From: a virus
Length of the DNA: 64,000 nucleotides
Reading direction: 5' to 3' (one strand)
Virus record (IMG/VR): IMGVR_UViG_3300025102_007089
Coordinates: 1-64,000 of that record
In this document: one piece after another, positions 1-64,000 of the stretch
Layout: the number at the start of each line of letters is the position of its first letter
Position numbering within the stretch: the stretch's first letter is position 1
The notes under the pieces: model-generated
Database searches by the model: none
The model's input: the letters and a program-made list of their open reading frames with translations, nothing else
What the model was told of the DNA's origin: nothing
Made by a program: the position numbers and the translations under genes

Positions 1-674
1 TTAGATCCAGGTTTAGGCTTTGGTTTTGGAGGACTTGGAGGTGGGGTCGCGACACCATCTCTACCATCTCTACCATCTCTACCGTCACGTCCTGGTGCTG
101 GTGTAGGTGTAGGTTCCGGTGATGGTTTAGGTTCTGGGCCTGGCTTACCACCACCGGGATCAGGTGCAGGAGATTCAGGACCCGGGTCTGGTTTTGGAGC
201 TCCACCAGCTGGACCTATAGCTTTTCCATCTTTTGAAGTAACAGAAGTAAATTGGTATGTATTATCAGCTGATTGAAGAACTTTAATTGTACCACCGGTA
301 AGATCCCTAACCTCTTCTTTACCGCCCTTTTCATCTACAAAAGTACCTTGGTTTATAGGTATAATAAATATATTTTTATTATTTGGATCTTGGGTAGGGC
401 GTCCTAATGCATTTCTAGCTCGAATATCATCCTTATAATGCTCTCTTGCATAATCGTCATCTGTAAAATACTTTTGTACCGCCTTTAAAGGATCAGTAGC
501 ATTAATATCCTTTGCTATACCAGCTACACCCTTTGCAGCACCAACCAATGCTGGTGCATCTTTGGCTAACTGCTTTCCTACCTCACGCGTAGCAGCTCCA
601 AGACCAGCTCCTACCTTTTTCATAAATGAACCAAATCCTTCAGTTAAAACTTCTTTATGGGATAACTTTCTCAC
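1..674 (-). CDS. Late protein (3'-partial, not in ORF track) with Pro-rich tract and GRD repeat; probable virion protein
   Basis: GTG start at 674; open frame MRKLSHKEVLTEGFGSFMKK...PKPDPGPESPAPDPGGGKPGPEPKPSPEPTPTPAPGRDGRDGRDGRDG runs off the window; ATAAATA box 5 nt upstream (680-686). Confidence 0.75.
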   Translation of the reverse strand, partial: MRKLSHKEVLTEGFGSFMKKVGAGLGAATREVGKQLAKDAPALVGAAKGVAGIAKDINATDPLKAVQKYFTDDDYAREHYKDDIRARNALGRPTQDPNNKNIFIIPINQGTFVDEKGGKEEVRDLTGGTIKVLQSADNTYQFTSVTSKDGKAIGPAGGAPKPDPGPESPAPDPGGGKPGPEPKPSPEPTPTPAPGRDGRDGRDGRDGVATPPPSPPKPKPKPGS

Positions 675-726
675 ATTGATATTTATTCTTGATTACCTAA
701 AATATGTAAATATAATAATCATATAA

Positions 727-1770
727 ATGAGTAAAAAAGATACTAATTATGAGTGGTTAGGTGATGATGATGAGCTAACCGGTGAAAAAGATGTTATTGC
801 TAAGAAGTTAATGGGTGAGGAATATAGTAAGAGTTATTTTCCCCCTATTAGAGTTTATGATGATAATGTTGATGCTAGTAAAGAATATATTTCTTCTTTA
901 CCTGATTTACAGAATGGACCTTCGAGTCTAATTCAAGGAGCTGCTGTACCTATTCAGCAAGTTGGTATTCATAACTTTAAACTGCCTCTTACTTATAAGA
1001 AACGTAATGGTAAAACTATTGAACTTGAAACTAGTGTTACCGGTAGTGTTAGTTTAGAAGCTCATAAGAAAGGTATTAATATGTCTCGTATTATGAGAAG
1101 CTTTTATGATCACAAAGACGAGACGTTTAGTATTGATAAGATTAAAGATGTTTTAGAAACTTATAAAAATAATCTTAAATGCTTTGACTCAAGAATAATG
1201 CTTAAGATTTCTTATCCTATCAAGCAGAATAGTTTACGTAGTGGTTTAGAAGGTTATCAATATTACGATGTTGTATTTGAAGGCGACTTAACTAAAGAAG
1301 GTGAGTTTAAGAAATATATTCATTTTGATTTTGTTTATTCTTCTGCCTGTCCTTGTAGCTTTGAGTTGAGTGAGCATGCTGAAAAGTATCGTAATAGAGC
1401 TACTGTACCTCATAGTCAAAGAAGTGTTGCTCGTGTAAGTGTTAGATTTGAGGATATGCTTTGGATTGAAGATATTCAAGAGTTATGTTTAGCAGCTTTA
1501 CAAACTGAAACGCAAGTTATGGTTAAGAGAGAAGATGAGCAAGCATTTGCTGAAAAGAACGGTGCTTACTTAAAGTTTGTTGAAGATGCTGTAAGATTGC
1601 TTTATGAAAAGCTTACTAATGAATCTCGTATCTTAGACTTTAAGATTGTTGCTTCTCATAATGAGAGTTTGCATAGTCATAATGCTGTATCAGTTATTGT
1701 AAAAGGTATTGAAGGAGGCTTTAAAGCTGGTGTTACTAGAGATGTTTTTGAATCTACTGGATTACGATAA
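727..1770 (+). CDS. folE2: GTP cyclohydrolase IB (FolE2)
   Basis: LPDLQ, IQQVGI, KGINMSR, SACPCS, HSQRS, VKREDEQ, FVEDAVR, ESLHSHNA motifs. Confidence 0.93.
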   Translation: MSKKDTNYEWLGDDDELTGEKDVIAKKLMGEEYSKSYFPPIRVYDDNVDASKEYISSLPDLQNGPSSLIQGAAVPIQQVGIHNFKLPLTYKKRNGKTIELETSVTGSVSLEAHKKGINMSRIMRSFYDHKDETFSIDKIKDVLETYKNNLKCFDSRIMLKISYPIKQNSLRSGLEGYQYYDVVFEGDLTKEGEFKKYIHFDFVYSSACPCSFELSEHAEKYRNRATVPHSQRSVARVSVRFEDMLWIEDIQELCLAALQTETQVMVKREDEQAFAEKNGAYLKFVEDAVRLLYEKLTNESRILDFKIVASHNESLHSHNAVSVIVKGIEGGFKAGVTRDVFESTGLR

Positions 1771-1791
1771 GGAACTACCTCATAATAAGGT

Positions 1792-2322
1792 GTGAATATT
1801 TTTGTAACAGATCATGATCCAGCTTATTCTACAATTAATCTTTGCGATCAGCATGTAAGATCAAAGATGCAGATTGAAGGAGCTATTATGTTAGCTCATG
1901 CTTTTCCTCAAGAAGTATTAGATCATCCATCTACTCCTAGAACATCAACTGGAAAGCCTCGAAGAAGGGGTAAAGGTTATTTTAATCATCAATGTTCTAT
2001 ATGGGCGAGGGAAACAAAAGATAACTTTAAGTGGTTAGTTGATCATACGTTAGAAATGTTTACTGAACGTATGTATAGATGGCCGGACTCAAATGAGCAT
2101 TTTACTAAGACGTTTATTGAGTGGTGTGGTAAAAATATCCATAATACTATAATGGATAATTATGGTTTAACTAATTACGCTTTAGCTATTGGTAAGGATT
2201 GTGAGTGCAGAAAGGTAAAAGGTTTTGATAACCTTTCAACAATTGACAAATATAGAGAGTATATTCGTTGTGATAAACCTTTTGCTACCTGGACGCAGCG
2301 TCGTATACCAGCTTGGTATTAA
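1792..2322 (+). CDS. Pyrimidine-dimer DNA glycosylase (DenV-like) family protein
   Basis: MNIFVTD..P...A...CDQHV.KM.IE.A.ML N-terminus, NHQCSIWARE, C-terminal YREY...W..R..P.W. Confidence 0.75.
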   Translation: MNIFVTDHDPAYSTINLCDQHVRSKMQIEGAIMLAHAFPQEVLDHPSTPRTSTGKPRRRGKGYFNHQCSIWARETKDNFKWLVDHTLEMFTERMYRWPDSNEHFTKTFIEWCGKNIHNTIMDNYGLTNYALAIGKDCECRKVKGFDNLSTIDKYREYIRCDKPFATWTQRRIPAWY

Positions 2323-2759
2323 ATATCAGCTTCAATATTTTTATGAGCTATATTTTCTGCACTTACGTCAATTAATGCATCGAGCTCATTTTCAATAAAA
2401 TCCTTACCTACAAGAATTTTATATATATTTGAAGTTCTATCTCCTATAGAAAAAGGTACATTTTTAAATTCCTTATTTCCTATTTTAAAGTCAAATTCTA
2501 CCACCGGTCTATCTTCAGTATTACCGGCACCTACGTTAATTGTAATATTATCTTTCTTATCTTTAGTTAATCTTTTATTGTTAACTGTCTTAAAAACTAC
2601 TTTGTTACCTTGTTCTTGTATATCTTCACCGTGAAGTACATTAAATGCTCCATTACCAGAATCTAATTTAGCAGGAATTTTACCTACACCATCTACATCG
2701 AAGAATTCTATTAATCCTACGACACTTTTTTCTTCAAAGTAGTTCTTAAAATTTTTCAT
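2319..2759 (-). CDS. Retropepsin-like aspartic protease (RimK-associated type) with capsid-targeting-like N-terminus
   Basis: AKLDSGNG catalytic motif, EDRPVV, DR..YKILVGKDFI; likely start MKNFKNYFEE at 2759. Confidence 0.75.
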   Translation of the reverse strand: MKNFKNYFEEKSVVGLIEFFDVDGVGKIPAKLDSGNGAFNVLHGEDIQEQGNKVVFKTVNNKRLTKDKKDNITINVGAGNTEDRPVVEFDFKIGNKEFKNVPFSIGDRTSNIYKILVGKDFIENELDALIDVSAENIAHKNIEADI

Positions 2760-2760
2760 A

Positions 2761-3138
2761 TTAATCATGTGGGCATTCTTCACCTTCTGGGCATCCGCAT
2801 CCTTTTAAACTTTCATGTCCCATATTATACATACTATCTCCTCCCATTTCTTTAGTATGTTCGTAATCTAACCAATGGTATACTGAGGATAAATAATCAG
2901 CTGCTTTAGTAATTTTTGAAGCAGTCCATCCTTCTAAATCAGGAATACCATCTAACATAGCAGATATTTTTTCTGCATATTTATGAGCTTTTAATAGATC
3001 AGACTTAGCCATATGAATCTCAGAATTATCATGTTCGTGTTCATGTTCAACAGGAGGCTCTTCCTCAACAGCCTGTACAACCACCATACCTGGAGTCATC
3101 ATTTCATTAAGTAAGTTATCGTCTCTTCTATATCTCAT
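2761..3138 (-). CDS. Hypothetical late (probable internal head) protein
   Basis: ORF; LEGWTASKITKAADYLSSVYHWL motif recalled from marine T4-like phage proteins; ATAAATA 5 nt upstream. Confidence 0.6.
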   Translation of the reverse strand: MRYRRDDNLLNEMMTPGMVVVQAVEEEPPVEHEHEHDNSEIHMAKSDLLKAHKYAEKISAMLDGIPDLEGWTASKITKAADYLSSVYHWLDYEHTKEMGGDSMYNMGHESLKGCGCPEGEECPHD

Positions 3139-3146
3139 ACTATTAT

Positions 3147-3809
3147 TTATCTATTATTCCAGTCTTTCTGCAGAATATTAATAATTGCATCTTTATCTGT
3201 TTCGTTAAGATCTAAGGGCGTAAATCTTTCAACTGCCTCTTCAATGTTACCAACTTCAAGATATTCCTTCATATCTTTTGCTCTTACACCACCTCCTAAT
3301 GCTTTTTCTTGAGCTATAAGTGTTACATGAGGGTATTTATCTTTATTTTCAAAACTTTTGTTACGAGCTGCATCACCCGGTCCGGACCCTATAATAATTT
3401 TTTTATCTGTATTTTCATCTGCAAAGTCATATGAACTCTTTACAGGACTTATAGGAGCAATATTTACCTCTACCGGCTTCCCAGCTTGAGTATATATTTC
3501 CCAAATAGCTTTAGATGCATCTGGAGTTATCCACTCTCTACCTGGTCTGTTTTGTTTTTTACCAATAAATATAACACCTTTATCTGCATCCTTTAAAAGT
3601 TTATTAAACATTTCTAAGTGACCTTTATGTGGTGGCTTAAATCCTCCAGCAAGTAAAGCTACTGTTTCGTTAGCATTCTCTTCTTGCTCAACTCTATCCA
3701 TATACCGCTTAGCTTCCTTCTCTGCTTCCTTCATATGAAACTGAGATATTTCCTCAGACTCAAATCTGGAACTAGGCTGTTGTTCAAAATATTCTTTAAA
3801 TGTTTTCAT
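3147..3809 (-). CDS. Cytidylyltransferase-like (HxGH) nucleotidyltransferase
   Basis: GGFKPPHKGH motif; likely start MKTFKEYFEQ at 3809 (TAATG overlap with upstream gene). Confidence 0.75.
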   Translation of the reverse strand: MKTFKEYFEQQPSSRFESEEISQFHMKEAEKEAKRYMDRVEQEENANETVALLAGGFKPPHKGHLEMFNKLLKDADKGVIFIGKKQNRPGREWITPDASKAIWEIYTQAGKPVEVNIAPISPVKSSYDFADENTDKKIIIGSGPGDAARNKSFENKDKYPHVTLIAQEKALGGGVRAKDMKEYLEVGNIEEAVERFTPLDLNETDKDAIINILQKDWNNR

Positions 3810-4309
3810 TATGCTTCTTCCATAGTATCGGGATACCAATCTGGTAAAGGTGCTTCTTGTATCCTATTAGCGTATTCTTTTTTAGCTTCTTCAAAATCTG
3901 TTGATACTTTACCATCAACCATATCTTTTACAAAGCCTAAAGTAGCAGCGTTAGCATAGAGATCACCGCACCTTGCTGTTACTTCTTTTTTAAGCCCATC
4001 ATATATAATACTACCAGTAACATGACCTAAAGTATCTAACATATCTGCAGGTACATCAATATTCATTGTTGAATATACATAATCCCTATGTGCAGCAGGA
4101 AACTCATGAGGTATACTCTCGTCTTTAATATATACAGTATCAAATGGAGGCTCTATATTATTCCAAAGTAACATATTTTCAGTTACCTCATCCGGTTCAC
4201 CAAATTTCTTTATGAGCTTTATTGCGTAATCTCTAGCATCATCAAACTCCCAGCCTTTGAGAGATTCAACTGCACTACCTTCTTCAAAATATTCTTTAAA
4301 TGTTCTCAT
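3783..4309 (-). repeat. 27-nt direct repeat (26/27 identical) at 3783-3809 and 4283-4309
   Basis: ATGA(A/G)AACATTTAAAGAATATTTTGAA encodes the start of both genes. Confidence 0.85.
3809..4309 (-). CDS. Hypothetical protein with capsid-targeting-like N-terminus
   Basis: MRTFKEYFEE start; coupled to neighbours by stop/start overlaps. Confidence 0.65.
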   Translation of the reverse strand: MRTFKEYFEEGSAVESLKGWEFDDARDYAIKLIKKFGEPDEVTENMLLWNNIEPPFDTVYIKDESIPHEFPAAHRDYVYSTMNIDVPADMLDTLGHVTGSIIYDGLKKEVTARCGDLYANAATLGFVKDMVDGKVSTDFEEAKKEYANRIQEAPLPDWYPDTMEEA

Positions 4310-5520
4310 CGTTTAGTACTTGTTTGACCTCCGCTAAAGTTAGCACGACTAAACTCTAATCTATCTACAAGCTTAACTGCATCACCAGCTTTAGATACAC
4401 TTACATAGCCTTCAGGAGATGTTACTTTTAACGTACCGTCCTCTGCATCTAAGAAATGCTTAGTGTTATATACGGCATTATTATACTTGTTAATAAAGAT
4501 CTGTTTAGCTTGAGAAAGCAGCTTACTTACCTTAAAAATATTTACTATATCATCTTTTTGCTGGTTGAATTCAGCCATTTTCTTCTTAAAACTCTCTTCA
4601 ACTTTAAGTTTACCAGCTTTAGACTTTCTCTTTTCAATTTCTTTAGTCATTCTACCTTTAAACCAATCAACAAAGTTATTAAAAGACTCTTCTGGATTCT
4701 CTAAGAATTTACCTTTTTGAATCTCAGAGTTAGCATATATGTTTAATAAATCAAGAGGTAGATCATTATAATCTACTTTAATAGAGTCAGCAGTTTTAAC
4801 AAAATCCTTAACTTGTTTTGCTTCATCTGTTGTTAGAGTAACTGTTCCAGTAGTATCAGTAAATATAGCATCATCAACCCATACTCCTGGCACTTTTTTA
4901 AGCCCTTTTACATTAATACCATATTGCGGGGGGCTATCTAAATCAGCATACCCTGTATGGAATACAATACCGAATACTGAATTTGCTATTTCACTGCCTA
5001 ATTTTGAATCTTTCTCTACAGCATACTTAATTGTATTAGGTTTAAAAGTAAAATGCTCTACACCATCAATATTTTCTTTGTTAACAGATGATGAATCAAA
5101 CATAAAATCACCTTGAAGAATACCTTTTATACCAAGCTTAGGAAGATACTTAAGAGCTTTCTTTAATTTATCAGCTAAACCTGGCGCATGCCCGTGATTC
5201 ATCTCTATATCATTATCAGTATAGTTAATTTTTGGACCAGTTTTATTAAAAACTGATTTAGTACCTACGAAAAATTTACCAGTATCAGGATGTTTACCAA
5301 CAAACATAGCTGGCGCACCATCCCATTTAACAGAAGTATTAACCTTTCTTTTACTCTTACCTTGTAAATGTGATAATAAGTCAGTTATAAATCCTCTTGC
5401 TGTCTTATAACCACCTTCGCCTTTAGTAAGTACCAGCTCTTCTAAATGAGTAAGGTGTGTATTAGCCTTAGCTTCATTAAGAAGTTCGTATTGTTCAAAA
5501 TATAGTTTAAAGTTTTTCAT
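4306..5520 (-). CDS. Conserved T4-like phage protein (DUF6267-like) with ligase/nucleotidyltransferase KxDG motif
   Basis: NTHLTHLEEL, VKWDGAPA, LQGDFMF, FKPNTIKY, PEGYV, KLVDRLEFSRANF. Confidence 0.7.
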   Translation of the reverse strand: MKNFKLYFEQYELLNEAKANTHLTHLEELVLTKGEGGYKTARGFITDLLSHLQGKSKRKVNTSVKWDGAPAMFVGKHPDTGKFFVGTKSVFNKTGPKINYTDNDIEMNHGHAPGLADKLKKALKYLPKLGIKGILQGDFMFDSSSVNKENIDGVEHFTFKPNTIKYAVEKDSKLGSEIANSVFGIVFHTGYADLDSPPQYGINVKGLKKVPGVWVDDAIFTDTTGTVTLTTDEAKQVKDFVKTADSIKVDYNDLPLDLLNIYANSEIQKGKFLENPEESFNNFVDWFKGRMTKEIEKRKSKAGKLKVEESFKKKMAEFNQQKDDIVNIFKVSKLLSQAKQIFINKYNNAVYNTKHFLDAEDGTLKVTSPEGYVSVSKAGDAVKLVDRLEFSRANFSGGQTSTKR

Positions 5521-6629
5521 ACTAAGAAAAATTCTTTTGCAAAGGCTACTGAGGTATTACTACCCGGGTAGTAAATATACACCCCTTCACCGTCAAATTT
5601 AAATTTAATCATACCTTTTTCAACTGCATTAATTACTGAGCTCAACTGCCCAACATTAACATAATTAGACTTAAAAAAGGTACCTTTGTCCAATTCATCG
5701 GGTTTTGTTTTTCTACCCTGAAATCCTTTTTGATATACAGCTAATAAAATATTAAATCCATGCTGTTCATCTGATTCTCCATCTTTATTACCCTGGTTGC
5801 CATACTGAAAGAGCAATAATGCACCTAAGTAGTCTTTTCTTAGTTCAGGGCTATCGTAATCATAAACCTTTTTAAACGCTTCCGTACTAAATGCTTCTTT
5901 ACATAACTTACTATTAAAATCTTGCGAAGGGTTTATTTGATCTAAATTAATTTCACCTTTAGCTATTCCATTAATTAATTTTCTATCATTAGCAAAACCA
6001 GCTCCTCTAGCACTAATAACCCTACCCATTCCGGTTTTTACTTCAATCTGTAAACCGCTTGGTAATTCTAAATCACCTACTTTACCCTTTCTTGCCTCTG
6101 TTAACACAGATAAAGCTAGTTCACCCGCACCTACACTCACTACTCCTTCTTCGAATTTTCTTACAAATAATTGATTATAAAATTTCTTTTTCTCTTCTTC
6201 TTTTTTCAAGAATGAAAGTTGCGGATAACACACCTTAAATAAATCGACCTCACCCATTAAACCTGATAAATTTTCTCCTAATACATTTAAACCATCCTTA
6301 TTAGATACAAACTCTTTTAATTTACTATAATCGACGCTATAATCTAAAAATAAAAAATATAAAAATTTATTCTGGGTATTAAATCCCGCTTTTGTAGCTA
6401 GTGTATTAATTATTTCAATATCCTCGTTAGACATAAACGAACCCTTTACATTACCTTTAAAATAACCAGCTATTTTTTCTATCTCATCTTTATCTACTTC
6501 TACTTCTTCTACAGTATCATCATCAAATGTAAGAGTTAATTTAGCCTCTCCTAATACCTGTAGATGCTTACGTGGAGGTATATTACCCCCTACTTTCTCT
6601 TTATAGATTTTTTCTAGTGACCACTGCAT
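5517..6629 (-). CDS. Putative PD-(D/E)XK nuclease-fold protein
   Basis: GAGELAL...GDL.....IEVK motif. Confidence 0.5.
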   Translation of the reverse strand: MQWSLEKIYKEKVGGNIPPRKHLQVLGEAKLTLTFDDDTVEEVEVDKDEIEKIAGYFKGNVKGSFMSNEDIEIINTLATKAGFNTQNKFLYFLFLDYSVDYSKLKEFVSNKDGLNVLGENLSGLMGEVDLFKVCYPQLSFLKKEEEKKKFYNQLFVRKFEEGVVSVGAGELALSVLTEARKGKVGDLELPSGLQIEVKTGMGRVISARGAGFANDRKLINGIAKGEINLDQINPSQDFNSKLCKEAFSTEAFKKVYDYDSPELRKDYLGALLLFQYGNQGNKDGESDEQHGFNILLAVYQKGFQGRKTKPDELDKGTFFKSNYVNVGQLSSVINAVEKGMIKFKFDGEGVYIYYPGSNTSVAFAKEFFLV

Positions 6630-6631
6630 GA

Positions 6632-6928
6632 TTAAATTTCTTGAAGTTCAGATGCAAATGATTTATTTGAAGATTGTAATATATCTTGTATAGCGTCAGT
6701 AACTTTTTTAGGGTCACTTTGAACAAATTCATTAGATAACGAATTAATCATATTTTCTTCTTCAATACTAGGACTATATGAAAAAGCGAGAGCAGCTAAC
6801 TTAGTAAGATAAATTTCTGCTTCTGCTGTCACCCTTTCAGGTGGTGATTCAACGTCGACTTCAGCATCTACTTCTTCCTGTTCATATAATTTACTGAACC
6901 TATCAAATAATTTAAGTGTTTTATTCAT
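6632..6928 (-). CDS. Hypothetical protein
   Basis: ORF in coupled late operon. Confidence 0.6.
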   Translation of the reverse strand: MNKTLKLFDRFSKLYEQEEVDAEVDVESPPERVTAEAEIYLTKLAALAFSYSPSIEEENMINSLSNEFVQSDPKKVTDAIQDILQSSNKSFASELQEI

Positions 6929-7274
6929 CTCTTTTAGCTAATTGTTGTTTTAATTCTTGAGTTTTATTAATAAATTTTCTAACTCTTTCTTGATCAACTT
7001 GGTTTCTATCCTCTACTGCCTTCTTAGCCTCATCCCCTTTAACATCGCTAATATCTTCAGCCTCTTGATCTTCTGCATCTTCTACATTATCAATACTTAC
7101 TTTATACTTATTACCTTCATCATCCATAATATGTAAAAAATTAGACATTGGTCTATTTTTAACTTTAACACCTTTATCCAATAAAACTCTTAATAGAGTT
7201 AATTTAGCTTTAGTGTTTCTATCTACAGAATCATCAGGGGTATGATCTTCTACTAAGTCAAGAAACTTATCCAT
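6921..7274 (-). CDS. Hypothetical late protein
   Basis: ORF; ATAAATA at 7280-7286, 5 nt upstream; EDAEDQE tract. Confidence 0.65.
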   Translation of the reverse strand: MDKFLDLVEDHTPDDSVDRNTKAKLTLLRVLLDKGVKVKNRPMSNFLHIMDDEGNKYKVSIDNVEDAEDQEAEDISDVKGDEAKKAVEDRNQVDQERVRKFINKTQELKQQLAKRDE

Positions 7275-7282
7275 GAATATAT

Positions 7283-7792
7283 TTATGTCATAAGAGACAG
7301 TTTTACATTCATATCGTTAAGTAATTCAGCTTCTAAGTGCTTTAATTCGTACTTTTTAAGAAACTTACGAAATTTAGCTAAAGATATGTTAAATTTATCA
7401 GTTATAACGTGGTAATCAGATTCTCTATCACTTACAAACTCATCAAACGTATACTTATCGTATATAATATTAGGAGTTAATGAGTTAAATATTCGTTTTA
7501 CTAAAGATTCTTCTATAGTTTTTTCCGATTCAACCTTATAATAAAAATATTTTTTATACTTCGATGACTTGCAAGCACGTATAACCTCTTTTATTATAAA
7601 ATGAATACCTAATTTGTTCTTATCAGTACGCGAAAGTTTTAAATTATTTTCAGTTATATGAAAAATATACTCATTGAATGACTTAGTTAAGTAATAATTT
7701 AAATTAATTATATCTACATTCCGAACAGGATCATAGAAATTACTGTTTTCTTTTACCAATTCGGAGGTTGATAATTCCGTTATAGTAGTCAT
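7283..7792 (-). CDS. Hypothetical protein
   Basis: ORF fills the gap between neighbours; start uncertain. Confidence 0.55.
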   Translation of the reverse strand: MTTITELSTSELVKENSNFYDPVRNVDIINLNYYLTKSFNEYIFHITENNLKLSRTDKNKLGIHFIIKEVIRACKSSKYKKYFYYKVESEKTIEESLVKRIFNSLTPNIIYDKYTFDEFVSDRESDYHVITDKFNISLAKFRKFLKKYELKHLEAELLNDMNVKLSLMT

Positions 7793-8141
7793 CTCGAGTT
7801 AATACTTCCTCTTCAAATTGTAACTTAGCTTCATAATAACTCAACTCCCATTTTGAATCACACCATCTAAGTATTTCAAACTTAAAACTATCCATACCTA
7901 ATGATTCAAGATCTTTATTAAGCTCATTTGATGAGGAAGTATAGGTTTTCCAATCTGTTTCTATTTTTTGATGGCGCTTATTCTTCTTACCCTTTAAAGG
8001 AGGACGCTTTCTAATAGATTGACATTGCTTCTTACCAATATACTTCTTATCATTAGTAAGATTAGTTATCTTATAAATGAAACCGTAAGGTAGGTCTGCG
8101 TTTTCTTCTAGAACCCCCTCCCAATGACCTAAATCTACCAC
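7740..8141 (-). CDS. GIY-YIG endonuclease (T4 endonuclease II-like)
   Basis: GFIYKITNLTNDKKYIGKK, W.TY.SS, E...Q, YYNGII. Confidence 0.8.
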   Translation of the reverse strand: MVDLGHWEGVLEENADLPYGFIYKITNLTNDKKYIGKKQCQSIRKRPPLKGKKNKRHQKIETDWKTYTSSSNELNKDLESLGMDSFKFEILRWCDSKWELSYYEAKLQFEEEVLTRDDYYNGIINLRIGKRKQ

Positions 8142-8602
8142 TTTCTACAAGACCAATACCTAGCTTTAGTCTTTGGCCCGGGATTATCGCAATTATGTCT
8201 AGCTCTGAATGATTTACGAGCTTTTGGATTACTCTTACGAATTTTCATAGTCTTCTCACCTTTTCTTTTAGCAGAAGTACCTCCATGACCGAAGTTTACC
8301 TTCTTTACATTACCAGTTTTAGGATCCTTAACGTATACTTTAAACTTCTTAACGTCACCTCTAGTAGGCTTGTTGAGCTTTACTTTTCTTCCTCTATATT
8401 CTGCATCTTCTTCTGGATCCTCTTCATCAGATCGTGCAGTATAATGTTTTGGATTCATTCGGAATTTAGGGCCCCCTGGTCCATCGGCACCAGCATCTCC
8501 TTTTCTTAACTTACCTTGTGAGTTATAATGCTTTCCTTTAGCAGCTTTTTGAGGATACTCAGTTCTTTCTAATAACTCTCTTACTAAATCATCAAATTCC
8601 AT
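8135..8602 (-). CDS. Basic late protein, probable internal head protein
   Basis: KKFKVYVKDP.TGNVKKVNFG...RKSFRARHNC...ARYWSC motif; ATAAATA 5 nt upstream. Confidence 0.7.
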   Translation of the reverse strand: MEFDDLVRELLERTEYPQKAAKGKHYNSQGKLRKGDAGADGPGGPKFRMNPKHYTARSDEEDPEEDAEYRGRKVKLNKPTRGDVKKFKVYVKDPKTGNVKKVNFGHGGTSAKRKGEKTMKIRKSNPKARKSFRARHNCDNPGPKTKARYWSCRKW

Positions 8603-8616
8603 AATAATATTTATGC

Positions 8617-9141
8617 TTAACAGTGATAATTTAAATAACGTTGAAGAGCTTTAGCATAATGAGTGCCTTTATTTTTAAGCTTACCTTTAGCTCCTCGTAC
8701 CTTACTGCAAGAGAGACTACCTAGCCTACTTTTAAGTATACCAGGTTTTACTGGCTTATGAATATTTTTCTTCTCAGCATCTTCTTCCCTCATACGTTTT
8801 GTTTTTTTCTTACTAGCTTCTTTTTTCCTAGTAATATATTTAAAAGCAGCACTTAAACTCTTTTTCTTCTTAGGGTCCTTTACCCTGCCTTTAGCTGCTC
8901 TCACTCTTTGATGTATTAAATTAATTATTTGAGATTGTCTAGCATGCGACTTACTTTTAAATGAAGCTTTATTAAGAGTTTCTCTTATATCAGAAACAGA
9001 ACTAAATTTTACACTTACCGTATCACTTGGATTCTCATCAGTATATAATCTTCTACCCGATCCTTTCGGCTTTTTACCAGTACCTTTTTTAGGATCGCGC
9101 TTCTCTAAATATAAATTTACTAAATTATTAAACTCACTCAT
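8617..9141 (-). CDS. Basic late protein, probable internal head protein
   Basis: DPKKGTGKKPKGSGRRLYTDENP motif; likely start MSEFNNL at 9141 (ATGA overlap). Confidence 0.7.
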   Translation of the reverse strand: MSEFNNLVNLYLEKRDPKKGTGKKPKGSGRRLYTDENPSDTVSVKFSSVSDIRETLNKASFKSKSHARQSQIINLIHQRVRAAKGRVKDPKKKKSLSAAFKYITRKKEASKKKTKRMREEDAEKKNIHKPVKPGILKSRLGSLSCSKVRGAKGKLKNKGTHYAKALQRYLNYHC

Positions 9142-9422
9142 TTCTTTTTCTTTTTCTTCTTCCAACTAACACGCTTTGGACCCTTTTTCTTGTACATTTT
9201 TCCCTTTATACTCTTACAGGCTGCTTTAGTAGGTCGACATGCTGGGTAACTACCTCCAGATTTCTTAGATTTACGACCACAAGGACCACCAGTCTTACAA
9301 TTTACCCACCCCTTAAACTTCTTACCTGTTTTAGGGTCAGTACCACCTCTTTTAAACCATTGACGTAATGAGTCACTAGCTTCATTAAGATAGTGCTCTA
9401 CTAACCTATCAAACTCGCTCAT
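9138..9422 (-). CDS. Small basic Cys-containing late protein
   Basis: LRQWF...WVNC...PCGR...YPACRP; likely start MSEFDRL at 9422. Confidence 0.7.
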   Translation of the reverse strand: MSEFDRLVEHYLNEASDSLRQWFKRGGTDPKTGKKFKGWVNCKTGGPCGRKSKKSGGSYPACRPTKAACKSIKGKMYKKKGPKRVSWKKKKKKK

Positions 9423-10150
9423 TTTTTCTTCCAAATTTTTCCTTTTCTACATCTAACTATAGCACCAGACTTATAAGCAGAAGTTTTTTTTCCATATACT
9501 GAATCAGCTTTCCTTTTACATCTATCCTCTGCTTCTTCTTCTTTATACCCCTTCTTCTTATAATCTTCAATTTCCTTTTTATTACCAGGAGGTAACTTTA
9601 CCCCTAACTTCCCATCTGGACTTCTTAACTTTACATGCTTTGCAAACTCTTTTTCAACTTTATCAGCATATTTTTTCGAAAACTTTTGCTTTACTTCATT
9701 ATTTTCTTCATCTTCAGCTTTATCAACATGCATAACAATCACTGTATCTTCATCTACTCCGTACTCTTTAGTACCATCACCCATATCATCCCACTCACCA
9801 GAGATACAATCTTGAACGTCAACTCCAGCATGATTACAAGCGTCTTCTAAAGAGTCAAACGTTTTGTCTGTATGCATAATTTGACCATGTTGTCCTCCTA
9901 CTGATCCTACGGAAAATTTAATGTTAGATTCTTCATTCTCCGGAAACATACGTTTTTGAACTCCTTTCTTCTTTTTCCCTAATGGCTTAGCTAGTCTAGC
10001 ATCTCCTGGTGTATTAGTATACTGCTTACCGCCACCCTCATCGTTCACATTCCGCATATGGGTTGATGGACCATCACCAAAAGCACCAGTACCTACATCC
10101 TCGTTAATTGATTTATAAAAATATTTAGCAAATTTTGAAGTAGAATTCAT
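9419..10150 (-). CDS. Modular late protein, probable internal head protein
   Basis: Modules separated by acidic tracts; C-terminal DRCKRKA..VYG...SAY.SGAIVRCRK; TATAAATA at 10159-10166. Confidence 0.7.
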   Translation of the reverse strand: MNSTSKFAKYFYKSINEDVGTGAFGDGPSTHMRNVNDEGGGKQYTNTPGDARLAKPLGKKKKGVQKRMFPENEESNIKFSVGSVGGQHGQIMHTDKTFDSLEDACNHAGVDVQDCISGEWDDMGDGTKEYGVDEDTVIVMHVDKAEDEENNEVKQKFSKKYADKVEKEFAKHVKLRSPDGKLGVKLPPGNKKEIEDYKKKGYKEEEAEDRCKRKADSVYGKKTSAYKSGAIVRCRKGKIWKKK

Positions 10151-10174
10151 ACTACTTATATTTATAATATATAT

Positions 10175-10570
10175 GTGGAATTACTTCAACAATACATAGA
10201 AGAAATAGGTAAAGATTTAGTTTTAGATGATTTTAACCTAAAAGAATCACAATTAAGACTTCCTTCTCGTAAGCATTACTGGGTAGCGAGACTTATTGAA
10301 GCTAAAGTTGATCGTAATAAATTACTAGCTAAAAAGAAATCTCTTAAAAAAGAAGTGGTTAAGCAAGTAGTACGTGATTCTCCTATAAAGATTACTCAAT
10401 CTGCCGCTGAATCAGCTGCTGAAAGTCATTCAAGTTTAACTAAGCTTAATGATGCTATAAAAGAAAGAGATATGATAATTGAATATCTTGAAAAGGTAGA
10501 GAAAATTATGTCTTCTATGGGATATGAAATAAAAAATATTGTTGAGATACAAAAAATGGAACAATTATAA
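10175..10570 (+). CDS. uvsY: Recombination mediator UvsY-like
   Basis: Helical 131 aa, ending YLEKVEK....GYEIKNIVE; directly upstream of uvsW. Confidence 0.7.
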   Translation: MELLQQYIEEIGKDLVLDDFNLKESQLRLPSRKHYWVARLIEAKVDRNKLLAKKKSLKKEVVKQVVRDSPIKITQSAAESAAESHSSLTKLNDAIKERDMIIEYLEKVEKIMSSMGYEIKNIVEIQKMEQL

Positions 10571-11997
10571 TGATTGAGTTTAGTTATATTCGTGCTACAG
10601 GTAAGTTAAGAATAACTTGTTCTGATAGCTCTTTATTCGATAAAATTAGAGAGCATTTTTCTGTAGAAAATACAGGTGCAAGATTTGCAAGGAGATACTC
10701 TAGATTTGTACCGAGAAGAAAATATGCTATATCTAATACCGGGGTTTGTGAGTTAGGCATATATTGGGAAATAAGGCAGTACTTAATTAAAGAGCAAATT
10801 ACTGTAGATGTTGAAGTACAAGAAGAGTTACAAAACGAATTGAATGCAGGTACAACGAAAGAACTTTATGAGGATTTTGAATTTGAATTAAGAGAATATC
10901 AAAAAGAAGTAATTAAAAAAGCTTTAAAAATAGGTAGAGGTACTTGTGTTCTAGGTACTGGTGCTGGTAAGACTTTCACTACTGCAGCCCTTATTGAGAA
11001 TTATTTTAGAAATAGTGATAATAAAGATGTTTTTAAATGTGTAGTATTGGTACCTGATTTGGGATTAGTTACACAAACTTATGATGAGTTTTTAAATTGT
11101 GGTACATCATTTAAATTAACTAAATGGACGGGTAAAAATAAACCCGACTTAACTGCTAATGTAGTTATATGTAACATAGGTATAATACAGAGTCAGTTTA
11201 AAGATAATGACTGGATGAAATATATTGATTTACTTATAGTAGATGAGTGTCATAAGGTTAAAGCTACAAATAAAATAAGTAAAATTATATCTAAGATTAA
11301 AACCAAAAATAAGTATGGATTTACTGGTACGTTGCCAGAGGATCAATTAGATAAGTGGTCTATTATTGGTAAGCTAGGACCTGTTATATATGAAAAATCA
11401 AGTTATGAGCTTAGACTAGAAGATTACTTAGCTAACGTAGTTGTAAAGGTAGTCAATATTGAATATCAAAACCATCCAATATATCAAGGGGTAGATGGTT
11501 ACAGGGCTGAATTAGATTATATCTATGAAAGTGATAGAAGAAATACGTTTTTAACACAGTTATGTAGCAAGTTAGAGAACAATACTCTTATACTAGTTAA
11601 CCACATTTCTCATGGTGTAAATTTATCCGAATACCTTACACAGTGTGAAGATAAGCAAGTTTATTTTATTAGAGGTGAAGTAGAAGTAGATACTAGAGAA
11701 GATATAAAGAGAATAATGGAGAAAGAAACCAACGTTATATGTGTTGCTATGAGTTCTATCTTCTCTACCGGTGTCAATATCAAGAATATACATAATATTA
11801 TCTTCGCCGCGGGGGGTAAATCATTTGTAAGAACAGTACAGTCTATCGGAAGAGGTCTTAGAAAACATGATTCTAAAGATAAGCTAGTTATATTTGATAT
11901 TTGCGATAGACTTCGCTATGGTATACGTCATAGTGAAAAAAGAAAAGAAATTTATGAACGGGAGAAGATCAAGTATGTTGAGAAGAACATTAGTTGA
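10570..11997 (+). CDS. uvsW: SF2 DNA helicase UvsW
   Basis: LREYQ, GTGAGKT, DECH, GFTGT, STGVNI, QSIGRGLR. Confidence 0.92.
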   Translation: MIEFSYIRATGKLRITCSDSSLFDKIREHFSVENTGARFARRYSRFVPRRKYAISNTGVCELGIYWEIRQYLIKEQITVDVEVQEELQNELNAGTTKELYEDFEFELREYQKEVIKKALKIGRGTCVLGTGAGKTFTTAALIENYFRNSDNKDVFKCVVLVPDLGLVTQTYDEFLNCGTSFKLTKWTGKNKPDLTANVVICNIGIIQSQFKDNDWMKYIDLLIVDECHKVKATNKISKIISKIKTKNKYGFTGTLPEDQLDKWSIIGKLGPVIYEKSSYELRLEDYLANVVVKVVNIEYQNHPIYQGVDGYRAELDYIYESDRRNTFLTQLCSKLENNTLILVNHISHGVNLSEYLTQCEDKQVYFIRGEVEVDTREDIKRIMEKETNVICVAMSSIFSTGVNIKNIHNIIFAAGGKSFVRTVQSIGRGLRKHDSKDKLVIFDICDRLRYGIRHSEKRKEIYEREKIKYVEKNIS

Positions 11998-12029
11998 AAA
12001 ACATTAAATTTAACCTATAATTATACCAT

Positions 12030-12476
12030 ATGGCCAAATCCAAAAAGAAGACAGAATATTATATAGAACCTAAAGTATTTAAAGCTTCGCTAAAAAAATA
12101 TTATGATTCAGATATACTTACTGATGACTTAGCAGAAAATATTAAAAAAATTGCTTATGGTTTAAGCTATAACTCTAATTTTATTAACTATACTTATAAA
12201 GATGATATGATCGGCGATGCATTAGTAAAAATGTATGCTGCTTTAAAGCATAAAAAATACAAGTTTGAAAGTAATTCTAATCCATTTTCTTACTTTACTA
12301 CTATAGCATTTAACGCATTTATTAATAGAATTAAGAAAGAGAAAAAACATCACGAAGCTATCTCTAATTACAAAGAAAAAGTTTACGAGGAATATATGTC
12401 TAATCCTGAGTATACCGGTGGAGGTGTTGTTTACGTCAAACCGGTAGATGAAGAAGATGACTTGTACAATCAGTAA
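12030..12476 (+). CDS. gp55: Late-transcription sigma factor gp55
   Basis: IAYGLSYNSNFINYTYKDDMIGDA, NPFSYFTTIAFNAFINRIKKEKK. Confidence 0.9.
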   Translation: MAKSKKKTEYYIEPKVFKASLKKYYDSDILTDDLAENIKKIAYGLSYNSNFINYTYKDDMIGDALVKMYAALKHKKYKFESNSNPFSYFTTIAFNAFINRIKKEKKHHEAISNYKEKVYEEYMSNPEYTGGGVVYVKPVDEEDDLYNQ

Positions 12477-13512
12477 GCCTAGGTTCGCTATATTTTCAGA
12501 TCTTCATTTAGGCGTTCATTCCAATAGTACAGAATGGCATACGTATGCTGTAGAATGGGCTAATTGGTTTAAAGATGAATGTAAAAAGAAGAATATTAAA
12601 GACTTAATCTTTTGTGGTGACTGGCATCATAATAGAAGCGAAATATCAGTTAATACATTACAAGTTTCAGCCGATATTTTAGATATCTTATCAGGCTTTA
12701 ATATTATAGCTATTACCGGTAATCATGATATCTACTATAAACATCGTACTGATGTAAATTCGCTATCGATCTTTAAAAGACGTAAAAATGTAACTATTTT
12801 GGATAAGCCAGTTACTATAGAATCTTTTGATAAAACGATTACATTTTGTCCATGGAATACTAACCCTAAAGATATACCTGAGAGTGACGTCATATTCGGT
12901 CATTTTGAAATTGAAACCTTTAAAATGAATACTTATAAAGTATGCGAAGAGGGTGTTAAAGTAAAAGACTTATTAAAGAAAGGTGAACTTATTATATCGG
13001 GTCATTTTCATACTAGACATGAAAAGAGGTTTGGTAAGGGTACTATTCTATATTGTGGTAATCCATTTCAAATGGACTTTGGTGATGCAGGAAATCAAAA
13101 AGGGTTTTATACTTTAGATTTAGATAGAATGGAGTATGATTTTACTCCTAATAATATTTCACCTAATTATATGAAAATTACATTAGGGGAATTAGTAAGA
13201 GAAGGAAGCTTTACTAAAAGAATTATTGATATCATATCAAATAATATTGTAAAGCTAAAAGTTGATATGAATATATCTCAAGAAGATATGGATATTCTTC
13301 TTAAGAAGTTAAATTTACTTAAACCTAAAAACCTTACAGTAGATTATGATATAAATTTTAATCGATTGATAGATAACGTTGAAGATAAAGAAGATCTATC
13401 AGGCATTGATATTCCACAAGCCATTGAAGAATTTATTAATTTACTTGAAATTAACAATAAAAAGGATATCATAGATTATACCTTATCGCTGTATGAAAAG
13501 AGTAGACTTTAA
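12448..13512 (+). CDS. gp47: Recombination endonuclease subunit gp47 (Mre11/SbcD-like)
   Basis: SDLHLG, GDWHH, GNHD, GHFE, SGHFH metallophosphoesterase motifs; true start may be 12457. Confidence 0.9.
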   Translation: MKKMTCTISKPRFAIFSDLHLGVHSNSTEWHTYAVEWANWFKDECKKKNIKDLIFCGDWHHNRSEISVNTLQVSADILDILSGFNIIAITGNHDIYYKHRTDVNSLSIFKRRKNVTILDKPVTIESFDKTITFCPWNTNPKDIPESDVIFGHFEIETFKMNTYKVCEEGVKVKDLLKKGELIISGHFHTRHEKRFGKGTILYCGNPFQMDFGDAGNQKGFYTLDLDRMEYDFTPNNISPNYMKITLGELVREGSFTKRIIDIISNNIVKLKVDMNISQEDMDILLKKLNLLKPKNLTVDYDINFNRLIDNVEDKEDLSGIDIPQAIEEFINLLEINNKKDIIDYTLSLYEKSRL

Positions 13513-15298
13513 AAAAGTATCGATAGTAAATTTCTTATCTGTAGGAGATGAACCGGTTACAGTTGAGTTTAAAAAAGGTTTGCATGTTATAACTGGTAAA
13601 AATAGAGATAAACCTGATAGAAGAAATGCTATTGGTAAAAGTACTATTGCTGATTCGATCTATTTTGCTATATTTGGCGAGACTTTAAGAGAGATTAAAA
13701 AAGATCTTATACCTAATAATCTTACTAACGGTAAAACTCATGTAGAGTTAGATTTTGAAGTAACTACAACTAGTGGTACTAATGAATATAAGATAATTAG
13801 AAACTTATCTCCATCAAAAGCATACATCTTTAAAGATGGTATTGATAAAACTAGAGACAGTATTAGCAATACTACAAAATATATTGCACAAATTTTAAGT
13901 GCATCGCAAGCTATTTTTCAAAACTGTGTTATTATGACAGTTAATAATGCAGTGCCTTTTATGGCTAAAAATAAAATCGAAAAGCGTAAGTTTATTGAAG
14001 ATATTTTTGGAATGGAGATTTTTAGTACTATGCTCTCTACATTGCGAAATGAATATAATGAAATTAAGAGAGAACATGATACAGAAACAACTAAACTAGA
14101 TGAGGTATCTAAAAGTCTTAATAATTACTCTAATCAAAAAGATAAACTATTACAAAAACGTAAAGAGAAAAAAGAGTTATATTTAGAAAGGGAAGCAAAT
14201 AATAATCAAGAATTAGAAAAGCTACTTGACGACATTAAAAATTACGAAGATGTAAATGTTGAAAATATACAAAACTCTATTGATAGTTTAAATGAAAGGC
14301 TTGAAGAGTGTGAATTAAAAATTAATAATGATATTGAGCAGATTAGTACTGAAAAAGCAAAAGTTAAATATAAAAAAGAACAATATCAAAAAATGGGTAC
14401 TGATGAAGAAATATGCCCAGTTTGTTTAAGGAGTATTGAAGAGCATGATCAAGATGTTATTAGTAAAGAAAGAGAAAAGCTTAAAGATACTATCGAGCGA
14501 ATGGTTGAATCAATAAAGGTTATTGGTACTGATTTAGATGAGTTAAAATTGCGTAAGGTAAAAATTTTAAAAGCTATTACATCCTGTCATAATAAAATTG
14601 CTGAAGCAAAGGTTACATTACAAAAACGAAAAGGTACTAAAGAGCGTGTAGGTCAATTACAAGAATGGTTAGAAGAATTAAAAATAGACTTAGAAGCAGT
14701 TGAATCTACTGAAACTGATTTTGATGAGCTTATAGTAGAAACGAAAAAGCGCTTTGATAGTTTAGATTCTGTAGTAAAAGATTTTAGAGATCAAATATCT
14801 ACTTTAGATATAGTTAAGTTTGTAGTTTCTGAAGAGGGTGTAAAGTCATATATTGTAAATAAACTACTAGAGCTTCTTAACGGTAAACTACTACACTATC
14901 TTAAACGTTTAGACTCAAATTCAATTTGCATATTTAACGAATATTTTGAAGAAGAGATTTTAAACGAAAAAAATAAAATTTGCTCTTACTTTAACTTTTC
15001 AGGCGCTGAAAGAAAATCTATAGACCTAGCTTGCTTGTTTACGTTTTCAGATATTAGACGTCTACAAGGTGGTGTACAGTATAATATAGCTATATACGAT
15101 GAATTATTTGACTCTTCGTTTGATGAAAAGGGTATCGAATTAATTACCGAAATCTTGCAAGATAGAGTAGAAGAGCTTAATGAATGCTCGATTGTTATTT
15201 CTCATAGAAAAGAATCTATAAAAGCTGTTACTGGTGATGTTATATATCTTGAAAAAGAAAATGGTATAACTCGCCGTGTAGATTATAAAGAAATGTAA
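13493..15298 (+). CDS. gp46: Recombination ATPase subunit gp46 (Rad50/SbcC-like)
   Basis: NAIGKST Walker A, coiled coil with CPVC hook, FSGAE signature, YDELFD, ISH. Confidence 0.92.
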   Translation: MKRVDFKKVSIVNFLSVGDEPVTVEFKKGLHVITGKNRDKPDRRNAIGKSTIADSIYFAIFGETLREIKKDLIPNNLTNGKTHVELDFEVTTTSGTNEYKIIRNLSPSKAYIFKDGIDKTRDSISNTTKYIAQILSASQAIFQNCVIMTVNNAVPFMAKNKIEKRKFIEDIFGMEIFSTMLSTLRNEYNEIKREHDTETTKLDEVSKSLNNYSNQKDKLLQKRKEKKELYLEREANNNQELEKLLDDIKNYEDVNVENIQNSIDSLNERLEECELKINNDIEQISTEKAKVKYKKEQYQKMGTDEEICPVCLRSIEEHDQDVISKEREKLKDTIERMVESIKVIGTDLDELKLRKVKILKAITSCHNKIAEAKVTLQKRKGTKERVGQLQEWLEELKIDLEAVESTETDFDELIVETKKRFDSLDSVVKDFRDQISTLDIVKFVVSEEGVKSYIVNKLLELLNGKLLHYLKRLDSNSICIFNEYFEEEILNEKNKICSYFNFSGAERKSIDLACLFTFSDIRRLQGGVQYNIAIYDELFDSSFDEKGIELITEILQDRVEELNECSIVISHRKESIKAVTGDVIYLEKENGITRRVDYKEM

Positions 15299-15312
15299 CT
15301 TAAATATGCACG

Positions 15313-16533
15313 ATGTTAAATCCTAATCCTTCACCATGGCAGCCTTCTCCAATCGCTAGTCCATTTGCTCCTTTACCTATACAAGTAGAAAAACAGCCTG
15401 AACAACCTCAACCTAAAGAAGCTGATCTACCTAGATTTGTAAATTTTTTAGCTGATTATTCAGGCTGTGGTCATTGGAGGATAATATGGCCTGAATATGT
15501 TATAAATATGACTGGGGTAGGAATGTCTCAATCTACTACAGCTATGGTTGCAGATCCTAGATGGTATCAAAATGTAAAATGTGTTAAGGTACAGCGACAG
15601 GCTTCAAACTCACAAAAAGAATTTATTAAACATCTTAAGAAAATACAACAAGAAGCTGGGTTCAAAATTATATATGAAGTTGATGATGTTGTATTTAAAG
15701 AAGATATACCCGACTATAATAAATTTAAATTTGCTTTTGATACAGAGGAAGTAAGAAATAATTGCATTGAAATTATTAATATGGTAGATGAAGTTACAGT
15801 AACTTGCGACTTTATGAGAAGGTTATACCAAGAAAAGACAGGTAAACAAGAAATTACAGTAATACCAAACTTTATGCCTAATTTTTGGATGGGTAATATC
15901 TTTAATAAGAAAAAAGTACAGCGTGACTTTACAAGAAATAAACAACGCCCACGTATATTGTATACTGGCTCCGGAGCTCATTATGACGTAGATAACAAAG
16001 TAGGTGGTAAAGATGACATGTACGGTGTACGAGATATTATACGTAAGACGGTAAACAAATATCAGTGGGTGTTTGTTGGAGCTTTCCCTCCTCAGTTAGT
16101 TGATTTAGTTCAGTCTGGTAAAATAGAATTTCATCCATGGCGAGATTTGCTATCTTATCCTGCTTTTATTAGTAGTCTTAACGTACAATTAATGGTTGCA
16201 CCTTTACAAGTAAATAATTTTAATAATGCAAAGTCAGACATTAAATTTTTAGAAGCGTGTACATTAGGTATACCTTGTTTATGCCAAGATATGGAAACTT
16301 ATAATACAGCACCAAGTTACTTAAAGTTTTCTACCCCTGAAGAATTTGAACATAAGATACGAACTATACTTCACTCTAAAAATAGAGCTAAATATTTCGG
16401 TAACATCGAGAAATTAAGATCTATTGCCGAAAAACGAACTTTAGAATTACCTCAAAATATTGGAGCACACGTAGAAGCGCTTACTACTCCTTATGGTTCT
16501 AGTGAAAGAAAGTATTTAAGAGAATGGAATTAG
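15313..16533 (+). CDS. Putative glycosyltransferase (GT-B-like)
   Basis: SGCGHWRI, YEVDD, VIPN, APL..N.FN.AKSDIKFLEA...GIP. Confidence 0.7.
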   Translation: MLNPNPSPWQPSPIASPFAPLPIQVEKQPEQPQPKEADLPRFVNFLADYSGCGHWRIIWPEYVINMTGVGMSQSTTAMVADPRWYQNVKCVKVQRQASNSQKEFIKHLKKIQQEAGFKIIYEVDDVVFKEDIPDYNKFKFAFDTEEVRNNCIEIINMVDEVTVTCDFMRRLYQEKTGKQEITVIPNFMPNFWMGNIFNKKKVQRDFTRNKQRPRILYTGSGAHYDVDNKVGGKDDMYGVRDIIRKTVNKYQWVFVGAFPPQLVDLVQSGKIEFHPWRDLLSYPAFISSLNVQLMVAPLQVNNFNNAKSDIKFLEACTLGIPCLCQDMETYNTAPSYLKFSTPEEFEHKIRTILHSKNRAKYFGNIEKLRSIAEKRTLELPQNIGAHVEALTTPYGSSERKYLREWN

Positions 16534-17303
16534 AGACTTTTAGAAAAAACGTATTTTCGCAATATGGTGAAGACGGGGTAATAGAAAGAATATTTGAAGT
16601 ATTAGATATTACTAGTGGCTATGTATGTGAGTTTGGAGCTTGGGATGGCATTCATTGCAGTAATACATACAACCTTTATTCAGATGATTCTGATTTTATA
16701 CCTATACTAATAGAGAGTGATAAGGAAAAATATAAAGATCTAGAAGTTAATTTACAAGATATAAAACAAAAATATATAGCTAATAAGTTTTTAAATAAAG
16801 AATCTAATCATAAAGATTCACTTAGTAATATAATTAAAGATTTTAAGATAAATGATATAAACAATAATAACTTTGTACTTTTAAGTATCGATGTTGATGG
16901 ACCTGATTATGAGATTTGGAAAAATTTTACTGATTATAGGCCACGCGTAGTAGTTATAGAAGCTTCGAAGTTATTACACCCTGAAGAATTAGTTTACCCT
17001 ACTGAAGATGGTGGTGCTTCAGCAGGTATACTAGTACAATTAGGAAAAGAAAAGGGGTATGAATTAGTTTGTCATACAGGATCAAATTGTATTTTTGTAC
17101 TTAATGAAGATTTTCCAAAATTTAAAATAGAAGATAATTCCTTATCAAAATTATACATTTATACACAAAGTACAGCAGTATTAAGATTGGTTGAAAAGGG
17201 TGTTTATACTGAAGAGCAGGGAGAGTATTGGATTGAATATATGTCAGCTATGGGCCAGGTGATACAACACTCAGATGGTTTTACACCTACTAAAATTTTC
17301 TAG
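16524..17303 (+). CDS. FkbM-like SAM-dependent methyltransferase
   Basis: SQYGEDGVI, EFGAWDG..SNT, LSIDVDGPDY, PRVVVIE. Confidence 0.75.
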   Translation: MELETFRKNVFSQYGEDGVIERIFEVLDITSGYVCEFGAWDGIHCSNTYNLYSDDSDFIPILIESDKEKYKDLEVNLQDIKQKYIANKFLNKESNHKDSLSNIIKDFKINDINNNNFVLLSIDVDGPDYEIWKNFTDYRPRVVVIEASKLLHPEELVYPTEDGGASAGILVQLGKEKGYELVCHTGSNCIFVLNEDFPKFKIEDNSLSKLYIYTQSTAVLRLVEKGVYTEEQGEYWIEYMSAMGQVIQHSDGFTPTKIF

Positions 17304-17334
17304 CATTTAGGAACTTCATTATTATAATAAGACG

Positions 17335-19902
17335 ATGTCTTATAGAAATGTAGTATATGATGGCCGGAGAGGCTGCGTTAATTTGTTTACTTGGGATGGT
17401 GAAGGTAAGCGAGTTATGCATGAGTGTTCTTTCGAGCCTTATCTATACGTTGAAGATAATAGAGGGGATAAGACGTCAATATTTGGAACTAAAGTTAAAA
17501 AGAAGTCATTTCACAATGCTTATAATAGATCTAGATTTGTAAATGATGCAGGTATAAAACGAGTTTTTGAAAACTGTCCTCCTGCACAGCAATTTTTGCT
17601 AGATATGTATTGGCAGCAAAATGAAAATGAAGAATTTTCGAGTAAGCCTCTTAAGTATTGTTTTTTAGATATTGAGACTTATAGCGTTGATCATTTTCCT
17701 GATATTGAAAATCCTACTCATGTTGTTAATGTTATAACTTGTTGGGATAATTTTAGTAAGAAGTTTCATACGTTTGGTATCAAGCCGTATACTGGTAAAG
17801 GAAGAGACGATCTTAATTATGTTTATTGTAAAGATGAAAGAGAGATGTTTATTAAGTTTCTTGAATATCTTGAAAATGACTTCCCGGATATCTTAAGTGG
17901 TTGGAACTCCGAATTTTTCGATATACCTTATATTGTAAATAGAATGGAAAGGGTGTTAGGTCAAGAATTTGTAAATAGACTCTCCCCGCTTAAAAGAGTT
18001 CATTTTAGAGTTATTAAAGGTAAGTTCGGTAGAGAACAAAAACGCTATTATATTGATGGTGTTGCATGTTTAGACTACCTCGATGTTTATAAACGATTTT
18101 GTTTGAAGTTAAGAGAGTCGTATAAGTTAGATGCTATTGGTCAAGTAGAACTAGGGGATAGAAAAATTGATTACGGAGGGGTAAGCTTAGCTACTCTATC
18201 AGATGAAGATTGGAATACCTTTATTGATTATAATATTCAAGACGTTAATTTGTTAGTACGTCTAGAAGAAAAATTACAGTATATACCTTTACTAAGAACC
18301 CTATCTTACGTAGGGTTAACTACTCTTGAAGGTGCAATGGGTACTATTCAAGTTATTAATGGTGCTCTAACTATTAGAGCTCGTAAGCGTAATGAGATTA
18401 TTTCGACGTTTATTCGTAATGCTGATACTGGTAAAAATCCTGGAGCGTATGTAGCTGAACCTAAAAGAGGGTTTAAGAAAAATGTAGTCTCTTTTGATGC
18501 TAACTCTCTATACCCGAATGTGATGATCTCTTTGAATACTTCACCGGAAACTAAAGTGGGTAAAATAGAGAGAACCACTGATAAAAATGTAACGATACAG
18601 CATGTTACCGGTAAATTATTCGAACTTAGTAAACCTGACTTTGTAAAGTTTCTAAAAAATGAGCAATGCTCTATATCTAAAGCTGGATTTCTATTCAGTC
18701 AAAAGAAGAAGGGTATCATACCTGAATTCTTGGAATACTATTATAATAAACGGGTTGAGATAAAGAAAAAACTATTTAAGACTAAGCAAAAATTTAAGAA
18801 AGAACCTAATAATTTAGATCTTAAATATGAAGTTGAGAGGCTTAATACTTCGCAGATGGTTATTAAGATTCTTATTAACTCTTGTTATGGATATATGGGC
18901 AATAAAAATGCCCCTATTGGTGATGATGATATTGCATCTTCAGTAACGTTAACCGGTCAAGCTGTAATTAAGTATTCGAATGAATTAATTAAAGAGTTTC
19001 TTAAGAAAGAAGTAGCAGATATATCTGATAGAGAGCTTGAAGAATGTGTTATTTATAATGATACTGATTCGTCATATATTTCGATCTCTCCTCTAGTAGA
19101 TAAAGGTATTGTAAAATTTTGGGATAATGATATGGTCCACGAGGAGACGTATAGCAAGATTCAAGAGATTGAAGACTATCTAAATGAGGGTATAAGTAAA
19201 TGGGCTGAAAAAGCTATTCTTACTAATAATAGTAGGTTTGTATTTAAGCGTGAATGTATAGCTGATATCGGTGTTTTCTTACAGAAAAAACGTTATGTTA
19301 TGCATATACTTGACGATGAGGGTATTAAGGAAAATAAATTTAAGTATACTGGTGTTGAAGTAGTTCGAACTACTATGCCTAATGCTATTAAACCTTATGC
19401 TAAAAAGATAATTGAAACTATGCTTTCAACTCAGTCTTTGAAAGAAACTAATAGTATACTTAATGAAACTTATGAGGTCTTTAAGAGCTTATCACCGGAA
19501 GAACTTGCTTTTGTAATGGGTGTAAAGGGATACGAAAAATACGCTTCGCAGAGTAATGAGTTTAATACTTGTAAGGGTATGCCTATACATGTAAAATCTG
19601 CTTATTACTATAATGAGCTTCTAGATAAATTAAATACTGGTAACAAATATGAATCGATTAGTACGGGAGATAAAGTCCGTTATATGTATGTTGAGCAGCC
19701 TAATAAGTTTGGTCTGGATAGTATTGGCTTTAAATATGAGTATCCTGAGGAGTTTAATAGTATCTTTAAACCGGATTATGATAAGATGTTTCAAAAAATC
19801 TTATTTCAAGCTATCGAACGTTTTTACGAAAATGTAAATTGGACTATTCGTAAGCCTTCAGAAAATGTTCAAGTTGAACTCTTTGACCTATTTGCTAAAT
19901 AA
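17335..19902 (+). CDS. gp43: Family B DNA polymerase gp43
   Basis: DIET exonuclease motif, FDANSLYP, KILINSCYG, YNDTDS, KKRY. Confidence 0.96.
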   Translation: MSYRNVVYDGRRGCVNLFTWDGEGKRVMHECSFEPYLYVEDNRGDKTSIFGTKVKKKSFHNAYNRSRFVNDAGIKRVFENCPPAQQFLLDMYWQQNENEEFSSKPLKYCFLDIETYSVDHFPDIENPTHVVNVITCWDNFSKKFHTFGIKPYTGKGRDDLNYVYCKDEREMFIKFLEYLENDFPDILSGWNSEFFDIPYIVNRMERVLGQEFVNRLSPLKRVHFRVIKGKFGREQKRYYIDGVACLDYLDVYKRFCLKLRESYKLDAIGQVELGDRKIDYGGVSLATLSDEDWNTFIDYNIQDVNLLVRLEEKLQYIPLLRTLSYVGLTTLEGAMGTIQVINGALTIRARKRNEIISTFIRNADTGKNPGAYVAEPKRGFKKNVVSFDANSLYPNVMISLNTSPETKVGKIERTTDKNVTIQHVTGKLFELSKPDFVKFLKNEQCSISKAGFLFSQKKKGIIPEFLEYYYNKRVEIKKKLFKTKQKFKKEPNNLDLKYEVERLNTSQMVIKILINSCYGYMGNKNAPIGDDDIASSVTLTGQAVIKYSNELIKEFLKKEVADISDRELEECVIYNDTDSSYISISPLVDKGIVKFWDNDMVHEETYSKIQEIEDYLNEGISKWAEKAILTNNSRFVFKRECIADIGVFLQKKRYVMHILDDEGIKENKFKYTGVEVVRTTMPNAIKPYAKKIIETMLSTQSLKETNSILNETYEVFKSLSPEELAFVMGVKGYEKYASQSNEFNTCKGMPIHVKSAYYYNELLDKLNTGNKYESISTGDKVRYMYVEQPNKFGLDSIGFKYEYPEEFNSIFKPDYDKMFQKILFQAIERFYENVNWTIRKPSENVQVELFDLFAK

Positions 19903-19906
19903 AAAC

Positions 19907-20218
19907 ATGGCAGTACAACCAGGTGGTTACTTAGATAAACCAGAAGATGATAATACCTCTAAAGCGCACCCAGCTTTTAATAGAGGTAAAATAAAAGGAA
20001 TCCTTGAAACGTTAGCAATCTTACGTAAGGTAATTAACGGGGAGGATGACGGATCTGGTGTGATTAATTCACCAGAAATTGAAAAAATACGAAAATCTGT
20101 TTTTGTTATGAGAGACACTTTAGAGCATGCATCTGATAAATCTACTTATCTATCAAAACAGGCCAAAGAAGCTCTCGATACAGCTATTGAACATGCCAAC
20201 TCTTTGAGATATCAGTAG
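19907..20218 (+). CDS. Hypothetical protein
   Basis: Likely start MAVQPGG at 19907, 5 nt after CTAAATA. Confidence 0.6.
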   Translation: MAVQPGGYLDKPEDDNTSKAHPAFNRGKIKGILETLAILRKVINGEDDGSGVINSPEIEKIRKSVFVMRDTLEHASDKSTYLSKQAKEALDTAIEHANSLRYQ

Positions 20219-20253
20219 TTGCTTTTTAAAATTTTTTACTTAATATTATTATT

Positions 20254-20604
20254 ATGTCAGACATTAAAACTATCTCAGATCACATCGGTCGTACTGTTGT
20301 AGGCGTTGTAACAAAAGAAGATGACGAGACTATTACTATTAATAATCCTGTTATTATTCACGTGCAACCTAACCCGCAAAACGGTCAACTCCAAGTTCAG
20401 TCCTTTCCATACTTGTTTATGGAATTTATTAAAGGAGACAAAACACAAAATAATTGGACTTTTAATAAATCAGTTATCTCTATCTCTGATGTAGAGTTAG
20501 ATGATAGAATTGTACAGCAATACGAGAATATTAATTCTCCACAAGCTGCTGAAGGGGAAGCTGCTGAAGAAGATCCAGAAGTAATTAAGTTGTTCGATGA
20601 TTAA
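20254..20604 (+). CDS. Hypothetical protein (possible Sm-like beta fold)
   Basis: ORF with its own promoter and terminator. Confidence 0.65.
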   Translation: MSDIKTISDHIGRTVVGVVTKEDDETITINNPVIIHVQPNPQNGQLQVQSFPYLFMEFIKGDKTQNNWTFNKSVISISDVELDDRIVQQYENINSPQAAEGEAAEEDPEVIKLFDD

Positions 20605-20627
20605 AATCGACGATAAGCAAAAATAGT

Positions 20628-20662
20628 AAAAACTCCCCTTCGGAAGTTGGGGAGTTTTTTTT
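20628..20662 (+). terminator. Rho-independent terminator
   Basis: AAAAACTCCCC / GGGGAGTTTTT stem followed by a T-run. Confidence 0.85.
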
Positions 20663-20681
20663 GGTTTTTTTAACACTATAC

Positions 20682-20689
20682 TATAAATA
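20682..20689 (+). promoter_or_regulatory. T4-type late promoter TATAAATA for hsp20
   Basis: Exact gp55 consensus 8 nt before the ATG. Confidence 0.7.
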
Positions 20690-20697
20690 CTATTACT

Positions 20698-21108
20698 ATG
20701 AAACTAACTAAATATACACATAACCCAATTGCTGAAATCGAAAGAGCCTTTGATGGCTTCTTTAACCTAACACCTGTCTTTCATCAATTGGAAGAAGTTT
20801 ACAAGACAGGTGATCAAGTTCGTTTTTCGCAAGATGAAAACACGCTAAGCGTGCAAATTGACCTACCAGGTGTTGCAAAAGATGATCTAGATCTTTCTAC
20901 AGATACAGATCAACGTGAAGTTTATATAAAAGCTAAGCGAAAAATTAAAACTAATGACGGAGAAAAAGAACAGACTTACAATAGATCATTCTCCGTAGGT
21001 AGAGAGTTTGATTTGAATAAAATTAAGTTTACTTATATTAACGGGGTACTAGAGGTAGATGTACCAAGAAGAAAAAAGGAAGAATATATAAAAACATATA
21101 CAGTCTAA
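20698..21108 (+). CDS. hsp20: Small heat-shock protein Hsp20
   Basis: IDLPGVAKDDL, YNRSF, YINGVLEVDVPR alpha-crystallin pattern. Confidence 0.88.
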   Translation: MKLTKYTHNPIAEIERAFDGFFNLTPVFHQLEEVYKTGDQVRFSQDENTLSVQIDLPGVAKDDLDLSTDTDQREVYIKAKRKIKTNDGEKEQTYNRSFSVGREFDLNKIKFTYINGVLEVDVPRRKKEEYIKTYTV

Positions 21109-21116
21109 AATTTAAA

Positions 21117-21308
21117 TGGGCCTAGCTAGCCCAAACCCGGGTGTGCCTGAATAAACATTTTAAGCAAGAGTGTTAAAGGGACTGCTGACTTACATGGAGG
21201 GTCGACTGACTATTAAATGTATAATGCGGGGTACAAGTAGGTAAAAAGATGAAACTGCATCTTGCCTAACTGAAAGTTGGAGGTAACCAGAAAATCCTCT
21301 CACCCACC
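21117..21308 (+). ncRNA. Candidate structured ncRNA of unknown family
   Basis: GC-enriched interval without a long ORF; multiple nested stems closed by GGGTG(21139)/CACCC(21301); terminator directly downstream. Confidence 0.6.
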
Positions 21309-21310
21309 TT

Positions 21311-21336
21311 AAAGCCCCCGAAAGGGGGCTTTTTTT
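21311..21336 (+). terminator. Rho-independent terminator
   Basis: AAAGCCCCC-GAAA-GGGGGCTTT followed by a T-run. Confidence 0.92.
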
Positions 21337-21350
21337 ATCTAAATAATTAG

Positions 21351-21668
21351 GTGAATATAATTGTTATAGCTGATTTAACTACTAATGAAGGGCTATACTT
21401 TAGATATCTATCAATGATGGTTCAAGCTGATGTTGTAGTGGAAACAAGCAAACCTTTAATTGATTATCATTATAGAAATCTTAAAAGCCAAGGTCTCTAT
21501 GACTGTGTGTATGATATGGTTACACCAGAATGTGGTGTAGAGGGTATTCGAATTGATACTGAATTGAATTACCCTATGACAATACAAACTGATACAATTA
21601 AAGGGGCTAATGTTTTGCATCTACTTAAACAAATAGAACAGTTGAAAAGTATAAAGAACTCTATATAA
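21351..21668 (+). CDS. Hypothetical protein
   Basis: GTG start 5 nt after CTAAATA. Confidence 0.6.
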   Translation: MNIIVIADLTTNEGLYFRYLSMMVQADVVVETSKPLIDYHYRNLKSQGLYDCVYDMVTPECGVEGIRIDTELNYPMTIQTDTIKGANVLHLLKQIEQLKSIKNSI

Positions 21669-21669
21669 T
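21642..21669 (+). promoter_or_regulatory. Sigma70-like promoter for uvsX (representative of a recurring class)
   Basis: TTGAAA-N16-TATAAT, 7 nt before the ATG; same layout at 689, 11994, 17301, 20219, 26474, 29627 and 57880(-). Confidence 0.75.
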
Positions 21670-21676
21670 TGTTTAT

Positions 21677-22786
21677 ATGGATAAAGATGTTTTAAAAGCT
21701 TTAGATGATATTGATAAGGTTAATCCTTTTGCTACGTATCTAAGTGATAGTACTTTAAGTAGAGTTGGTACTTGGATTGATACCGGATCCTACGTATTAA
21801 ATGCTATTATTTCTGGATCAATTCACGGTGGTATACCTAAAGGTCGTGTAACTATGCTAGCAGGAGAATCTATGACGGGTAAGTCGTTATTCGTTCAAAA
21901 GATTCTAGCTAAAGCTCAAGAAGAAGGTTTAATTCCAGTAATTTTTGATACTGAAAATGCTATCGACCCTGAAGGTGCTGAAAGACTTGGCTTAGATATT
22001 AGTAAAGTAAAGTATGTACCTTGTACTAGTATCGAGCAAGCTAGAAACTCTCTATATAAGTTCCTTATGTCTGTTAAAGAAAAGGGTCTTGAAGGTAAAT
22101 TTATTGTAGCTATTGATTCTTTAGCTAACTTGCAATCTGAATTGGAACTTTCTCGTATGAGCAAAGATAGTACTTCATCAGATATGGGTACTAAAGCTCG
22201 AGCTATGAAAACATTAATGCAAACTTGTACTAATTTAGGTTCAGTAACTCAAACAACTATTCTTTGTACTAATCATGTTTATGATGATCCTACTGCTCTC
22301 TTTCCTTCTATTGAAAAGAATATGCCTGGTGGAAAGTCATGTATCTATTTACCTTCTGTAACTGTTCAACTAGCTCGTAAGCCTATTAAAGATGACGGAG
22401 GTAAAACTGTAGATGGCGAACTAGCTGTAGGTCAGAAAAAGTACTCAGGTATTATTATTAGAGCCTTAACTCGTAAGAATAGATTTATTAAGCAATATTT
22501 AGAAGGTGAAATGTACTTATCATTTTCTTCTGGTCTAGATAGGTATTATGGATTAGTTGATTTAGCTGTTGGTGTTGGTGCTGTAATTCAAACTGGAGCT
22601 ACTTATCAGCTTGAAGATGGTACTAAGTTAGGCTATTATAAGAATTGGAGAAAAGATACTAAGCTTTGGGAAGAGACTATCTTACCTAAAGTAGAAGAAC
22701 GTATTAAAAATGAATGGTCTTATAGTAATAACGAAGATGAAATCCCCGAAGAAGTAGAAGATGAAGAAATTAGTATTGACGCTTAG
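21677..22786 (+). CDS. uvsX: RecA-like recombinase UvsX
   Basis: IDTGSYVLNAIISGS..GGIP, GESMTGKS, FDTENA, IDSL, NHVY, GG. Confidence 0.92.
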   Translation: MDKDVLKALDDIDKVNPFATYLSDSTLSRVGTWIDTGSYVLNAIISGSIHGGIPKGRVTMLAGESMTGKSLFVQKILAKAQEEGLIPVIFDTENAIDPEGAERLGLDISKVKYVPCTSIEQARNSLYKFLMSVKEKGLEGKFIVAIDSLANLQSELELSRMSKDSTSSDMGTKARAMKTLMQTCTNLGSVTQTTILCTNHVYDDPTALFPSIEKNMPGGKSCIYLPSVTVQLARKPIKDDGGKTVDGELAVGQKKYSGIIIRALTRKNRFIKQYLEGEMYLSFSSGLDRYYGLVDLAVGVGAVIQTGATYQLEDGTKLGYYKNWRKDTKLWEETILPKVEERIKNEWSYSNNEDEIPEEVEDEEISIDA

Positions 22787-23516
22787 TGGCGGAATGGACT
22801 CGTCTGTGCTGTTGTATATGGCGCAGGATAGAGGTTTTGAAGAAGTACATACAGTAACTTTTGATTATGGTCAAAGGCATAAACGTGAACTTAGTTGTGT
22901 TGATAAACAACTACATAACTTTGCTGAACGTTATGGTGATTGGGTAAACTTGAAAGTAACTAATAAAGTACTTGATGTAAAATATATTAAAGATATTGCA
23001 CCTACTTCTTCTTTAACTAATAAGGATATAGATAATCCTGATATTAGTAAAATGGCAGGAGATGCGCAGCCCGTCTCATATGTACCGTTTAGAAACTTAA
23101 TGTTTCTATCTATTTGCTCTGCTTATGCAGAAAGCGTTGGTGCAGATACAGTATGGTATGGAGCTGCTCTGGTAGATTCTCTAGCTGGTTACTGGGATGG
23201 GAGTGAAGAGTTTGTTGATATGGTAAACAAAGTAACCGATCTTAATAGAGAGAATAGGATCAACATAGAAGCTCCTTTACTTGAAATGACAAAACCTGAT
23301 ATTATTAAAGAAGGTATTAGACTTGGTGTTAAGTATAAAGATACTTGGACTTGTTACTCTGATAGAGAGGATGGTTTAGCTGATGCTACTACACCTTCAA
23401 GTAGTATGAGAGTAAAAGGATTTGTAGACGCAGGTTATAAAGATCCTATTACTTACATTCAACAAGATAAGTTGAATAAGCTCTATGACGAGAATAATTG
23501 CAGAGAATGTGCTTAA
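22761..23516 (+). CDS. queC: 7-cyano-7-deazaguanine synthase QueC-like (Zn-binding cysteines mostly replaced)
   Basis: SGGMDS PP-loop, FDYGQRH, YVPFRN, TWTCY. Confidence 0.88.
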   Translation: MKKLVLTLSGGMDSSVLLYMAQDRGFEEVHTVTFDYGQRHKRELSCVDKQLHNFAERYGDWVNLKVTNKVLDVKYIKDIAPTSSLTNKDIDNPDISKMAGDAQPVSYVPFRNLMFLSICSAYAESVGADTVWYGAALVDSLAGYWDGSEEFVDMVNKVTDLNRENRINIEAPLLEMTKPDIIKEGIRLGVKYKDTWTCYSDREDGLADATTPSSSMRVKGFVDAGYKDPITYIQQDKLNKLYDENNCRECA

Positions 23517-24676
23517 AGACCGTAACGTCTAAGTTCCTCTAACTGCCATTGAGTTTTAGGCTTATATCTTTCTTTAAAGGATTGATTTTTGACTTCAGTC
23601 TTTTTATTTCTTTTGTCTGAAGCTGTCTGCTCAGTCAAATAAGCAGCAGTTGAGGTTTCGGAAACTTCTAAATGGGGTTGAGCTACGTACTCTTTACTTT
23701 CTTTATTCATAGCTTGTTTAATTTTCTTTCTCCTATTTAAAAGGTATTCATCAGTCTTATCTTCATCTCCATCATTATCAATATCTCCGTCTTCTTTACC
23801 TACAGGATCCATTTCATCTTCTGCTACCGCGGCAGCAGCTAAAGCTTTTTGCTGCTCTTCATAATCATCACCCGTCACATCACTAGCATCTCTTGCCATG
23901 GCGGCAATATGTGGATCTTCTTGATCAGACTTTACAGCAACTTGCGCTTTTGCTGGTTTGATGATAGTTGATAAATAAGCTGCAATTTTTTCATAACCTG
24001 GCTCATTTGCTATTTGTCTTACAAAACTCTCAAGCTGTTTAACTGTGTTAATTTTTTCTGCGTAATCAACAACTTGATCTAAAGCTTGATCACTAATATC
24101 AAATCCTTCATCTCCTAAGTTTTGCTTAATATCATTTAAAACTCTATTCATTAATCCCTTAACAAGCATTACTTCATCTATATCAGCACCAATTTCATCT
24201 GATAACTTATCCGCAAGTTCATCAGGATCAGCTGCTTTAATTTGCTCTACTTCTTGTGGAGTAAACTCCCCTCTCTTTTGATCGTTTTTTAATGCAAAGG
24301 CAATTAGAGCATCGCTTTCAGCTTCAATATACTTATCAAGCTTTTCAGCTCTATCATCTAAAAAATAATCCGGATCCTTATCACTTAAATATTTTATAAT
24401 TTGAGTAGAAGAAGTACTCATACGATATAATTTTTCTGCTTCTGCATCATTTATAACATCTAAATTATATAACGCTCTAATCATCATACGATTTTTTAAT
24501 CTTGACTGTGAAGGAGCTGGTCTACCCTCAGGGTCACGGTATGCTTTTAATTTAGGGCCTAACCCTTTACGCACCATTTGCTTATATCGAGAAAGAGCAT
24601 CTTTTTCTTCGAGAATTTCTGCTCTGTTGATTAAATCATTAAAGCTATTAATATTAGTTATATCAAAGGAACTCAT
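23513..24676 (-). CDS. Late protein, probable internal head protein
   Basis: DPVGKEDGDIDNDGDEDKTDEYL.NRRK motif; TATAAATA at 24683-24690. Confidence 0.65.
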   Translation of the reverse strand: MSSFDITNINSFNDLINRAEILEEKDALSRYKQMVRKGLGPKLKAYRDPEGRPAPSQSRLKNRMMIRALYNLDVINDAEAEKLYRMSTSSTQIIKYLSDKDPDYFLDDRAEKLDKYIEAESDALIAFALKNDQKRGEFTPQEVEQIKAADPDELADKLSDEIGADIDEVMLVKGLMNRVLNDIKQNLGDEGFDISDQALDQVVDYAEKINTVKQLESFVRQIANEPGYEKIAAYLSTIIKPAKAQVAVKSDQEDPHIAAMARDASDVTGDDYEEQQKALAAAAVAEDEMDPVGKEDGDIDNDGDEDKTDEYLLNRRKKIKQAMNKESKEYVAQPHLEVSETSTAAYLTEQTASDKRNKKTEVKNQSFKERYKPKTQWQLEELRRYGL

Positions 24677-24693
24677 ATAATATATTTATACCT

Positions 24694-25146
24694 ATGAAGC
24701 TGAATTATAAGGATTTTAATAAAATGACTGATAGGGAGTTGTTCAAACTTCCTGGAGTTGGTAGAACTACAGCTAAACGGATTATTGGTTTTAGACCGTT
24801 TAGAAATAATAACGATTTATTCAAGGTTAAGGGGTTGGGTAAGAAGACCTTAAAGCAATTAGGTATTGAAAAAGCTAAGAAAAAGCAGAAAAAGTGGTAT
24901 ACAATTGATGGGGTTGAATATCCAGATAATGCTTTAGCTAAAGATAAAAGATTTGGAACTATTGATTTATTTTGGCGCATCCCTAAAGCTCATAGAGAGA
25001 GTATTAGTGAGCCATCTCCTTGGATATTACGTATGCGAAGAATTAGTGAACGTATCAGAGATGAAGGACCTGAAGGTACTATGAGTAGATATGTTGATAA
25101 TTCGTATATGTGGGAGCCAGGTTTCAAGTTTCCGTGGGAAGATTGA
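24694..25146 (+). CDS. Helix-hairpin-helix DNA-binding protein (ComEA-like)
   Basis: LPGVGRTTAKRII..RPF...DL.KVKGLGKK. Confidence 0.8.
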   Translation: MKLNYKDFNKMTDRELFKLPGVGRTTAKRIIGFRPFRNNNDLFKVKGLGKKTLKQLGIEKAKKKQKKWYTIDGVEYPDNALAKDKRFGTIDLFWRIPKAHRESISEPSPWILRMRRISERIRDEGPEGTMSRYVDNSYMWEPGFKFPWED

Positions 25147-25175
25147 AAAAGTAAAACCTTACTATAATTATTTTT

Positions 25176-25844
25176 ATGTGTGCAATTTTCGGATCTCCTG
25201 ATACTACAATGGTAGAAATACTGTATCAAGCTAATAAAGAACGAGGCAATTTTGCTAGTAGTATAGTTCAATTAACAGATTTCGAGCAACATGTACTTAA
25301 GAAAGAAGGTGATATAGACTTTGAACAGGTTACATTAGATGAAAAAAATAATTATTATCTAGGACATGTCCAGGCTCCTACTTCATCACAAAGAAAATGG
25401 CATTACGATACGTCGCATCCGTTTGAGACTATGTCATGGATGGTATTTCATAATGGAGTTATAACAAATGAAGAATCTATTAGAAATAAAAAACTATCTC
25501 ATATCTTAAATCCTGTAGATACTGCTTTAATAGTAAATCTTATACAACAATATATGGAAAGAGATAAGTCAAGTAAACCTAACCCTATAAAATATATTAA
25601 AAAAGCGCTTGAGGATCTCGATGGATCATTTGCATTATCAATATTAGATTGTGATACTAATGAACTATACTTAGCAAGAGTAGGCTCAGCTCTACACTAT
25701 AATAATGATGGTTGTTTTTCTACTATGCCGGGTAATAATTATAAAGAAGTACCTGAGGGAGTTATTTTAAGACTCAATAGAAAGACTAACAACTTTAATA
25801 AAGTAGGTACGTTTAAACATACTTCACCCTTTTTGTTTATATGA
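25176..25844 (+). CDS. Class II (Ntn) glutamine amidotransferase
   Basis: N-terminal MCAIFG, RG, GH.QAPT, HPF, HNGVI, VDT. Confidence 0.82.
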   Translation: MCAIFGSPDTTMVEILYQANKERGNFASSIVQLTDFEQHVLKKEGDIDFEQVTLDEKNNYYLGHVQAPTSSQRKWHYDTSHPFETMSWMVFHNGVITNEESIRNKKLSHILNPVDTALIVNLIQQYMERDKSSKPNPIKYIKKALEDLDGSFALSILDCDTNELYLARVGSALHYNNDGCFSTMPGNNYKEVPEGVILRLNRKTNNFNKVGTFKHTSPFLFI

Positions 25845-26494
25845 GCGATTTATTTATATTTTCTGCTACTAAAGGTAAAAAAGAAGACACTCTACTATAT
25901 CAAACATCTGATTATAGAGATGAAATTTTCTTTAAGGAACATAATACAGATTCTTTACAATCTCTTTATAACAAAGCTATAGAATTTTCTATAAAAGAAA
26001 ATATCGAATATATAGTACTTGCTCACGACGATGTAATTTTAGAAAACTTTTCACATGAAAGAATGCTTGAAAATTTTGAGAATTATGATGTACTTGGTGT
26101 AGCAGGAGCTGCAGAAGTTAAACTTCAAGAACCCGCTCTTTGGCACTTAATGGGAGGAGGATTAGGTAGCGATAAACTACATGGGGCAGTTGCTCATCTA
26201 CACGGCAAAGAAAAATTTATGACAAGTTTTGGCTCTTACCCTCATAGAGCTATTTTACTTGATGGTGTTTTCTTAGCTATAAAGAGAGAAGTATTTAAAA
26301 AGGTAAGATTTGATGAAAAATGCCCTTCTAAATTTCACTTTTATGATTTAGATTATACTATATCTTCTCATAAAGCGGGGTTTAGAAATGGAGTTTCCGA
26401 TATATACGTTACTCATGCTTCACCTGGTTTAACTAATTTTTCCGAAGAGTTTAAAGAGGGTCAAAAATGGTTCTTGAATAAGTGGAAGAAGTAA
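25841..26494 (+). CDS. Glycosyltransferase family 2-like
   Basis: YNKAI, AHDDV, GVAG, LDGVFLA, FDE, FHFYDLD, H.SPG. Confidence 0.75.
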   Translation: MSDLFIFSATKGKKEDTLLYQTSDYRDEIFFKEHNTDSLQSLYNKAIEFSIKENIEYIVLAHDDVILENFSHERMLENFENYDVLGVAGAAEVKLQEPALWHLMGGGLGSDKLHGAVAHLHGKEKFMTSFGSYPHRAILLDGVFLAIKREVFKKVRFDEKCPSKFHFYDLDYTISSHKAGFRNGVSDIYVTHASPGLTNFSEEFKEGQKWFLNKWKK

Positions 26495-26507
26495 CTATAC
26501 TACAGTT

Positions 26508-27815
26508 GTGAGTAAATTAGACTTAGATTATTTCGAAAATATTCTAATCTTTAAGTCTCTTACTGATAGTGGGTATCTAGCGAGTATAGCAGATATAGTA
26601 CAACCGGCTTACTTTAAAAATAAAGCTATAGCTGATGTATTTTCTATTATTAAAGACTTTAGTGAGAAGCGAAATAAATTACCTACTACGACTGAGCTAA
26701 AGTCTTATTTAGTTACAGATGATCAAAAAGATTCATTTAAAGAGTTAGTTGGCTCTTTTTCTGATATAGATAAAAATTTAGATAAAGATGAGCTTTATGA
26801 TAATACTGAGCAGTTCTTAAAAGAGAAAGCAGTATATCATACTATGCTTGATGTAGCAGAAGATGTTGCGAAAGGTACTGTAGATACTTCGATAGTATTA
26901 GATAAGTTTGAAAAATCTTGTAATATTAACTTAGTAACCGATTTAGGGTTAGATGTACAACAAGATATTGATAGTATTATTAATGATATTACATCTGTAC
27001 AGAGACATATTCCTAGTAACTGGGAATGGTTAGATAATAACTTAGATGGTGGCTTCTTAGAAGCGGGTAAATCCTTATATGTATTTGCTGGTGAAACTAA
27101 TATTGGTAAGTCAATATTTTTAGGTAATATAGCGAGAAATATAGCAAGTCAAGGTAAGAATGTTCTTTTAGTAACTTTAGAGATGTCAGAGTTATTATAT
27201 GCTCGACGTATATGTACTAATATATCAAAGATTCCTATTAAAGAGATGAGTACTAATACTGCTTTGTTAAAGCAGGCTGTTGAAGAAGAACCAGGTAAAA
27301 TCTTTATTAAAGAGTTTCCGCCTTCTACTATTACAGCTAATCAACTTAAAGCTTTTGTAAAGAAGTTTTCCGAGAAAGGTATTAAACTTGATGCTATAGT
27401 ATTAGACTATCTTAATTTAATGCATTCTTCTATAGGTAATAATTCATATGAAAGAATAAAGCATGTAACGGAGCAAGTAAGAGCTATGAGTTATCTTTTT
27501 GAATGTCCTATTATATCAGCAACGCAACTTAATAGAGCCGGATTCGATCAAGATAATCCTGACCTTGCTACTATATCTGAATCTATTGGTCTAGCTGCTA
27601 CTGCTGATGTAATTGCTTCTATATATCAAAATGAAGAAGATAGAGAGCTAGGTATTATTCGATTAGGTATGATGAAAAATCGTTATGGTCCTCGAGGTAC
27701 TACTCAAGCTATGAGAATTGATTATTCTACTCTAACTATTGAGCAAGCAGATGATATAGAGCTAGAAGATGAAAGTAGCGAGACTCTAGGGGCTTTAGCC
27801 GCTCTTGCAAATTAA
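26508..27815 (+). CDS. gp41: Replicative DnaB-like helicase gp41
   Basis: GETNIGKS, TLEMSE, LDYLNL, ATQLNR, SES.GL.ATAD, KNRYG. Confidence 0.93.
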   Translation: MSKLDLDYFENILIFKSLTDSGYLASIADIVQPAYFKNKAIADVFSIIKDFSEKRNKLPTTTELKSYLVTDDQKDSFKELVGSFSDIDKNLDKDELYDNTEQFLKEKAVYHTMLDVAEDVAKGTVDTSIVLDKFEKSCNINLVTDLGLDVQQDIDSIINDITSVQRHIPSNWEWLDNNLDGGFLEAGKSLYVFAGETNIGKSIFLGNIARNIASQGKNVLLVTLEMSELLYARRICTNISKIPIKEMSTNTALLKQAVEEEPGKIFIKEFPPSTITANQLKAFVKKFSEKGIKLDAIVLDYLNLMHSSIGNNSYERIKHVTEQVRAMSYLFECPIISATQLNRAGFDQDNPDLATISESIGLAATADVIASIYQNEEDRELGIIRLGMMKNRYGPRGTTQAMRIDYSTLTIEQADDIELEDESSETLGALAALAN

Positions 27816-27837
27816 CAAAAGGAACTAAATAGTTTGA

Positions 27838-28707
27838 GTGAATGTACTTATATACACTGATAGTGATCTAGATGGAGCTGGCTCTGCACTGTTGTTAAAG
27901 TGGTATTTTAAAGATGCAAAAGACATAGTTATTGTTGAAACTGGAGAGTCTATTTTAACTTCTAATTTTAAAAGTAGAGAAGGTACGTTTGATCATTTTG
28001 ATAAAATTTTTATTTTAGATCTCTCTCTAACTAAAGATATAATTCCTTATATAGATAGAGAAAAAGTAATAGTTATAGACCATCACGCTGATCACTATGA
28101 TTTAAAAGATTATTATAAGAATGCTAAAGCTATTATCGAGCCAGGTTCTTCATGTGTAAAACTAATTAGTAAGATATTTAGTAAAAAACTTAATCTGACT
28201 GAAGATCAACAGACTTTAATAGATCATATTGATAGCTACGATAGTTTTAATTTTAAAAGCAAAGACCCTCTTAAACTCAATGCGATTTTTAACTGTTATA
28301 ACAGACCTAAGGTTGAGCAGTTTATAACTGCATTTTATGATGGGTTTAGAGAATATAGTATATATGAAAAAAATGCTATTAATTTACACTTTAAAAAATT
28401 AAAAGAACAAATAAAAAATGCTGAAATTTTTAAAGGTAAAATAAAGGAGTATGATGTGATAGCAACTTTTGCTGATTATGCTATAAATGAAGTAGCGCGT
28501 TATTTCATCAACATACATAAAGCTGAGATTGGTATTGTTGTTAATAAAAAGGCTAAAGTAGTATCGTTTAGAAGAGCTAAAGAATCGAAAGTAGATGTAA
28601 GTATATTAGCTAAAACTTTATGTGAAGGAGGGGGATCGGTTGCAGCAGCTGGTGGCAAGCTCACAGAAAAATTCGGAGAACTAACCAAACAATTTAAACC
28701 ATGCTAA
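27838..28707 (+). CDS. DHH-family phosphoesterase
   Basis: DSDLDG, ILDLS, IDHH, SFR, GGG..AAGG. Confidence 0.8.
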   Translation: MNVLIYTDSDLDGAGSALLLKWYFKDAKDIVIVETGESILTSNFKSREGTFDHFDKIFILDLSLTKDIIPYIDREKVIVIDHHADHYDLKDYYKNAKAIIEPGSSCVKLISKIFSKKLNLTEDQQTLIDHIDSYDSFNFKSKDPLKLNAIFNCYNRPKVEQFITAFYDGFREYSIYEKNAINLHFKKLKEQIKNAEIFKGKIKEYDVIATFADYAINEVARYFINIHKAEIGIVVNKKAKVVSFRRAKESKVDVSILAKTLCEGGGSVAAAGGKLTEKFGELTKQFKPC

Positions 28708-28997
28708 AACCAGGAGGCGAATTAGGGCCATTTCATACAATACAAGGCAAAGAAACAGAACATCTTTTATTATGTTTTTGCACCTTTTGCTCACTTTTAA
28801 AAGGAAAGAAGCTATCATATCAGAATATATTCTTACTGCTATTGAAAGAAAAAAGATTAAGGGAGTTATTTAAAGATCTTTTAACAGTTGATACTAATTT
28901 TGAAATGGTTAAAATGTTTATAGATTTTGACCCGTTAATTACTAAATCAAAATACGTAACAAAGTTCCTTAACAATAATAAAAATTTAAAATTATGA
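28701..28997 (+). CDS. Hypothetical protein
   Basis: ORF overlapping both neighbours. Confidence 0.55.
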   Translation: MLKPGGELGPFHTIQGKETEHLLLCFCTFCSLLKGKKLSYQNIFLLLLKEKRLRELFKDLLTVDTNFEMVKMFIDFDPLITKSKYVTKFLNNNKNLKL

Positions 28998-29647
28998 TTA
29001 CAGAAAAAGAGAAGCAAATTTACAATAGTTATTTGTATGCTTCTCGATCTGTTAAAAATCAACCGGTTAAGTTAAGGCAAAATTTTGATAAAATAGATAG
29101 CAAGACTGAAGTAGCTCTTAAAAAATTATCTATATTCTTATCAAAATATAATTATATTAATTATAACGATTATTTTATATCTCCATATAAAGTGTATGGA
29201 TCGGATAACTATTTCGATTTACAATTCTTTAATACCAGAAAAGCAATAAAATGCTATTCATTATATTGCAAAGAAAGGGAAGTTCAAAATCCTGATAGTG
29301 AAAATAGTATTGAAGCTCTTAAGGAGTGTTTAAGATTTGTATACAACTATTGTTGTGAACATAAGATAACTTTAAGTAAATACAAATCAAATATTGATAC
29401 AGAGACTATACCTGTAGTATTCAAGCATCTTAAAAATCATAAGGTTAATTTCTATACCCTGCATGCTCTAAAGATGGATTCTATAATTAAAGAGCAAGAT
29501 AAAGAGGTTATAGACTGGCTTATAAACGATTTTACTCAACTCTATTCGAATACCCGTTTAAAGTATATCGCTTCAAAAGTGTTGAAGGATAAAGCTAGAA
29601 AGGGAATTAAATTAATAGAAGAACAGTTGAATAATAGATATCAGTAA
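28994..29647 (+). CDS. Hypothetical protein, possibly gp59-like helicase loader
   Basis: 217 aa basic helical protein directly upstream of gp32; assignment by synteny and size only. Confidence 0.4.
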   Translation: MITEKEKQIYNSYLYASRSVKNQPVKLRQNFDKIDSKTEVALKKLSIFLSKYNYINYNDYFISPYKVYGSDNYFDLQFFNTRKAIKCYSLYCKEREVQNPDSENSIEALKECLRFVYNYCCEHKITLSKYKSNIDTETIPVVFKHLKNHKVNFYTLHALKMDSIIKEQDKEVIDWLINDFTQLYSNTRLKYIASKVLKDKARKGIKLIEEQLNNRYQ

Positions 29648-29662
29648 CTAATATAAAGATAT

Positions 29663-30508
29663 ATGAGTACATTTAATTCATCGATGTTTCAATCAATAAA
29701 AGACGCTCTAGTAAGCGATACACAAAAAAGTAATACAAGTTACAATGAAATCATGTCTTGCCGACCTGGCAATACATATACGGTAAGGCTTTTGCCTTAT
29801 GGTCCCGAACCGTCTAAGACGTTCTTCCATTATTATAATCACGGATGGACTTCTTTTGCGACTGGTCAGTATGTTCAAGCTCTTAGTCCTCAAACTTTCG
29901 GGGAACGAGATCCTATTGCTGAGGAACGATATAAAGTTCTAAGAACTGGAAATCAAGAAGAGAAAGAGAAGATGCAAGCTGTAAAGCGCTTAGAGAAATG
30001 GCTCGTTAATGTTTATGTTATTGACGATCCTACTAATCCAGATAATAATGGTAAAGTAAAAATGCTTAGATATGGTAAGCAGCTTCATAAGATTGTTACC
30101 GAAGCTATTGAAGGTGAGGATGCTGAAGAGTTTGGTCCTCGTATCTTTGATTTAGGTTCCGATGGAGCTAGTTTAAAGATTAAAGTAGAAGATCAAGGTG
30201 GATATCCTACTTACGTATCTTCTAGATTTACTACTGTAGGTGCTCTTGATCTAAATGAAGACGAGCAGAAAGATATTTACGATAACGTATTTAAACTTGA
30301 CGAAGTATTTACTCTTAAATCTAATGATGATTTAAAAGCTATGCTTAATGAGCATTACTATTGTAAAACTGAAGAAGATGCTGCTGAGGTAGTTAATACA
30401 CAATCTGTAACTAATGTAGTAGCTGAGCCTGCTACTGCTTCTGTTAGTACTGCTACGGAAGAGACTACTACAGAAGATGATATTGACGAACTCTTAAAAG
30501 ATCTCTAA
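29663..30508 (+). CDS. gp32: Single-stranded DNA-binding protein gp32
   Basis: VRLLP, NVYVIDDPTNPDNNGKV...YGK, FDL..GA.LKIK, acidic tail DDIDELLKDL. Confidence 0.9.
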   Translation: MSTFNSSMFQSIKDALVSDTQKSNTSYNEIMSCRPGNTYTVRLLPYGPEPSKTFFHYYNHGWTSFATGQYVQALSPQTFGERDPIAEERYKVLRTGNQEEKEKMQAVKRLEKWLVNVYVIDDPTNPDNNGKVKMLRYGKQLHKIVTEAIEGEDAEEFGPRIFDLGSDGASLKIKVEDQGGYPTYVSSRFTTVGALDLNEDEQKDIYDNVFKLDEVFTLKSNDDLKAMLNEHYYCKTEEDAAEVVNTQSVTNVVAEPATASVSTATEETTTEDDIDELLKDL

Positions 30509-30509
30509 A

Positions 30510-30974
30510 ATGACTGAAGAGGAAAAAGCATTAATTATGAATTTTGTGGGACAGACTTATGGTCAATCCCACAAAAATGATCAAATGATAGTTGGTCAAT
30601 CAAATAGCTTAGCTCCGCAATCTGAGGCAGTAAAACAACAGTTTGAAAATATAGCTCGAGCCCCTACACGACAGCAAATGCAGCATATGCAGCAACAACC
30701 GCCTGCTCCACCGCAAGAGCCGCAACCACAACCTGTACAAGAAGCTCCGCCTGTCTCTTATGAGCAAGCGGTAAAAGAATTACAAGAAGTAGAGCCGGCT
30801 CCTGCTGTTGTAGAGCAGGATAATAATCAGCTAGAATTTAATTTAAAAGATCCAGAAAAAATTGATATGCTTATTGATGCTATCAAGAGTAATGGGTTGC
30901 TATTAAAAGAAATTATATTACTCTTAGAAAAGAATGGAAGAAGAAAGAAGCCTTCAGATAAAAAACCGGGATGA
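30510..30974 (+). CDS. Hypothetical Gln/Pro-rich protein
   Basis: ORF in operon. Confidence 0.6.
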   Translation: MTEEEKALIMNFVGQTYGQSHKNDQMIVGQSNSLAPQSEAVKQQFENIARAPTRQQMQHMQQQPPAPPQEPQPQPVQEAPPVSYEQAVKELQEVEPAPAVVEQDNNQLEFNLKDPEKIDMLIDAIKSNGLLLKEIILLLEKNGRRKKPSDKKPG

Positions 30975-31659
30975 ATTTTTAAAGTACTTAGATTCTTTAT
31001 CAAAGATTAACGAAAGTGCTATTCTAACTATTAAAAAAGATAAGATTGAGAGTCTGGTAGCAAGCCCGGATAATACTCTTATATTATATTCCGAATATAA
31101 TTCTAAATCAGATTTTGAAGATAGTATCAATATCCCGGACTTAAAAAAGTTAGCTAGAGTAATAGATACTATTCCAACTAATGATATTAAGTTTAAAGTT
31201 AACTCTAATAATTTAGAATATAAGGGTAACGGTATTAAGTTTAAATACCATTTATTTGAAGAGGGGTTTCTAACTAAACCTAATCTTAATTTAGATAAAA
31301 TTAATTCCTTTGAGTTTGATATTAAATTTAATTTAGATAAAAATCTTTTAAATCAAATTTTTAAAGGTAGTACTTTTGCTTCAGAAACTAATAAGATATA
31401 TTTTTATACAGAAAATGATCAATTAATGGCTGAACTTACTGATAGAGCAAGACATAATACAGATAATTTTGCTCTTACATTGCAACCAGCTAAATTTGAG
31501 TTAAAGCCTACCCCTGTTAACTTTGATAATATAAGACTTCTTACTAATGTAAGTGATAGCTTTGCTGTAAAGATTAATACTCAATTTGGTGTTGTGGTAT
31601 TTGATAATTCTTTAAACAATATTAAATTAAAGTATATTATATCTTCTTTAACGCAATGA
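30934..31659 (+). CDS. gp45: Sliding clamp gp45
   Basis: LSKINES, IPDLKKL, two-domain clamp size, C-terminal LKYII. Confidence 0.7.
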   Translation: MEEERSLQIKNRDEFLKYLDSLSKINESAILTIKKDKIESLVASPDNTLILYSEYNSKSDFEDSINIPDLKKLARVIDTIPTNDIKFKVNSNNLEYKGNGIKFKYHLFEEGFLTKPNLNLDKINSFEFDIKFNLDKNLLNQIFKGSTFASETNKIYFYTENDQLMAELTDRARHNTDNFALTLQPAKFELKPTPVNFDNIRLLTNVSDSFAVKINTQFGVVVFDNSLNNIKLKYIISSLTQ

Positions 31660-31991
31660 ACAAACAAACTAAGAACAAATTACAGACAGCTAGTTATTTT
31701 ATTAAACGTCTTAAAGATTCAGGCTTCGAAACATGGAAAATTTATAATGGGTACGAGGAACATGATCCAAGAAAATGGACTGTATTAGTAGATCCAGGTG
31801 GTAAGTCAGTTTTTATTACATGTTTCGAAAATACACCATTCAAAGGCGAGTATTTATTTTCCTTTGATGATGGTAACCGTGATTTTAGACCAGGTTTTAG
31901 TTTAAAGACCTTCTCTATCGAGGTTGTAGTTAGAAAATTAATCGAAAACGGTGTCAAACAAAGAGAAGATAAAGTAGATTTACATAAATAA
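31656..31991 (+). CDS. Hypothetical protein
   Basis: ORF with ATGA overlap. Confidence 0.6.
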   Translation: MNKQTKNKLQTASYFIKRLKDSGFETWKIYNGYEEHDPRKWTVLVDPGGKSVFITCFENTPFKGEYLFSFDDGNRDFRPGFSLKTFSIEVVVRKLIENGVKQREDKVDLHK

Positions 31992-31995
31992 CGTT

Positions 31996-32271
31996 ATGGA
32001 TGCTGAAGACCCTAGAGATAAAGAACTAAGAGAGCTAATTGAAGAAGCTCTTAAGCTTAATGTAGGGGAAAGAAAGAAAATTAAAGGTCAGCGTGATATT
32101 GCAGATAGAGTTGTAGCTATATTACAGGAATATCTAGATAGTTTTATATTATTAGGGTATGATATGGAAGGTAACGCATTGCAACTTAAATCAGCTAGCT
32201 CATCACAACAGCACGAAGCTTTAAACTCCATACTTATTAAGTACTTTTCTTCCGAAATAGGGAGAATGTAA
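31996..32271 (+). CDS. Hypothetical late protein
   Basis: ATAAATA at 31984-31990, 5 nt upstream. Confidence 0.6.
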   Translation: MDAEDPRDKELRELIEEALKLNVGERKKIKGQRDIADRVVAILQEYLDSFILLGYDMEGNALQLKSASSSQQHEALNSILIKYFSSEIGRM

Positions 32272-32534
32272 TGATTCGTAAAAAAATTCAAAAAAGAGAC
32301 GTATACGCGTGCAAAACCGGTGATTACGCCGGACAAATGTTCATAATTATTAAAGAATCTAAGAATTCTATTGAATGTTTAAGTATTCCAGAAGTTAAAA
32401 ACATTAAAATACCTATAGATTCGTTTGAAACCGGAAGGAACAGTAATATAATTGAATATGTAGAGACTATTCCTAAGTCTGTATATAAAATTAGTAAAGC
32501 GCAATACGAAAAAAATGAAAACTCTAATAATTGA
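32271..32534 (+). CDS. Hypothetical protein
   Basis: TAATG overlap with upstream gene. Confidence 0.55.
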   Translation: MIRKKIQKRDVYACKTGDYAGQMFIIIKESKNSIECLSIPEVKNIKIPIDSFETGRNSNIIEYVETIPKSVYKISKAQYEKNENSNN

Positions 32535-33378
32535 TGGTAATAATCTTATTCACCGTACTTTTCATACTGCTAATTTACAAAAAAAGCGATACGAAAATGC
32601 AGATGTAGCCGGTCTTCATATATATTTTAGTATAAATGCTATATATTCTTATGTAAAGCGTTTTTTACCTGAGAAAACTATCATTGTTTGGGATGAGAAG
32701 ATAGATTATCAAAAGAATAAACGAAAAGAACTATCTAGTGAGTATAAAGGTAATAGATCAAGTGATAGTACCCCGCATCAAAATAATGAAGATATAAAGC
32801 TTATATGTAAAACTCTTGGTATACCTTCTATATTCCCTAGAGAGCTGGAAGCTGATGATATAGTTGCTTATATTTGTAGAGAAACTAAGGGTAAAAAGGT
32901 AATTGTATCTGTAGATAGAGATTTTCTTCAACTAATTAATGAAGATACTATTTTATTTGATCCTATTAGAAAAAAATACTTTGAAAAAGAAAATTTCGAA
33001 GAAAATACCGGGTTTAAAGATATATATGATTGGTTTACAGCAAAATGCTTAACCGGAGATAAGTCAGATAATGTATCTGGTATACCTGGATTCGGTAAAG
33101 TCAAAGTTAAAAAGTTTCTTAGCGGAGAACTTAAACTTACTACTGAGCAGGAAGAGAAATACTTTAGTAATCGCGATTTATTTAGATTAGATCTATATGA
33201 AGACTTTATTAATGAAAAAACTTATTATAAAAATCAATTAGATAGTACTGAACCCGGGGATTATAAGCTTTTTTTGAGTCTAGTTGAAAAATATAATATG
33301 GTTAATATTATAAAACGTAAAGATCATTGGTATGAAACGTTCTTTTTAAATACCTTTTTAGATTCTATAAATGATTAA
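32515..33378 (+). CDS. rnh: 5'-3' exonuclease / T4 RNase H
   Basis: IDGNN, YKGNR, EADD, SVDRDFLQL, GDKSDNV.GIPG.G. Confidence 0.9.
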   Translation: MKTLIIDGNNLIHRTFHTANLQKKRYENADVAGLHIYFSINAIYSYVKRFLPEKTIIVWDEKIDYQKNKRKELSSEYKGNRSSDSTPHQNNEDIKLICKTLGIPSIFPRELEADDIVAYICRETKGKKVIVSVDRDFLQLINEDTILFDPIRKKYFEKENFEENTGFKDIYDWFTAKCLTGDKSDNVSGIPGFGKVKVKKFLSGELKLTTEQEEKYFSNRDLFRLDLYEDFINEKTYYKNQLDSTEPGDYKLFLSLVEKYNMVNIIKRKDHWYETFFLNTFLDSIND

Positions 33379-34420
33379 TCTACCTAGAGAATACGTTATA
33401 CAAAAGTTTTATGAATATTCATTTAGCCCATTGTATAACAAGTTTAATAATGTATATCAAGGTGGGTGTTTTATTTGTAAAGAAGGTGGGTCATTTGGTA
33501 AAAAGCGACGGTTTTACTATATACCTGAAAATGATAACCTGTTTTGTCATAACTGCGGCTGGTCTAGTAGACCGTTAAAGTGGGTTAAGAAGGTTACCGG
33601 GTGTTCCGATACTGAAATAATTGAAGAGCTTAAAAATTACTCGGTTGAAGTAAAGATTGAAGATGAGGAAGCTAAGCCAACTATTAAAGTCGAGACCTTA
33701 CCTACAGATAGTATTAATCTGTTTGATGAGCTTCAGCGCGACTTTTATAATAGCAATGATATTGTTAGATCTGTTAGACATCTTATTAAAGAACGTAGAT
33801 TAGACACTGCTGTAAATAGACCTGATAGTTTATATTTGTCTTTAACTGATAGAGTACATAAAAATAGATTGGTAATACCTTTTGTTAACGAGAAAAATAG
33901 TATAGAATTCTATCAAACGAGAACTGTACTTAATCGTGATAATAAAATAAAGCCTAAGTATCTCGGTAAGGTTGGTTCAGAAAAAACTTTATTTAATATT
34001 GATAGAGTAACTAATGATCATGATAAAGTTTATGTATTTGAAGGCCCTATCAACGCTTTCTTTACTAAAAATTCAATAGCCGTAGCAGGTATTACTGAAA
34101 GAGGTAAGTCTTTTACTCAACGACAGCAACAACAGTTTGATAATGTCTTAAAATTCTTTGAAAGAGTATGGATATTAGACTCTCAATGGATTGATAGAGC
34201 TTCTCTGATAAAATCCGAAGTATTGCTTAAACAAATGGAGAAAGTCTTTATATGGCCGGAAAAATTTGGTAAAAGATTTAAAGACTTCAATGATATTGTT
34301 ATGGCATGTAAGCTTGACGAGATAAAATGGGACTTTATACAAAATAATACCTTCGAGGGTATCGAAGGTATTATTAAATTGACAGAGATAAAAAAATACT
34401 CTAATCTTAAACGTACTTAA
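33371..34420 (+). CDS. gp61: DNA primase gp61
   Basis: CFIC...CHNCG Zn finger, RLVIPF, FEGPINA TOPRIM, KDFND. Confidence 0.9.
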   Translation: MINLPREYVIQKFYEYSFSPLYNKFNNVYQGGCFICKEGGSFGKKRRFYYIPENDNLFCHNCGWSSRPLKWVKKVTGCSDTEIIEELKNYSVEVKIEDEEAKPTIKVETLPTDSINLFDELQRDFYNSNDIVRSVRHLIKERRLDTAVNRPDSLYLSLTDRVHKNRLVIPFVNEKNSIEFYQTRTVLNRDNKIKPKYLGKVGSEKTLFNIDRVTNDHDKVYVFEGPINAFFTKNSIAVAGITERGKSFTQRQQQQFDNVLKFFERVWILDSQWIDRASLIKSEVLLKQMEKVFIWPEKFGKRFKDFNDIVMACKLDEIKWDFIQNNTFEGIEGIIKLTEIKKYSNLKRT

Positions 34421-34838
34421 ATTGAGGATTACCTGTCTGTGCTAAATACCCCTTAAAAGATTCTGTAACACCTGCAAGTTCAGTAGCTACCCTTGAAATT
34501 TTTCTCTGTTCTGATTGTTTCATTCTATCAAAGACAGTATCTGGCTCTGCATTAGCTAATTTCTGTTGAATTGAATCAGGCTCTTCACCATTAAGATAAT
34601 CTAAGAATTCTTCCATCTTACCAATCCATCCTCTCAATTCGTCCTTCATAGCCTCATTTCTCTCAGCTACAGCTGATGCTGCTCTTACAGAAGGATCATC
34701 TTCACTTACCTCTACATCTAGATCAACGTCAAATTCTTCAGGGTTAGTATCCTGATCTAACGAATTTTCAAAAGCTTCTTTTTCATCATCATCTTGTTCT
34801 TTTAGTACAGTAAAAAATCTCTTTTCAAATTTAGTCAT
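34407..34838 (-). CDS. Hypothetical acidic late protein
   Basis: MTKFEKRFFTVLKE start; ATAAATA 5 nt upstream. Confidence 0.65.
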   Translation of the reverse strand: MTKFEKRFFTVLKEQDDDEKEAFENSLDQDTNPEEFDVDLDVEVSEDDPSVRAASAVAERNEAMKDELRGWIGKMEEFLDYLNGEEPDSIQQKLANAEPDTVFDRMKQSEQRKISRVATELAGVTESFKGYLAQTGNPQFKYV

Positions 34839-34842
34839 ACAT

Positions 34843-34866
34843 TTATTTATGCTCGAGCATAAATAA
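34843..34866. promoter_or_regulatory. 24-bp perfect palindrome formed by back-to-back late promoters
   Basis: TTATTTATGCTCGAGCATAAATAA between divergent genes. Confidence 0.75.
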
Positions 34867-34871
34867 TTTAT

Positions 34872-35204
34872 GTGGCTAACAACGGATATTACCCTTATTT
34901 TACAGGAATTGCTGATAAACAGTATTCACCTAACTTAAACACTGATGCACAAGTAAACAAGTATAAGGAGGATGAAGCTAATCAAAAAGCACCGCCCATA
35001 CTTCCTTATGAATTACAGCAGATACAGCAACTCATAGGAGATACCTTTGTCTCCCTAGCGGAACTAAGGGCTATGCTTACAGCAGCGTCTGATAAAAACG
35101 GTATAGATAGCAGTGTTATTGATAGTATTAATCAGAAAATAGATAAAGTTAATGAAATATTAACACTTGAAATTCCTGAAGATCTATCTAAAATATCTAT
35201 ATGA
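34872..35204 (+). CDS. Hypothetical late protein
   Basis: GTG start 6 nt after ATAAATA. Confidence 0.6.
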   Translation: MANNGYYPYFTGIADKQYSPNLNTDAQVNKYKEDEANQKAPPILPYELQQIQQLIGDTFVSLAELRAMLTAASDKNGIDSSVIDSINQKIDKVNEILTLEIPEDLSKISI

Positions 35205-35608
35205 GAATAGGTATCTCTCTTTTAATAGTTTTAATAATATCAGCAGCATTAGGCTATGCTTTTAGAAACGTACTAGGATTTTTTGAAACTGCTATATTAG
35301 CAGCATTTTTACAACTAATAGCTCCTTCAGTCTGGAATGCTATTTTTAAGCATAAAGAAAAAGTACTTCAATTAGAGAGTGAAATTAATTACTTGGTAGA
35401 ACTTAACACAGCAGAAGTCGACTGTCCTTGCGGTAATTACAAATTTAATGAAATTGTAGTTATAACAGATAGTACAGTTGAAAGTAAATGTCCTAAATGC
35501 GGAGGAGTTTATAGATTAGTACCTTCAGTTAAAGCAATACTTACTACTGAAGTGGTAGATGTAAATAAAAAGCCTTTCGATGATATAAAAATTGGAAAGG
35601 AAATATAA
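35201..35608 (+). CDS. Membrane protein with Zn-ribbon
   Basis: Two N-terminal hydrophobic helices; CPCG and CPKCGG. Confidence 0.65.
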   Translation: MRIGISLLIVLIISAALGYAFRNVLGFFETAILAAFLQLIAPSVWNAIFKHKEKVLQLESEINYLVELNTAEVDCPCGNYKFNEIVVITDSTVESKCPKCGGVYRLVPSVKAILTTEVVDVNKKPFDDIKIGKEI

Positions 35609-35620
35609 TATAATATATAT

Positions 35621-35866
35621 ATGGAACGAGAATTTACTTTTAACTTAAAAGATGGTACTACTAAAAAAATGTTATTTAATGAGTTCGTTAGATGGGCTTG
35701 TTTGATAGAAGGCGTTGAAAAAGTTTCTGAGAAACTTGAAGAGGCTGGTGTTGATATGAATAAGAATGATTGGGTAAAACCTTTAGCTTTTCAAAAATAT
35801 GTTGAAGAACGATATCATTCAATGAGGCATGATCTTACTGTTGAAGCTGGCTTAGGTAATATATAA
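35621..35866 (+). CDS. Hypothetical protein
   Basis: ORF with TATAAT shortly upstream. Confidence 0.6.
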   Translation: MEREFTFNLKDGTTKKMLFNEFVRWACLIEGVEKVSEKLEEAGVDMNKNDWVKPLAFQKYVEERYHSMRHDLTVEAGLGNI

Positions 35867-35867
35867 G

Positions 35868-36707
35868 ATGAAAAAGCTTACCATAGGGTTATGTGTATAC
35901 GATGATTTTGATGGTATATATTTTACATTACAATCTCTAAGACTTCATCATTCAGAGGTAATGAATGAGGTTGAATTTATTATTATAAATAATAATCCTA
36001 AATCTCATCAAGGGGGTGAAATTCAAAAGTATACTAGACATATTACTGAGCCTTTAACCTATGTTGAGTACAGCTCTTACAGTTCAACTGCATTAAGAGA
36101 TAAAATTTTTACCTTAGCTAACACACCTTATGTACTGGTAATGGACTGTCATGTTCTGCTAGAAGGTGGTATTTTAAAAAAGCTTATTGAATTTTATGAT
36201 CAAGAAGAAGATAAAGGTAATCTATTACAAGGTCCTTTAATTTATGATGATTTGAATAATTTAAGCACTCATTATGATCTAGATACTTGGGGAGCCTATA
36301 TGTGGGGTACCTGGGGCACTGATAAAAGAGGAGAAAAAAGAGAAAATAAACCTTTTGAGATTCCAGCGCAAGGACTCGGTTTATTTAGTTGTCGTAAAGA
36401 TGCTTGGTTAGGTTTTAACAATCAATTTAGAGGCTTTGGTGGGGAAGAAGGTTACATTCACGAAAAATTTAGACAAAATGGTAAAGTTACATTGTGCCTA
36501 CCCTGGCTTAGATGGTTACATCGGTTCCAACGACCGCATGGAGTACCATATAACTGCGATTTAAAAGATAGATTTAGAAATTATATGATAGGCTTTACTG
36601 AACTTAAGTTAGATACTAGTGAAGTAATCAAACAATTTCAAGAAGTTATCTCTTCTAAGTATATAGCTCAAGTTAAAAAGGAGCTTGGTATTACTAAGAA
36701 AAAATAG
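35868..36707 (+). CDS. Glycosyltransferase family 2
   Basis: LTIGLCVYDD, IIINN, MDCHV, F.GFGGEE, W.HRF. Confidence 0.75.
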   Translation: MKKLTIGLCVYDDFDGIYFTLQSLRLHHSEVMNEVEFIIINNNPKSHQGGEIQKYTRHITEPLTYVEYSSYSSTALRDKIFTLANTPYVLVMDCHVLLEGGILKKLIEFYDQEEDKGNLLQGPLIYDDLNNLSTHYDLDTWGAYMWGTWGTDKRGEKRENKPFEIPAQGLGLFSCRKDAWLGFNNQFRGFGGEEGYIHEKFRQNGKVTLCLPWLRWLHRFQRPHGVPYNCDLKDRFRNYMIGFTELKLDTSEVIKQFQEVISSKYIAQVKKELGITKKK

Positions 36708-37824
36708 ATAGGCTATTATCAGGTATTAAGAAAGGAAGGCCTCTATAGTCCCCTTCTATAGTAATATTATTATCGATAGCAAAATCATCCGCTCTTTCTT
36801 TAGGTATAATACCAATAGTTTGAATATTTAACCCTGTATCAACTAATATACCTTTAAATCTTATTGGTGTATCAACAGAAATATTGTTATCAGTTCTAAA
36901 TATGGTAATATTTTGTTTAGCTGTTTCTAATAAACTAATATTAGCTTGATCAGCAATTGCTGAAATACCTACCGCGGTAGTAATGTTACTATTAGGGTTG
37001 AAACTATTACCTCTTGTAGTTAGAGTTTCAGTTATCACACTATCAGTAACTAAACCTTCAATATGTGGGTCTTTTAAGAAGAATTTACCTACTGATAAGG
37101 CGGGGCTTGATGTTGAGACTGGTGTAGTAAACGAATAACCTACAAAAACGTCTAAATTATCAAAGTTATCTAATTCTAAAGGTAAACTAACAGTAGTAAG
37201 TGTTTCAAATTTAGAGTTTACATTTCTATCTATAGATATTTTAGTACCTAAATTAGCGTATCTAAACCTTAAAGTTGTAAAATCGTCCGAAGTTAAAGGT
37301 ATAGTAGGTGAAAAAGTAGATAACTCTTCATAAAAAACTAAGCTCTTATTAAAATCTCTAATACAGAGGGAATTTCTTCTTACTTCATGAGGTTTAACCC
37401 CGTCTCTACCATCTCTACCTGATAAACCATAAAGTCCAGTAGTATCAAAAACTATTTTAACTAGTTGACCGCTTAAGCTAGTAGAATCAATTACTAAATT
37501 TTCACTACTTTCAGTAAGAAGAGGTAAAGCTGCTTCAGAAAGCAATGAAACAGCTGATAAAGCAACACTAGGGTCTTGATCTCCGACATATTGACCCGGT
37601 AAAGAAGAAATTTCTGAGGTTAATGTAGTTAAGAACGTACCAAAAGCGTATTCAACAGCAGATTCAGGAGCTTGCCATGAATTACCTTCTAGACCTAGAT
37701 CTCCAGGTACTTTAAAATCAAACGACCATACAATATCATAATTAGAATTATATCTAAAATCTTTTTCTACAAATTGATACGACCTCTCACCGGGTGGTAG
37801 CTTTATTTCGTTAGGTAGAGCCAT
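36694..37824 (-). CDS. Late structural protein (beta-rich)
   Basis: ATAAATA at 37831-37837; next to the fibre genes. Confidence 0.55.
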   Translation of the reverse strand: MALPNEIKLPPGERSYQFVEKDFRYNSNYDIVWSFDFKVPGDLGLEGNSWQAPESAVEYAFGTFLTTLTSEISSLPGQYVGDQDPSVALSAVSLLSEAALPLLTESSENLVIDSTSLSGQLVKIVFDTTGLYGLSGRDGRDGVKPHEVRRNSLCIRDFNKSLVFYEELSTFSPTIPLTSDDFTTLRFRYANLGTKISIDRNVNSKFETLTTVSLPLELDNFDNLDVFVGYSFTTPVSTSSPALSVGKFFLKDPHIEGLVTDSVITETLTTRGNSFNPNSNITTAVGISAIADQANISLLETAKQNITIFRTDNNISVDTPIRFKGILVDTGLNIQTIGIIPKERADDFAIDNNITIEGDYRGLPFLIPDNSLSIFS

Positions 37825-37849
37825 TATACATATTTATTCCTGTATAATG

Positions 37850-38008
37850 TTAATCAAAAGCTTTTAAAATTTCATTTACCTTCTCAATTAAAATTTTACA
37901 GCTTCTGAAATCTTTTTCTTCTCCAGGTTTAAAAGAGGATTGCTCAGCTAGCTTTTTTATAAAGACAAAATCTTGGTAATCTAATCCCTCTACAACAATT
38001 TCTTTCAT
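37850..38008 (-). CDS. Small 52-aa protein (not in ORF track), possible fibre chaperone
   Basis: MKEIVVEGLDYQDFVFIKKLAEQSSFKPGEEKDFRSCKILIEKVNEILKAFD fills the gap after the fibre gene. Confidence 0.55.
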   Translation of the reverse strand: MKEIVVEGLDYQDFVFIKKLAEQSSFKPGEEKDFRSCKILIEKVNEILKAFD

Positions 38009-38016
38009 ATATTTAA

Positions 38017-39567
38017 TTATTCGCCGTAACCAATTATATCAACAAATACATTTGGTTGTAACCCAGGAGCTGTTCTATTTCCGTCGAGAGCAACAAATAG
38101 CTTTCTGGAAGTTCTGTTAAATCTAGCTGTAAATTGGCCTCCGTCTCCTTGTTGCGATCTACCTTGTACTGTACCACCACCGGCATCACCTAAAACAAAC
38201 TTTTTAGAAGTAGCTGCAGGTAAGGCTGAATTATCAAAAGTAAAGTAGAAAGCAGCTCTATTAGGTATAGTATACTGACAATGAATAACCTTAGCAGCTA
38301 CTGGTACTATGGTAGGTAAGTCAAAACCAGTCCATGAATTAACAACAAAATCAGTACCATCATTAATTAACTCTACCGGGGAGTCAAGGTAAACGTTTTT
38401 ATAAATAGTAGCTTTAGAATCTGCGGGATATCCATCGTTATTTGATGAAAGACCTACCTCAATAGTACCACTTAAGAATTGAGTAGCTGTATTGTCTATA
38501 CGTACTCCATTTTTAGCAGCAGAAAGTGGTGTATTAAATGATATAGTTGGAGCGCTTACCTTATCATCAACAGCTTTTATAATAAACGTGGTTGCTAAGG
38601 CAGATAATGGACTTGAACTTAAAGCACCACTAACACTAGCATTACCTTGCCCTAATCCTGAAACTACGTGGTACTCAGTACCTAAAAACGGGTCAGCTAC
38701 TGCTGATCCGTATAAAGTAGCTCTCGTAAAATCTGGAAGCACAAAATTATCACCAGTACCTCCATATCTATTTCCTATAACACCAGATAAATCAGGATAA
38801 TTAGTACCTGTTACAGTTGAACCATCACATTTTAACCACCCATATGGTACATCAGCAACTGCAGATATAAATGGTACTATTGATCCTACTGGTACTGCTC
38901 CAGCAGATGTATTTGGTACGATAGTTTCTACCACAGTAGGTAAAGCCCACCTTAATTGACCTGTAGGATCAGAAATTAATTGACTGTTATTAACTGAAGG
39001 CTTTACCGACGGAAAGTCATAATCAATTGCATTTATCTTTAACTTACTTGGTATCTCTAAATAACTTCCTGCATCTACTGTTCTTTGAGAAATACCATCT
39101 ATATTAATAAAACTACTTAATGCTACTTTTTGCGAACCATCAAGCTCTATACTACTACCTAAAGCATTTAAATCTATATTGCCAGCTGATAACTTACCTA
39201 TAGTTATTCTTTGTGATGCATCAATGCTAATAGTATTATCTCCAGCTGAAGCTAAATTAGAAATAGTAACCCAGTCGTTAATACTACCACCGTTATTTTC
39301 GTTAATAAACTGTAATATATTATTGTCACTATCAAAAGCAATATCACCTATTACTCCTGTTTTATCAGTAATAGTTTCTGCTGTACCTAAAAACTTATTA
39401 CCAACTAAAGTACCACCTGGTGTAGTACCATCTCCAATAAAAACTCTTTTTGTATCTGTTGTATATCCAAATTCACCCTCATCAAGAGTTACTTCTTTTC
39501 TTTCTATATCAGTACCTCTCCTTACAAGAAGTTTTAAAAGAGTATTTTCTAAAATTTCAATGGACAT
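38017..39567 (-). CDS. Tail fibre protein (Mtd-N-like N-terminus, tail-collar domain)
   Basis: VRRGT...L.EGE.GYTTDTKRVFIGDG; VPVGSIVPF...PYGWLKCDGS...Y.DL..VIG..YG...F.LPD. Confidence 0.82.
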   Translation of the reverse strand: MSIEILENTLLKLLVRRGTDIERKEVTLDEGEFGYTTDTKRVFIGDGTTPGGTLVGNKFLGTAETITDKTGVIGDIAFDSDNNILQFINENNGGSINDWVTISNLASAGDNTISIDASQRITIGKLSAGNIDLNALGSSIELDGSQKVALSSFINIDGISQRTVDAGSYLEIPSKLKINAIDYDFPSVKPSVNNSQLISDPTGQLRWALPTVVETIVPNTSAGAVPVGSIVPFISAVADVPYGWLKCDGSTVTGTNYPDLSGVIGNRYGGTGDNFVLPDFTRATLYGSAVADPFLGTEYHVVSGLGQGNASVSGALSSSPLSALATTFIIKAVDDKVSAPTISFNTPLSAAKNGVRIDNTATQFLSGTIEVGLSSNNDGYPADSKATIYKNVYLDSPVELINDGTDFVVNSWTGFDLPTIVPVAAKVIHCQYTIPNRAAFYFTFDNSALPAATSKKFVLGDAGGGTVQGRSQQGDGGQFTARFNRTSRKLFVALDGNRTAPGLQPNVFVDIIGYGE

Positions 39568-39575
39568 ATTTTTAT

Positions 39576-41018
39576 TTAATAGTTAAAAATAGGTATGGCG
39601 TACCTATCGAATGTTTGTGAATTATTTCTCGTTGTACCAGATAAAGCTAAAGTTAAAAATCCTGCTGAACTAAGTGTATTTATATTTCCGCTTGAATCTT
39701 TTGCTGTATATGTACTGCCATCGTGTTGATAACTGTTACTAACTTGATTAGGCGCACCAGTAAATACACCTTTTACAACGCTAGTAGCTTTAATAATGAA
39801 AGTAGTATCAACTGCACTTAAATTAACAAATGCTGAATCATGTTGTCTAGCAGATAAGTAGTAGACTTTAGAACCAGCAGTACCAAAATCAGGATTCTGA
39901 TTATTACCATATAAAAACTGCCCTCCGGTTAAATTAGGTACTCTAAAGTCTGTACCTCCCTCACCACCAGTATTATAATTAGTACCTATAGCATTATATA
40001 GATCACTATATTGACCTGTTTGTGAATAAACAGCGCCATCACATAAAACAAACCCGTGGGGAACAGCTCCAATAGCCCGAGCATGAGGTAGTATCGTACC
40101 AACTGGTACAAAATCAGCTCCAGTTAAGGATGTAGCTGTCATAGTATCAAAGAAAGTAGATTGAACATTTTCAACTATACCTTTACCATTAAGAGATAAA
40201 AATGGTGCTTCATAATTACCAGATACAGGTTTATTAACTAAAGAAATAGTACTATTATTAACATTGAAACTCTCCCCATCTACTGAGCATAGAGTTGTAT
40301 TAATTGTTTGTGTTTCTAAATTAACATTTAAACCGTCGCCAAATATATTTAAATCTAACGCACTAAATAAAACTGAAGAAGAATCAGCAGGGCCTGCAGC
40401 TAAACGATTCCCTTCAAATATTAATCCGGAGCCAATATTTACTTGAATTGGCTCTCCATTACCACCCGATAACCCAGCTGATAAAGCTGTATTTTTAATC
40501 TCTCTTTCAGTAATTGAGTTACTTACAGGTGTTAAAAATCCTCCCGATAGTTCAAAATAATCAGTACTAAAATTAACATCTATAGCTTGCCCGTTTCTTA
40601 CTAAAGCTTTACCAAAAGCTTCATTCATTAAATCATTACCATCTATAGAACTGAGTTTTATTGTAAGATGGTTACTACCATTAAATTCAATATTAGCATC
40701 ATCAGGCACGGCACCTATATAAGACCAACCAGAAAGAGCATTAGTATATTGTTCAGCTGATAAAGCATATAATTTATTATTTGCATAGCCAAAATCACCT
40801 ATTTGTGCACCAACATTACCACCTAATCCAGATTCAACATTAAAAGATCCAAAGTTTTTACTTCCTACAACATTACCACCTGAAAGAGCGCCATCCCCTA
40901 CAAATAGTCTCTTTGTATCAATAGTATAACCTACTTCTCCTTGATCTAAAACTACACGCTCTCTTTCAGAGTCGGTTCCTCGTCTTACTTTAAATTTTAC
41001 TATAGTAATATCTGCCAT
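39576..41018 (-). CDS. Tail fibre protein, paralogue of 38017-39567
   Basis: VRRGTD...LDQGEVGYTIDTKRLFVGDG; VPVGTILP...GFVLCDG...FRVPNL. Confidence 0.82.
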   Translation of the reverse strand: MADITIVKFKVRRGTDSERERVVLDQGEVGYTIDTKRLFVGDGALSGGNVVGSKNFGSFNVESGLGGNVGAQIGDFGYANNKLYALSAEQYTNALSGWSYIGAVPDDANIEFNGSNHLTIKLSSIDGNDLMNEAFGKALVRNGQAIDVNFSTDYFELSGGFLTPVSNSITEREIKNTALSAGLSGGNGEPIQVNIGSGLIFEGNRLAAGPADSSSVLFSALDLNIFGDGLNVNLETQTINTTLCSVDGESFNVNNSTISLVNKPVSGNYEAPFLSLNGKGIVENVQSTFFDTMTATSLTGADFVPVGTILPHARAIGAVPHGFVLCDGAVYSQTGQYSDLYNAIGTNYNTGGEGGTDFRVPNLTGGQFLYGNNQNPDFGTAGSKVYYLSARQHDSAFVNLSAVDTTFIIKATSVVKGVFTGAPNQVSNSYQHDGSTYTAKDSSGNINTLSSAGFLTLALSGTTRNNSQTFDRYAIPIFNY

Positions 41019-41025
41019 AATTTAA

Positions 41026-41652
41026 TTAACTTATTCGTTTCCATACATATACCCCATAATATGGAGGTATATTATTATGTGCTTGGTTATCACCAACAAA
41101 TGTTGTATCAGCTCTCAATTCTCTTGATGTATCAAAACCTGCACTATCTTTATTCGCACCATTCGTTCGTCCAAATCTATTTTTTCTTCCATGTACGTCA
41201 TGCTGGTGGCTAGGCATTTCATCTATTGTTAATTCATGCTTATACTCACCTTCAGTACCTACATTTTCAGCTTCAATAATTTGAACATTGCCGTTTTTAT
41301 CTGTACCAGTTCCAGCTCCTGCAAGAAAAAGTCCCTCAGAAACTAATTCCCATTCTGATCCAACCAATCTAGTACCAGGATTAACATTTTCAATTGATAA
41401 GAAAATACTATTAATTGGATATATTAAATCTAACAGTGTAGTATCTGTCGAAGATTTAAGCATAGTTACATTATGAATTGAAACATCGCTTGTCGAAATT
41501 TCTATACCTGTATAATTACCTTTACCGTCATATACACCATCAAAATCTTCAGTGAGATTATTACCACTTAAATGTATTAACGAAGTATACCTATCAGAAA
41601 TAAACTGATTAGTAAAATCAGCGCCTGTTGAGGTAGAAGGTGGTGTCGACAT
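41026..41652 (-). CDS. Baseplate/fibre protein with gp10-like C-terminal domain
   Basis: IYPINSIFLS..NP...WE...G.FL.G; H.LT.DEMPSH.H; HNNIPPY..VY.WKR. Confidence 0.75.
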   Translation of the reverse strand: MSTPPSTSTGADFTNQFISDRYTSLIHLSGNNLTEDFDGVYDGKGNYTGIEISTSDVSIHNVTMLKSSTDTTLLDLIYPINSIFLSIENVNPGTRLVGSEWELVSEGLFLAGAGTGTDKNGNVQIIEAENVGTEGEYKHELTIDEMPSHQHDVHGRKNRFGRTNGANKDSAGFDTSRELRADTTFVGDNQAHNNIPPYYGVYVWKRIS

Positions 41653-41666
41653 ATAATATATTTAGT

Positions 41667-43715
41667 TTAGGATGTTAAAATGCTATCATAAATTGCTTTC
41701 TGTAATTCAAATAATTTAGAAAATACTCTATTTATTGAAAGATAATTAACACTTTCATTACTATGAAAGTAAAAATCACGTACATTAACGTCAATACTTT
41801 CAGGAAGCTTAGAATCTAATAATAACTCTGTACCGTAAAACTTTTTACCCTTAGGTATCTTAGTGAAACCGTTATATATATTGAGAGTATCTCTTAGGAT
41901 ATCCTGTATAAGGGTGTTTAAATTAATACCTATTCCAGTTTCACATATATTATCAAATAAAGTTTCATCAAAAAGACATTCTAAATCCTTTTTTACTAAA
42001 CTATCTGTTTTATCTTTTAATTTTGTGTAATATAATCTACCCACATTATGAAGATATAGTATCACTTCATTTTTTATTGAATCAACTAATACATTTTTAT
42101 ATGCTACTCTATTAGATTCAAGTAAATTTGTATTCCACTTCCATTGATTATTATCAAATAGATACTCTGTATTATCAAATAGTAAATCCGGAGGTAGATT
42201 TAAATCATTTCTATTTAAAACTGAAATAGTTGGATCAGGATTAGATAGTAAGCGTTGGGAAATATTAGAATTATCATTAATAGTAAATAAATTACTATCA
42301 AACTCTGAAAATATTACATCTAAATCAACTGTAGTATCAGTATCTCTATATATAAAGTAACCTACAGGTCTATTTTCTTTAAAAAATAGGTAATCAGGAG
42401 TAAAATAAAAAACAGTATTAGGAAATTCTGGAAAAGTAAGCGTACTTATAGCTCCACTTTTACTTATTTTTTGAGCATCATCTTTTTCTTTAAAAAGTGG
42501 GTAAAAGAACCCTGTTCTGTTATTATTTGTACCAAAAACTGTATAAGATGAATTAGTTTTTTTAGGTGATTTATATCTAAATTGATTATCGTAATTTATT
42601 CTAGTACTTTTTTGAGGATCAGGTATAATATTAGTTTCAAAATAATTTTCTAAATCAATTTTATAAATTAAAAATTCAGATACATTACTTACTGGCTTAG
42701 TTACTATTAAAAGTAAGTCGTCATGACCTCTTAATGCAATTTTTACATACTCTGGCTCATTTAAATCAGATAATTGTATAGTTTTCAACACCTCAGTCTC
42801 ATTTTTTAAGGATAACTCAATTAATATATCACCTGCATTATTAGAAACTAATGCTCCTTTATATTTTTTACTATAACCTATATTATTATTAACTAATTTA
42901 TTATCTGATACTTTTATTCTATCAATTAATTTAAGAGTTTGGCATGATCGGTATATACTTTCATCAAATATATTAACAAATGGTACAGAACTTTCTATAT
43001 CTAAAGAATATATTAAATGATTTGCTTTATCTACATAAATGTCTAAAAGTCTATTGTTGTTATCAAAAGTAACTAAGCTTAAATTTTTAATATCACTACC
43101 AAATGCACCTGAAAATGCTAGAGTTTTTGAATCTGTACTTATAGTATATATAAATCCATCTTCGTAAGTTTCAACAAAACTCTCCGTAGTGTTATCTAAT
43201 TCAAAAAGTTCAGGAAATGTATTTTTATCTGCACCAGCAAATGGATCAATTTGATAGGGCTCTTGTAAGTTCTTTATAGTAACCCTATCATCATTACGAC
43301 TATCTATTGTTGTTGATGATAATCCAAAAAATGCACATGAGCTTAAGTTATCACTACTAGTAGCCGAATTATATAAAGAAGGATTATATACTTGACTTAA
43401 ACTAAAAAGAGATAAATTATTTTCAAATAATGTTCTAAAGTTTCTCTTTAAAAAATCATTACTTAATATATTTCTAGGTGAATAATTTAAACTGCTAACT
43501 AAATTTGTAGTTGTTGATGTAACATTATTGTCGAATTCTCTCTTATCTAAAAAAGCAAAAGTAATAAAATTATTTTTAGCGCTTAGCGCTTGCGAGGTTT
43601 CAGTTTTAGTTCTACCGGTATACGCTTCACCTTCTTCTACATTAAAAAAGCCTTCATAATCTTTTCCATCTAATGTAAAAGCATTACCGTCAGTAAATTT
43701 ATAATAGGATATCAT
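41667..43715 (-). CDS. Virion structural protein (baseplate region)
   Basis: Long ORF in the late structural operon. Confidence 0.55.
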   Translation of the reverse strand: MISYYKFTDGNAFTLDGKDYEGFFNVEEGEAYTGRTKTETSQALSAKNNFITFAFLDKREFDNNVTSTTTNLVSSLNYSPRNILSNDFLKRNFRTLFENNLSLFSLSQVYNPSLYNSATSSDNLSSCAFFGLSSTTIDSRNDDRVTIKNLQEPYQIDPFAGADKNTFPELFELDNTTESFVETYEDGFIYTISTDSKTLAFSGAFGSDIKNLSLVTFDNNNRLLDIYVDKANHLIYSLDIESSVPFVNIFDESIYRSCQTLKLIDRIKVSDNKLVNNNIGYSKKYKGALVSNNAGDILIELSLKNETEVLKTIQLSDLNEPEYVKIALRGHDDLLLIVTKPVSNVSEFLIYKIDLENYFETNIIPDPQKSTRINYDNQFRYKSPKKTNSSYTVFGTNNNRTGFFYPLFKEKDDAQKISKSGAISTLTFPEFPNTVFYFTPDYLFFKENRPVGYFIYRDTDTTVDLDVIFSEFDSNLFTINDNSNISQRLLSNPDPTISVLNRNDLNLPPDLLFDNTEYLFDNNQWKWNTNLLESNRVAYKNVLVDSIKNEVILYLHNVGRLYYTKLKDKTDSLVKKDLECLFDETLFDNICETGIGINLNTLIQDILRDTLNIYNGFTKIPKGKKFYGTELLLDSKLPESIDVNVRDFYFHSNESVNYLSINRVFSKLFELQKAIYDSILTS

Positions 43716-46030
43716 AGGTAGTTCTTAAAGTTTAGCTTGTTAATTACAGTAGTAGCGGGTAAGTCTTTTGATAACACGGCTATTAAATTATCTTTAACAT
43801 CATTTAAAATATCAGTGTTACTTATATTTAAATTATTAACATTTATATCAACTACATTTGATTTTGACTTTAAGTTTGTAGCGAGTGTATTAAGCACCTC
43901 AATATTATCAGTATAATTCTTCATACCGCAAGGTAAACTTACAATTAAATCGTCAATCTTAGTTATAGCTCTACTAAAAACAGTTAGTAGTTCATCTTCT
44001 TGTGAAAGAGGCTTAAGAGATAAAAATATATTAGTAAGAGTATCAAGTCTATCTAAAGAAGCTCTTAATATATCACCTTTAAATTCACTGCTTTCTAACT
44101 TTATATTACCAAAAATAATTTGTTTATTCGAATATCTAAAGCTGTTAGTATTAAAAGAAAATATTTTTACTGAATTTAAATATACATTACCCTTACCTAT
44201 TTGATTATTAAATGAAACTACTAAATCATTATCATTAGTTTCAGTCAAGGTATGGTCTGTATTAAAAAATTCGTATGTTTCATTAGCATTATCAAAAAAA
44301 GTAAAGTTTAACGATAAATTATTTTTACTTTTAACTATACTAAAACCTGCTTCAATTTCATTAAAATGTGAAAAAACTTTAAAATCTTTATCAAAAAACT
44401 TAAACGCGATGGCGTAACCACCATTATTATTAATATCTTTATAATATGTAGGTGTTTCTCTTTCCGCTTTAGGTAAATCGCAAAATCTTACCCGTATATC
44501 TTCTTTTACTTTATCTATATCTATTCTCTCGTAAGTATATTCTTTTTTAGGTTCGAAGGTTAAGTCACTTTTTTTATCAAAGAAGAATTCTTTTTTAACA
44601 TCATTTTTTAGAGCAGTATTATCGTTAATAAGTTTTTCAATAGCATCTAAGTAGGTAACTTGATATATCGGCTTACCGTTTAGCGCATCTTCTTTAGTAG
44701 TGTAATCAGGATAATAATATCTATCAACCCATAATCCCTCTTCTCCTGGAGCTCCTGATAACCAAGTACACAAATATTGCTCTTCTGTATCAGGCATATT
44801 TTTTATTTTTTTATAAACACGATCAGAAAAATATGGATATGGGTAAGCAAATGACCCACTCTCTGTAAACTTTGTATCATTAATGTTAAGCTTTGTAAAT
44901 GGATCTAATGATGATGGTGCTGTAAAAATATTTGTACCTGGGGTAAATTTATAATTTATATTATAAGTTACATAGTTAAGCTCTAATGTAGAATCTCTTT
45001 CAGATGGAATATCGTTAAATATACTAGTATAGTTTCTAATTTTTCTAGCAAAAACAGCATTATCTTCTGAACTAATTAAACTATTAGATGAAGTAAAGGT
45101 GTCAAAGTTATCACTTATGTTTTTAAGATTTAATATATTAAAGCTATTTTGTGATAAATTACCAGACTTGTAAAATAGATAATTAGAATCTAAATTAAAG
45201 GCGCTTCTATCATTATTAATAAGATAATCTGTATCAGTATACTCTACAAACGATGTGTCTAGAGGATCTGATATAGTAGTAGAAAGATTAAACGTAATTT
45301 TAGCTGATATAGAGTTTATAAAAAACTCATTTGTATTTTTATCTGAAATATCTTCACCTATTAATTTAGTATCTTCAGGTTTTATAGCATACTTTTTATT
45401 ATTCTTTCTAGTAAAAAAAGCTAAAAACTGATTATTGCTATGCTTAGTTAATATGTACTCTATTTTTTTACCTTCCTCGGTTAAAGTATTTTCTGCTGCA
45501 AAAAATACTTCTATCTTACCATCCACTTCTTCGTTATCTGAACCTACTAAATAATATCTTATGTTATTATCTACGTAAGATAAAGTACAGTAAAAATCAT
45601 CTATAAACTCAACTAAAAATAATTCCTTAGAAGAGGTTTGAAAGTTAGTAATACCAGTAGCTCCATAATTTTGATAGTTGTTATAGTTAAGTGTATCCTT
45701 AAAAAACTCTCTCTTAATCTCTTTTACAAATTTTAAAAAAGTACCCTTCTTTCCTGGTAGGCGTGAAAAATTTAGCGATGTATAAATACTCGGTGGTTTT
45801 ATATTTGTAGAGTTAAATTTAACAATTTTAGTTAAATCTGTTCTTTTTGTAAGATAAAAATTACTAAAGTTTTTATTTTTAAAATCTCTTGAACCAGATA
45901 GAGCATCAATAAAGTTAAACGAATAACCACCTGCGTATGTTCTAGAAAATTGTTCTAGATTTAAAGAATCTATGCATAAAGAACCCTCATTGAATTTAAG
46001 GGTACTTAAACTAGGAATACGACTACTCAT
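43712..46030 (-). CDS. Virion structural protein (baseplate region)
   Basis: Long ORF; CTWLSG...WVDRYY. Confidence 0.55.
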   Translation of the reverse strand: MSSRIPSLSTLKFNEGSLCIDSLNLEQFSRTYAGGYSFNFIDALSGSRDFKNKNFSNFYLTKRTDLTKIVKFNSTNIKPPSIYTSLNFSRLPGKKGTFLKFVKEIKREFFKDTLNYNNYQNYGATGITNFQTSSKELFLVEFIDDFYCTLSYVDNNIRYYLVGSDNEEVDGKIEVFFAAENTLTEEGKKIEYILTKHSNNQFLAFFTRKNNKKYAIKPEDTKLIGEDISDKNTNEFFINSISAKITFNLSTTISDPLDTSFVEYTDTDYLINNDRSAFNLDSNYLFYKSGNLSQNSFNILNLKNISDNFDTFTSSNSLISSEDNAVFARKIRNYTSIFNDIPSERDSTLELNYVTYNINYKFTPGTNIFTAPSSLDPFTKLNINDTKFTESGSFAYPYPYFSDRVYKKIKNMPDTEEQYLCTWLSGAPGEEGLWVDRYYYPDYTTKEDALNGKPIYQVTYLDAIEKLINDNTALKNDVKKEFFFDKKSDLTFEPKKEYTYERIDIDKVKEDIRVRFCDLPKAERETPTYYKDINNNGGYAIAFKFFDKDFKVFSHFNEIEAGFSIVKSKNNLSLNFTFFDNANETYEFFNTDHTLTETNDNDLVVSFNNQIGKGNVYLNSVKIFSFNTNSFRYSNKQIIFGNIKLESSEFKGDILRASLDRLDTLTNIFLSLKPLSQEDELLTVFSRAITKIDDLIVSLPCGMKNYTDNIEVLNTLATNLKSKSNVVDINVNNLNISNTDILNDVKDNLIAVLSKDLPATTVINKLNFKNYL

Positions 46031-46060
46031 TTACATATATATTTAAGCTGTAAATTAAAT

Positions 46061-46699
46061 TCACTTTACAATTTTTATAATATCATCTTCCTTATCAATA
46101 ATTACATCACCACCACCTTCTTCTGCTTTTTCGAAGTTTTTACCTACATCATTTACAATAAAAGATATTTCTTCATCTCCTTCTGTTTGGTTATTAACTT
46201 CTAAAACATAATCATCAACCTCACCTCTAAATACAAAATTTGAAGAGTAATTTACATCTTGTAATATATTACTGTCTATTAATTCTAAGTCACCAATATT
46301 TTCATAGTAACCTTCAGTTCTTACTTTTATAGGGTATGTTATTTCGGTAATATTCCCATTTATATACTGAATACCTATTTTTAAATCCATGGATTTTATT
46401 AACGCAGTAGCAGAAGGTTTGTAGACATGTTTGTATGTTTTAGATAAAAATACTGGTGCTAACCCTTTAGTAATTTCATCAAAAATACTATCAGTTCTAT
46501 AAGTTCTAAAGGTAGTCAATTCAGGTTCTTCAATATCAGTACCATCACCCCAATCAATACTTATATACGAGGGAAAAATATTTTTATAGATGTTTACAAT
46601 ATCTAAACTTACTTCAGTTAAATCAAATAAATTTAACTGCTCACCTGTTGCAGTTAGTGCAGATTGCGATGTAGATAATGCAAGAGAAAACGTATTCAT
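46061..46699 (-). CDS. Structural protein with PKD-like motif
   Basis: IDWGDGT...HVY. Confidence 0.55.
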   Translation of the reverse strand: MNTFSLALSTSQSALTATGEQLNLFDLTEVSLDIVNIYKNIFPSYISIDWGDGTDIEEPELTTFRTYRTDSIFDEITKGLAPVFLSKTYKHVYKPSATALIKSMDLKIGIQYINGNITEITYPIKVRTEGYYENIGDLELIDSNILQDVNYSSNFVFRGEVDDYVLEVNNQTEGDEEISFIVNDVGKNFEKAEEGGGDVIIDKEDDIIKIVK

Positions 46700-49506
46700 A
46701 ATATAAGTGAGTTGCTTTCACTTCCCGGAGGAACTGAACTAATGTTAAAGTTAAAAGATGTTAAGGTTCTAGATATGTTTTCAAAGGTATAAGTCTTATT
46801 ATCATATACAGCTCGTAAATTTTCATCTCTCATAAACAATACATTATCGTTAGAGTCTATATTAACTATATAATTTACTAGCAGTGGCGACTTATTTTGA
46901 TCTTTTAACAGGTAACTAATATTAAACATATCAATATCACTACGATATGAAATAACAGGTGTATCTGCTTCATTGTATCTAATATCTATTCCCGATAAAA
47001 CAAAAAGATTTCTTCGTTCAACTAATTCAGAAGTACTTTTTGGAAATATTTTATTTGTCTTTTTATCAGTATAGCTATATTTGTAAATTTCTGGATATAC
47101 AGATAACGCTTTTGTATCTGTACTGTTTGATAAAGATTTTAATTGATAGTAGTATACGCTATTATTAGTTGAATATCTATTACTAATCTTATCAAAACTA
47201 TCAGTATTAATTGAAAGTGAAATATTATTAGTAAACGGGTCAACATATTTATTGTTTTCAAATCTTAAAGGCTCAATAACAAAAAATGAACTAGTCTCAA
47301 TAAACAATGTATCATATAATAGATCAAAATTAACAACTCTACTACTTAAATCATTTTTAATATTAGGCGAATGCTTTGAACTTAAGTAGTTAACAGCAGT
47401 AAATAAATGGGAACCAACATTTGTTGATTTGTTATTAACAAATATTTGACCTGATAATTTTTCTGCATTATATCTACCTTCTTTAGATGATATGTCTGAT
47501 AAAAGAATTGAAGGTTCTAGAACTGTACTATCATAAAAATATTCTTCTTTTTGTGGTGAATAATCAAACAATAATGTATCAGTAAATTTACCTCCTTCCA
47601 TTCTAGTAAAGTCATCTTGTATACCAGATAAAAAGTAGTTAACAAAAAACGTACCTGATGTTGTAGGTACAGCACTATCGCAGAGTGCTCGCTGCAGCGT
47701 GTTCCAGTTTGTAGGGTTATATCGACCGCTTACCCCAGCTATACCAGCATCAATTAACTCAGAATAATAATATTGTAATCCACTATCAAAAGCAGCGCTT
47801 AAATCCGATGATCTCGGTTCCGGTAAAAACTCATCACACCTTTTCATGAAAAAGGCACCATCTTTAACGCTAGCTGTCTCTACATTATTATCGATTATAT
47901 CAGTATTATTAGTAGTAGGCTTTATTAGTTCTTCATAGGGGGCAAAATATCTAAAGAATATATTATAAGCTGAACTTGGTAACTGTGGTGAGTTGTCGCC
48001 TATAGTAGTTAATCCATTTGTAAAAGAAGTAATCCCTGACCTCTTTGTTTCTAAAAATGTTGTTTTATCAGTTACTGAATAATCAAAACTAAATTCAGAA
48101 TCAAAAAGAGAATCATAGAATTGATAACCATTTAAAACTAAATTAAGAATTTTTTTAGTTTCAATAGTAGTTAGATTTTCTCTAAATAAATTATCGTCTT
48201 TTACTAGTCCAAAAGTATTACTATATATGTCAGTTTTGCTATCAAAAATATATCCTTTATTAAAAAGAAACGACATGTCTGCATCTTCATCTCTCTCAAA
48301 AAAAGTTGAACTATATCCAAGATAAGAAGTATCGTCTTTATCAGTTAGTGGCTGTAATTTAGCTAATCCACTAGTAAGATTTTTTACAAATTCTGCTGGT
48401 TCAATATTAAAGACAAGAATATTTTGATTATTGGTATATATACTTGGATCGGGAAAAATATATAAACTATCTGGCTCATATGATTCTTTAAACCCAAACT
48501 CTATAGCGTTGGCTTGTATTACATTAATTCCAGTTTTAGTAGGTTTAAAGAAGCCGGCCTCTCTTTCAGTTTCAATAGAGTTAGCAAACACCGACGCAGT
48601 AGTAGGGTAATCTTGATTTAAAAAATTACGGTAAGGCGCTTCTGCTTCTATTAATTTTTCATATACAAACTCACCTGTACTATTAGAAGATATATAGTAA
48701 AAATCTGTACCAATATATTTTTCAGTTAAATCTTTTTTATTTTTAAAAAGTTCATTTACTTCTAATATATCTCTTAACTCATCTCCTAACCCTTGAAAAA
48801 CTTCTTCTATTAATTTTGTATTATTACTTAGAAATATATTATCAGTAGGGAGCTCACTAGGATCATAGCTTTTAAAATGCTTACCATACTCTTCTACATC
48901 TGGCTCTTGATTAAAATAAGAAGTAAAAGTATCAAAATACTCAGTTAGATCGACTTGTATATTACTTTTTATAGTTTCTATATCGTAAGTAAATTTAGCA
49001 TCTTCTCTATTTTCTAAAAAATCTAATATTATCTCAGTAGATCTTTTTTTAATGTTAAAATTACTACCCTTAGTCTTATACTTAATAGCTACATTTTGTA
49101 AATTTTCTCTTTCACCTTTATAGTAACTAGCTACTTCTCTAAGTTTTTTACTATAGAACGAAATAGCAATAGATAAATCATTCGGATCATTAAAATCAAT
49201 TACTGATAAAAACTTTTTCTCTGTTTCATTACTATAAAAAATTGAAAGTTCTTTTAAGAAGTCTCTATATCTATCTATAATTATTTTTTTATTATCTGCA
49301 CTCTTATCGTTAGTGGCTCTATTCCAATTATTAAGATAATGCGTATAGTAATTCTGTAAGGTATCCGGTTCAAACGAAACCTTAACAACTTTCATAAAAT
49401 CTATAAAAGATAAAGCTTGATTTCTATCTAACGCATTTTCCCTCTCAACATTAGGATTAGTAATAGATTGAGGTACTGGCGGAAATCCTTTCTGAACACT
49501 TTCCAT
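46696..49506 (-). CDS. Large virion structural protein (baseplate wedge-like)
   Basis: 936 aa; ATAAATA 6 nt upstream; near gp6. Confidence 0.55.
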   Translation of the reverse strand: MESVQKGFPPVPQSITNPNVERENALDRNQALSFIDFMKVVKVSFEPDTLQNYYTHYLNNWNRATNDKSADNKKIIIDRYRDFLKELSIFYSNETEKKFLSVIDFNDPNDLSIAISFYSKKLREVASYYKGERENLQNVAIKYKTKGSNFNIKKRSTEIILDFLENREDAKFTYDIETIKSNIQVDLTEYFDTFTSYFNQEPDVEEYGKHFKSYDPSELPTDNIFLSNNTKLIEEVFQGLGDELRDILEVNELFKNKKDLTEKYIGTDFYYISSNSTGEFVYEKLIEAEAPYRNFLNQDYPTTASVFANSIETEREAGFFKPTKTGINVIQANAIEFGFKESYEPDSLYIFPDPSIYTNNQNILVFNIEPAEFVKNLTSGLAKLQPLTDKDDTSYLGYSSTFFERDEDADMSFLFNKGYIFDSKTDIYSNTFGLVKDDNLFRENLTTIETKKILNLVLNGYQFYDSLFDSEFSFDYSVTDKTTFLETKRSGITSFTNGLTTIGDNSPQLPSSAYNIFFRYFAPYEELIKPTTNNTDIIDNNVETASVKDGAFFMKRCDEFLPEPRSSDLSAAFDSGLQYYYSELIDAGIAGVSGRYNPTNWNTLQRALCDSAVPTTSGTFFVNYFLSGIQDDFTRMEGGKFTDTLLFDYSPQKEEYFYDSTVLEPSILLSDISSKEGRYNAEKLSGQIFVNNKSTNVGSHLFTAVNYLSSKHSPNIKNDLSSRVVNFDLLYDTLFIETSSFFVIEPLRFENNKYVDPFTNNISLSINTDSFDKISNRYSTNNSVYYYQLKSLSNSTDTKALSVYPEIYKYSYTDKKTNKIFPKSTSELVERRNLFVLSGIDIRYNEADTPVISYRSDIDMFNISYLLKDQNKSPLLVNYIVNIDSNDNVLFMRDENLRAVYDNKTYTFENISRTLTSFNFNISSVPPGSESNSLIL

Positions 49507-49518
49507 TTAATATATTTA

Positions 49519-51645
49519 TTAGTCAAACAGAGATAGACTACTAAATAAAGAATTACGAAATACTATATCTTCTATTTTATTATCTCCAGAGAACGCACTT
49601 AACGGGGTATCAAAATCAAACGTGTTTTTAGGATCAGTAAAGTCAAGTAATCCGTCAGTTACAGAACCTTCTACACCTGATGTATAGCTATAAAAAGTAT
49701 AAAAACTAGTTAAATCTTCAGTAGAAAAACTTTCAGGTAATACTAAAGGCCAAGCCCAATTAGTACTATAGGTACTTAAACTATATTCAGTAGTAGTACC
49801 ATTTAAAAATGATACAGCGCACAATGGTTGAAAGGAATTTAAAAGTATACACTGCTTACTAAATTTTTCTTTAGCAACTATATCTGTACCAGCTGTAACT
49901 ATATATGAAAGTGTATCAATTTTATCACCAAGATTAGTACCATATACTGTTGGATTACCACCTCCTTTATCATCTAAATTTTGACTAAATTTATTTCTTG
50001 TACCCTTTAATTTATTATATTCAGTAGAGAATAAAGAAATAAATCTAGCTACACTAGGTGGAAAATTAAAAAGTGATTGATCGTATATATTAGCTTCTTC
50101 ATTAACTAACTTACTTAAAGATATAATTGATCTTATATCACATGAATCAAGATCAATTTTATTATCTACAAAATTAAAAATTTTAGAATTGATAGTTTTG
50201 CCTAATGAAGAAGAAGAACTACTTAAATCACCAAAAATAGAACCTATAAAATCATCAAATAAAACATTTTTATCTAATAAAATTTCTTGAAATCTTAAAC
50301 TTTTAAAAATATCTGTATAATCAACATTTTCGTTTTGCTTTGAAAATCCATAAAAATCTTTAGGAAATGCAGTCAGTGGGACTGCATTACTTGTCAAAGC
50401 TAAGTTAACAGAGCCATTAGTAAATAAACTGCTTACTGTAAGGGTTAAAGAAGTTGTTTCAGTAGAAAGACTGTCATTAAAAGTAAGACCCCCATAATAC
50501 CAAAAATTAGTATCTACACCATCAATAGATCCTGATAAGCTTTCAATAGTAAAGTTACTACTACTTACATTTACACCGTCTTTTTGTAAGGTAAATGTTG
50601 GGGTTCCTATAGCAGATAAATTTTTAACTGTAAAATTTTGTATACTTTTAGGTTTTACTAAAAATGGTATCTGAACACCTTTGAATTGAACTGGGCTTAT
50701 ACCAAATATAGTTGCTTCTTCTAATCCTTCACTATCTAATCCATTTGAAGTAGCATTTAAACTTGATATTTTAAATGTTGATGAAGCTACGGCATCTACA
50801 TTAGCAGTTAAAGTTATACCTAAATTATTATTATTATCGTTTACTGAAAAATTACCAGACTTATCTCTACTAAAAATCTTTTTTCTATCTTTAAATAATT
50901 CTATACTTATAGGGCTACTTACTGAATTATCAGTACTAAAATAAAAATTATTAATACCGGATGAACCTACATATAAACTACCTTTATCAGTACTTTTAGC
51001 TGGTACTATTATAGGAGGATTTACTCCAGAAAGTTTAACATAAACATTTTCCGAGCTTAATGTTAATTTAGATACTTCATTGTATTCATGAGCACTTAAA
51101 TTATCAATAAAGGCTCTTTCATAAAAAGAATGATACCGTTTTAAGTGATTAAATTTATATGGTAGTAAGTCAAAATAGTTAGGTAGTCCTGTTCCGGAAA
51201 TACTAAAAAATATATCATTGTTAGTATTATAAAAAGGAGAATTATTTGTAATAGTAATAGCTTCTGAAAAATGACCTGCAGATAGAGTTAAAGTATTGTT
51301 TGGTATACTTATAGAAAAAGTATTTTCTATATAATCTTTAATATCAACGTTAGCAGAGTAGGAACCTAATACATTGTTATTTTGACAATCTCTTAATACC
51401 ATTCTCACCTTATACCTACCAGGTAGTTCATAAGTATGAACAGCAGTAGTTGAATGAATTATTGTACCATCTCCTAAATCAAAAGTAGCAGTAGTGTTAT
51501 TTAGATCTTGTAAAATTGTACAACCTGCTGGAATGTCTGCTACAAATGTTAAAGGAGTAAGAGATAGATTATAGGAAGATAAAACGTTATCTTGTTTATA
51601 ATCTTCTACTCTAAATAAGGCATAGGTTGTATTAATATTACTCAT
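49519..51645 (-). CDS. PKD-domain baseplate-associated protein
   Basis: FDLGDGT....AVHTYELPGRYKV; directly follows gp6. Confidence 0.6.
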   Translation of the reverse strand: MSNINTTYALFRVEDYKQDNVLSSYNLSLTPLTFVADIPAGCTILQDLNNTTATFDLGDGTIIHSTTAVHTYELPGRYKVRMVLRDCQNNNVLGSYSANVDIKDYIENTFSISIPNNTLTLSAGHFSEAITITNNSPFYNTNNDIFFSISGTGLPNYFDLLPYKFNHLKRYHSFYERAFIDNLSAHEYNEVSKLTLSSENVYVKLSGVNPPIIVPAKSTDKGSLYVGSSGINNFYFSTDNSVSSPISIELFKDRKKIFSRDKSGNFSVNDNNNNLGITLTANVDAVASSTFKISSLNATSNGLDSEGLEEATIFGISPVQFKGVQIPFLVKPKSIQNFTVKNLSAIGTPTFTLQKDGVNVSSSNFTIESLSGSIDGVDTNFWYYGGLTFNDSLSTETTSLTLTVSSLFTNGSVNLALTSNAVPLTAFPKDFYGFSKQNENVDYTDIFKSLRFQEILLDKNVLFDDFIGSIFGDLSSSSSSLGKTINSKIFNFVDNKIDLDSCDIRSIISLSKLVNEEANIYDQSLFNFPPSVARFISLFSTEYNKLKGTRNKFSQNLDDKGGGNPTVYGTNLGDKIDTLSYIVTAGTDIVAKEKFSKQCILLNSFQPLCAVSFLNGTTTEYSLSTYSTNWAWPLVLPESFSTEDLTSFYTFYSYTSGVEGSVTDGLLDFTDPKNTFDFDTPLSAFSGDNKIEDIVFRNSLFSSLSLFD

Positions 51646-53470
51646 CTATTACTGTTAATTTAGCAGCTAACGAATTAGGGTTTATTAAGAACGGAAATTT
51701 AAAAAATGGTAAAGATACGTCTTGGTTAACTAAACTTATATCAGCAGATGGATAAAGAGGATTATAAGATATAAATGATATGCCACTAAAAGATATATTT
51801 TCGTTATTATTTCTAGTTTCTATTCTTTTTACACCTTCAACACTTAGTATTTCAGATACAAGAGTAGAGAGAGATAATTGCTGACCTAAGTTATTATTAG
51901 TAGGACCAAAAAACTTTGTTATAATAGCTAAAATTCTTGATTTTAAAATTTCTTTATTAATTTTATTATTAGATTCTCTAACTATAACTAACTTTGTATT
52001 TTTAGATACTTCAGGTTCTAAGTCAACTTGATTAGAAAATCCTAAATCAAAAGCCATATAAATAGGGTCTCTTGGAACTACTTCATGACTAATAGTTTTT
52101 CTTTCTAAAGAAGAATCAACTATAAGCTTTTTAATTGAATTACTTAAAAATGGAGGATAGTCACCGTCTTTAGCTATATTAAATCTAGGTACTGTAAATA
52201 TATTAATATTATTAAAATCACAACTATCAGAAAAGTTGACTTGATTAAGTAATACTCGATTTGATTTATCAGGATCTACACATATATTATAAAAATACTG
52301 TATATAATCATTAATAAAGGTCTGATTACTAACAACTTTATTATCTATTAATATATTAGAGAAATTTTTACTTATAAAACCTTCGTAATCAGTTACACTA
52401 ACAAGTCTTTGTTGAGAGCTAAATAATTTAGGTGCGTTTTCTCTTATTTCATCTACTGTTTCTTCTGTAGTTATAGGAGAAGACGGTTGTGGATTTTTAA
52501 AAGTTAAATTAGAATTATTTGCTGATGATATAAATGTCGTAGAATCTTTGTTGGTATATGTATCATCAAATATTTCTCTTTGTCTAGAGCTATCATAAAC
52601 GAAAAGCTTATTACCGTTTATAGCATTTGTACTTACTATACCCCTTTGCCCGTCTGATAAAATATAATTTATAGATACAACGTCGCCCTTTGAAAGCTTT
52701 CTACCTGAAGTACCATCACCAAATTTTATTTCAAAGTGACCATTTTCGTTCAACCGTTTTTCATAACACCTTGAATTATTATCTTTAATATATAAACTAT
52801 CTACTTCGCTATATTCATAATATAAACCAGAACTAGCTTCTTTAACATAAACACTAACAGTATCATCTGCTATAAATCTCCCACTATCTCCAGGGTCTAG
52901 AATATTATCAACAACAAGAGTAACCTTTTCAAAATCAGTACCCTGTGCAGTATAATCAGGATATTCACTTACAGATCCTTGATATAGTATTACATTGTTA
53001 TCAAGTTCAGTTAATTTTTGCTCTTTTTGATCAGCTATAGTAAAGCTATAATCACTATTAAAGGTAAAAGGAATACTATCTACTAAGAAGAAAGAATATT
53101 TTTTAATAGTATAATTACCTACTGCTAAGTCTGCATTTGCAGTAGCGTTTATTGAAGCGAGAGAAGTTTTTTTTCCAACAGGTTTATATCCTATAACCTT
53201 AACAATTTTATTCATGTTTTCGTATAAGGTCGCCTGGTCGAAAGTAGATTCGGAAGCTGTATTATTTAAATAAAATAACAAAACATGATATGAATAAGCA
53301 ATTATATCTATAATAGCAGCTAAATTACTACCTTCAAAATTTTGATCAGTAAATTTTTCATTTTCATTTAAACGTTGAATAATGAAATCTTTCAAACTTA
53401 CCGCGTCAAATGCTGCATATGCATCTTGCGGTAAGTTAAAATCTAAAAAATTATTGTTTTTATCAGCCAT
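51638..53470 (-). CDS. gp6: Baseplate wedge subunit gp6
   Basis: FTDQNFEGSNL..IIDIIAY, ES....A, IGYKP, IKFGDG..G, ET.DEIR.NAP..F..Q.RLV...DY. Confidence 0.9.
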   Translation of the reverse strand: MADKNNNFLDFNLPQDAYAAFDAVSLKDFIIQRLNENEKFTDQNFEGSNLAAIIDIIAYSYHVLLFYLNNTASESTFDQATLYENMNKIVKVIGYKPVGKKTSLASINATANADLAVGNYTIKKYSFFLVDSIPFTFNSDYSFTIADQKEQKLTELDNNVILYQGSVSEYPDYTAQGTDFEKVTLVVDNILDPGDSGRFIADDTVSVYVKEASSGLYYEYSEVDSLYIKDNNSRCYEKRLNENGHFEIKFGDGTSGRKLSKGDVVSINYILSDGQRGIVSTNAINGNKLFVYDSSRQREIFDDTYTNKDSTTFISSANNSNLTFKNPQPSSPITTEETVDEIRENAPKLFSSQQRLVSVTDYEGFISKNFSNILIDNKVVSNQTFINDYIQYFYNICVDPDKSNRVLLNQVNFSDSCDFNNINIFTVPRFNIAKDGDYPPFLSNSIKKLIVDSSLERKTISHEVVPRDPIYMAFDLGFSNQVDLEPEVSKNTKLVIVRESNNKINKEILKSRILAIITKFFGPTNNNLGQQLSLSTLVSEILSVEGVKRIETRNNNENISFSGISFISYNPLYPSADISLVNQDVSLPFFKFPFLINPNSLAAKLTVIDE

Positions 53471-53472
53471 TT

Positions 53473-53961
53473 TTATATAAAGTTATATCCATTACTATTT
53501 AATACAGATCTAAGTGATAGTCCATATACATTAAGAGACGGTACGTTTATTTGTAGTGTAATATTATATTCCTGTTGATCCTCATTAGCACTTACTTCTA
53601 CTTTTTCTAATTCTATTCGTGGTTCGAAGTTAGGTAAATTTTCTTCTATATCAGATTGTATCTCTAATTCAGTAAAAGGACTTACAGGATCGAAAATAAA
53701 TCTTCTTAAATCTATTCCAAATTCAGGGTTTAGAATTTTTTCTCCTGGTGATGTAAGTAAAGCATTTGCTATACTATTTTGTATTGACTCTATATCGTAT
53801 AAACCTTGTACGTCTTTAAGCTCCTCTTTACGATTTAACTGACGATTAAAGGAGACTCTATTCTCAATATCAAGAAATAAGTCTTTATATAGATATTGCT
53901 GCTTAAGAGCTGCGTCTTCTGCCTCAGTAACTGATACTGAATCTATCTTAATTAAAGCCAT
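53473..53961 (-). CDS. gp25: Baseplate wedge subunit gp25
   Basis: YKDL, SI.NSI.N.L.TSPGEK.LNPEFG..L...FDP, FEPRI. Confidence 0.9.
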   Translation of the reverse strand: MALIKIDSVSVTEAEDAALKQQYLYKDLFLDIENRVSFNRQLNRKEELKDVQGLYDIESIQNSIANALLTSPGEKILNPEFGIDLRRFIFDPVSPFTELEIQSDIEENLPNFEPRIELEKVEVSANEDQQEYNITLQINVPSLNVYGLSLRSVLNSNGYNFI

Positions 53962-53989
53962 TACTTATATATTTAATAAGAAACCTCTT

Positions 53990-54220
53990 TTAGACTTCCT
54001 CTTCATATTTTAACTCTCTCTCACTATCATCTTGATATATATTTTTTAATATTTCAGCAGCTAAATCATCAAAGCTTTCTTCTTCCTCTTCCTTATCTGC
54101 TATATGTAATGCTGCAAGATATTTATTTTTAGCATCCTTTGTACCTTTTGTGCACCCAACCTTCTTTGTACCCTTATATACACAATACTTATTACCTTCT
54201 TTTTTAGCTTTATATGGCAT
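53990..54220 (-). CDS. Small late protein
   Basis: MPYK.KK.G.KYCVYK...VGC......YLAALH; TATAAATA upstream. Confidence 0.65.
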   Translation of the reverse strand: MPYKAKKEGNKYCVYKGTKKVGCTKGTKDAKNKYLAALHIADKEEEEESFDDLAAEILKNIYQDDSERELKYEEEV

Positions 54221-54258
54221 TTTTACTGTAAATATTTATAGATTTAATAAATAATTAT

Positions 54259-54789
54259 ATGTCTAAACAACACAGAAATTTCGGTAAAGATATTCACCAA
54301 CTAAACGAGACGTACAACGAGATGTTGAACGGAGCGCATATGTTTCAAAATACAGGTAATCCTCAAGCTGCAGCTGATAGTATGAAGGAAGAAGATAGAC
54401 CATTTTCTCCTAGTCACGGTGCACAAGATAAGATTCCATTTGAAGATAACGAAGATGATAAAGGTATTGATCATCTTAAGCATGCTTTAAAGATGCTCGG
54501 TAAGGCTAAGCTTATGAAGCATCTCGAAGAGATGGAAGAGGATATCGAAGATGAAGAGTTTAATTTTAAAGGTGGTGATATTGAACACGACTGAGCTTCT
54601 CACATTAAACATCCTCAGTTTGGGGAGTCAGTCAAGAAAGTCCTTCACCATAGCTTAACTTCAGCAGGCGTTATTGAAGAATATTATGTTGAACATAACG
54701 GTAAATTAGCAAAAGTACTTGCTGAAGAAGTTACAGTAGTTCAATTAAATGAGCATGGTGGTAGCGGTAAGAAGAAGAAAAAGAAATAG
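54259..54789 (+). CDS. Late protein with in-frame UGA (54592-54594); candidate 176-aa selenoprotein
   Basis: The frame stays open for 64 codons after the TGA (ASHIKHPQFGESVKKVLHHSLTSAGVIEEYYVEHNGKLAKVLAEEVTVVQLNEHGGSGKKKKKK*) with no ATG/GTG/TTG; SECIS-like hairpin; ATAAATA 5 nt upstream of the ATG. Confidence 0.72.
54595..54641 (+). promoter_or_regulatory. Candidate bacterial-type SECIS element
   Basis: AC(A)UCCUCA-GUU-UGGGGAGU hairpin at 54609-54628, bulge at +17, loop G at +24 after the UGA; weak lower stem UUCU/AGAA. Confidence 0.6.
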
Positions 54790-54822
54790 CGCAATTACGG
54801 CCGATCTGGCATAAATAAATAT

Positions 54823-55401
54823 ATGGCTAAAGAAAAGAAGTTTGTAAAGCTCTTTGAAAATTATATGCGTAGATTTGAACGCGGCGGCTTTTTAGTAGGC
54901 GACGTTTTTAAGTTTAATGATGACTTTAAGAGTCATGACGCATATAAAGGTTTAGGAGATAACATTAAAGAGCTTATAGATGACATGATTGAATCAGGTC
55001 TTCATATTAGAGTTGTTAATATAAAAGATACAGACCCAGCTCGTTATCCTTCAAATGATCAAACTTCTTCTCTTAAAACAGTTTTAGACATAGCCTTAGA
55101 TACCGGTGGAGGTCGTTTTTCTCATTATTGTTCTGTACCCTGTGGGTTAGGTCAACCTGTTCAATATGCTCCAAATTTATTACCTATTCCTGACGCTATG
55201 AGACGTAAGGATAATGTTAATATTAAACCTGAAGAAGCAGAAGAGGATAAAGATAATATTCAAAATAAGACAGACAGGGGTAATGGTGAGCTGAGTAATA
55301 CTGAAAGATCTTTACCTAAGGACAATACCCAAATTCCATCACAGCCAGCTACCCCATCTCAAGAAGTAAATTCTTATACTAAGCAGTATATCCCTAGTTA
55401 G
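54823..55401 (+). CDS. Hypothetical late protein
   Basis: MAKEKKFVKLFE start; ATAAATA 5 nt upstream. Confidence 0.65.
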   Translation: MAKEKKFVKLFENYMRRFERGGFLVGDVFKFNDDFKSHDAYKGLGDNIKELIDDMIESGLHIRVVNIKDTDPARYPSNDQTSSLKTVLDIALDTGGGRFSHYCSVPCGLGQPVQYAPNLLPIPDAMRRKDNVNIKPEEAEEDKDNIQNKTDRGNGELSNTERSLPKDNTQIPSQPATPSQEVNSYTKQYIPS

Positions 55402-56491
55402 ACCAGTTAGAGGTAACTCTAGCTACTCCCCATGGTAGATTATTAACTACAGCATAATTAAAGAGTAATTCTGGACCTCCTGTCCCTTCTCTAGTTGCTA
55501 AGACATTCCAGCCAGTGAATGTATCATAATACTCAGATGTATAGCTTATACCGGCTTTACCAGGCCATGTAATTACAAAATAGAGATTATTTAGATTTTG
55601 CCCAAATCCCCATTCAAGCATATTGTTGACCATAGCTGCTGGAGGTTCATTAGGATCAGTCGCTTTTTTAATTCTCTTAAATCCCGCAGGAGGCCAGGTA
55701 GTTATTATGCGCTGCGCCGGTAGCATATTGTTTGTAACAGACCATTTAGGAGCTTGTAAAAAGATAGCAGAAGATGATATTAACGTATAGCTATGATCTG
55801 TATTACCATCGCCTACCTTCTTCCACCCTTCAGTTAAAGGAGGAAATTGTTGCTTTAAAGTATAATAATATCCTTCCCATTTGCCTTCTCTTTGTATCCA
55901 AAATATATCACCCCTCGACTCATCTCCTTTTAACAGACCAGGTGAACTACTAATGTTAGCTTCAGCAAATGAAATCGGCACAGGTGTTCCTCTGTTTATA
56001 AGAGTCCAACTCTTATTTGAAATAATATTATTGTTTGCTCTATTTACGAAGCCTCCTATAGCTAATCCCCAATCTTCATTTCTTTTTGATTCATAAAAGA
56101 ATCCTCGTTTTACCATTGTTCCAGAGACGTCTTGGTCGCCATAACCTACAGCTCTCCAACCTCGAGTTATAGGAGGAAATACATCTCCTCCCGGACTCCA
56201 AAAAATTTGTAACCATGTACCGTCTTCATTTGGCACCCATATAATGTCAGCATTTGCTGGGTTAGTATTACCTAGTACATAAGCAGCAGAAGATGGTCCA
56301 AATATTTTACCTATTGATCTAGATACACTTCCATTAGGATTGACTGATGTGTTAAGGCCTATAAGTGTTAAAGAGTTAGCTCTTATTCTCTCAACTTCAA
56401 AACCTGATAAGTTAGAGACAGTCTGGGCTCCTAAAGGGGATACTATTGCTAATAATAATATTAAGAGCCTTATTAATAATAAAGGCTTCAT
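55394..56491 (-). CDS. Secreted protein resembling Verrucomicrobia TIGR02597-type surface proteins
   Basis: Signal peptide; internal repeat (AD/GD)I.W......W...(F/Y)....FPP(I/L)T.GW..VG.G..D; C-terminal ITWPGKAGISYTSEY. Confidence 0.55.
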   Translation of the reverse strand: MKPLLLIRLLILLLAIVSPLGAQTVSNLSGFEVERIRANSLTLIGLNTSVNPNGSVSRSIGKIFGPSSAAYVLGNTNPANADIIWVPNEDGTWLQIFWSPGGDVFPPITRGWRAVGYGDQDVSGTMVKRGFFYESKRNEDWGLAIGGFVNRANNNIISNKSWTLINRGTPVPISFAEANISSSPGLLKGDESRGDIFWIQREGKWEGYYYTLKQQFPPLTEGWKKVGDGNTDHSYTLISSSAIFLQAPKWSVTNNMLPAQRIITTWPPAGFKRIKKATDPNEPPAAMVNNMLEWGFGQNLNNLYFVITWPGKAGISYTSEYYDTFTGWNVLATREGTGGPELLFNYAVVNNLPWGVARVTSNWSN

Positions 56492-56500
56492 ATATTATAT

Positions 56501-57421
56501 TTATGCTTTTTCTAAATTTATTAAACAGGCAAATGCATTAATTTCTTTATCTACAACGAAAGCGCTCTTATAAAGATGATCTGCTATAGTAGCTATCATA
56601 GCTTTCTTTTTAATATCTTCCATTTTTTGATCATAGATATAATCTAAAAGATTCGCTAACAACGTATCATAATCACCTTGAAATCTATCTTCATTTTCTA
56701 TCAAGTACTTTCTTAATTCGAGAGACTTACCCGCGGCTAGTCCTTCGAAGCACTTAGATAACAACTCGTTATCAGACACGTTACTATCAATAGAGAGGAC
56801 TGAATCAATAACGCTTTTTTGAAGCTCGTTAATCGTTTTCCGTAGATCGGGGAAGTAACGCTTGACGAGTTGTATAAACTTTTTCTTTTGCTCATCACTT
56901 ATATTTACATTTTCTTGTTTTAGAATACTATAACATCTTTTAACAGCTTGCTCAAGAACAGGTTTAAGATCTAATGACTGACATCTTGATTGTATAGCAG
57001 GTATAATTTTATGCTTATAATTAGCTGTAATAATGAATCTACAATACTTAGCATACGTTTCCATAGTATTACGTAACGCAGCTTGTGCTTGTGCTGTTAA
57101 TCCATCTCCCTCATCTAATATAACTACTTTTACACCACCATCAAATGACTTAGTTTGAGCAAAATTAGTGATATTATGTCTAATAGTATCGATACCAGAC
57201 TCATCAGAAGCATTAATATAAAGGTAATTACATCCGAGAATATCGTTAACAATAACTCTAGCAAGGGTGGTCTTACCAGTACCAGGATTACCAACAAAAA
57301 GAAGATTAGGTATTTCATTTTTAAACCCTTTAATAATATTAAGAGTACGCTCATCTAGAATAATATCATCTAGCTTAGAAGGTCGATATTTTTCGACCCA
57401 TATTTTATCAAATTCAATCAT
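56501..57421 (-). CDS. gp44: Clamp loader ATPase gp44
   Basis: WVEKYRP, GNPGTGKTT, INASDE.GID, LDEGD, SRC, FPDLRK. Confidence 0.93.
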   Translation of the reverse strand: MIEFDKIWVEKYRPSKLDDIILDERTLNIIKGFKNEIPNLLFVGNPGTGKTTLARVIVNDILGCNYLYINASDESGIDTIRHNITNFAQTKSFDGGVKVVILDEGDGLTAQAQAALRNTMETYAKYCRFIITANYKHKIIPAIQSRCQSLDLKPVLEQAVKRCYSILKQENVNISDEQKKKFIQLVKRYFPDLRKTINELQKSVIDSVLSIDSNVSDNELLSKCFEGLAAGKSLELRKYLIENEDRFQGDYDTLLANLLDYIYDQKMEDIKKKAMIATIADHLYKSAFVVDKEINAFACLINLEKA

Positions 57422-57423
57422 AA

Positions 57424-57846
57424 TTAACGACCAGATGAACCAAATCCTTTTTCACCTCTCTGACTTTCAATAATTTCACTTTCACTAGTCTCTACAGTAT
57501 AGTTTCTATACACAACAAATTGAGCAATACGATCACCTGCCTTAACCTCATAATCTTTATCAGTAAAATTATATAATTTAATTCCAGCATCTCCACGGTA
57601 GCCTTGATCTATAATACCGGGATGAGGAAAGATACCATGCTTAAATCCTAAACCCGATCTACCTTCAACCTTTACCCAAAATCCAAAAGATATATAAGCA
57701 AATTTTAAACCTACATCTACTACAGCAGAGCCTTTAGCAGGAATAGTAATATCCACTACCGAAGAAACATCTAATCCAGTATCGTTATCATGATTCTTAC
57801 GGGGTAGAACTGCTTTATCGTTCGTTTTCTTAAACTTAAGTTCCAT
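57424..57846 (-). CDS. dut: Trimeric dUTPase
   Basis: GLD, GRSGLG, GIIDQGYRG, GDRIAQ, RGEKGFGSSG; likely start MELKF at 57846. Confidence 0.93.
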   Translation of the reverse strand: MELKFKKTNDKAVLPRKNHDNDTGLDVSSVVDITIPAKGSAVVDVGLKFAYISFGFWVKVEGRSGLGFKHGIFPHPGIIDQGYRGDAGIKLYNFTDKDYEVKAGDRIAQFVVYRNYTVETSESEIIESQRGEKGFGSSGR

Positions 57847-57896
57847 ACTCATATTATATAAATACTAAAAAATATATCAACTGAATAAATATATAC

Positions 57897-58340
57897 GTGG
57901 ACGAAGATCTTAATGATGCTGTTGATGATATTATTACCCAGTTAAAGGGTAATAAAAAGGTATCTCATAAGATTGAGGAGGAAGTTTTAAGTAAAGAAGA
58001 TTTAGAGGATTTTTTAATTGAAAAGAGTAGTAAACTTATTAATAAATCTCTTAATATAGTGGATAATGTAAACGATTATATTAGTTCTGCTCCAGAAAAT
58101 CGTGATGTTGCAGCTATGGCTGAACTTATTAAAGCTACTTCTTCTTCTATAGAAACATTAAACAAGTTACATACTGCTAAAGAGCGAAATGAGACTCAAT
58201 TAGAAGTTAAAAAGATAGATGTTCAGAGTAAAGAACGAATTAGTATAGCAGACAATCAAACTAAAGTTCTACTTTCTAGAGAAGATATTATGTCAGCTCT
58301 AATAGAGGGCGATGATAAGAGCGATGTTATAGATGTTTAA
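57897..58340 (+). CDS. Possible terminase small subunit (gp16-like)
   Basis: Helical; R.V.A.AELIK.....E.L.KLH and C-terminal VLLSREDIM pattern; late promoter 5 nt upstream. Confidence 0.45.
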   Translation: MDEDLNDAVDDIITQLKGNKKVSHKIEEEVLSKEDLEDFLIEKSSKLINKSLNIVDNVNDYISSAPENRDVAAMAELIKATSSSIETLNKLHTAKERNETQLEVKKIDVQSKERISIADNQTKVLLSREDIMSALIEGDDKSDVIDV

Positions 58341-59362
58341 TCGGTAATAGGTTCTTCTTTAACTTCTTCCCCACTACCTAATTGACCTTCAACAGTGTTA
58401 ACTGTAAATATCTTATCATCATCACCTTCTATCTTAAACGTAAACTCCTTACGCTTATCTGATTCATATTGATTACCTATAAGATCAGTCTCTATTTCTG
58501 TTTCTTTAATTTCAATCTCTTCTATACCCTCTTCAGTATAAGATCTAGACATATAAATTAATTTTTTATCTACTGCAGCTCTTCTTGATTTAGCTTTATT
58601 CTTTTCGCTATCAAAATAATTTATTAAGCGATAAAACTTATAAACTTCAAAATCTTCTTCTCCTAAAAATTCTTTAACCTTATCAAAAATATCCTCACTT
58701 ATTTCTTGGGCTACTTTAAAGAATTCTACATCTGCTACCCCATAACACCCATGTGATCTAGTATTAAAACCATCAACTTGTTCTTCTTCTTTTCTTAAAT
58801 CTTGAGATTTATCAATAAATGGTAAAGTATTATCAATATCAGTTAAATGTAAAGATGCATTATTAACTACATCTGATGTACTAGCAGTAGCAATACTTAT
58901 TAAACCGTTTATAAAGGAAGTAGATTTATTAGAAGTTAAAAGGGCGTTATTAAAAGCTACCCCACCATCTTTAAAAAGTGGAACTGTAGTATTAGATCTT
59001 GCAAGATTACCATTAGTACCTAAGGTATCGCTGTTTACCTTAAAGAACCTTTTTACTTCTCCAGGAGGCCTAGCTAACGAAATAGCATTAGCTGCTAAAG
59101 GTCCTGTAAAGAGTAATGATTTGTAATATTCAATAGATTCTATACTTATTTCTTTACCCTCTTTATCTATTTTATTAATAAATTTTTCTAATTGACTAAT
59201 ACCTATGTGATAGATTTTTTTAAACTCTTCCATGAATTCCTTATCTTTATCTGAAAAAGCTTCTACTACTTCTTTCTCAATAAGTTCATCAAATTGTTCC
59301 TTAGTTCTTAATAAAGCTCTAAGAATTTCTACATTTTTAGTTATTTGTGGTTCGTCAGCCAT
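58337..59362 (-). CDS. Hypothetical protein in baseplate operon
   Basis: TAATG overlap with upstream gene. Confidence 0.55.
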   Translation of the reverse strand: MADEPQITKNVEILRALLRTKEQFDELIEKEVVEAFSDKDKEFMEEFKKIYHIGISQLEKFINKIDKEGKEISIESIEYYKSLLFTGPLAANAISLARPPGEVKRFFKVNSDTLGTNGNLARSNTTVPLFKDGGVAFNNALLTSNKSTSFINGLISIATASTSDVVNNASLHLTDIDNTLPFIDKSQDLRKEEEQVDGFNTRSHGCYGVADVEFFKVAQEISEDIFDKVKEFLGEEDFEVYKFYRLINYFDSEKNKAKSRRAAVDKKLIYMSRSYTEEGIEEIEIKETEIETDLIGNQYESDKRKEFTFKIEGDDDKIFTVNTVEGQLGSGEEVKEEPITD

Positions 59363-60687
59363 TAGTCTATATCATCATCTATTTCAGTTCCAGGTCCTAC
59401 ATAAGTCTTTACACATTGTATACTATTATGATATGTATCTCCTAAAAATTTATGCCTACACTTAGTAACTAGCCACCGACCAAGTAATTTTTTATCTACA
59501 TCTACAGGATCATCTGTTCTATAAATATCAATAAATTTACCAGCCGATCTATCAGTATCACCTAAAACTCCTATATTAAGAGTTAAATTATAAAATACTA
59601 AATTTGAAGTCATTTCTGCTTCTGAAAGATTAGAAGTTTTTTGAAGAGAAAAAGGAGTACTTATAGTTCTAAACATTTCTTCTTTCTTATGCTTGTTTAA
59701 AGGTAAGAAAGGTTTGGGCTTACCACCTGTACTCTTAAAAACATCTACAAAGCTCTTAGTCCATTTCTCTTTTACCTCTTTTATTCTTTTTTCTCTCATT
59801 CCATGTTCTCCTAAAATTGGATCATAGCCTACAGATAAAAAATTCATAAAAAATTCATTGCTATAATCAAGCATAGGTGTAGTAAAATTTGTTTGAGGTA
59901 ACTGAGTTTTATATACATTTACCTCTGCGTCTGGAGGGGGATTATTCTTGTTAGGTTTTATCTTATCAACTAAGTCATTAGCTGCAAACCCTTCTAAAAT
60001 ATTGTCTTTATTTTCTTTAAATATTTTCGTTAACGGAGTTAAATTATATTTTTTAGCTTCTCTATCGAATCGTAAAAAAGATCTTGTAACTATATCTTCA
60101 TCTTCAAAGTAATAAATTTGAAGAAGATATTTTATAAGATCTGAATATCTAAAAGATGTAGGGGGTAAAATATGCTCAGGGAATATATCAATAGAATGAG
60201 AGCCTGGTTCAAAGTTTTCTTCATCTATTATATCTTCCCCTAAAATATCTTTTAATATTTGTTTAATTATATCACCTACCAATCCTCTAAATCTAGTACC
60301 ATAAGGTATAACTTCATTTAGTTTAAAATACTTATCATCTAACAAGCTATATATTTTATAATTACCACCTCTATCTCTCTTAGCTGGGCTATTAACTTCA
60401 TCGTTTAAAACAAAATTATATTCGAGCTTTTTACCACCCTGTTTATTTTTGAGTGAAAATGTAAACGTATCACGCCCATCACCTCTTGTTACTATATTAT
60501 TATCAATAAAATCGTAAGGATTATTAATCATAATTTGAGCATTTTGAAAAGGCTCAAGTAAATTCTCACTCAAATCAAGAAGCTTTATCGCTGATTTAGT
60601 AAAACTTTGCTTAGTTTCTCCTTCAGCATCCTTTAAAAGAAACTCACACTCATAATCAGCTCCATTAATTTTAAAAACTTCACTCAT
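59362..60687 (-). CDS. Baseplate hub / tail protein (gp27-like)
   Basis: L.L.E....PF..A.I.I, GD..R.AGKFI.I, G.WLVTK.RH.F....Y; downstream of gp53. Confidence 0.6.
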   Translation of the reverse strand: MSEVFKINGADYECEFLLKDAEGETKQSFTKSAIKLLDLSENLLEPFQNAQIMINNPYDFIDNNIVTRGDGRDTFTFSLKNKQGGKKLEYNFVLNDEVNSPAKRDRGGNYKIYSLLDDKYFKLNEVIPYGTRFRGLVGDIIKQILKDILGEDIIDEENFEPGSHSIDIFPEHILPPTSFRYSDLIKYLLQIYYFEDEDIVTRSFLRFDREAKKYNLTPLTKIFKENKDNILEGFAANDLVDKIKPNKNNPPPDAEVNVYKTQLPQTNFTTPMLDYSNEFFMNFLSVGYDPILGEHGMREKRIKEVKEKWTKSFVDVFKSTGGKPKPFLPLNKHKKEEMFRTISTPFSLQKTSNLSEAEMTSNLVFYNLTLNIGVLGDTDRSAGKFIDIYRTDDPVDVDKKLLGRWLVTKCRHKFLGDTYHNSIQCVKTYVGPGTEIDDDID

Positions 60688-61097
60688 TAGAAATGTCTAT
60701 TATCGAAGACAGTACTTTCAGTAATATTATTATACACTAGTGTTCTGAATTCTGGTTTAATAAATGATACTTGTGTACCTCCTTTTAGAAAGAAACTCTT
60801 ACCTATAGTTTTCTTATTCACGAGATATATTAACCACCAGCTATCTATATCACCGTAAATATTAAAGGAAGCAGTAGTAAGAGGTTCATTAGACTTAGCT
60901 GTATAAAGATCGAGTAAATCAGCTTGAAGATTTTCAGGAAATTCTATCTTATTTAAAATATTATAAAAATAAAATTGTTTATCTTTTGAAGCAGCAGTAT
61001 GAACTTTGAATATACGCTCGTACCTTTCGATTGGTAAGCTAGATAAAGCTGGTATATCTTCTTGATACTCTCCTAATTTTCCAGTTAATTTTTTCAT
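60687..61097 (-). CDS. gp53: Baseplate wedge subunit gp53-like
   Basis: Y....E.....S..IYGD...WWLIYLVN. Confidence 0.7.
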   Translation of the reverse strand: MKKLTGKLGEYQEDIPALSSLPIERYERIFKVHTAASKDKQFYFYNILNKIEFPENLQADLLDLYTAKSNEPLTTASFNIYGDIDSWWLIYLVNKKTIGKSFFLKGGTQVSFIKPEFRTLVYNNITESTVFDNRHF

Positions 61098-61882
61098 ACT
61101 TTTTCTAAGAAGTTTGCAACTTCCACGGTTAGTGATCTAAATGTCATGCTACAATTAAAACCTTCAGGTACTATTTCATCTCCTATTTTTCTTCTAGTAC
61201 CCAATAAATCAAATGATAAATCTTGTAAATAAGCCCATTCTATGAATCTTAACCCTGGTACTTTTATTTTATAAATAGCTGGAAAACTCATAGCAATAGC
61301 ATTTTCTCTCTCAGGTCTATTTATTTCTATAAATTTTTTAATAAACTCTATATTCTTATCTTTATCTCCTTCATCTATAGTATTAAGTAAGGGGAATTGA
61401 ATTTGAAGTGGTGCATCAGTATTAGCGTACTGGTAAAATTTAGGCGTTTCAATATACGAGCCCGGTGTTTCAGACTGTCCTCCTTCAAGTGTACCTTGAA
61501 GCTCTCTTATAGTAGCTGCTACACCCATTATGTTTTCCGCTACATCCTTAAGTTTTTCTAGAGCGGCTCTTCCAACAGTAGCTTGCCCTCTATCAGTAAC
61601 GTTAGATAATGTATCAGCGTACTCATTACTAAAAGATCTAAAATTATCATTAAAGTAAGGGAAGTGATAGTCTTCTAATTTTTCTCCTTTGTATAAATTT
61701 TTATAAAACTCATCAGCACTACCACCTTTCTTTACAACATTCATATAACCATCTACAGTTTGTTTGAGCTGTGAAGTTTTAAGTTTGTAAGCCCTAACAT
61801 AAGCTAACGGGGCTTCATTACGAAGCTGTGAACCTTTAGGTGACGAGGTCCACGAGTAATCCTTTACTATATTAACGGCCAT
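61094..61882 (-). CDS. Tail-tube initiator/cap (gp48/gp54-like)
   Basis: Tube-fold pattern (IQFPLLNT, FPAIYKI.VPG, L.DLSF); synteny. Confidence 0.5.
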   Translation of the reverse strand: MAVNIVKDYSWTSSPKGSQLRNEAPLAYVRAYKLKTSQLKQTVDGYMNVVKKGGSADEFYKNLYKGEKLEDYHFPYFNDNFRSFSNEYADTLSNVTDRGQATVGRAALEKLKDVAENIMGVAATIRELQGTLEGGQSETPGSYIETPKFYQYANTDAPLQIQFPLLNTIDEGDKDKNIEFIKKFIEINRPERENAIAMSFPAIYKIKVPGLRFIEWAYLQDLSFDLLGTRRKIGDEIVPEGFNCSMTFRSLTVEVANFLEKV

Positions 61883-61893
61883 ATATATATTTA

Positions 61894-63711
61894 TTACGCG
61901 ACGCTAATACTATACGGAGATAAACTGTAATCTGCTCGAGAATCAGGTATTTCTCCATCGTTATTAATAGGTGATCTATTATTACCCGAATTCATAGTCA
62001 TCGGCGAAGAGGATTGTGTTTGTTTTTTAGCTGTTTCTAAATTTAAAATTTTCATTTCTGAATGAATAGCTTTTAAAAATGAGGCTTGCTGCTTATTAAC
62101 TGACAACATTAGTTCATTAACGTGAACTAGTTTTTCCATTAACTTAGTTGAAAAATCAGGTAAAGTAATCTCTCGCGTTATATTAATATCCTTACCTTCT
62201 ATTTCTACTGCATCACTCTCATCATCATCTCCCTTAAAGAAATCAACTATACCACCTATAAACTTCTTTGCTCCACCTGCTATACCTTTTGCTATATCTA
62301 GAATTTTTCCAGGTATACCAAAAAGCATATCTTTAACAAAACCAAATATATTTTTTATTGTATCGAACGACGGAAAAGGTATATTTTCTCCTAGCCACGA
62401 ACCTAAGTTTTTTACAGCATTAAATACACCGTCAATGACACTTGTTATAGCGTTACCTACAAAACTAAAAGCATTTTTAGCAGTTTCTAGTATTTTTTCA
62501 AAACTAAAATTACTAAACCATTCTTCAAAGAATTCAAAGATTGAATCTTTTATATTAATAAAAAACTGACCTATTTTGGATCCTATATCACTAATAAATT
62601 TCTTGATAGTACCAAAGCTTGGAAAGCTTATATTTGGTGGTTTTTCTACACCCTTTAAAAAATCAATTATAAATCCTACGCCATTAATCACCATATCAGC
62701 GCCTTTAGCTCCTAACCCGTATGCTAAAATAGATCTACCGAATAAAGTAAATCCTTCCTTAAAGTCACCTCTAAAAAAGGCTTGTAAAGACTCGTAACCT
62801 AATACTAAACCTCCAAATATTGGTAAGTTTCTTAAATTTTTGCTTATAAAGCCCCCTATCTTACTCGCTATATCTTTTAAGAACCCGCCTACCCCTTTTA
62901 TTTTATTATCGAATTTTTTACTACCATCTTCTTCAGTACCCATCAAATCTCTTGCAAGAATAATACCTTCTAGAGCCATACCTATTAAGAAGAATGGTGG
63001 TGGTAATATTCCCCCTAATCCTGCAAGTATCTCTAAAATACCTCCAAAGATATCACCCTCTTTAAACCGCATTATTGCAAAACCAAAGTTTATTAAAGAG
63101 CCTATAAAAGGAATAAATTTTAAAACTTTAAATATTTTACCACCAACTTTACCAGCTATACCCATTAAAAATTTAGCTCCAGGCATTTTAGCTATTAATT
63201 TAGCTATTTTACCTTTACTAAAAAACTTGACTATATCATCTCCAACTTTAAACAGAAAATCAAAAACCGGTCCTAAAAATTTAAATGCTGCTAAAAGACG
63301 TTCTTGTAAAGGAGATAATTTATCTTTTAAGAACATAGCTAATGCTATAACTCCTGCTATTATTAATCCTATAGTACCTATTAAACCTAAACTAGCCTTT
63401 TTACCTGCTTTAGTCTGAGCTGCAGCTTTACCTGCAGGTGTGGAAGCATCTTGTTGAACATCTGTCTTTAAAGCGGTATCATCTTCATTAGCTTCTTTTA
63501 CCTTCTGAAAAGTTTCGGCAAATATAGTAGCTACTTTTGTATAAAAAATCTTGTTAGTACCGGAATTTGGATCAGGTCTTTTTTGCCTTTTCCCGAAAGT
63601 AGATGCTTCACTTCTTATAACTTTTTCGCTAGTTTCCTCACCACTAACTTTAGCTGCGTCGTTTAAAGCACCTATTGCATCTCCTAAAAGCTCGTCATCG
63701 ATTTCTGCCAT
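61894..63711 (-). CDS. Tape-measure-like protein
   Basis: G/F/I-rich amphipathic repeats, LKFIPFIGSLI, hydrophobic segments. Confidence 0.65.
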   Translation of the reverse strand: MAEIDDELLGDAIGALNDAAKVSGEETSEKVIRSEASTFGKRQKRPDPNSGTNKIFYTKVATIFAETFQKVKEANEDDTALKTDVQQDASTPAGKAAAQTKAGKKASLGLIGTIGLIIAGVIALAMFLKDKLSPLQERLLAAFKFLGPVFDFLFKVGDDIVKFFSKGKIAKLIAKMPGAKFLMGIAGKVGGKIFKVLKFIPFIGSLINFGFAIMRFKEGDIFGGILEILAGLGGILPPPFFLIGMALEGIILARDLMGTEEDGSKKFDNKIKGVGGFLKDIASKIGGFISKNLRNLPIFGGLVLGYESLQAFFRGDFKEGFTLFGRSILAYGLGAKGADMVINGVGFIIDFLKGVEKPPNISFPSFGTIKKFISDIGSKIGQFFINIKDSIFEFFEEWFSNFSFEKILETAKNAFSFVGNAITSVIDGVFNAVKNLGSWLGENIPFPSFDTIKNIFGFVKDMLFGIPGKILDIAKGIAGGAKKFIGGIVDFFKGDDDESDAVEIEGKDINITREITLPDFSTKLMEKLVHVNELMLSVNKQQASFLKAIHSEMKILNLETAKKQTQSSSPMTMNSGNNRSPINNDGEIPDSRADYSLSPYSISVA

Positions 63712-63725
63712 TTACCTACATATAT

Positions 63726-64000
63726 TTAGGTAGTAGCATCGAAAAAGGAGGGGTCTAAGGTAATAGTTTTATCGTTAACAGTTAATACACTCTTAATGTA
63801 GCTATCGATACTGTTAAAAAATTTAGATAATTCTTTATAAACTGAAAGGGGTAAATTTTCCACCACTTTAGTTCTATCAGCTATTTTTAAATCTTCAAAT
63901 TTTAATGAATAGTCTTCTCCAATATCTACTTCTTCAATATACTTTATAAGTTCAAAGAGATAAATTATACCGAAACTATCACTAGTAGAGGCGGTTTTTT
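63726..64000 (-). CDS. Baseplate hub assembly protein gp26-like (5'-partial)
   Basis: Open frame ...ELIKYIEEV...VVENLPLSVYKEL.KF...LDPSFFDATT*. Confidence 0.5.
   Translation of the reverse strand, partial: KTASTSDSFGIIYLFELIKYIEEVDIGEDYSLKFEDLKIADRTKVVENLPLSVYKELSKFFNSIDSYIKSVLTVNDKTITLDPSFFDATT

Follow-up and report, generated by a model that had tools for sequence, protein, structure and literature searches.

A diverged manA-family RNA downstream of hsp20 in an uncultured marine T4-like phage

Introduction

The intergenic region that follows the small heat-shock gene hsp20 in an uncultured marine T4-like phage contains a structured RNA which, on the comparison of sequences presented here, is a diverged and uncatalogued member of the manA family (RF01745) with rebuilt P3 and P4 elements, and not a new kind of RNA. 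Taking the evidence together, we consider it reasonably probable that this diverged manA RNA constitutes the 3' part of a late hsp20 transcript and functions as a free-standing, possibly self-assembling molecule. The manA motif was originally defined from 195 sequences, almost all of them marine, with ibpA chaperones among the neighbouring genes, and was classed as a cis-regulatory element, probably a riboswitch (Weinberg et al., 2010; PMC2864571). A canonical copy is present in S-CREM1 (PMC9964418). Five manA RNAs have been observed by cryo-EM to associate in vitro into octamers, decamers or a 60-subunit T=1 cage, in assemblies that are built of pentamers and held together by intermolecular kissing loops and a GNRA-receptor contact; the core fold is conserved among the assembling RNAs, and the helices at their periphery vary (Ren et al., 2026, preprint, bioRxiv 10.64898/2026.07.01.735769).

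Results

Genomic context of the RNA

The stretch of DNA analysed here (hereafter the window) is taken from an IMG/VR virus record of 80.6 kb, of which it covers the first 64 kb. Its gene content includes a T4-type DNA polymerase, UvsX and hsp20, and protein comparison places the DNA polymerase and UvsX at no more than 33% identity to any cultured phage, UvsX being 33% identical to its cyanophage counterpart. When 6 kb were compared with cultured phages by blastn, a short stretch of the DNA polymerase was the sole match, and a blastn search with the RNA against 50,697 cultured-phage records matched solely the terminator, in one Synechococcus phage. The features of the neighbourhood are listed in Table 1. 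The interval of interest had been singled out in an initial annotation as GC-enriched and free of long open reading frames, and both observations hold: it is the GC-richest 200-nt bin of its neighbourhood (0.415 versus about 0.30-0.37) and contains no plus-strand ORF of 30 or more codons, its sole ORF being one of 37 aa on the minus strand. That annotation had seen neither a canonical T-loop nor a tmRNA tag frame; ARAGORN reports no tRNA or tmRNA in the whole window.

Table 1. Features of the hsp20-uvsX neighbourhood and predicted helices of the RNA (window coordinates)
Feature	Position	Strand	Remarks
DNA polymerase	17335-19902		
Two small ORFs	between DNA polymerase and terminator at about 20630-20663		
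Intrinsic terminator of upstream transcription unit	20630..20663	+	ACTCCCC..GGGGAGT + T-run; present in closest relatives; hairpin also listed on the minus strand by the terminator scan
TATAAATA, T4-type late-promoter motif	20682..20689	+	8 nt 5' of hsp20 start codon
hsp20, small heat-shock protein, 136 aa	20698..21108	+	Pfam PF00011 HSP20, E 1.4e-13
manA-family RNA, P0 hairpin through P1 3' strand + ACC	21117..21308	+	RF01745 match, own model R1, covariation
P0 hairpin TGGGC-CTAGCTA-GCCCA	21117..21133	+	5/5 pairs changed on both sides
P1 5' strand GGGTG, then core TG-CC-TGAATAA	21139..21154	+	Aligned to manA consensus GGGaGUGaCUGAAUAA
P2a hairpin ACATTTT-AAGCA-AGAGTGT, then TAAAGG closing 2-bp P2	21155..21179	+	Covariation
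P3, single long irregular hairpin (CTGC/GCGG, TACAT/ATGTA, GGTC/GACT)	21182..21229	+	Helices 5-7, covariation
P4, TAGG/CCTA + AGATG/CATCT, apical loop AAACTG	21238..21268	+	Helices 8 and 9, covariation
P5 hairpin GGAGG-TAACCAGAAAAT-CCTCT, P1 3' strand CACCC directly after	21279..21305	+	Matches manA consensus GugGGUAuacAguAAUCCcaCCuCCC
Intrinsic terminator AAAGCCCCC-GAAA-GGGGGCTTT + T-run	21311..21336	+	9 pairs, 6 G-C (terminator scan)
orfX, 105 aa, GTG start	21351..21668	+	Pfam: no family match
Sigma70-type promoter-like site TTGAAA-16-TATAAT	21642..21669	+	11/12 matches; end of orfX, just before uvsX
uvsX/RecA-like recombinase	21677..22786	+	Pfam RecA, E 1.7e-18
queC	from 22761		

Family assignment and variant groups

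The initial annotation had described the RNA as unidentified, possibly a new motif. This description gives way to a full-length match to RF01745, obtained with Infernal against Rfam at 21116-21310 (model positions 1-192 of 192; 43.3 bits), with E-values of 7.7e-10 in a 600-nt search, 8.2e-8 for the whole window against 4227 families and 2.4e-11 for the genome. The score lies below the gathering score of the family (55.2 bits), and the window has no match at Rfam gathering thresholds. The 5' hairpin, the segment GGGUG-UG-CC-UGAAUAA, the P2 hairpin closed by UAAAGG, the GA linker and GGAGGUAACCAGAAAAUCCUCUCACCCACCUU align well to manA, and each element, aligned at high posterior probability, of the conserved core is found in the window RNA (P1, UG with P2 and NGAAUAA, P2a, UAA(A/G)G, and P5 abutting P1). 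Over P3 and P4 the Rfam alignment is of low posterior probability and includes non-canonical pairs, and at 21182-21229 it consists mostly of gaps and insertions. Other sub-threshold Rfam matches, including the Phe leader and SpF41, were set aside, as all of them rest on the terminator hairpin. Searches of the flagged stretch with wcaG (RF01761), PhotoRC-II and the glutamine riboswitch (RF01739) returned no match at E up to 10.

A total of 155 IMG/VR loci were recovered when UvsX and Hsp20 were used as queries, and the same RNA is found at the same place in about 35 contigs, where it is 88-100% identical. A pattern spanning the core and the P5 loop, together with the manA model, brought in five further groups. 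The window and its approximately 35 related contigs constitute group V1, which scores 39-47 bits against RF01745 in all 13 close relatives tested; V2 (L159/L324) scores 47 bits, V3 (L169 and L361-L364) 35-42 bits, V4 (L360) 56.8 bits, V5 (L358 and L359) 59.5 and 56.7 bits, and V6 (L365 and L366) 37 bits. Thus V1, V2, V3 and V6 fall at 35-47 bits, V4 and V5 lie just over the cut-off and canonical manA RNAs, recovered with a pattern for the core, reach 120-197 bits; on these model scores, the window RNA is placed within a graded series that straddles the Rfam cut-off. Six further pattern matches (L321/L342, L330, L335, L336, L352 and L354) were dropped as apparently coding or unrelated sequence, and a manA search of these, apart from L335, gave no match.

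The variant groups differ in their surroundings. The RNAs of V1-V3 trail an ORF and precede a terminator. In V3a this ORF is a different, unrelated one at the syntenic place, and downstream of the RNA come a terminator, either a promoter-like box or another ORF, and then uvsX. The V3b and V5 RNAs adjoin hsp20, and in V6 a tRNA-like sequence comes after the RNA.

Secondary structure and covariation

The structural model was assessed on an alignment of 19 matches, 18 of them distinct, to our own model R1. Among the 18 distinct sequences from six groups, 94.8% of paired cells can pair, versus 36-52% with slid partners, in an alignment that is model-fitted and so favours the structure. In the same model-fitted alignment, both-side changes occur at 34 of the 46 pairs, and the observed values were reached by none of 500 shuffles. 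The covariation of P1 (21139-43 with 21301-05, GGGTG/CACCC) can be read in the raw sequences, where this helix appears as GGGUG/CACCC, GUGAG/CUCAC, GGAAGG/CCUUCC, GCUCCG/CGGAGC and AUAUA/UGUAU. The 2-bp P2, formed by CC at 21146-47 with GG at 21178-79, is present across the alignment as AU (8), CG (8) and GC (2). At the position of P4, group V2 has GAGU/GGCUC and UAAC/GUUA, which backs the alternative outer helix. By this comparison, compensatory changes maintain the helices in six groups of marine phage contigs that have diverged from one another, and the claim that the interval encodes a structured non-coding RNA of about 190 nt is borne out. Most of the individual stems proposed from the sequence also have covariation support, namely TGGGC/GCCCA, GGGTG/CACCC, ACATTTT/AGAGTGT, CTGC..TACAT/ATGTA..GCGG, TAGG..AGATG/CATCT..CCTA and GGAGG/CCTCT. 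Two others fared less well: GTGCCT/GGGTAC competes with the conserved P2, and just 3 bp of AACT-GAA-AGTT are kept in relatives.

The detection of covariation required the diverged groups because the 23 close relatives are too alike; among these alone, no compensatory changes were found. Across the same 23 relatives, the core TG-CC-TGAATAA is invariant. The single-sequence fold is only mildly better than that of shuffled sequences (z = -2.2); structural support is drawn from sequence comparison, with folding energy excluded as a source. The RNA has a mean identity to its relatives of 95.3%, compared with 83% for hsp20 (58% at third codon positions), a pattern from which we conclude that the RNA is under strong purifying selection. 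Since its identity is so far above that of hsp20, the loops and junctions are evidently constrained along with the stems.

The transcription unit and its relatives

The motif (A/T)ATAAATA is kept 8-9 nt before the hsp20 ATG in all relatives shown, and the DNA further upstream is unrelated among them. Over the whole window the late-promoter motif shows no enrichment, so that the case for it is made by position and conservation and gains nothing from the count. P0 begins 8 nt after the hsp20 stop codon, and neither NATAAATA nor a sigma70 box was found between the two, in the window or in any relative. A late promoter belonging to the RNA itself was considered in the A/T-rich run 5' of P0 (ATTTAAATG, ATTTATATG, TTGTTATACG) and rejected, as this run is without ATAAATA. 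Given the lack of a promoter motif between hsp20 and the RNA, the conserved late promoter upstream of hsp20 and the terminator downstream of the RNA, the RNA most likely rides on the hsp20 transcript, as the initial annotation had supposed; the strong terminator that it had placed after the RNA was recovered by our terminator scan. On this arrangement of sequence signals, a late one-gene unit with the RNA as its tail is most likely the simplest reading.

The interval between hsp20 and uvsX occurs in four forms among the relatives, with both the RNA and orfX in 15-17 loci, the RNA only in 13, orfX only in three and neither in 10, demonstrating that the RNA and orfX are present or absent independently. 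An intrinsic terminator follows hsp20 in every sequence read, in all four forms. Wherever uvsX is the next gene, TTGAA(A)-16-TATAAT is located between the terminator and uvsX, and orfX is preceded in relatives by an ATAAATA-like box. RNA-bearing and RNA-less relatives have different terminator stems, and on this account the RNA and terminator could form one module. The spacer between RNA and terminator is A/U and variable (2-9 nt), and the terminator stems differ among RNA-bearing genomes (GCCCCC, GCCCC, GCCUCC) while the RNA shows no accompanying change. P1 is formed alongside the terminator in the minimum-energy fold and in the centroid fold. An anti-terminator pairing of the CACCCACC strand with the GCCCCC or GGGGGC arms was inspected and rejected, as at most three contiguous pairs can form.

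Presence in marine RNA libraries

In sixteen marine RNA libraries, a small proportion of the sequence words of 20600-21700 is present. Short contigs that four marine metatranscriptome studies produced correspond to 21122-21300, 21134-21284, 21145-21299 and 21123-21304, three of them identical to the window. These contigs document presence and give a weak hint of a discrete species; they could derive from DNA, and the stretch is the most conserved and most easily assembled of the region. That four RNA libraries give no coverage of hsp20, the terminator or orfX was rejected as evidence for a discrete RNA. One contig carries 10 loose letters before 21122 that are the reverse complement of 21288-21297, which looks like a cDNA fold-back artefact.

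Canonical manA loci

For comparative purposes, we examined the contexts of canonical manA copies. A promoter of the form TTGAC-N16-19-TAnnnT is present in 26 of 45 distinct upstream regions, ending 18-28 nt before the core, just before P0, and its -35 box often falls within the loop of the terminator upstream. The genes that follow canonical copies are gp32, transaldolase (talC), phosphomannomutase (PMM), hsp20 or small ORFs, and in five of 20 loci they adjoin same-strand tRNA genes at spacings of 0-140 nt. In one locus (L300), a glutamine riboswitch is located 226 nt upstream of the manA copy. Same-strand hsp20 is found within 2.2 kb in 20 of 80 core-motif loci, upstream in 11 and downstream in nine. 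In four readable loci of the five canonical ones with the closest upstream hsp20, the order is hsp20, terminator, promoter, manA, ORF, whereas in the window it is hsp20, RNA, terminator, promoter.

Loop sequences with a bearing on self-assembly

The P0 loop of the window RNA includes the self-complementary sequence UAGCUA. Self-complementary tetranucleotides recur in the P0 loops of the variant groups, AGCU in V1, V4 and V5, and GAUC in V2, V6 and some canonical copies; the two types differ by two compensatory swaps. These palindromes are suggestive and would fit self-assembly, though most canonical loops are GACG. Complementarity between the P4 and P5 loops is mixed, with CUGU/ACAG in canonical RNAs, CUG/CAG (3 bp) in V1, ACUU/AAGU in V5, CUGAU/AUCAG by eye in V6 and none in V2 or V4. 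Given this mixture among groups, a conserved P4-P5 kissing pair was judged too weak to claim. The combination of a constant core with a swapped periphery among the variants fits the pattern of manA assembly, by analogy with the assembling canonical RNAs.

Discussion

In the mechanism that we propose, the RNA would be a product of late infection, transcribed as the 3' end of a single-gene unit consisting of the NATAAATA late promoter, hsp20, the RNA and the terminator. To judge from the anatomy of the interval, it would exert no control over orfX or uvsX and, by homology, would act as a free-standing folded RNA. The window RNA may assemble into closed homo-oligomers through loop-loop contacts, as canonical manA does in vitro according to the preprint cited above, and the interfaces would then be determined by the altered peripheral helices together with the self-complementary P0 loop. 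It counts against this extension that the helices forming the interfaces of the canonical assemblies are the ones remodelled here. A bolder version, which we put forward as speculation and consider unlikely, is that a late self-assembling RNA particle (a ring, decamer or cage) works with the phage small heat-shock protein, that the remodelled subfamily builds a different quaternary architecture from canonical manA, and that the recurrent linkage of manA to hsp20, independent of orientation, reflects a shared late function as opposed to cis-regulation. If so, such a particle might, for example, sequester or scaffold a host or phage component.

The position of the RNA, which starts so close to the hsp20 stop codon within the same promoter-to-terminator unit, could instead indicate a cis-acting 3'-UTR element, a compact multibranch fold which, alone or bound by a factor, sets the stability or translation of late hsp20 mRNA, for example by blocking 3'-to-5' decay or by responding to temperature, with no role as a free RNA. 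The presence of same-strand hsp20 in 20 of the 80 manA-family loci, and the adjoining hsp20 genes of V3b and V5, agree with this idea. However, the linkage occurs on either side of hsp20, the V3a RNA trails an unrelated ORF, ten relatives have hsp20 with a terminator but without the RNA, and the 3' end of the message is already protected by the terminator hairpin. A 3'-UTR element would also leave unexplained the canonical copies that start their own transcripts or lie among tRNA genes, and we regard this explanation as unlikely. The same features of the family carry a wider implication: since the fold works at the head of transcripts, at their 3' ends and in the company of tRNAs alike, it is unlikely to act through its neighbours, and a free-standing RNA is favoured over a cis-regulatory element.

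The published rating of manA as a cis-regulatory element and probable riboswitch (Weinberg et al., 2010; PMC2864571) suggests another possibility, namely that a ligand bound at the junction controls the terminator at 21311-21336 and hence read-through into orfX and uvsX. A complex RNA with conserved junction nucleotides, a terminator immediately 3' of it and an own type of terminator stem in RNA-bearing relatives are all compatible with such a switch. Yet no sequence is common to, or contested between, P1/P5 and the terminator, both of which are present in the minimum-energy fold, and spacer length and terminator stem vary freely. Because relatives that lack the RNA also have a terminator in this position, and because uvsX has a promoter-like site for itself beyond the terminator, a terminator riboswitch is unlikely; the ATAAATA-like box before orfX in relatives, the independent comings and goings of the RNA and orfX, and the in vitro cages of canonical manA, unlike known aptamers, count against it as well, and overall we consider it improbable. 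Less credible still, to the point of being very improbable, is the tRNA-like decoy that had been suggested in the initial annotation, in which P5 stacked on P1 with a 3' ACC would mimic the acceptor and T arm and the RNA would serve as a substrate for RNase P processing or for extension by the CCA-adding enzyme. P5 (5 bp) does lead straight into the 3' strand of P1 (5 bp) and then ACC, and some family members keep tRNA company, as seen in five of 20 canonical loci and in the tRNA-like sequence after V6. But neither ARAGORN nor the Rfam tRNA and tmRNA models (E up to 10) give a match, the P5 loop has 12 nt compared with the 7 nt of a T-loop, the window is without tRNA genes, and the tail after P1 is AUC, AUU, AAG or UCU in the sister groups and in most canonical copies, so that ACC is no feature of the family.

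The reading of the RNA as a late, free-standing and possibly self-assembling manA relative bears on one of the larger orphan RNAs of ocean phages, which for sixteen years has been filed as a probable riboswitch. The family extends well beyond what the Rfam model detects, and because at least four groups fall below the Rfam cut-off, the abundance of manA in marine viromes is under-counted. Repeated linkage to hsp20 and, in this phage, late expression as proposed here would provide a handle on what an RNA assembly does in the infected cell, and the natural variants with swapped peripheral helices offer test cases for the interfaces that set assembly geometry.

Several structured RNAs of T4-like phages invite comparison with the window RNA. 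The tRNA region of phage T4 encodes RNAs (species 1 and 2, rnaC and rnaD) that are stable and structured, are co-transcribed with other genes and whose function is unexplained. By description, these resemble the window RNA as phage-encoded structured RNAs, and canonical manA copies are likewise often found inside clusters of tRNA genes; unlike them, the window RNA follows a protein gene, in DNA that has no tRNA genes. The wcaG (RF01761), PhotoRC-II and glutamine riboswitch (RF01739) motifs, orphan RNAs of T4-like cyanophages, belong to the same phage world and occupy similar intergenic niches. The closest known system is manA itself, which shares with the window RNA its occurrence in marine T4-like phages, a length of about 190 nt, the 5' hairpin P0 and 5-bp closing helix, the UG-NC-NGAAUAA junction, a P2 hairpin closed by UAA(A/G)G and followed by a GA linker, an ACUG apical loop in P4 with UGCC after the inner hairpin (21252-21266 in the window), a P5 hairpin of the form GGUA..AG.AAUCC that runs straight into the 3' strand of P1, and recurrent linkage to hsp20 (ibpA). 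Apart from the difference in score (43.3 bits, compared with the gathering score and the far higher canonical range), the two diverge in their periphery. Canonical P3 is branched, with two inner hairpins, conserved CAGGUGGUGCUG and AGAAYCGA segments and a putative pseudoknot, whereas the P3 of the window is one long hairpin; the outer helix of canonical P4 has 7 bp with the loop ACUGU, whereas that of the window is rebuilt as TAGG/CCTA; and the linker between P4 and P5 is a single base in canonical RNAs compared with 10 nt in the window. The P0 loop is the palindrome UAGCUA in the window and the non-palindromic GACG in most canonical copies. Finally, canonical copies mostly start a transcript, whereas the window RNA lacks its own promoter and is placed between hsp20 and a terminator.

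The hsp20-uvsX interval and its upstream region

Presence or absence of orfX, the open reading frame that follows the terminator of the manA-family RNA in the window, is independent of that of the RNA, and in the relatives an ATAAATA-like box precedes it. No Pfam family was matched by the orfX product of the window. One relative, L117, carries an additional insertion that separates the RNA-terminator module from orfX, and its hsp20-uvsX gap is 1235 nt as against the usual ~575 nt. The slot before hsp20 is variable among the relatives, some of which have a tRNA gene (GGGTGGCTGTTAACCACTAGGTCGTTGGTTCGAACCCAACCACCGGAGCCA) immediately 5′ of the late promoter that precedes hsp20, and the NATAAATA box there is constant.

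Features flanking hsp20 and manA-family RNAs (L numbers denote loci)
Feature	Location	Remarks
orfX	window 21351-21668	105 aa, GTG start
Insertion before orfX	L117:2030-2733	~660 nt
tRNA gene upstream of hsp20	L096:2907-3000	
tRNA-like sequence	L365, ~80 nt past RNA	downstream of V6 RNA
Glutamine riboswitch (RF01739)	L300:312-360	same strand as canonical manA; 37.7 bits
Conserved hairpin and U-run	25-30 nt past manA 3′ end	L292, L294, L295, L300, L302, L307, L290; also L237

Elements adjoining manA-family RNAs

At several loci (L310, L317, L318, L305 and L290) manA-family RNAs lie within or adjoin clusters of tRNA genes on the same strand, with zero spacer between RNA and tRNA in L317, and a tRNA-like GCGGGTGTAGCTCAATTGGCAGAG lies downstream of the RNA of L365, a member of the diverged variant group V6. 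Upstream of canonical manA copies (120-197 bits against RF01745) in L170-L249 we observed terminator-promoter fusions, in which the terminator hairpin of the preceding gene often carries the −35 box TTGACA in its loop (for example, GGAGGGGTTGACACCCTCCTTTTTTTATGCAATAAT); a single 45-nt element therefore terminates one unit and also initiates transcription of manA. In L300, the canonical manA RNA lies 226 nt downstream of a glutamine riboswitch.

A conserved hairpin with a U-run, (A)GACCUAAGAUGCAAC..(variable)..GGGCAGAUGGUC(U), lies downstream of many canonical manA RNAs. It had no match in Rfam at gathering thresholds, and may represent either a motif not yet catalogued or a terminator of a specialised kind; unlike an ordinary terminator, it keeps its loop-proximal sequence conserved.

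What the first reader, a model, noticed from the sequence alone, without database searches (positions are those of the whole stretch)
54259..54789. Candidate phage-encoded selenoprotein: in-frame UGA plus SECIS-like hairpin in a late gene
Seen: the predicted ORF stops at TGA 54592-54594 (...DIEHD*), but the same frame runs 64 more codons to TAG 54787-54789. The extension has no ATG/GTG/TTG start and fills one of the few gaps in a tightly packed genome. Read through, it gives HD-U-ASHIKHPQFGE..VLHHSL...G.IEEY.V...EH..KKKK. A hairpin AC(A)UCCUCA-GUU-UGGGGAGU follows, with a bulge at +17 and loop GU at +24/25, built from GC-rich codons (CAG, GGG, GAG) that stand out in this AT-rich genome. Established: the E. 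coli fdhF SECIS has bulged U17 and loop G23/U24, and bacterial SECIS elements lie directly 3' of the UGA. Recalled but unverified: marine T4-like phages have a His/Cys domain of the form HxCA..V.H..(W/F)GEG, with Cys at the UGA position. Inference: the phage uses host SelA/B/C/D to place Sec in a probable metal-binding module of a late protein that may be capsid-packaged (it follows an acidic EDIEDEE tract). UGA is an ordinary stop elsewhere in the window, so this would be site-specific recoding.
Basis: partly seen in the sequence, partly recalled or inferred. Interest (0 to 1): 0.93.

Follow-up and report, generated by a model that had tools for sequence, protein, structure and literature searches.

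The report
Probable selenocysteine gene in ocean phages
A small late gene of this uncultured marine T4-like phage has an internal UGA "stop" that all 100 related phage sequences examined keep where more distant relatives have cysteine, always followed by an RNA hairpin of the bacterial selenocysteine-insertion type. It therefore most likely encodes a selenoprotein, which I found reported for no virus of bacteria.

Summary
ORF 54259-54594 ends at TGA 54592-54594, and the same frame runs 64 more codons to TAG 54787-54789.

The TGA is neither an error nor a recent mutation:
- All 100 related loci fetched as DNA carry TGA at this codon. They fall into five subfamilies, 39-68% identical to the window's domain.
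- Contigs from three independent runs agree.
- The 49 codons after the TGA are under purifying selection (dN/dS 0.15).

More distant homologues all have Cys there (H-x-C-A-x-H-V), so this is a classic Sec/Cys pair. The "W" in database proteins comes from gene callers using code 4.

A hairpin with a G-U loop follows every TGA and no Cys form. In 59 distinct sequences the seven codons forming it show no synonymous change. Across subfamilies the stem sequence changes but still pairs. It fits the published bacterial SECIS consensus.

TGA is an ordinary stop elsewhere (19 of 91 ORFs). One subfamily also uses it as the gene's own terminator.

Neither this phage fragment nor a 93%-complete relative encodes tRNA-Sec, SelA, SelB or SelD, so decoding must rely on an unidentified host.

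The domain is an SH3-like barrel with invariant His-x-Sec/Cys, His and His. Its function is unknown.

This scan has flagged other phage selenocysteine candidates on other DNA, but none from this family.

The parts
54246..54253 (+). AATAAATA box 5 nt before the start codon, resembling the T4 late promoter TATAAATA
   Evidence: Read in the sequence. The distant relative L005 has TATAAATA at the same place. Late expression is inferred, not shown.
54259..54591 (+). Codons 1-111: variable, acidic N-terminal part ending in the conserved KGGDIEHD
   Evidence: This part differs in length and sequence among subfamilies (23-111 codons before the UGA).
54592..54594 (+). In-frame UGA, proposed selenocysteine codon 112
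   Evidence: TGA in 100 of 100 related loci. Cys in distant homologues. Unchanged in contigs of three independent DNA runs.
54609..54628 (+). SECIS-like hairpin: 5' arm 54609-54617 (bulged A at 54611), loop GUU 54618-54620, 3' arm 54621-54628
   Evidence: Seven codons show no synonymous variation in the main group. Synonymous-randomised versions reach the observed stem in 0.97% of trials for the window. Absent from Cys homologues.
54595..54786 (+). Codons 113-176: the conserved domain after the UGA, ending in a GGSGKKKKKK tail
   Evidence: dN/dS 0.15 against L005 and L018, with synonymous sites near saturation. This is the most conserved part of the family.
54586..54756 (+). Predicted five-stranded SH3-like beta-barrel (residues 110-166) with invariant H110, U112, A113, H131, G137 and H166
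   Evidence: AlphaFold2 on alignment A5: mean pLDDT 77, core blocks 79-92. Invariant columns. Only generic SH3/KOW/Tudor matches.
54787..54789 (+). TAG, the true stop of the full-length product

Best explanation
Gene 54259-54789 encodes one 176-residue protein in which UGA-112 is read as selenocysteine. The hairpin that starts 15 nt after the UGA acts as a bacterial-type SECIS. The infected host's SelB, carrying Sec-tRNA(Sec), binds its G-U loop and delivers selenocysteine to the ribosome in competition with release factor 2. Every other UGA of the phage has no such hairpin and terminates. The phage supplies only the cis signals. The tRNA, SelA, SelB and SelD come from the host.

The Sec sits at the start of the first strand of a small SH3-like barrel, in an H-x-U-A motif beside two further invariant histidines. 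This suggests a metal or redox centre in a late, possibly virion-associated protein.

Shown here: the conserved UGA, the Sec/Cys pairing, coding past the UGA, a hairpin under selection at the RNA level, and site-specific rather than genome-wide recoding. Inferred: SelB dependence, selenium incorporation, the host, the metal site and the function.
For: 1. The TGA is conserved. All 100 related loci read as DNA have it. They come from marine viral and metagenome contigs and form five subfamilies 39-68% identical to the window's domain. No change at 54592-54594 was listed in contigs of three independent runs.
2. Translation continues past the TGA. dN/dS is 0.15 over the 49 codons after it, with pS 0.60-0.65. 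The residues on both sides (H-D | A-S-H-I) are the best conserved in the family. Upstream parts of only 23-45 codons in some subfamilies make a stand-alone N-terminal product implausible.
3. There is a Sec/Cys pair. In proteins from two database searches, the site is C in 19 motifs, all in divergent homologues, and W in at least 107. No other residue occurs. The W-type subfamilies I could read as DNA are TGA and never TGG. The Cys forms use TGT in phage contigs L094-L100.
4. The hairpin is selected as RNA.
 - In 59 distinct main-group sequences, codons +6 to +12 (GCT CCT CCG TTT GGG GAG TCA) have zero synonymous variation. Only one other degenerate column among about 50 is invariant.
 - CCG, GGG and GAG are minority codons in this genome, at 0.10, 0.09 and 0.27.
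 - There are twelve hairpin types with different stems: GCUCCUC/GGGGAGU, UCCUCA/UGGGGA, CACCCA/UGGGUG, CAUCCA/UGGGUG, GC(G/A)CC/GGUGC and GUCCUC/GAGGGC. All pair, and all have G-U or G-G-U in a 3-5 nt loop starting at position 21-27.
 - Synonymous-randomised controls reach the observed stem in 0.03-5% of trials for four of the five subfamilies.
 - Cys homologues have no such hairpin.
5. The hairpins fit the published bSECIS consensus on loop size, stem length, G in the first two loop positions followed by G or U, and 16-37 nt spacing (PMC13188914).
6. The recoding is site-specific. 19 of 91 ORFs end in TGA, many at ATGA overlaps. Subfamily D ends the same gene with KKKKK-TGA.
7. The phage has no alternative decoder. 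There is no tRNA in the 80.6-kb record. The 93%-complete relative G001 has only tRNA-Leu(UAA), Met and Arg(UCU).
Against: - There is no direct evidence of selenium incorporation.
- The host is unknown, so the presence of selA/B/C/D could not be checked. Neither G000 (38% complete) nor G001 carries them.
- The window's own hairpin is weak when folded alone (-6.2 to -6.6 kcal/mol against the consensus limit of -7.5). It reaches -8.2 only in a 60-nt fold.
- MFE z-scores against codon-randomised sequences are modest one by one (-1.2 to -2.9).
- In subfamily C the peptide A-P-V-G-A itself encodes the hairpin, so the randomisation test says nothing there.
- The P..G peptide motif contributes part of the pairing everywhere.
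- The hairpin lacks the E. coli-type bulged U and 11-nt spacing.
- There is no redox motif such as UxxC.
- An RNA-seq run that holds neighbouring genes does not cover this gene, so expression is not shown.
Confidence: 0.74

Rival explanations
1. Programmed stop-codon read-through with a standard amino acid. The hairpin slows termination, and a near-cognate tRNA (Trp, or Cys/Arg) reads UGA. This would give a set ratio of a short and a full-length product, without selenium.
For: A conserved UGA with a downstream structure is also the signature of read-through signals. No host Sec machinery could be shown. The window's own hairpin is weak.
Against: - The aligned residue in all sense-codon homologues is Cys, next to invariant His residues. 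Trp or Arg there would be a radical change.
- TGG is one transition away yet was never seen in 100 loci.
- The short product would be only 23-45 residues in some subfamilies.
- The loop always keeps the G-U or G-G-U that the SECIS consensus requires, which a mere roadblock would not need.
Confidence: 0.15
2. The UGA is a true stop. The upstream ORF and the downstream conserved domain are made as two separate products, the second by re-initiation or a non-canonical start.
For: Gene callers split the gene this way. In subfamilies B and D an in-frame TTG lies inside the hairpin, and databases hold such truncated calls (P0011, P0020).
Against: - The window and the main group have no ATG/GTG/TTG after the UGA.
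- Conservation runs across the UGA (H-D | A-S-H), in the same register as the continuous H-x-C-A-x-H of the Cys forms.
- The frame is the same on both sides in 100 of 100 loci.
Confidence: 0.05
3. Artefact or decay: an assembly error, a recent nonsense mutation (pseudogene), or a host with a reassigned code (TGA = Trp or Gly).
For: Database translations show W at the site. The genome is AT-rich, like code-4 organisms.
Against: - TGA is present in 100 independent loci and in contigs of three runs from three studies.
- Purifying selection acts downstream.
- TGA ends 19 of 91 ORFs, including ATGA overlaps and the same gene in subfamily D.
- There is no suppressor tRNA.
Confidence: 0.02

Closest known systems
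Bacterial selenoprotein genes with an in-ORF SECIS read by SelB (prototype E. coli fdhF; consensus model in PMC13188914, E. coli details in PMC8659212)
   Same: An in-frame UGA is followed closely by a stem-loop inside the coding sequence. The small apical loop has G followed by G or U (subfamilies B and C have the loop GGUC). Spacing is 17-23 nt. Homologues have Cys at the same site. Other UGAs in the genome terminate.
   Different: The gene is carried by a virus of bacteria that has no sel genes of its own. There is no E. coli-type bulged U17 or 11-nt spacing: the main group has no bulge, and the window has a bulged A at position 20. The protein family is unknown, with no Pfam or PHROG match. 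Its motif is H-x-U-A, not a thiol-redox UxxC/CxxU.
Poxvirus glutathione peroxidase selenoproteins (molluscum contagiosum, fowlpox; PMC8310308, PMC1802603)
   Same: A virus encodes a selenoprotein and depends on the host's Sec machinery. The fowlpox SECIS also lies in the coding region.
   Different: Those are eukaryotic viruses with captured cellular GPx genes and eukaryotic-type SECIS elements. This is a phage-specific protein family with a bacterial-type hairpin directly after the UGA.
Cys-form phage homologues of the same domain (H-x-C-A-[TS]-H-V-x-H..[WF]GEG...H...[WY]YDV; loci L094-L100, proteins P0016, P0024-P0034, P0040)
   Same: The same predicted barrel and the same invariant His/Cys/His/His columns. 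Lys-rich tails follow the domain. They occur in phage contigs, sometimes as tandem repeats or inside 350-760-residue charged proteins.
   Different: They use TGT at the site and lack the GU-loop hairpin. They are only 25-37% identical to the window's domain.
Phages with genome-wide stop-codon reassignment (TGA = Trp or TAG = Gln, often with suppressor tRNAs; from my own knowledge of the literature)
   Same: An in-frame stop codon in a late gene that standard gene callers truncate.
   Different: There is a single recoded codon in 80.6 kb. TGA is a normal stop in 19 ORFs, and no suppressor tRNA was found.

Membership tests
Bacterial-type selenoprotein gene (in-ORF SECIS) | In-frame UGA conserved among orthologues | tested here: met
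   TGA in 100 of 100 loci from five subfamilies, and in contigs of three independent runs.
Bacterial-type selenoprotein gene (in-ORF SECIS) | Cys-containing homologues align Cys with the UGA (Sec/Cys pair), with conserved flanks | tested here: met
   H-x-C-A-x-H in 19 motifs of divergent homologues. No residue other than C, or W (the code-4 reading of TGA), occurs at the site.
Bacterial-type selenoprotein gene (in-ORF SECIS) | The frame after the UGA is translated | tested here: met
   dN/dS 0.15 over 49 codons. Abundant synonymous variation at conserved residues. This is evolutionary evidence only; no protein data.
Bacterial-type selenoprotein gene (in-ORF SECIS) | bSECIS (i): apical loop of 3-9 nt and upper stem of 4-16 bp | tested here: met
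   Loops of 3-5 nt and stems of 4-8 bp in all 12 hairpin types. Consensus from PMC13188914.
Bacterial-type selenoprotein gene (in-ORF SECIS) | bSECIS (ii): G in the first two loop positions, usually followed by G or U | tested here: met
   Loops are GUU, CGUUU, UGUUU, AGUU, AGUUC and GGUC.
Bacterial-type selenoprotein gene (in-ORF SECIS) | bSECIS (iii): 16-37 nt between the UGA and the apical loop | tested here: met
   The loop starts at position 21-27 (U of UGA = 1), so the spacing is 17-23 nt.
Bacterial-type selenoprotein gene (in-ORF SECIS) | bSECIS (iv): MFE of -7.5 kcal/mol or lower | tested here: inconclusive
   Main group -9.2, B -9.0, C -8.1 to -9.9. The window type is -6.2 to -6.6 and D is -6.4 for the hairpin segment alone. 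The window reaches -8.2 in a 60-nt fold.
Bacterial-type selenoprotein gene (in-ORF SECIS) | The structure is maintained by selection (covariation or suppressed synonymous change) | tested here: met
   Seven consecutive codons have zero synonymous variation. Stems differ between subfamilies but still pair. Randomisation gives p of 0.0003-0.05 in four of five subfamilies.
Bacterial-type selenoprotein gene (in-ORF SECIS) | tRNA-Sec, SelA, SelB and SelD available in the translating cell | not testable with these tools
   The host is unknown. Genome-collection scans found no linked genome. The phage records G000 and G001 carry none of these genes.
Bacterial-type selenoprotein gene (in-ORF SECIS) | Selenium is incorporated at the UGA | not testable with these tools
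   Needs 75Se labelling or mass spectrometry.
E. coli fdhF-type SECIS specifically | Minimal hairpin at nt 15-31, bulged U17, loop G23-U24, 11 nt from the UGA (PMC8659212) | tested here: not met
   The window has its hairpin at 18-37, a bulged A20 and loop G27-U28. The main group has no bulge. It works like a SECIS but is not the E. coli variant.
Stop-codon-reassigned phage genome | Many in-frame TGAs across genes, and a suppressor tRNA | tested here: not met
   One such site in 91 ORFs. TGA ends 19 ORFs. No tRNA with anticodon UCA.
T4-type head-internal proteins | N-terminal capsid-targeting sequence (MKTYQEFIAE-like, from memory) with a prohead-protease site | tested here: inconclusive
   Subfamily D and some Cys forms start MKT[FY].EF. 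The window's copy starts MSKQHRNFGKDI. No virion data.

The most novel reading that the evidence does not exclude
A whole clade of abundant ocean T4-like phages makes a genuine selenoprotein by borrowing the host's SelB and tRNA-Sec. The Sec is one ligand of a His3-Sec metal or redox centre in a late, possibly head-packaged protein. Phage fitness would then be tied to the host's selenium trait. The phage SECIS variants (GUU, AGUU and GGUC loops) could report which SelB, and so which host lineage, each phage uses.
Probability: 0.4. Interest if true: 0.9.

Novelty: new variant of a known kind. Interest (0 to 1): 0.86.

Why it matters
In the papers I could search, the only viral selenoproteins described are two poxvirus glutathione peroxidases (PMC8310308). 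A 2026 review of prokaryotic selenoproteomes and a 2026 bacterial selenoprotein database do not mention phages at all. The GOS marine selenoproteome data set lacks this family.

If the reading is right:
- Selenocysteine decoding is a host resource that phages exploit.
- The hosts of this widespread marine phage group must be Sec users. That would exclude SAR11, which a preprint reports to lack selC, and gives a new handle for host prediction.
- The family would be a new Sec-containing fold whose Sec sits among histidines rather than in a thiol-redox motif.

Practically, public protein sets hold over a hundred copies of this gene that are either cut in two or translated with Trp.

Tried and rejected
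- No match to the gene or its DNA in the cultured-phage collection. The phage's polymerase and gp6-like protein are only about 30-33% identical to cyanophage proteins.
- No Pfam or PHROG family for the protein or its homologues. No sequence relative of solved structure.
- No Rfam match around the UGA. In-ORF bacterial SECIS elements are poorly represented there.
- Fold searches gave only generic SH3/KOW/Tudor barrels (Foldseek E of 0.07 or more; VIA Z of 4.8 or less), so they give no function.
- Host search: two genome-contig scans found nothing.
- A neighbouring 365-residue secreted protein resembles clusters that are mostly Verrucomicrobiota (0.91). This is a lead only.
- An Actinomarina host (universal sel genes according to a preprint) is a guess from the shared low G+C, which I recall from memory.
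- Two subfamily queries found no viral contigs.
- Whole-segment MFE against codon-randomised controls was only weakly significant per sequence. The loop-anchored stem test and the synonymous-variation profile were more informative.
- The metatranscriptome run X20 covered neighbouring genes but not this one, so it says nothing about expression.
- A joint 51968>55061 seen in two runs has only 25 nt on one side and was disregarded.
- I initially read the W in homologues as a real Trp. The DNA overturned this.

Full report
**Observation.** The window encodes an ORF from ATG 54259 that stops at TGA 54592-54594 after ...KGGDIEHD. The same frame stays open for 64 more codons (ASHIKHPQFGES...EEYYVEHNGKL...GGSGKKKKKK) to TAG 54787-54789, with no ATG, GTG or TTG in between. 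The hairpin AC(A)UCCUCA-GUU-UGGGGAGU is at 54609-54628.

The window is part of an 80,613-nt virus record (32% G+C, CheckV completeness 38%). It carries T4-like replication and baseplate genes. These are only about 30-33% identical to those of any cultured phage, the nearest being marine cyanophages. Of 91 long ORFs, 60 end in TAA, 19 in TGA and 12 in TAG. Many TGA stops sit in ATGA start-stop overlaps. Only the TGA at 54592 has a long extension that fills a gap.

**A false lead, then the key result.** The read-through product found database proteins of 174-175 residues that were 94-96% identical and had W at the UGA column. The DNA says otherwise. Four close IMG/VR relatives and two distant ones (45% identity, different N-terminus) all carry TGA at that codon, surrounded by synonymous differences. 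The W comes from gene callers that chose code 4 for short AT-rich contigs.

A metagenome scan added 80 marine loci, all with TGA. Further subfamilies reached through the representative-protein search also have TGA. They read IQHD-u-ATHIKHPSLGE, IQH[RQH]-u-AKTIAHPGLGEEDEEF and EHN-u-ATHVAPVGAE. In all, 100 loci read as DNA carry TGA and none carries TGG, TGT or TGC. Contigs from three independent sequencing runs in three studies cover the site with no change listed there. An assembly error or a recent nonsense mutation is excluded.

**Translation past the UGA.**
- Between the window and L005 or L018, the 49 codons after the UGA have dN/dS of 0.15, with synonymous sites near saturation.
- The strongest conservation in the whole protein lies immediately on both sides of the UGA and in the following domain.
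- In some subfamilies only 23-45 codons precede the UGA, so the functional product must include the downstream part.

**Sec/Cys pair.** More distant homologues, found with a profile search of 1.84 billion representatives and a second search of 5.8 billion proteins, all have Cys at the aligned column. Examples are KHDCATHV, EHMCAKHV, KHSCASHV and DHNCAVVV. In total there are 19 Cys motifs, at least 107 W (that is, TGA) motifs, and no other residue. The Cys forms lie in phage contigs and use TGT.

Alignment A5 shows the invariant columns H14, U/C16, A17, H35, G41 and H70 of the 80-residue domain. These correspond to H110, U112, A113, H131, G137 and H166 of the full protein.

**The hairpin.**
- Every TGA locus has a hairpin whose 3-5 nt loop begins 21-27 nt from the U of UGA and contains G-U or G-G-U.
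- In 59 distinct main-group sequences, the seven codons that form it (GCT CCT CCG TTT GGG GAG TCA) show no synonymous variation. Only one of about 50 other degenerate columns is invariant.
- Three of these codons are minority codons in this genome.
- Between subfamilies the stem sequence changes but pairing is kept: GCUCCUC/GGGGAGU, UCCUCA/UGGGGA, CACCCA/UGGGUG, CAUCCA/UGGGUG, GC(G/A)CC/GGUGC and GUCCUC/GAGGGC. The Gly and Glu codon choices (GGG/GAG against GGU/GAA) co-vary with the upstream His/Ala-Pro codons.
- Versions that keep the protein but redraw codons from the phage's usage reach the observed stem in 0.03-5% of trials for four of the five subfamilies. The test is uninformative for subfamily C, where the peptide APVGA itself encodes the stem.
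- Cys homologues have no such hairpin, and their MFE z-scores are about 0, against -1.2 to -2.9 for TGA forms.
- The hairpins meet criteria (i)-(iii) of the published bacterial SECIS consensus (PMC13188914). The energy criterion is met by most types but only marginally by the window's own variant.
- They are not the E. coli fdhF variant, which has a bulged U17, G23-U24 and 11-nt spacing (PMC8659212).

**Site-specific recoding that depends on the host.** Subfamily D ends the very same gene with KKKKK-TGA. No tRNA is encoded in the 80.6-kb record. A 93%-complete 196.9-kb relative has only tRNA-Leu(UAA), Met and Arg(UCU), with no tRNA-Sec above threshold. Neither record has selA, selB or selD.

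The host could not be identified. A preprint reports that 135 complete Pelagibacter genomes lack selC, while all 84 complete Actinomarina genomes have selA/B/C/D. The reading therefore predicts a Sec-using host rather than SAR11. A Verrucomicrobiota-like neighbouring gene is a weak alternative lead.

**The protein.** AlphaFold2 with the family alignment gives a five-stranded small barrel (mean pLDDT 77, core blocks 79-92). It matches only generic SH3/KOW/Tudor folds. No Pfam, PHROG or PDB sequence relative exists. The invariant H-x-U/C plus two His suggests a metal or redox centre, but this is inference.

The gene follows an AATAAATA box like a T4 late promoter. In relatives it sits in the same neighbourhood, beside gp6- and gp25-like baseplate genes and three conserved unknown ORFs. 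Some relatives begin MKT[FY].EF, which recalls the T4 capsid-targeting sequence (from memory), so packaging in the head is possible but untested.

**Rivals.**
- Read-through with Trp or another standard residue is the main alternative (0.15). It does not explain why the sense-codon homologues are always Cys, why TGG never appears, or why the loop keeps the SECIS G-U.
- Two separate products (0.05) conflicts with the missing start codons and with the conservation that runs across the UGA.
- Artefact, pseudogene or a reassigned code (0.02) is contradicted directly.

**Novelty.** The searchable literature describes viral selenoproteins only in two poxviruses. It does not mention phages in recent prokaryotic selenoproteome reviews or databases. 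The GOS selenoproteome data set does not include this family. Earlier notes of this scan report other candidate phage selenoprotein families on other genomes, but none matches this family by sequence. The decoding mechanism itself is known. What is new is a virus of bacteria using it, and the protein family.

Noticed in passing
public protein sets (P0002-P0153); window 54259-54789: At least 107 database proteins of this family carry W at the site. Others are truncated calls that start after the UGA. Every subfamily read as DNA has TGA, so the gene appears to be mistranslated (code 4) or split throughout public databases.
   Followed up: partly
L005:5049-5474, L018:1478-2122, L025, L054, L064, L102-L106: Relatives carry extra C-terminal modules that the window's copy lacks. 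These are long acidic tracts ending in a conserved tail HG[AVE][RK]PKL.G[VI]..[LY][RK], or ...PKLNCRSVHSL. The window's copy ends in GGSGKKKKKK.
   Followed up: no
L088:4001-4267, L091, L093, L092; Cys forms L096, L097: These N-termini read MKT[FY].EF..DL, reminiscent of the T4 capsid-targeting sequence (from memory). This hints that the family consists of head-internal, injected proteins. The window's copy starts MSKQHRNFGKDI.
   Followed up: no
L107:2454-3958 and L108:2460-3963: A cluster of tRNA-Leu(UAA), tRNA-Met(CAU) and tRNA-Arg(UCU) lies just upstream of the UGA-containing gene in a 196.9-kb, 93%-complete relative.
   Followed up: partly
window 55394-56491 (-): This 365-residue protein resembles ESM Atlas clusters whose known members are mostly Verrucomicrobiota (score 0.91). 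A genome scan found no close cellular relative. It is a possible host clue.
   Followed up: partly
window 54760-54786: The length of the Lys tail differs between strains. Close relatives have 3- to 9-nt deletions, and one run has insertions at 54763-54767.
   Followed up: no
P0016, P0025, P0026, P0028, P0031, P0032, P0040: Cys-form homologues often carry two tandem copies of the H-x-C-A domain, each followed by a Lys-rich linker, inside larger charged proteins. P0040 has a sub-threshold Pfam hit to the PcrA/UvrD Tudor domain (E = 2e-4).
   Followed up: no
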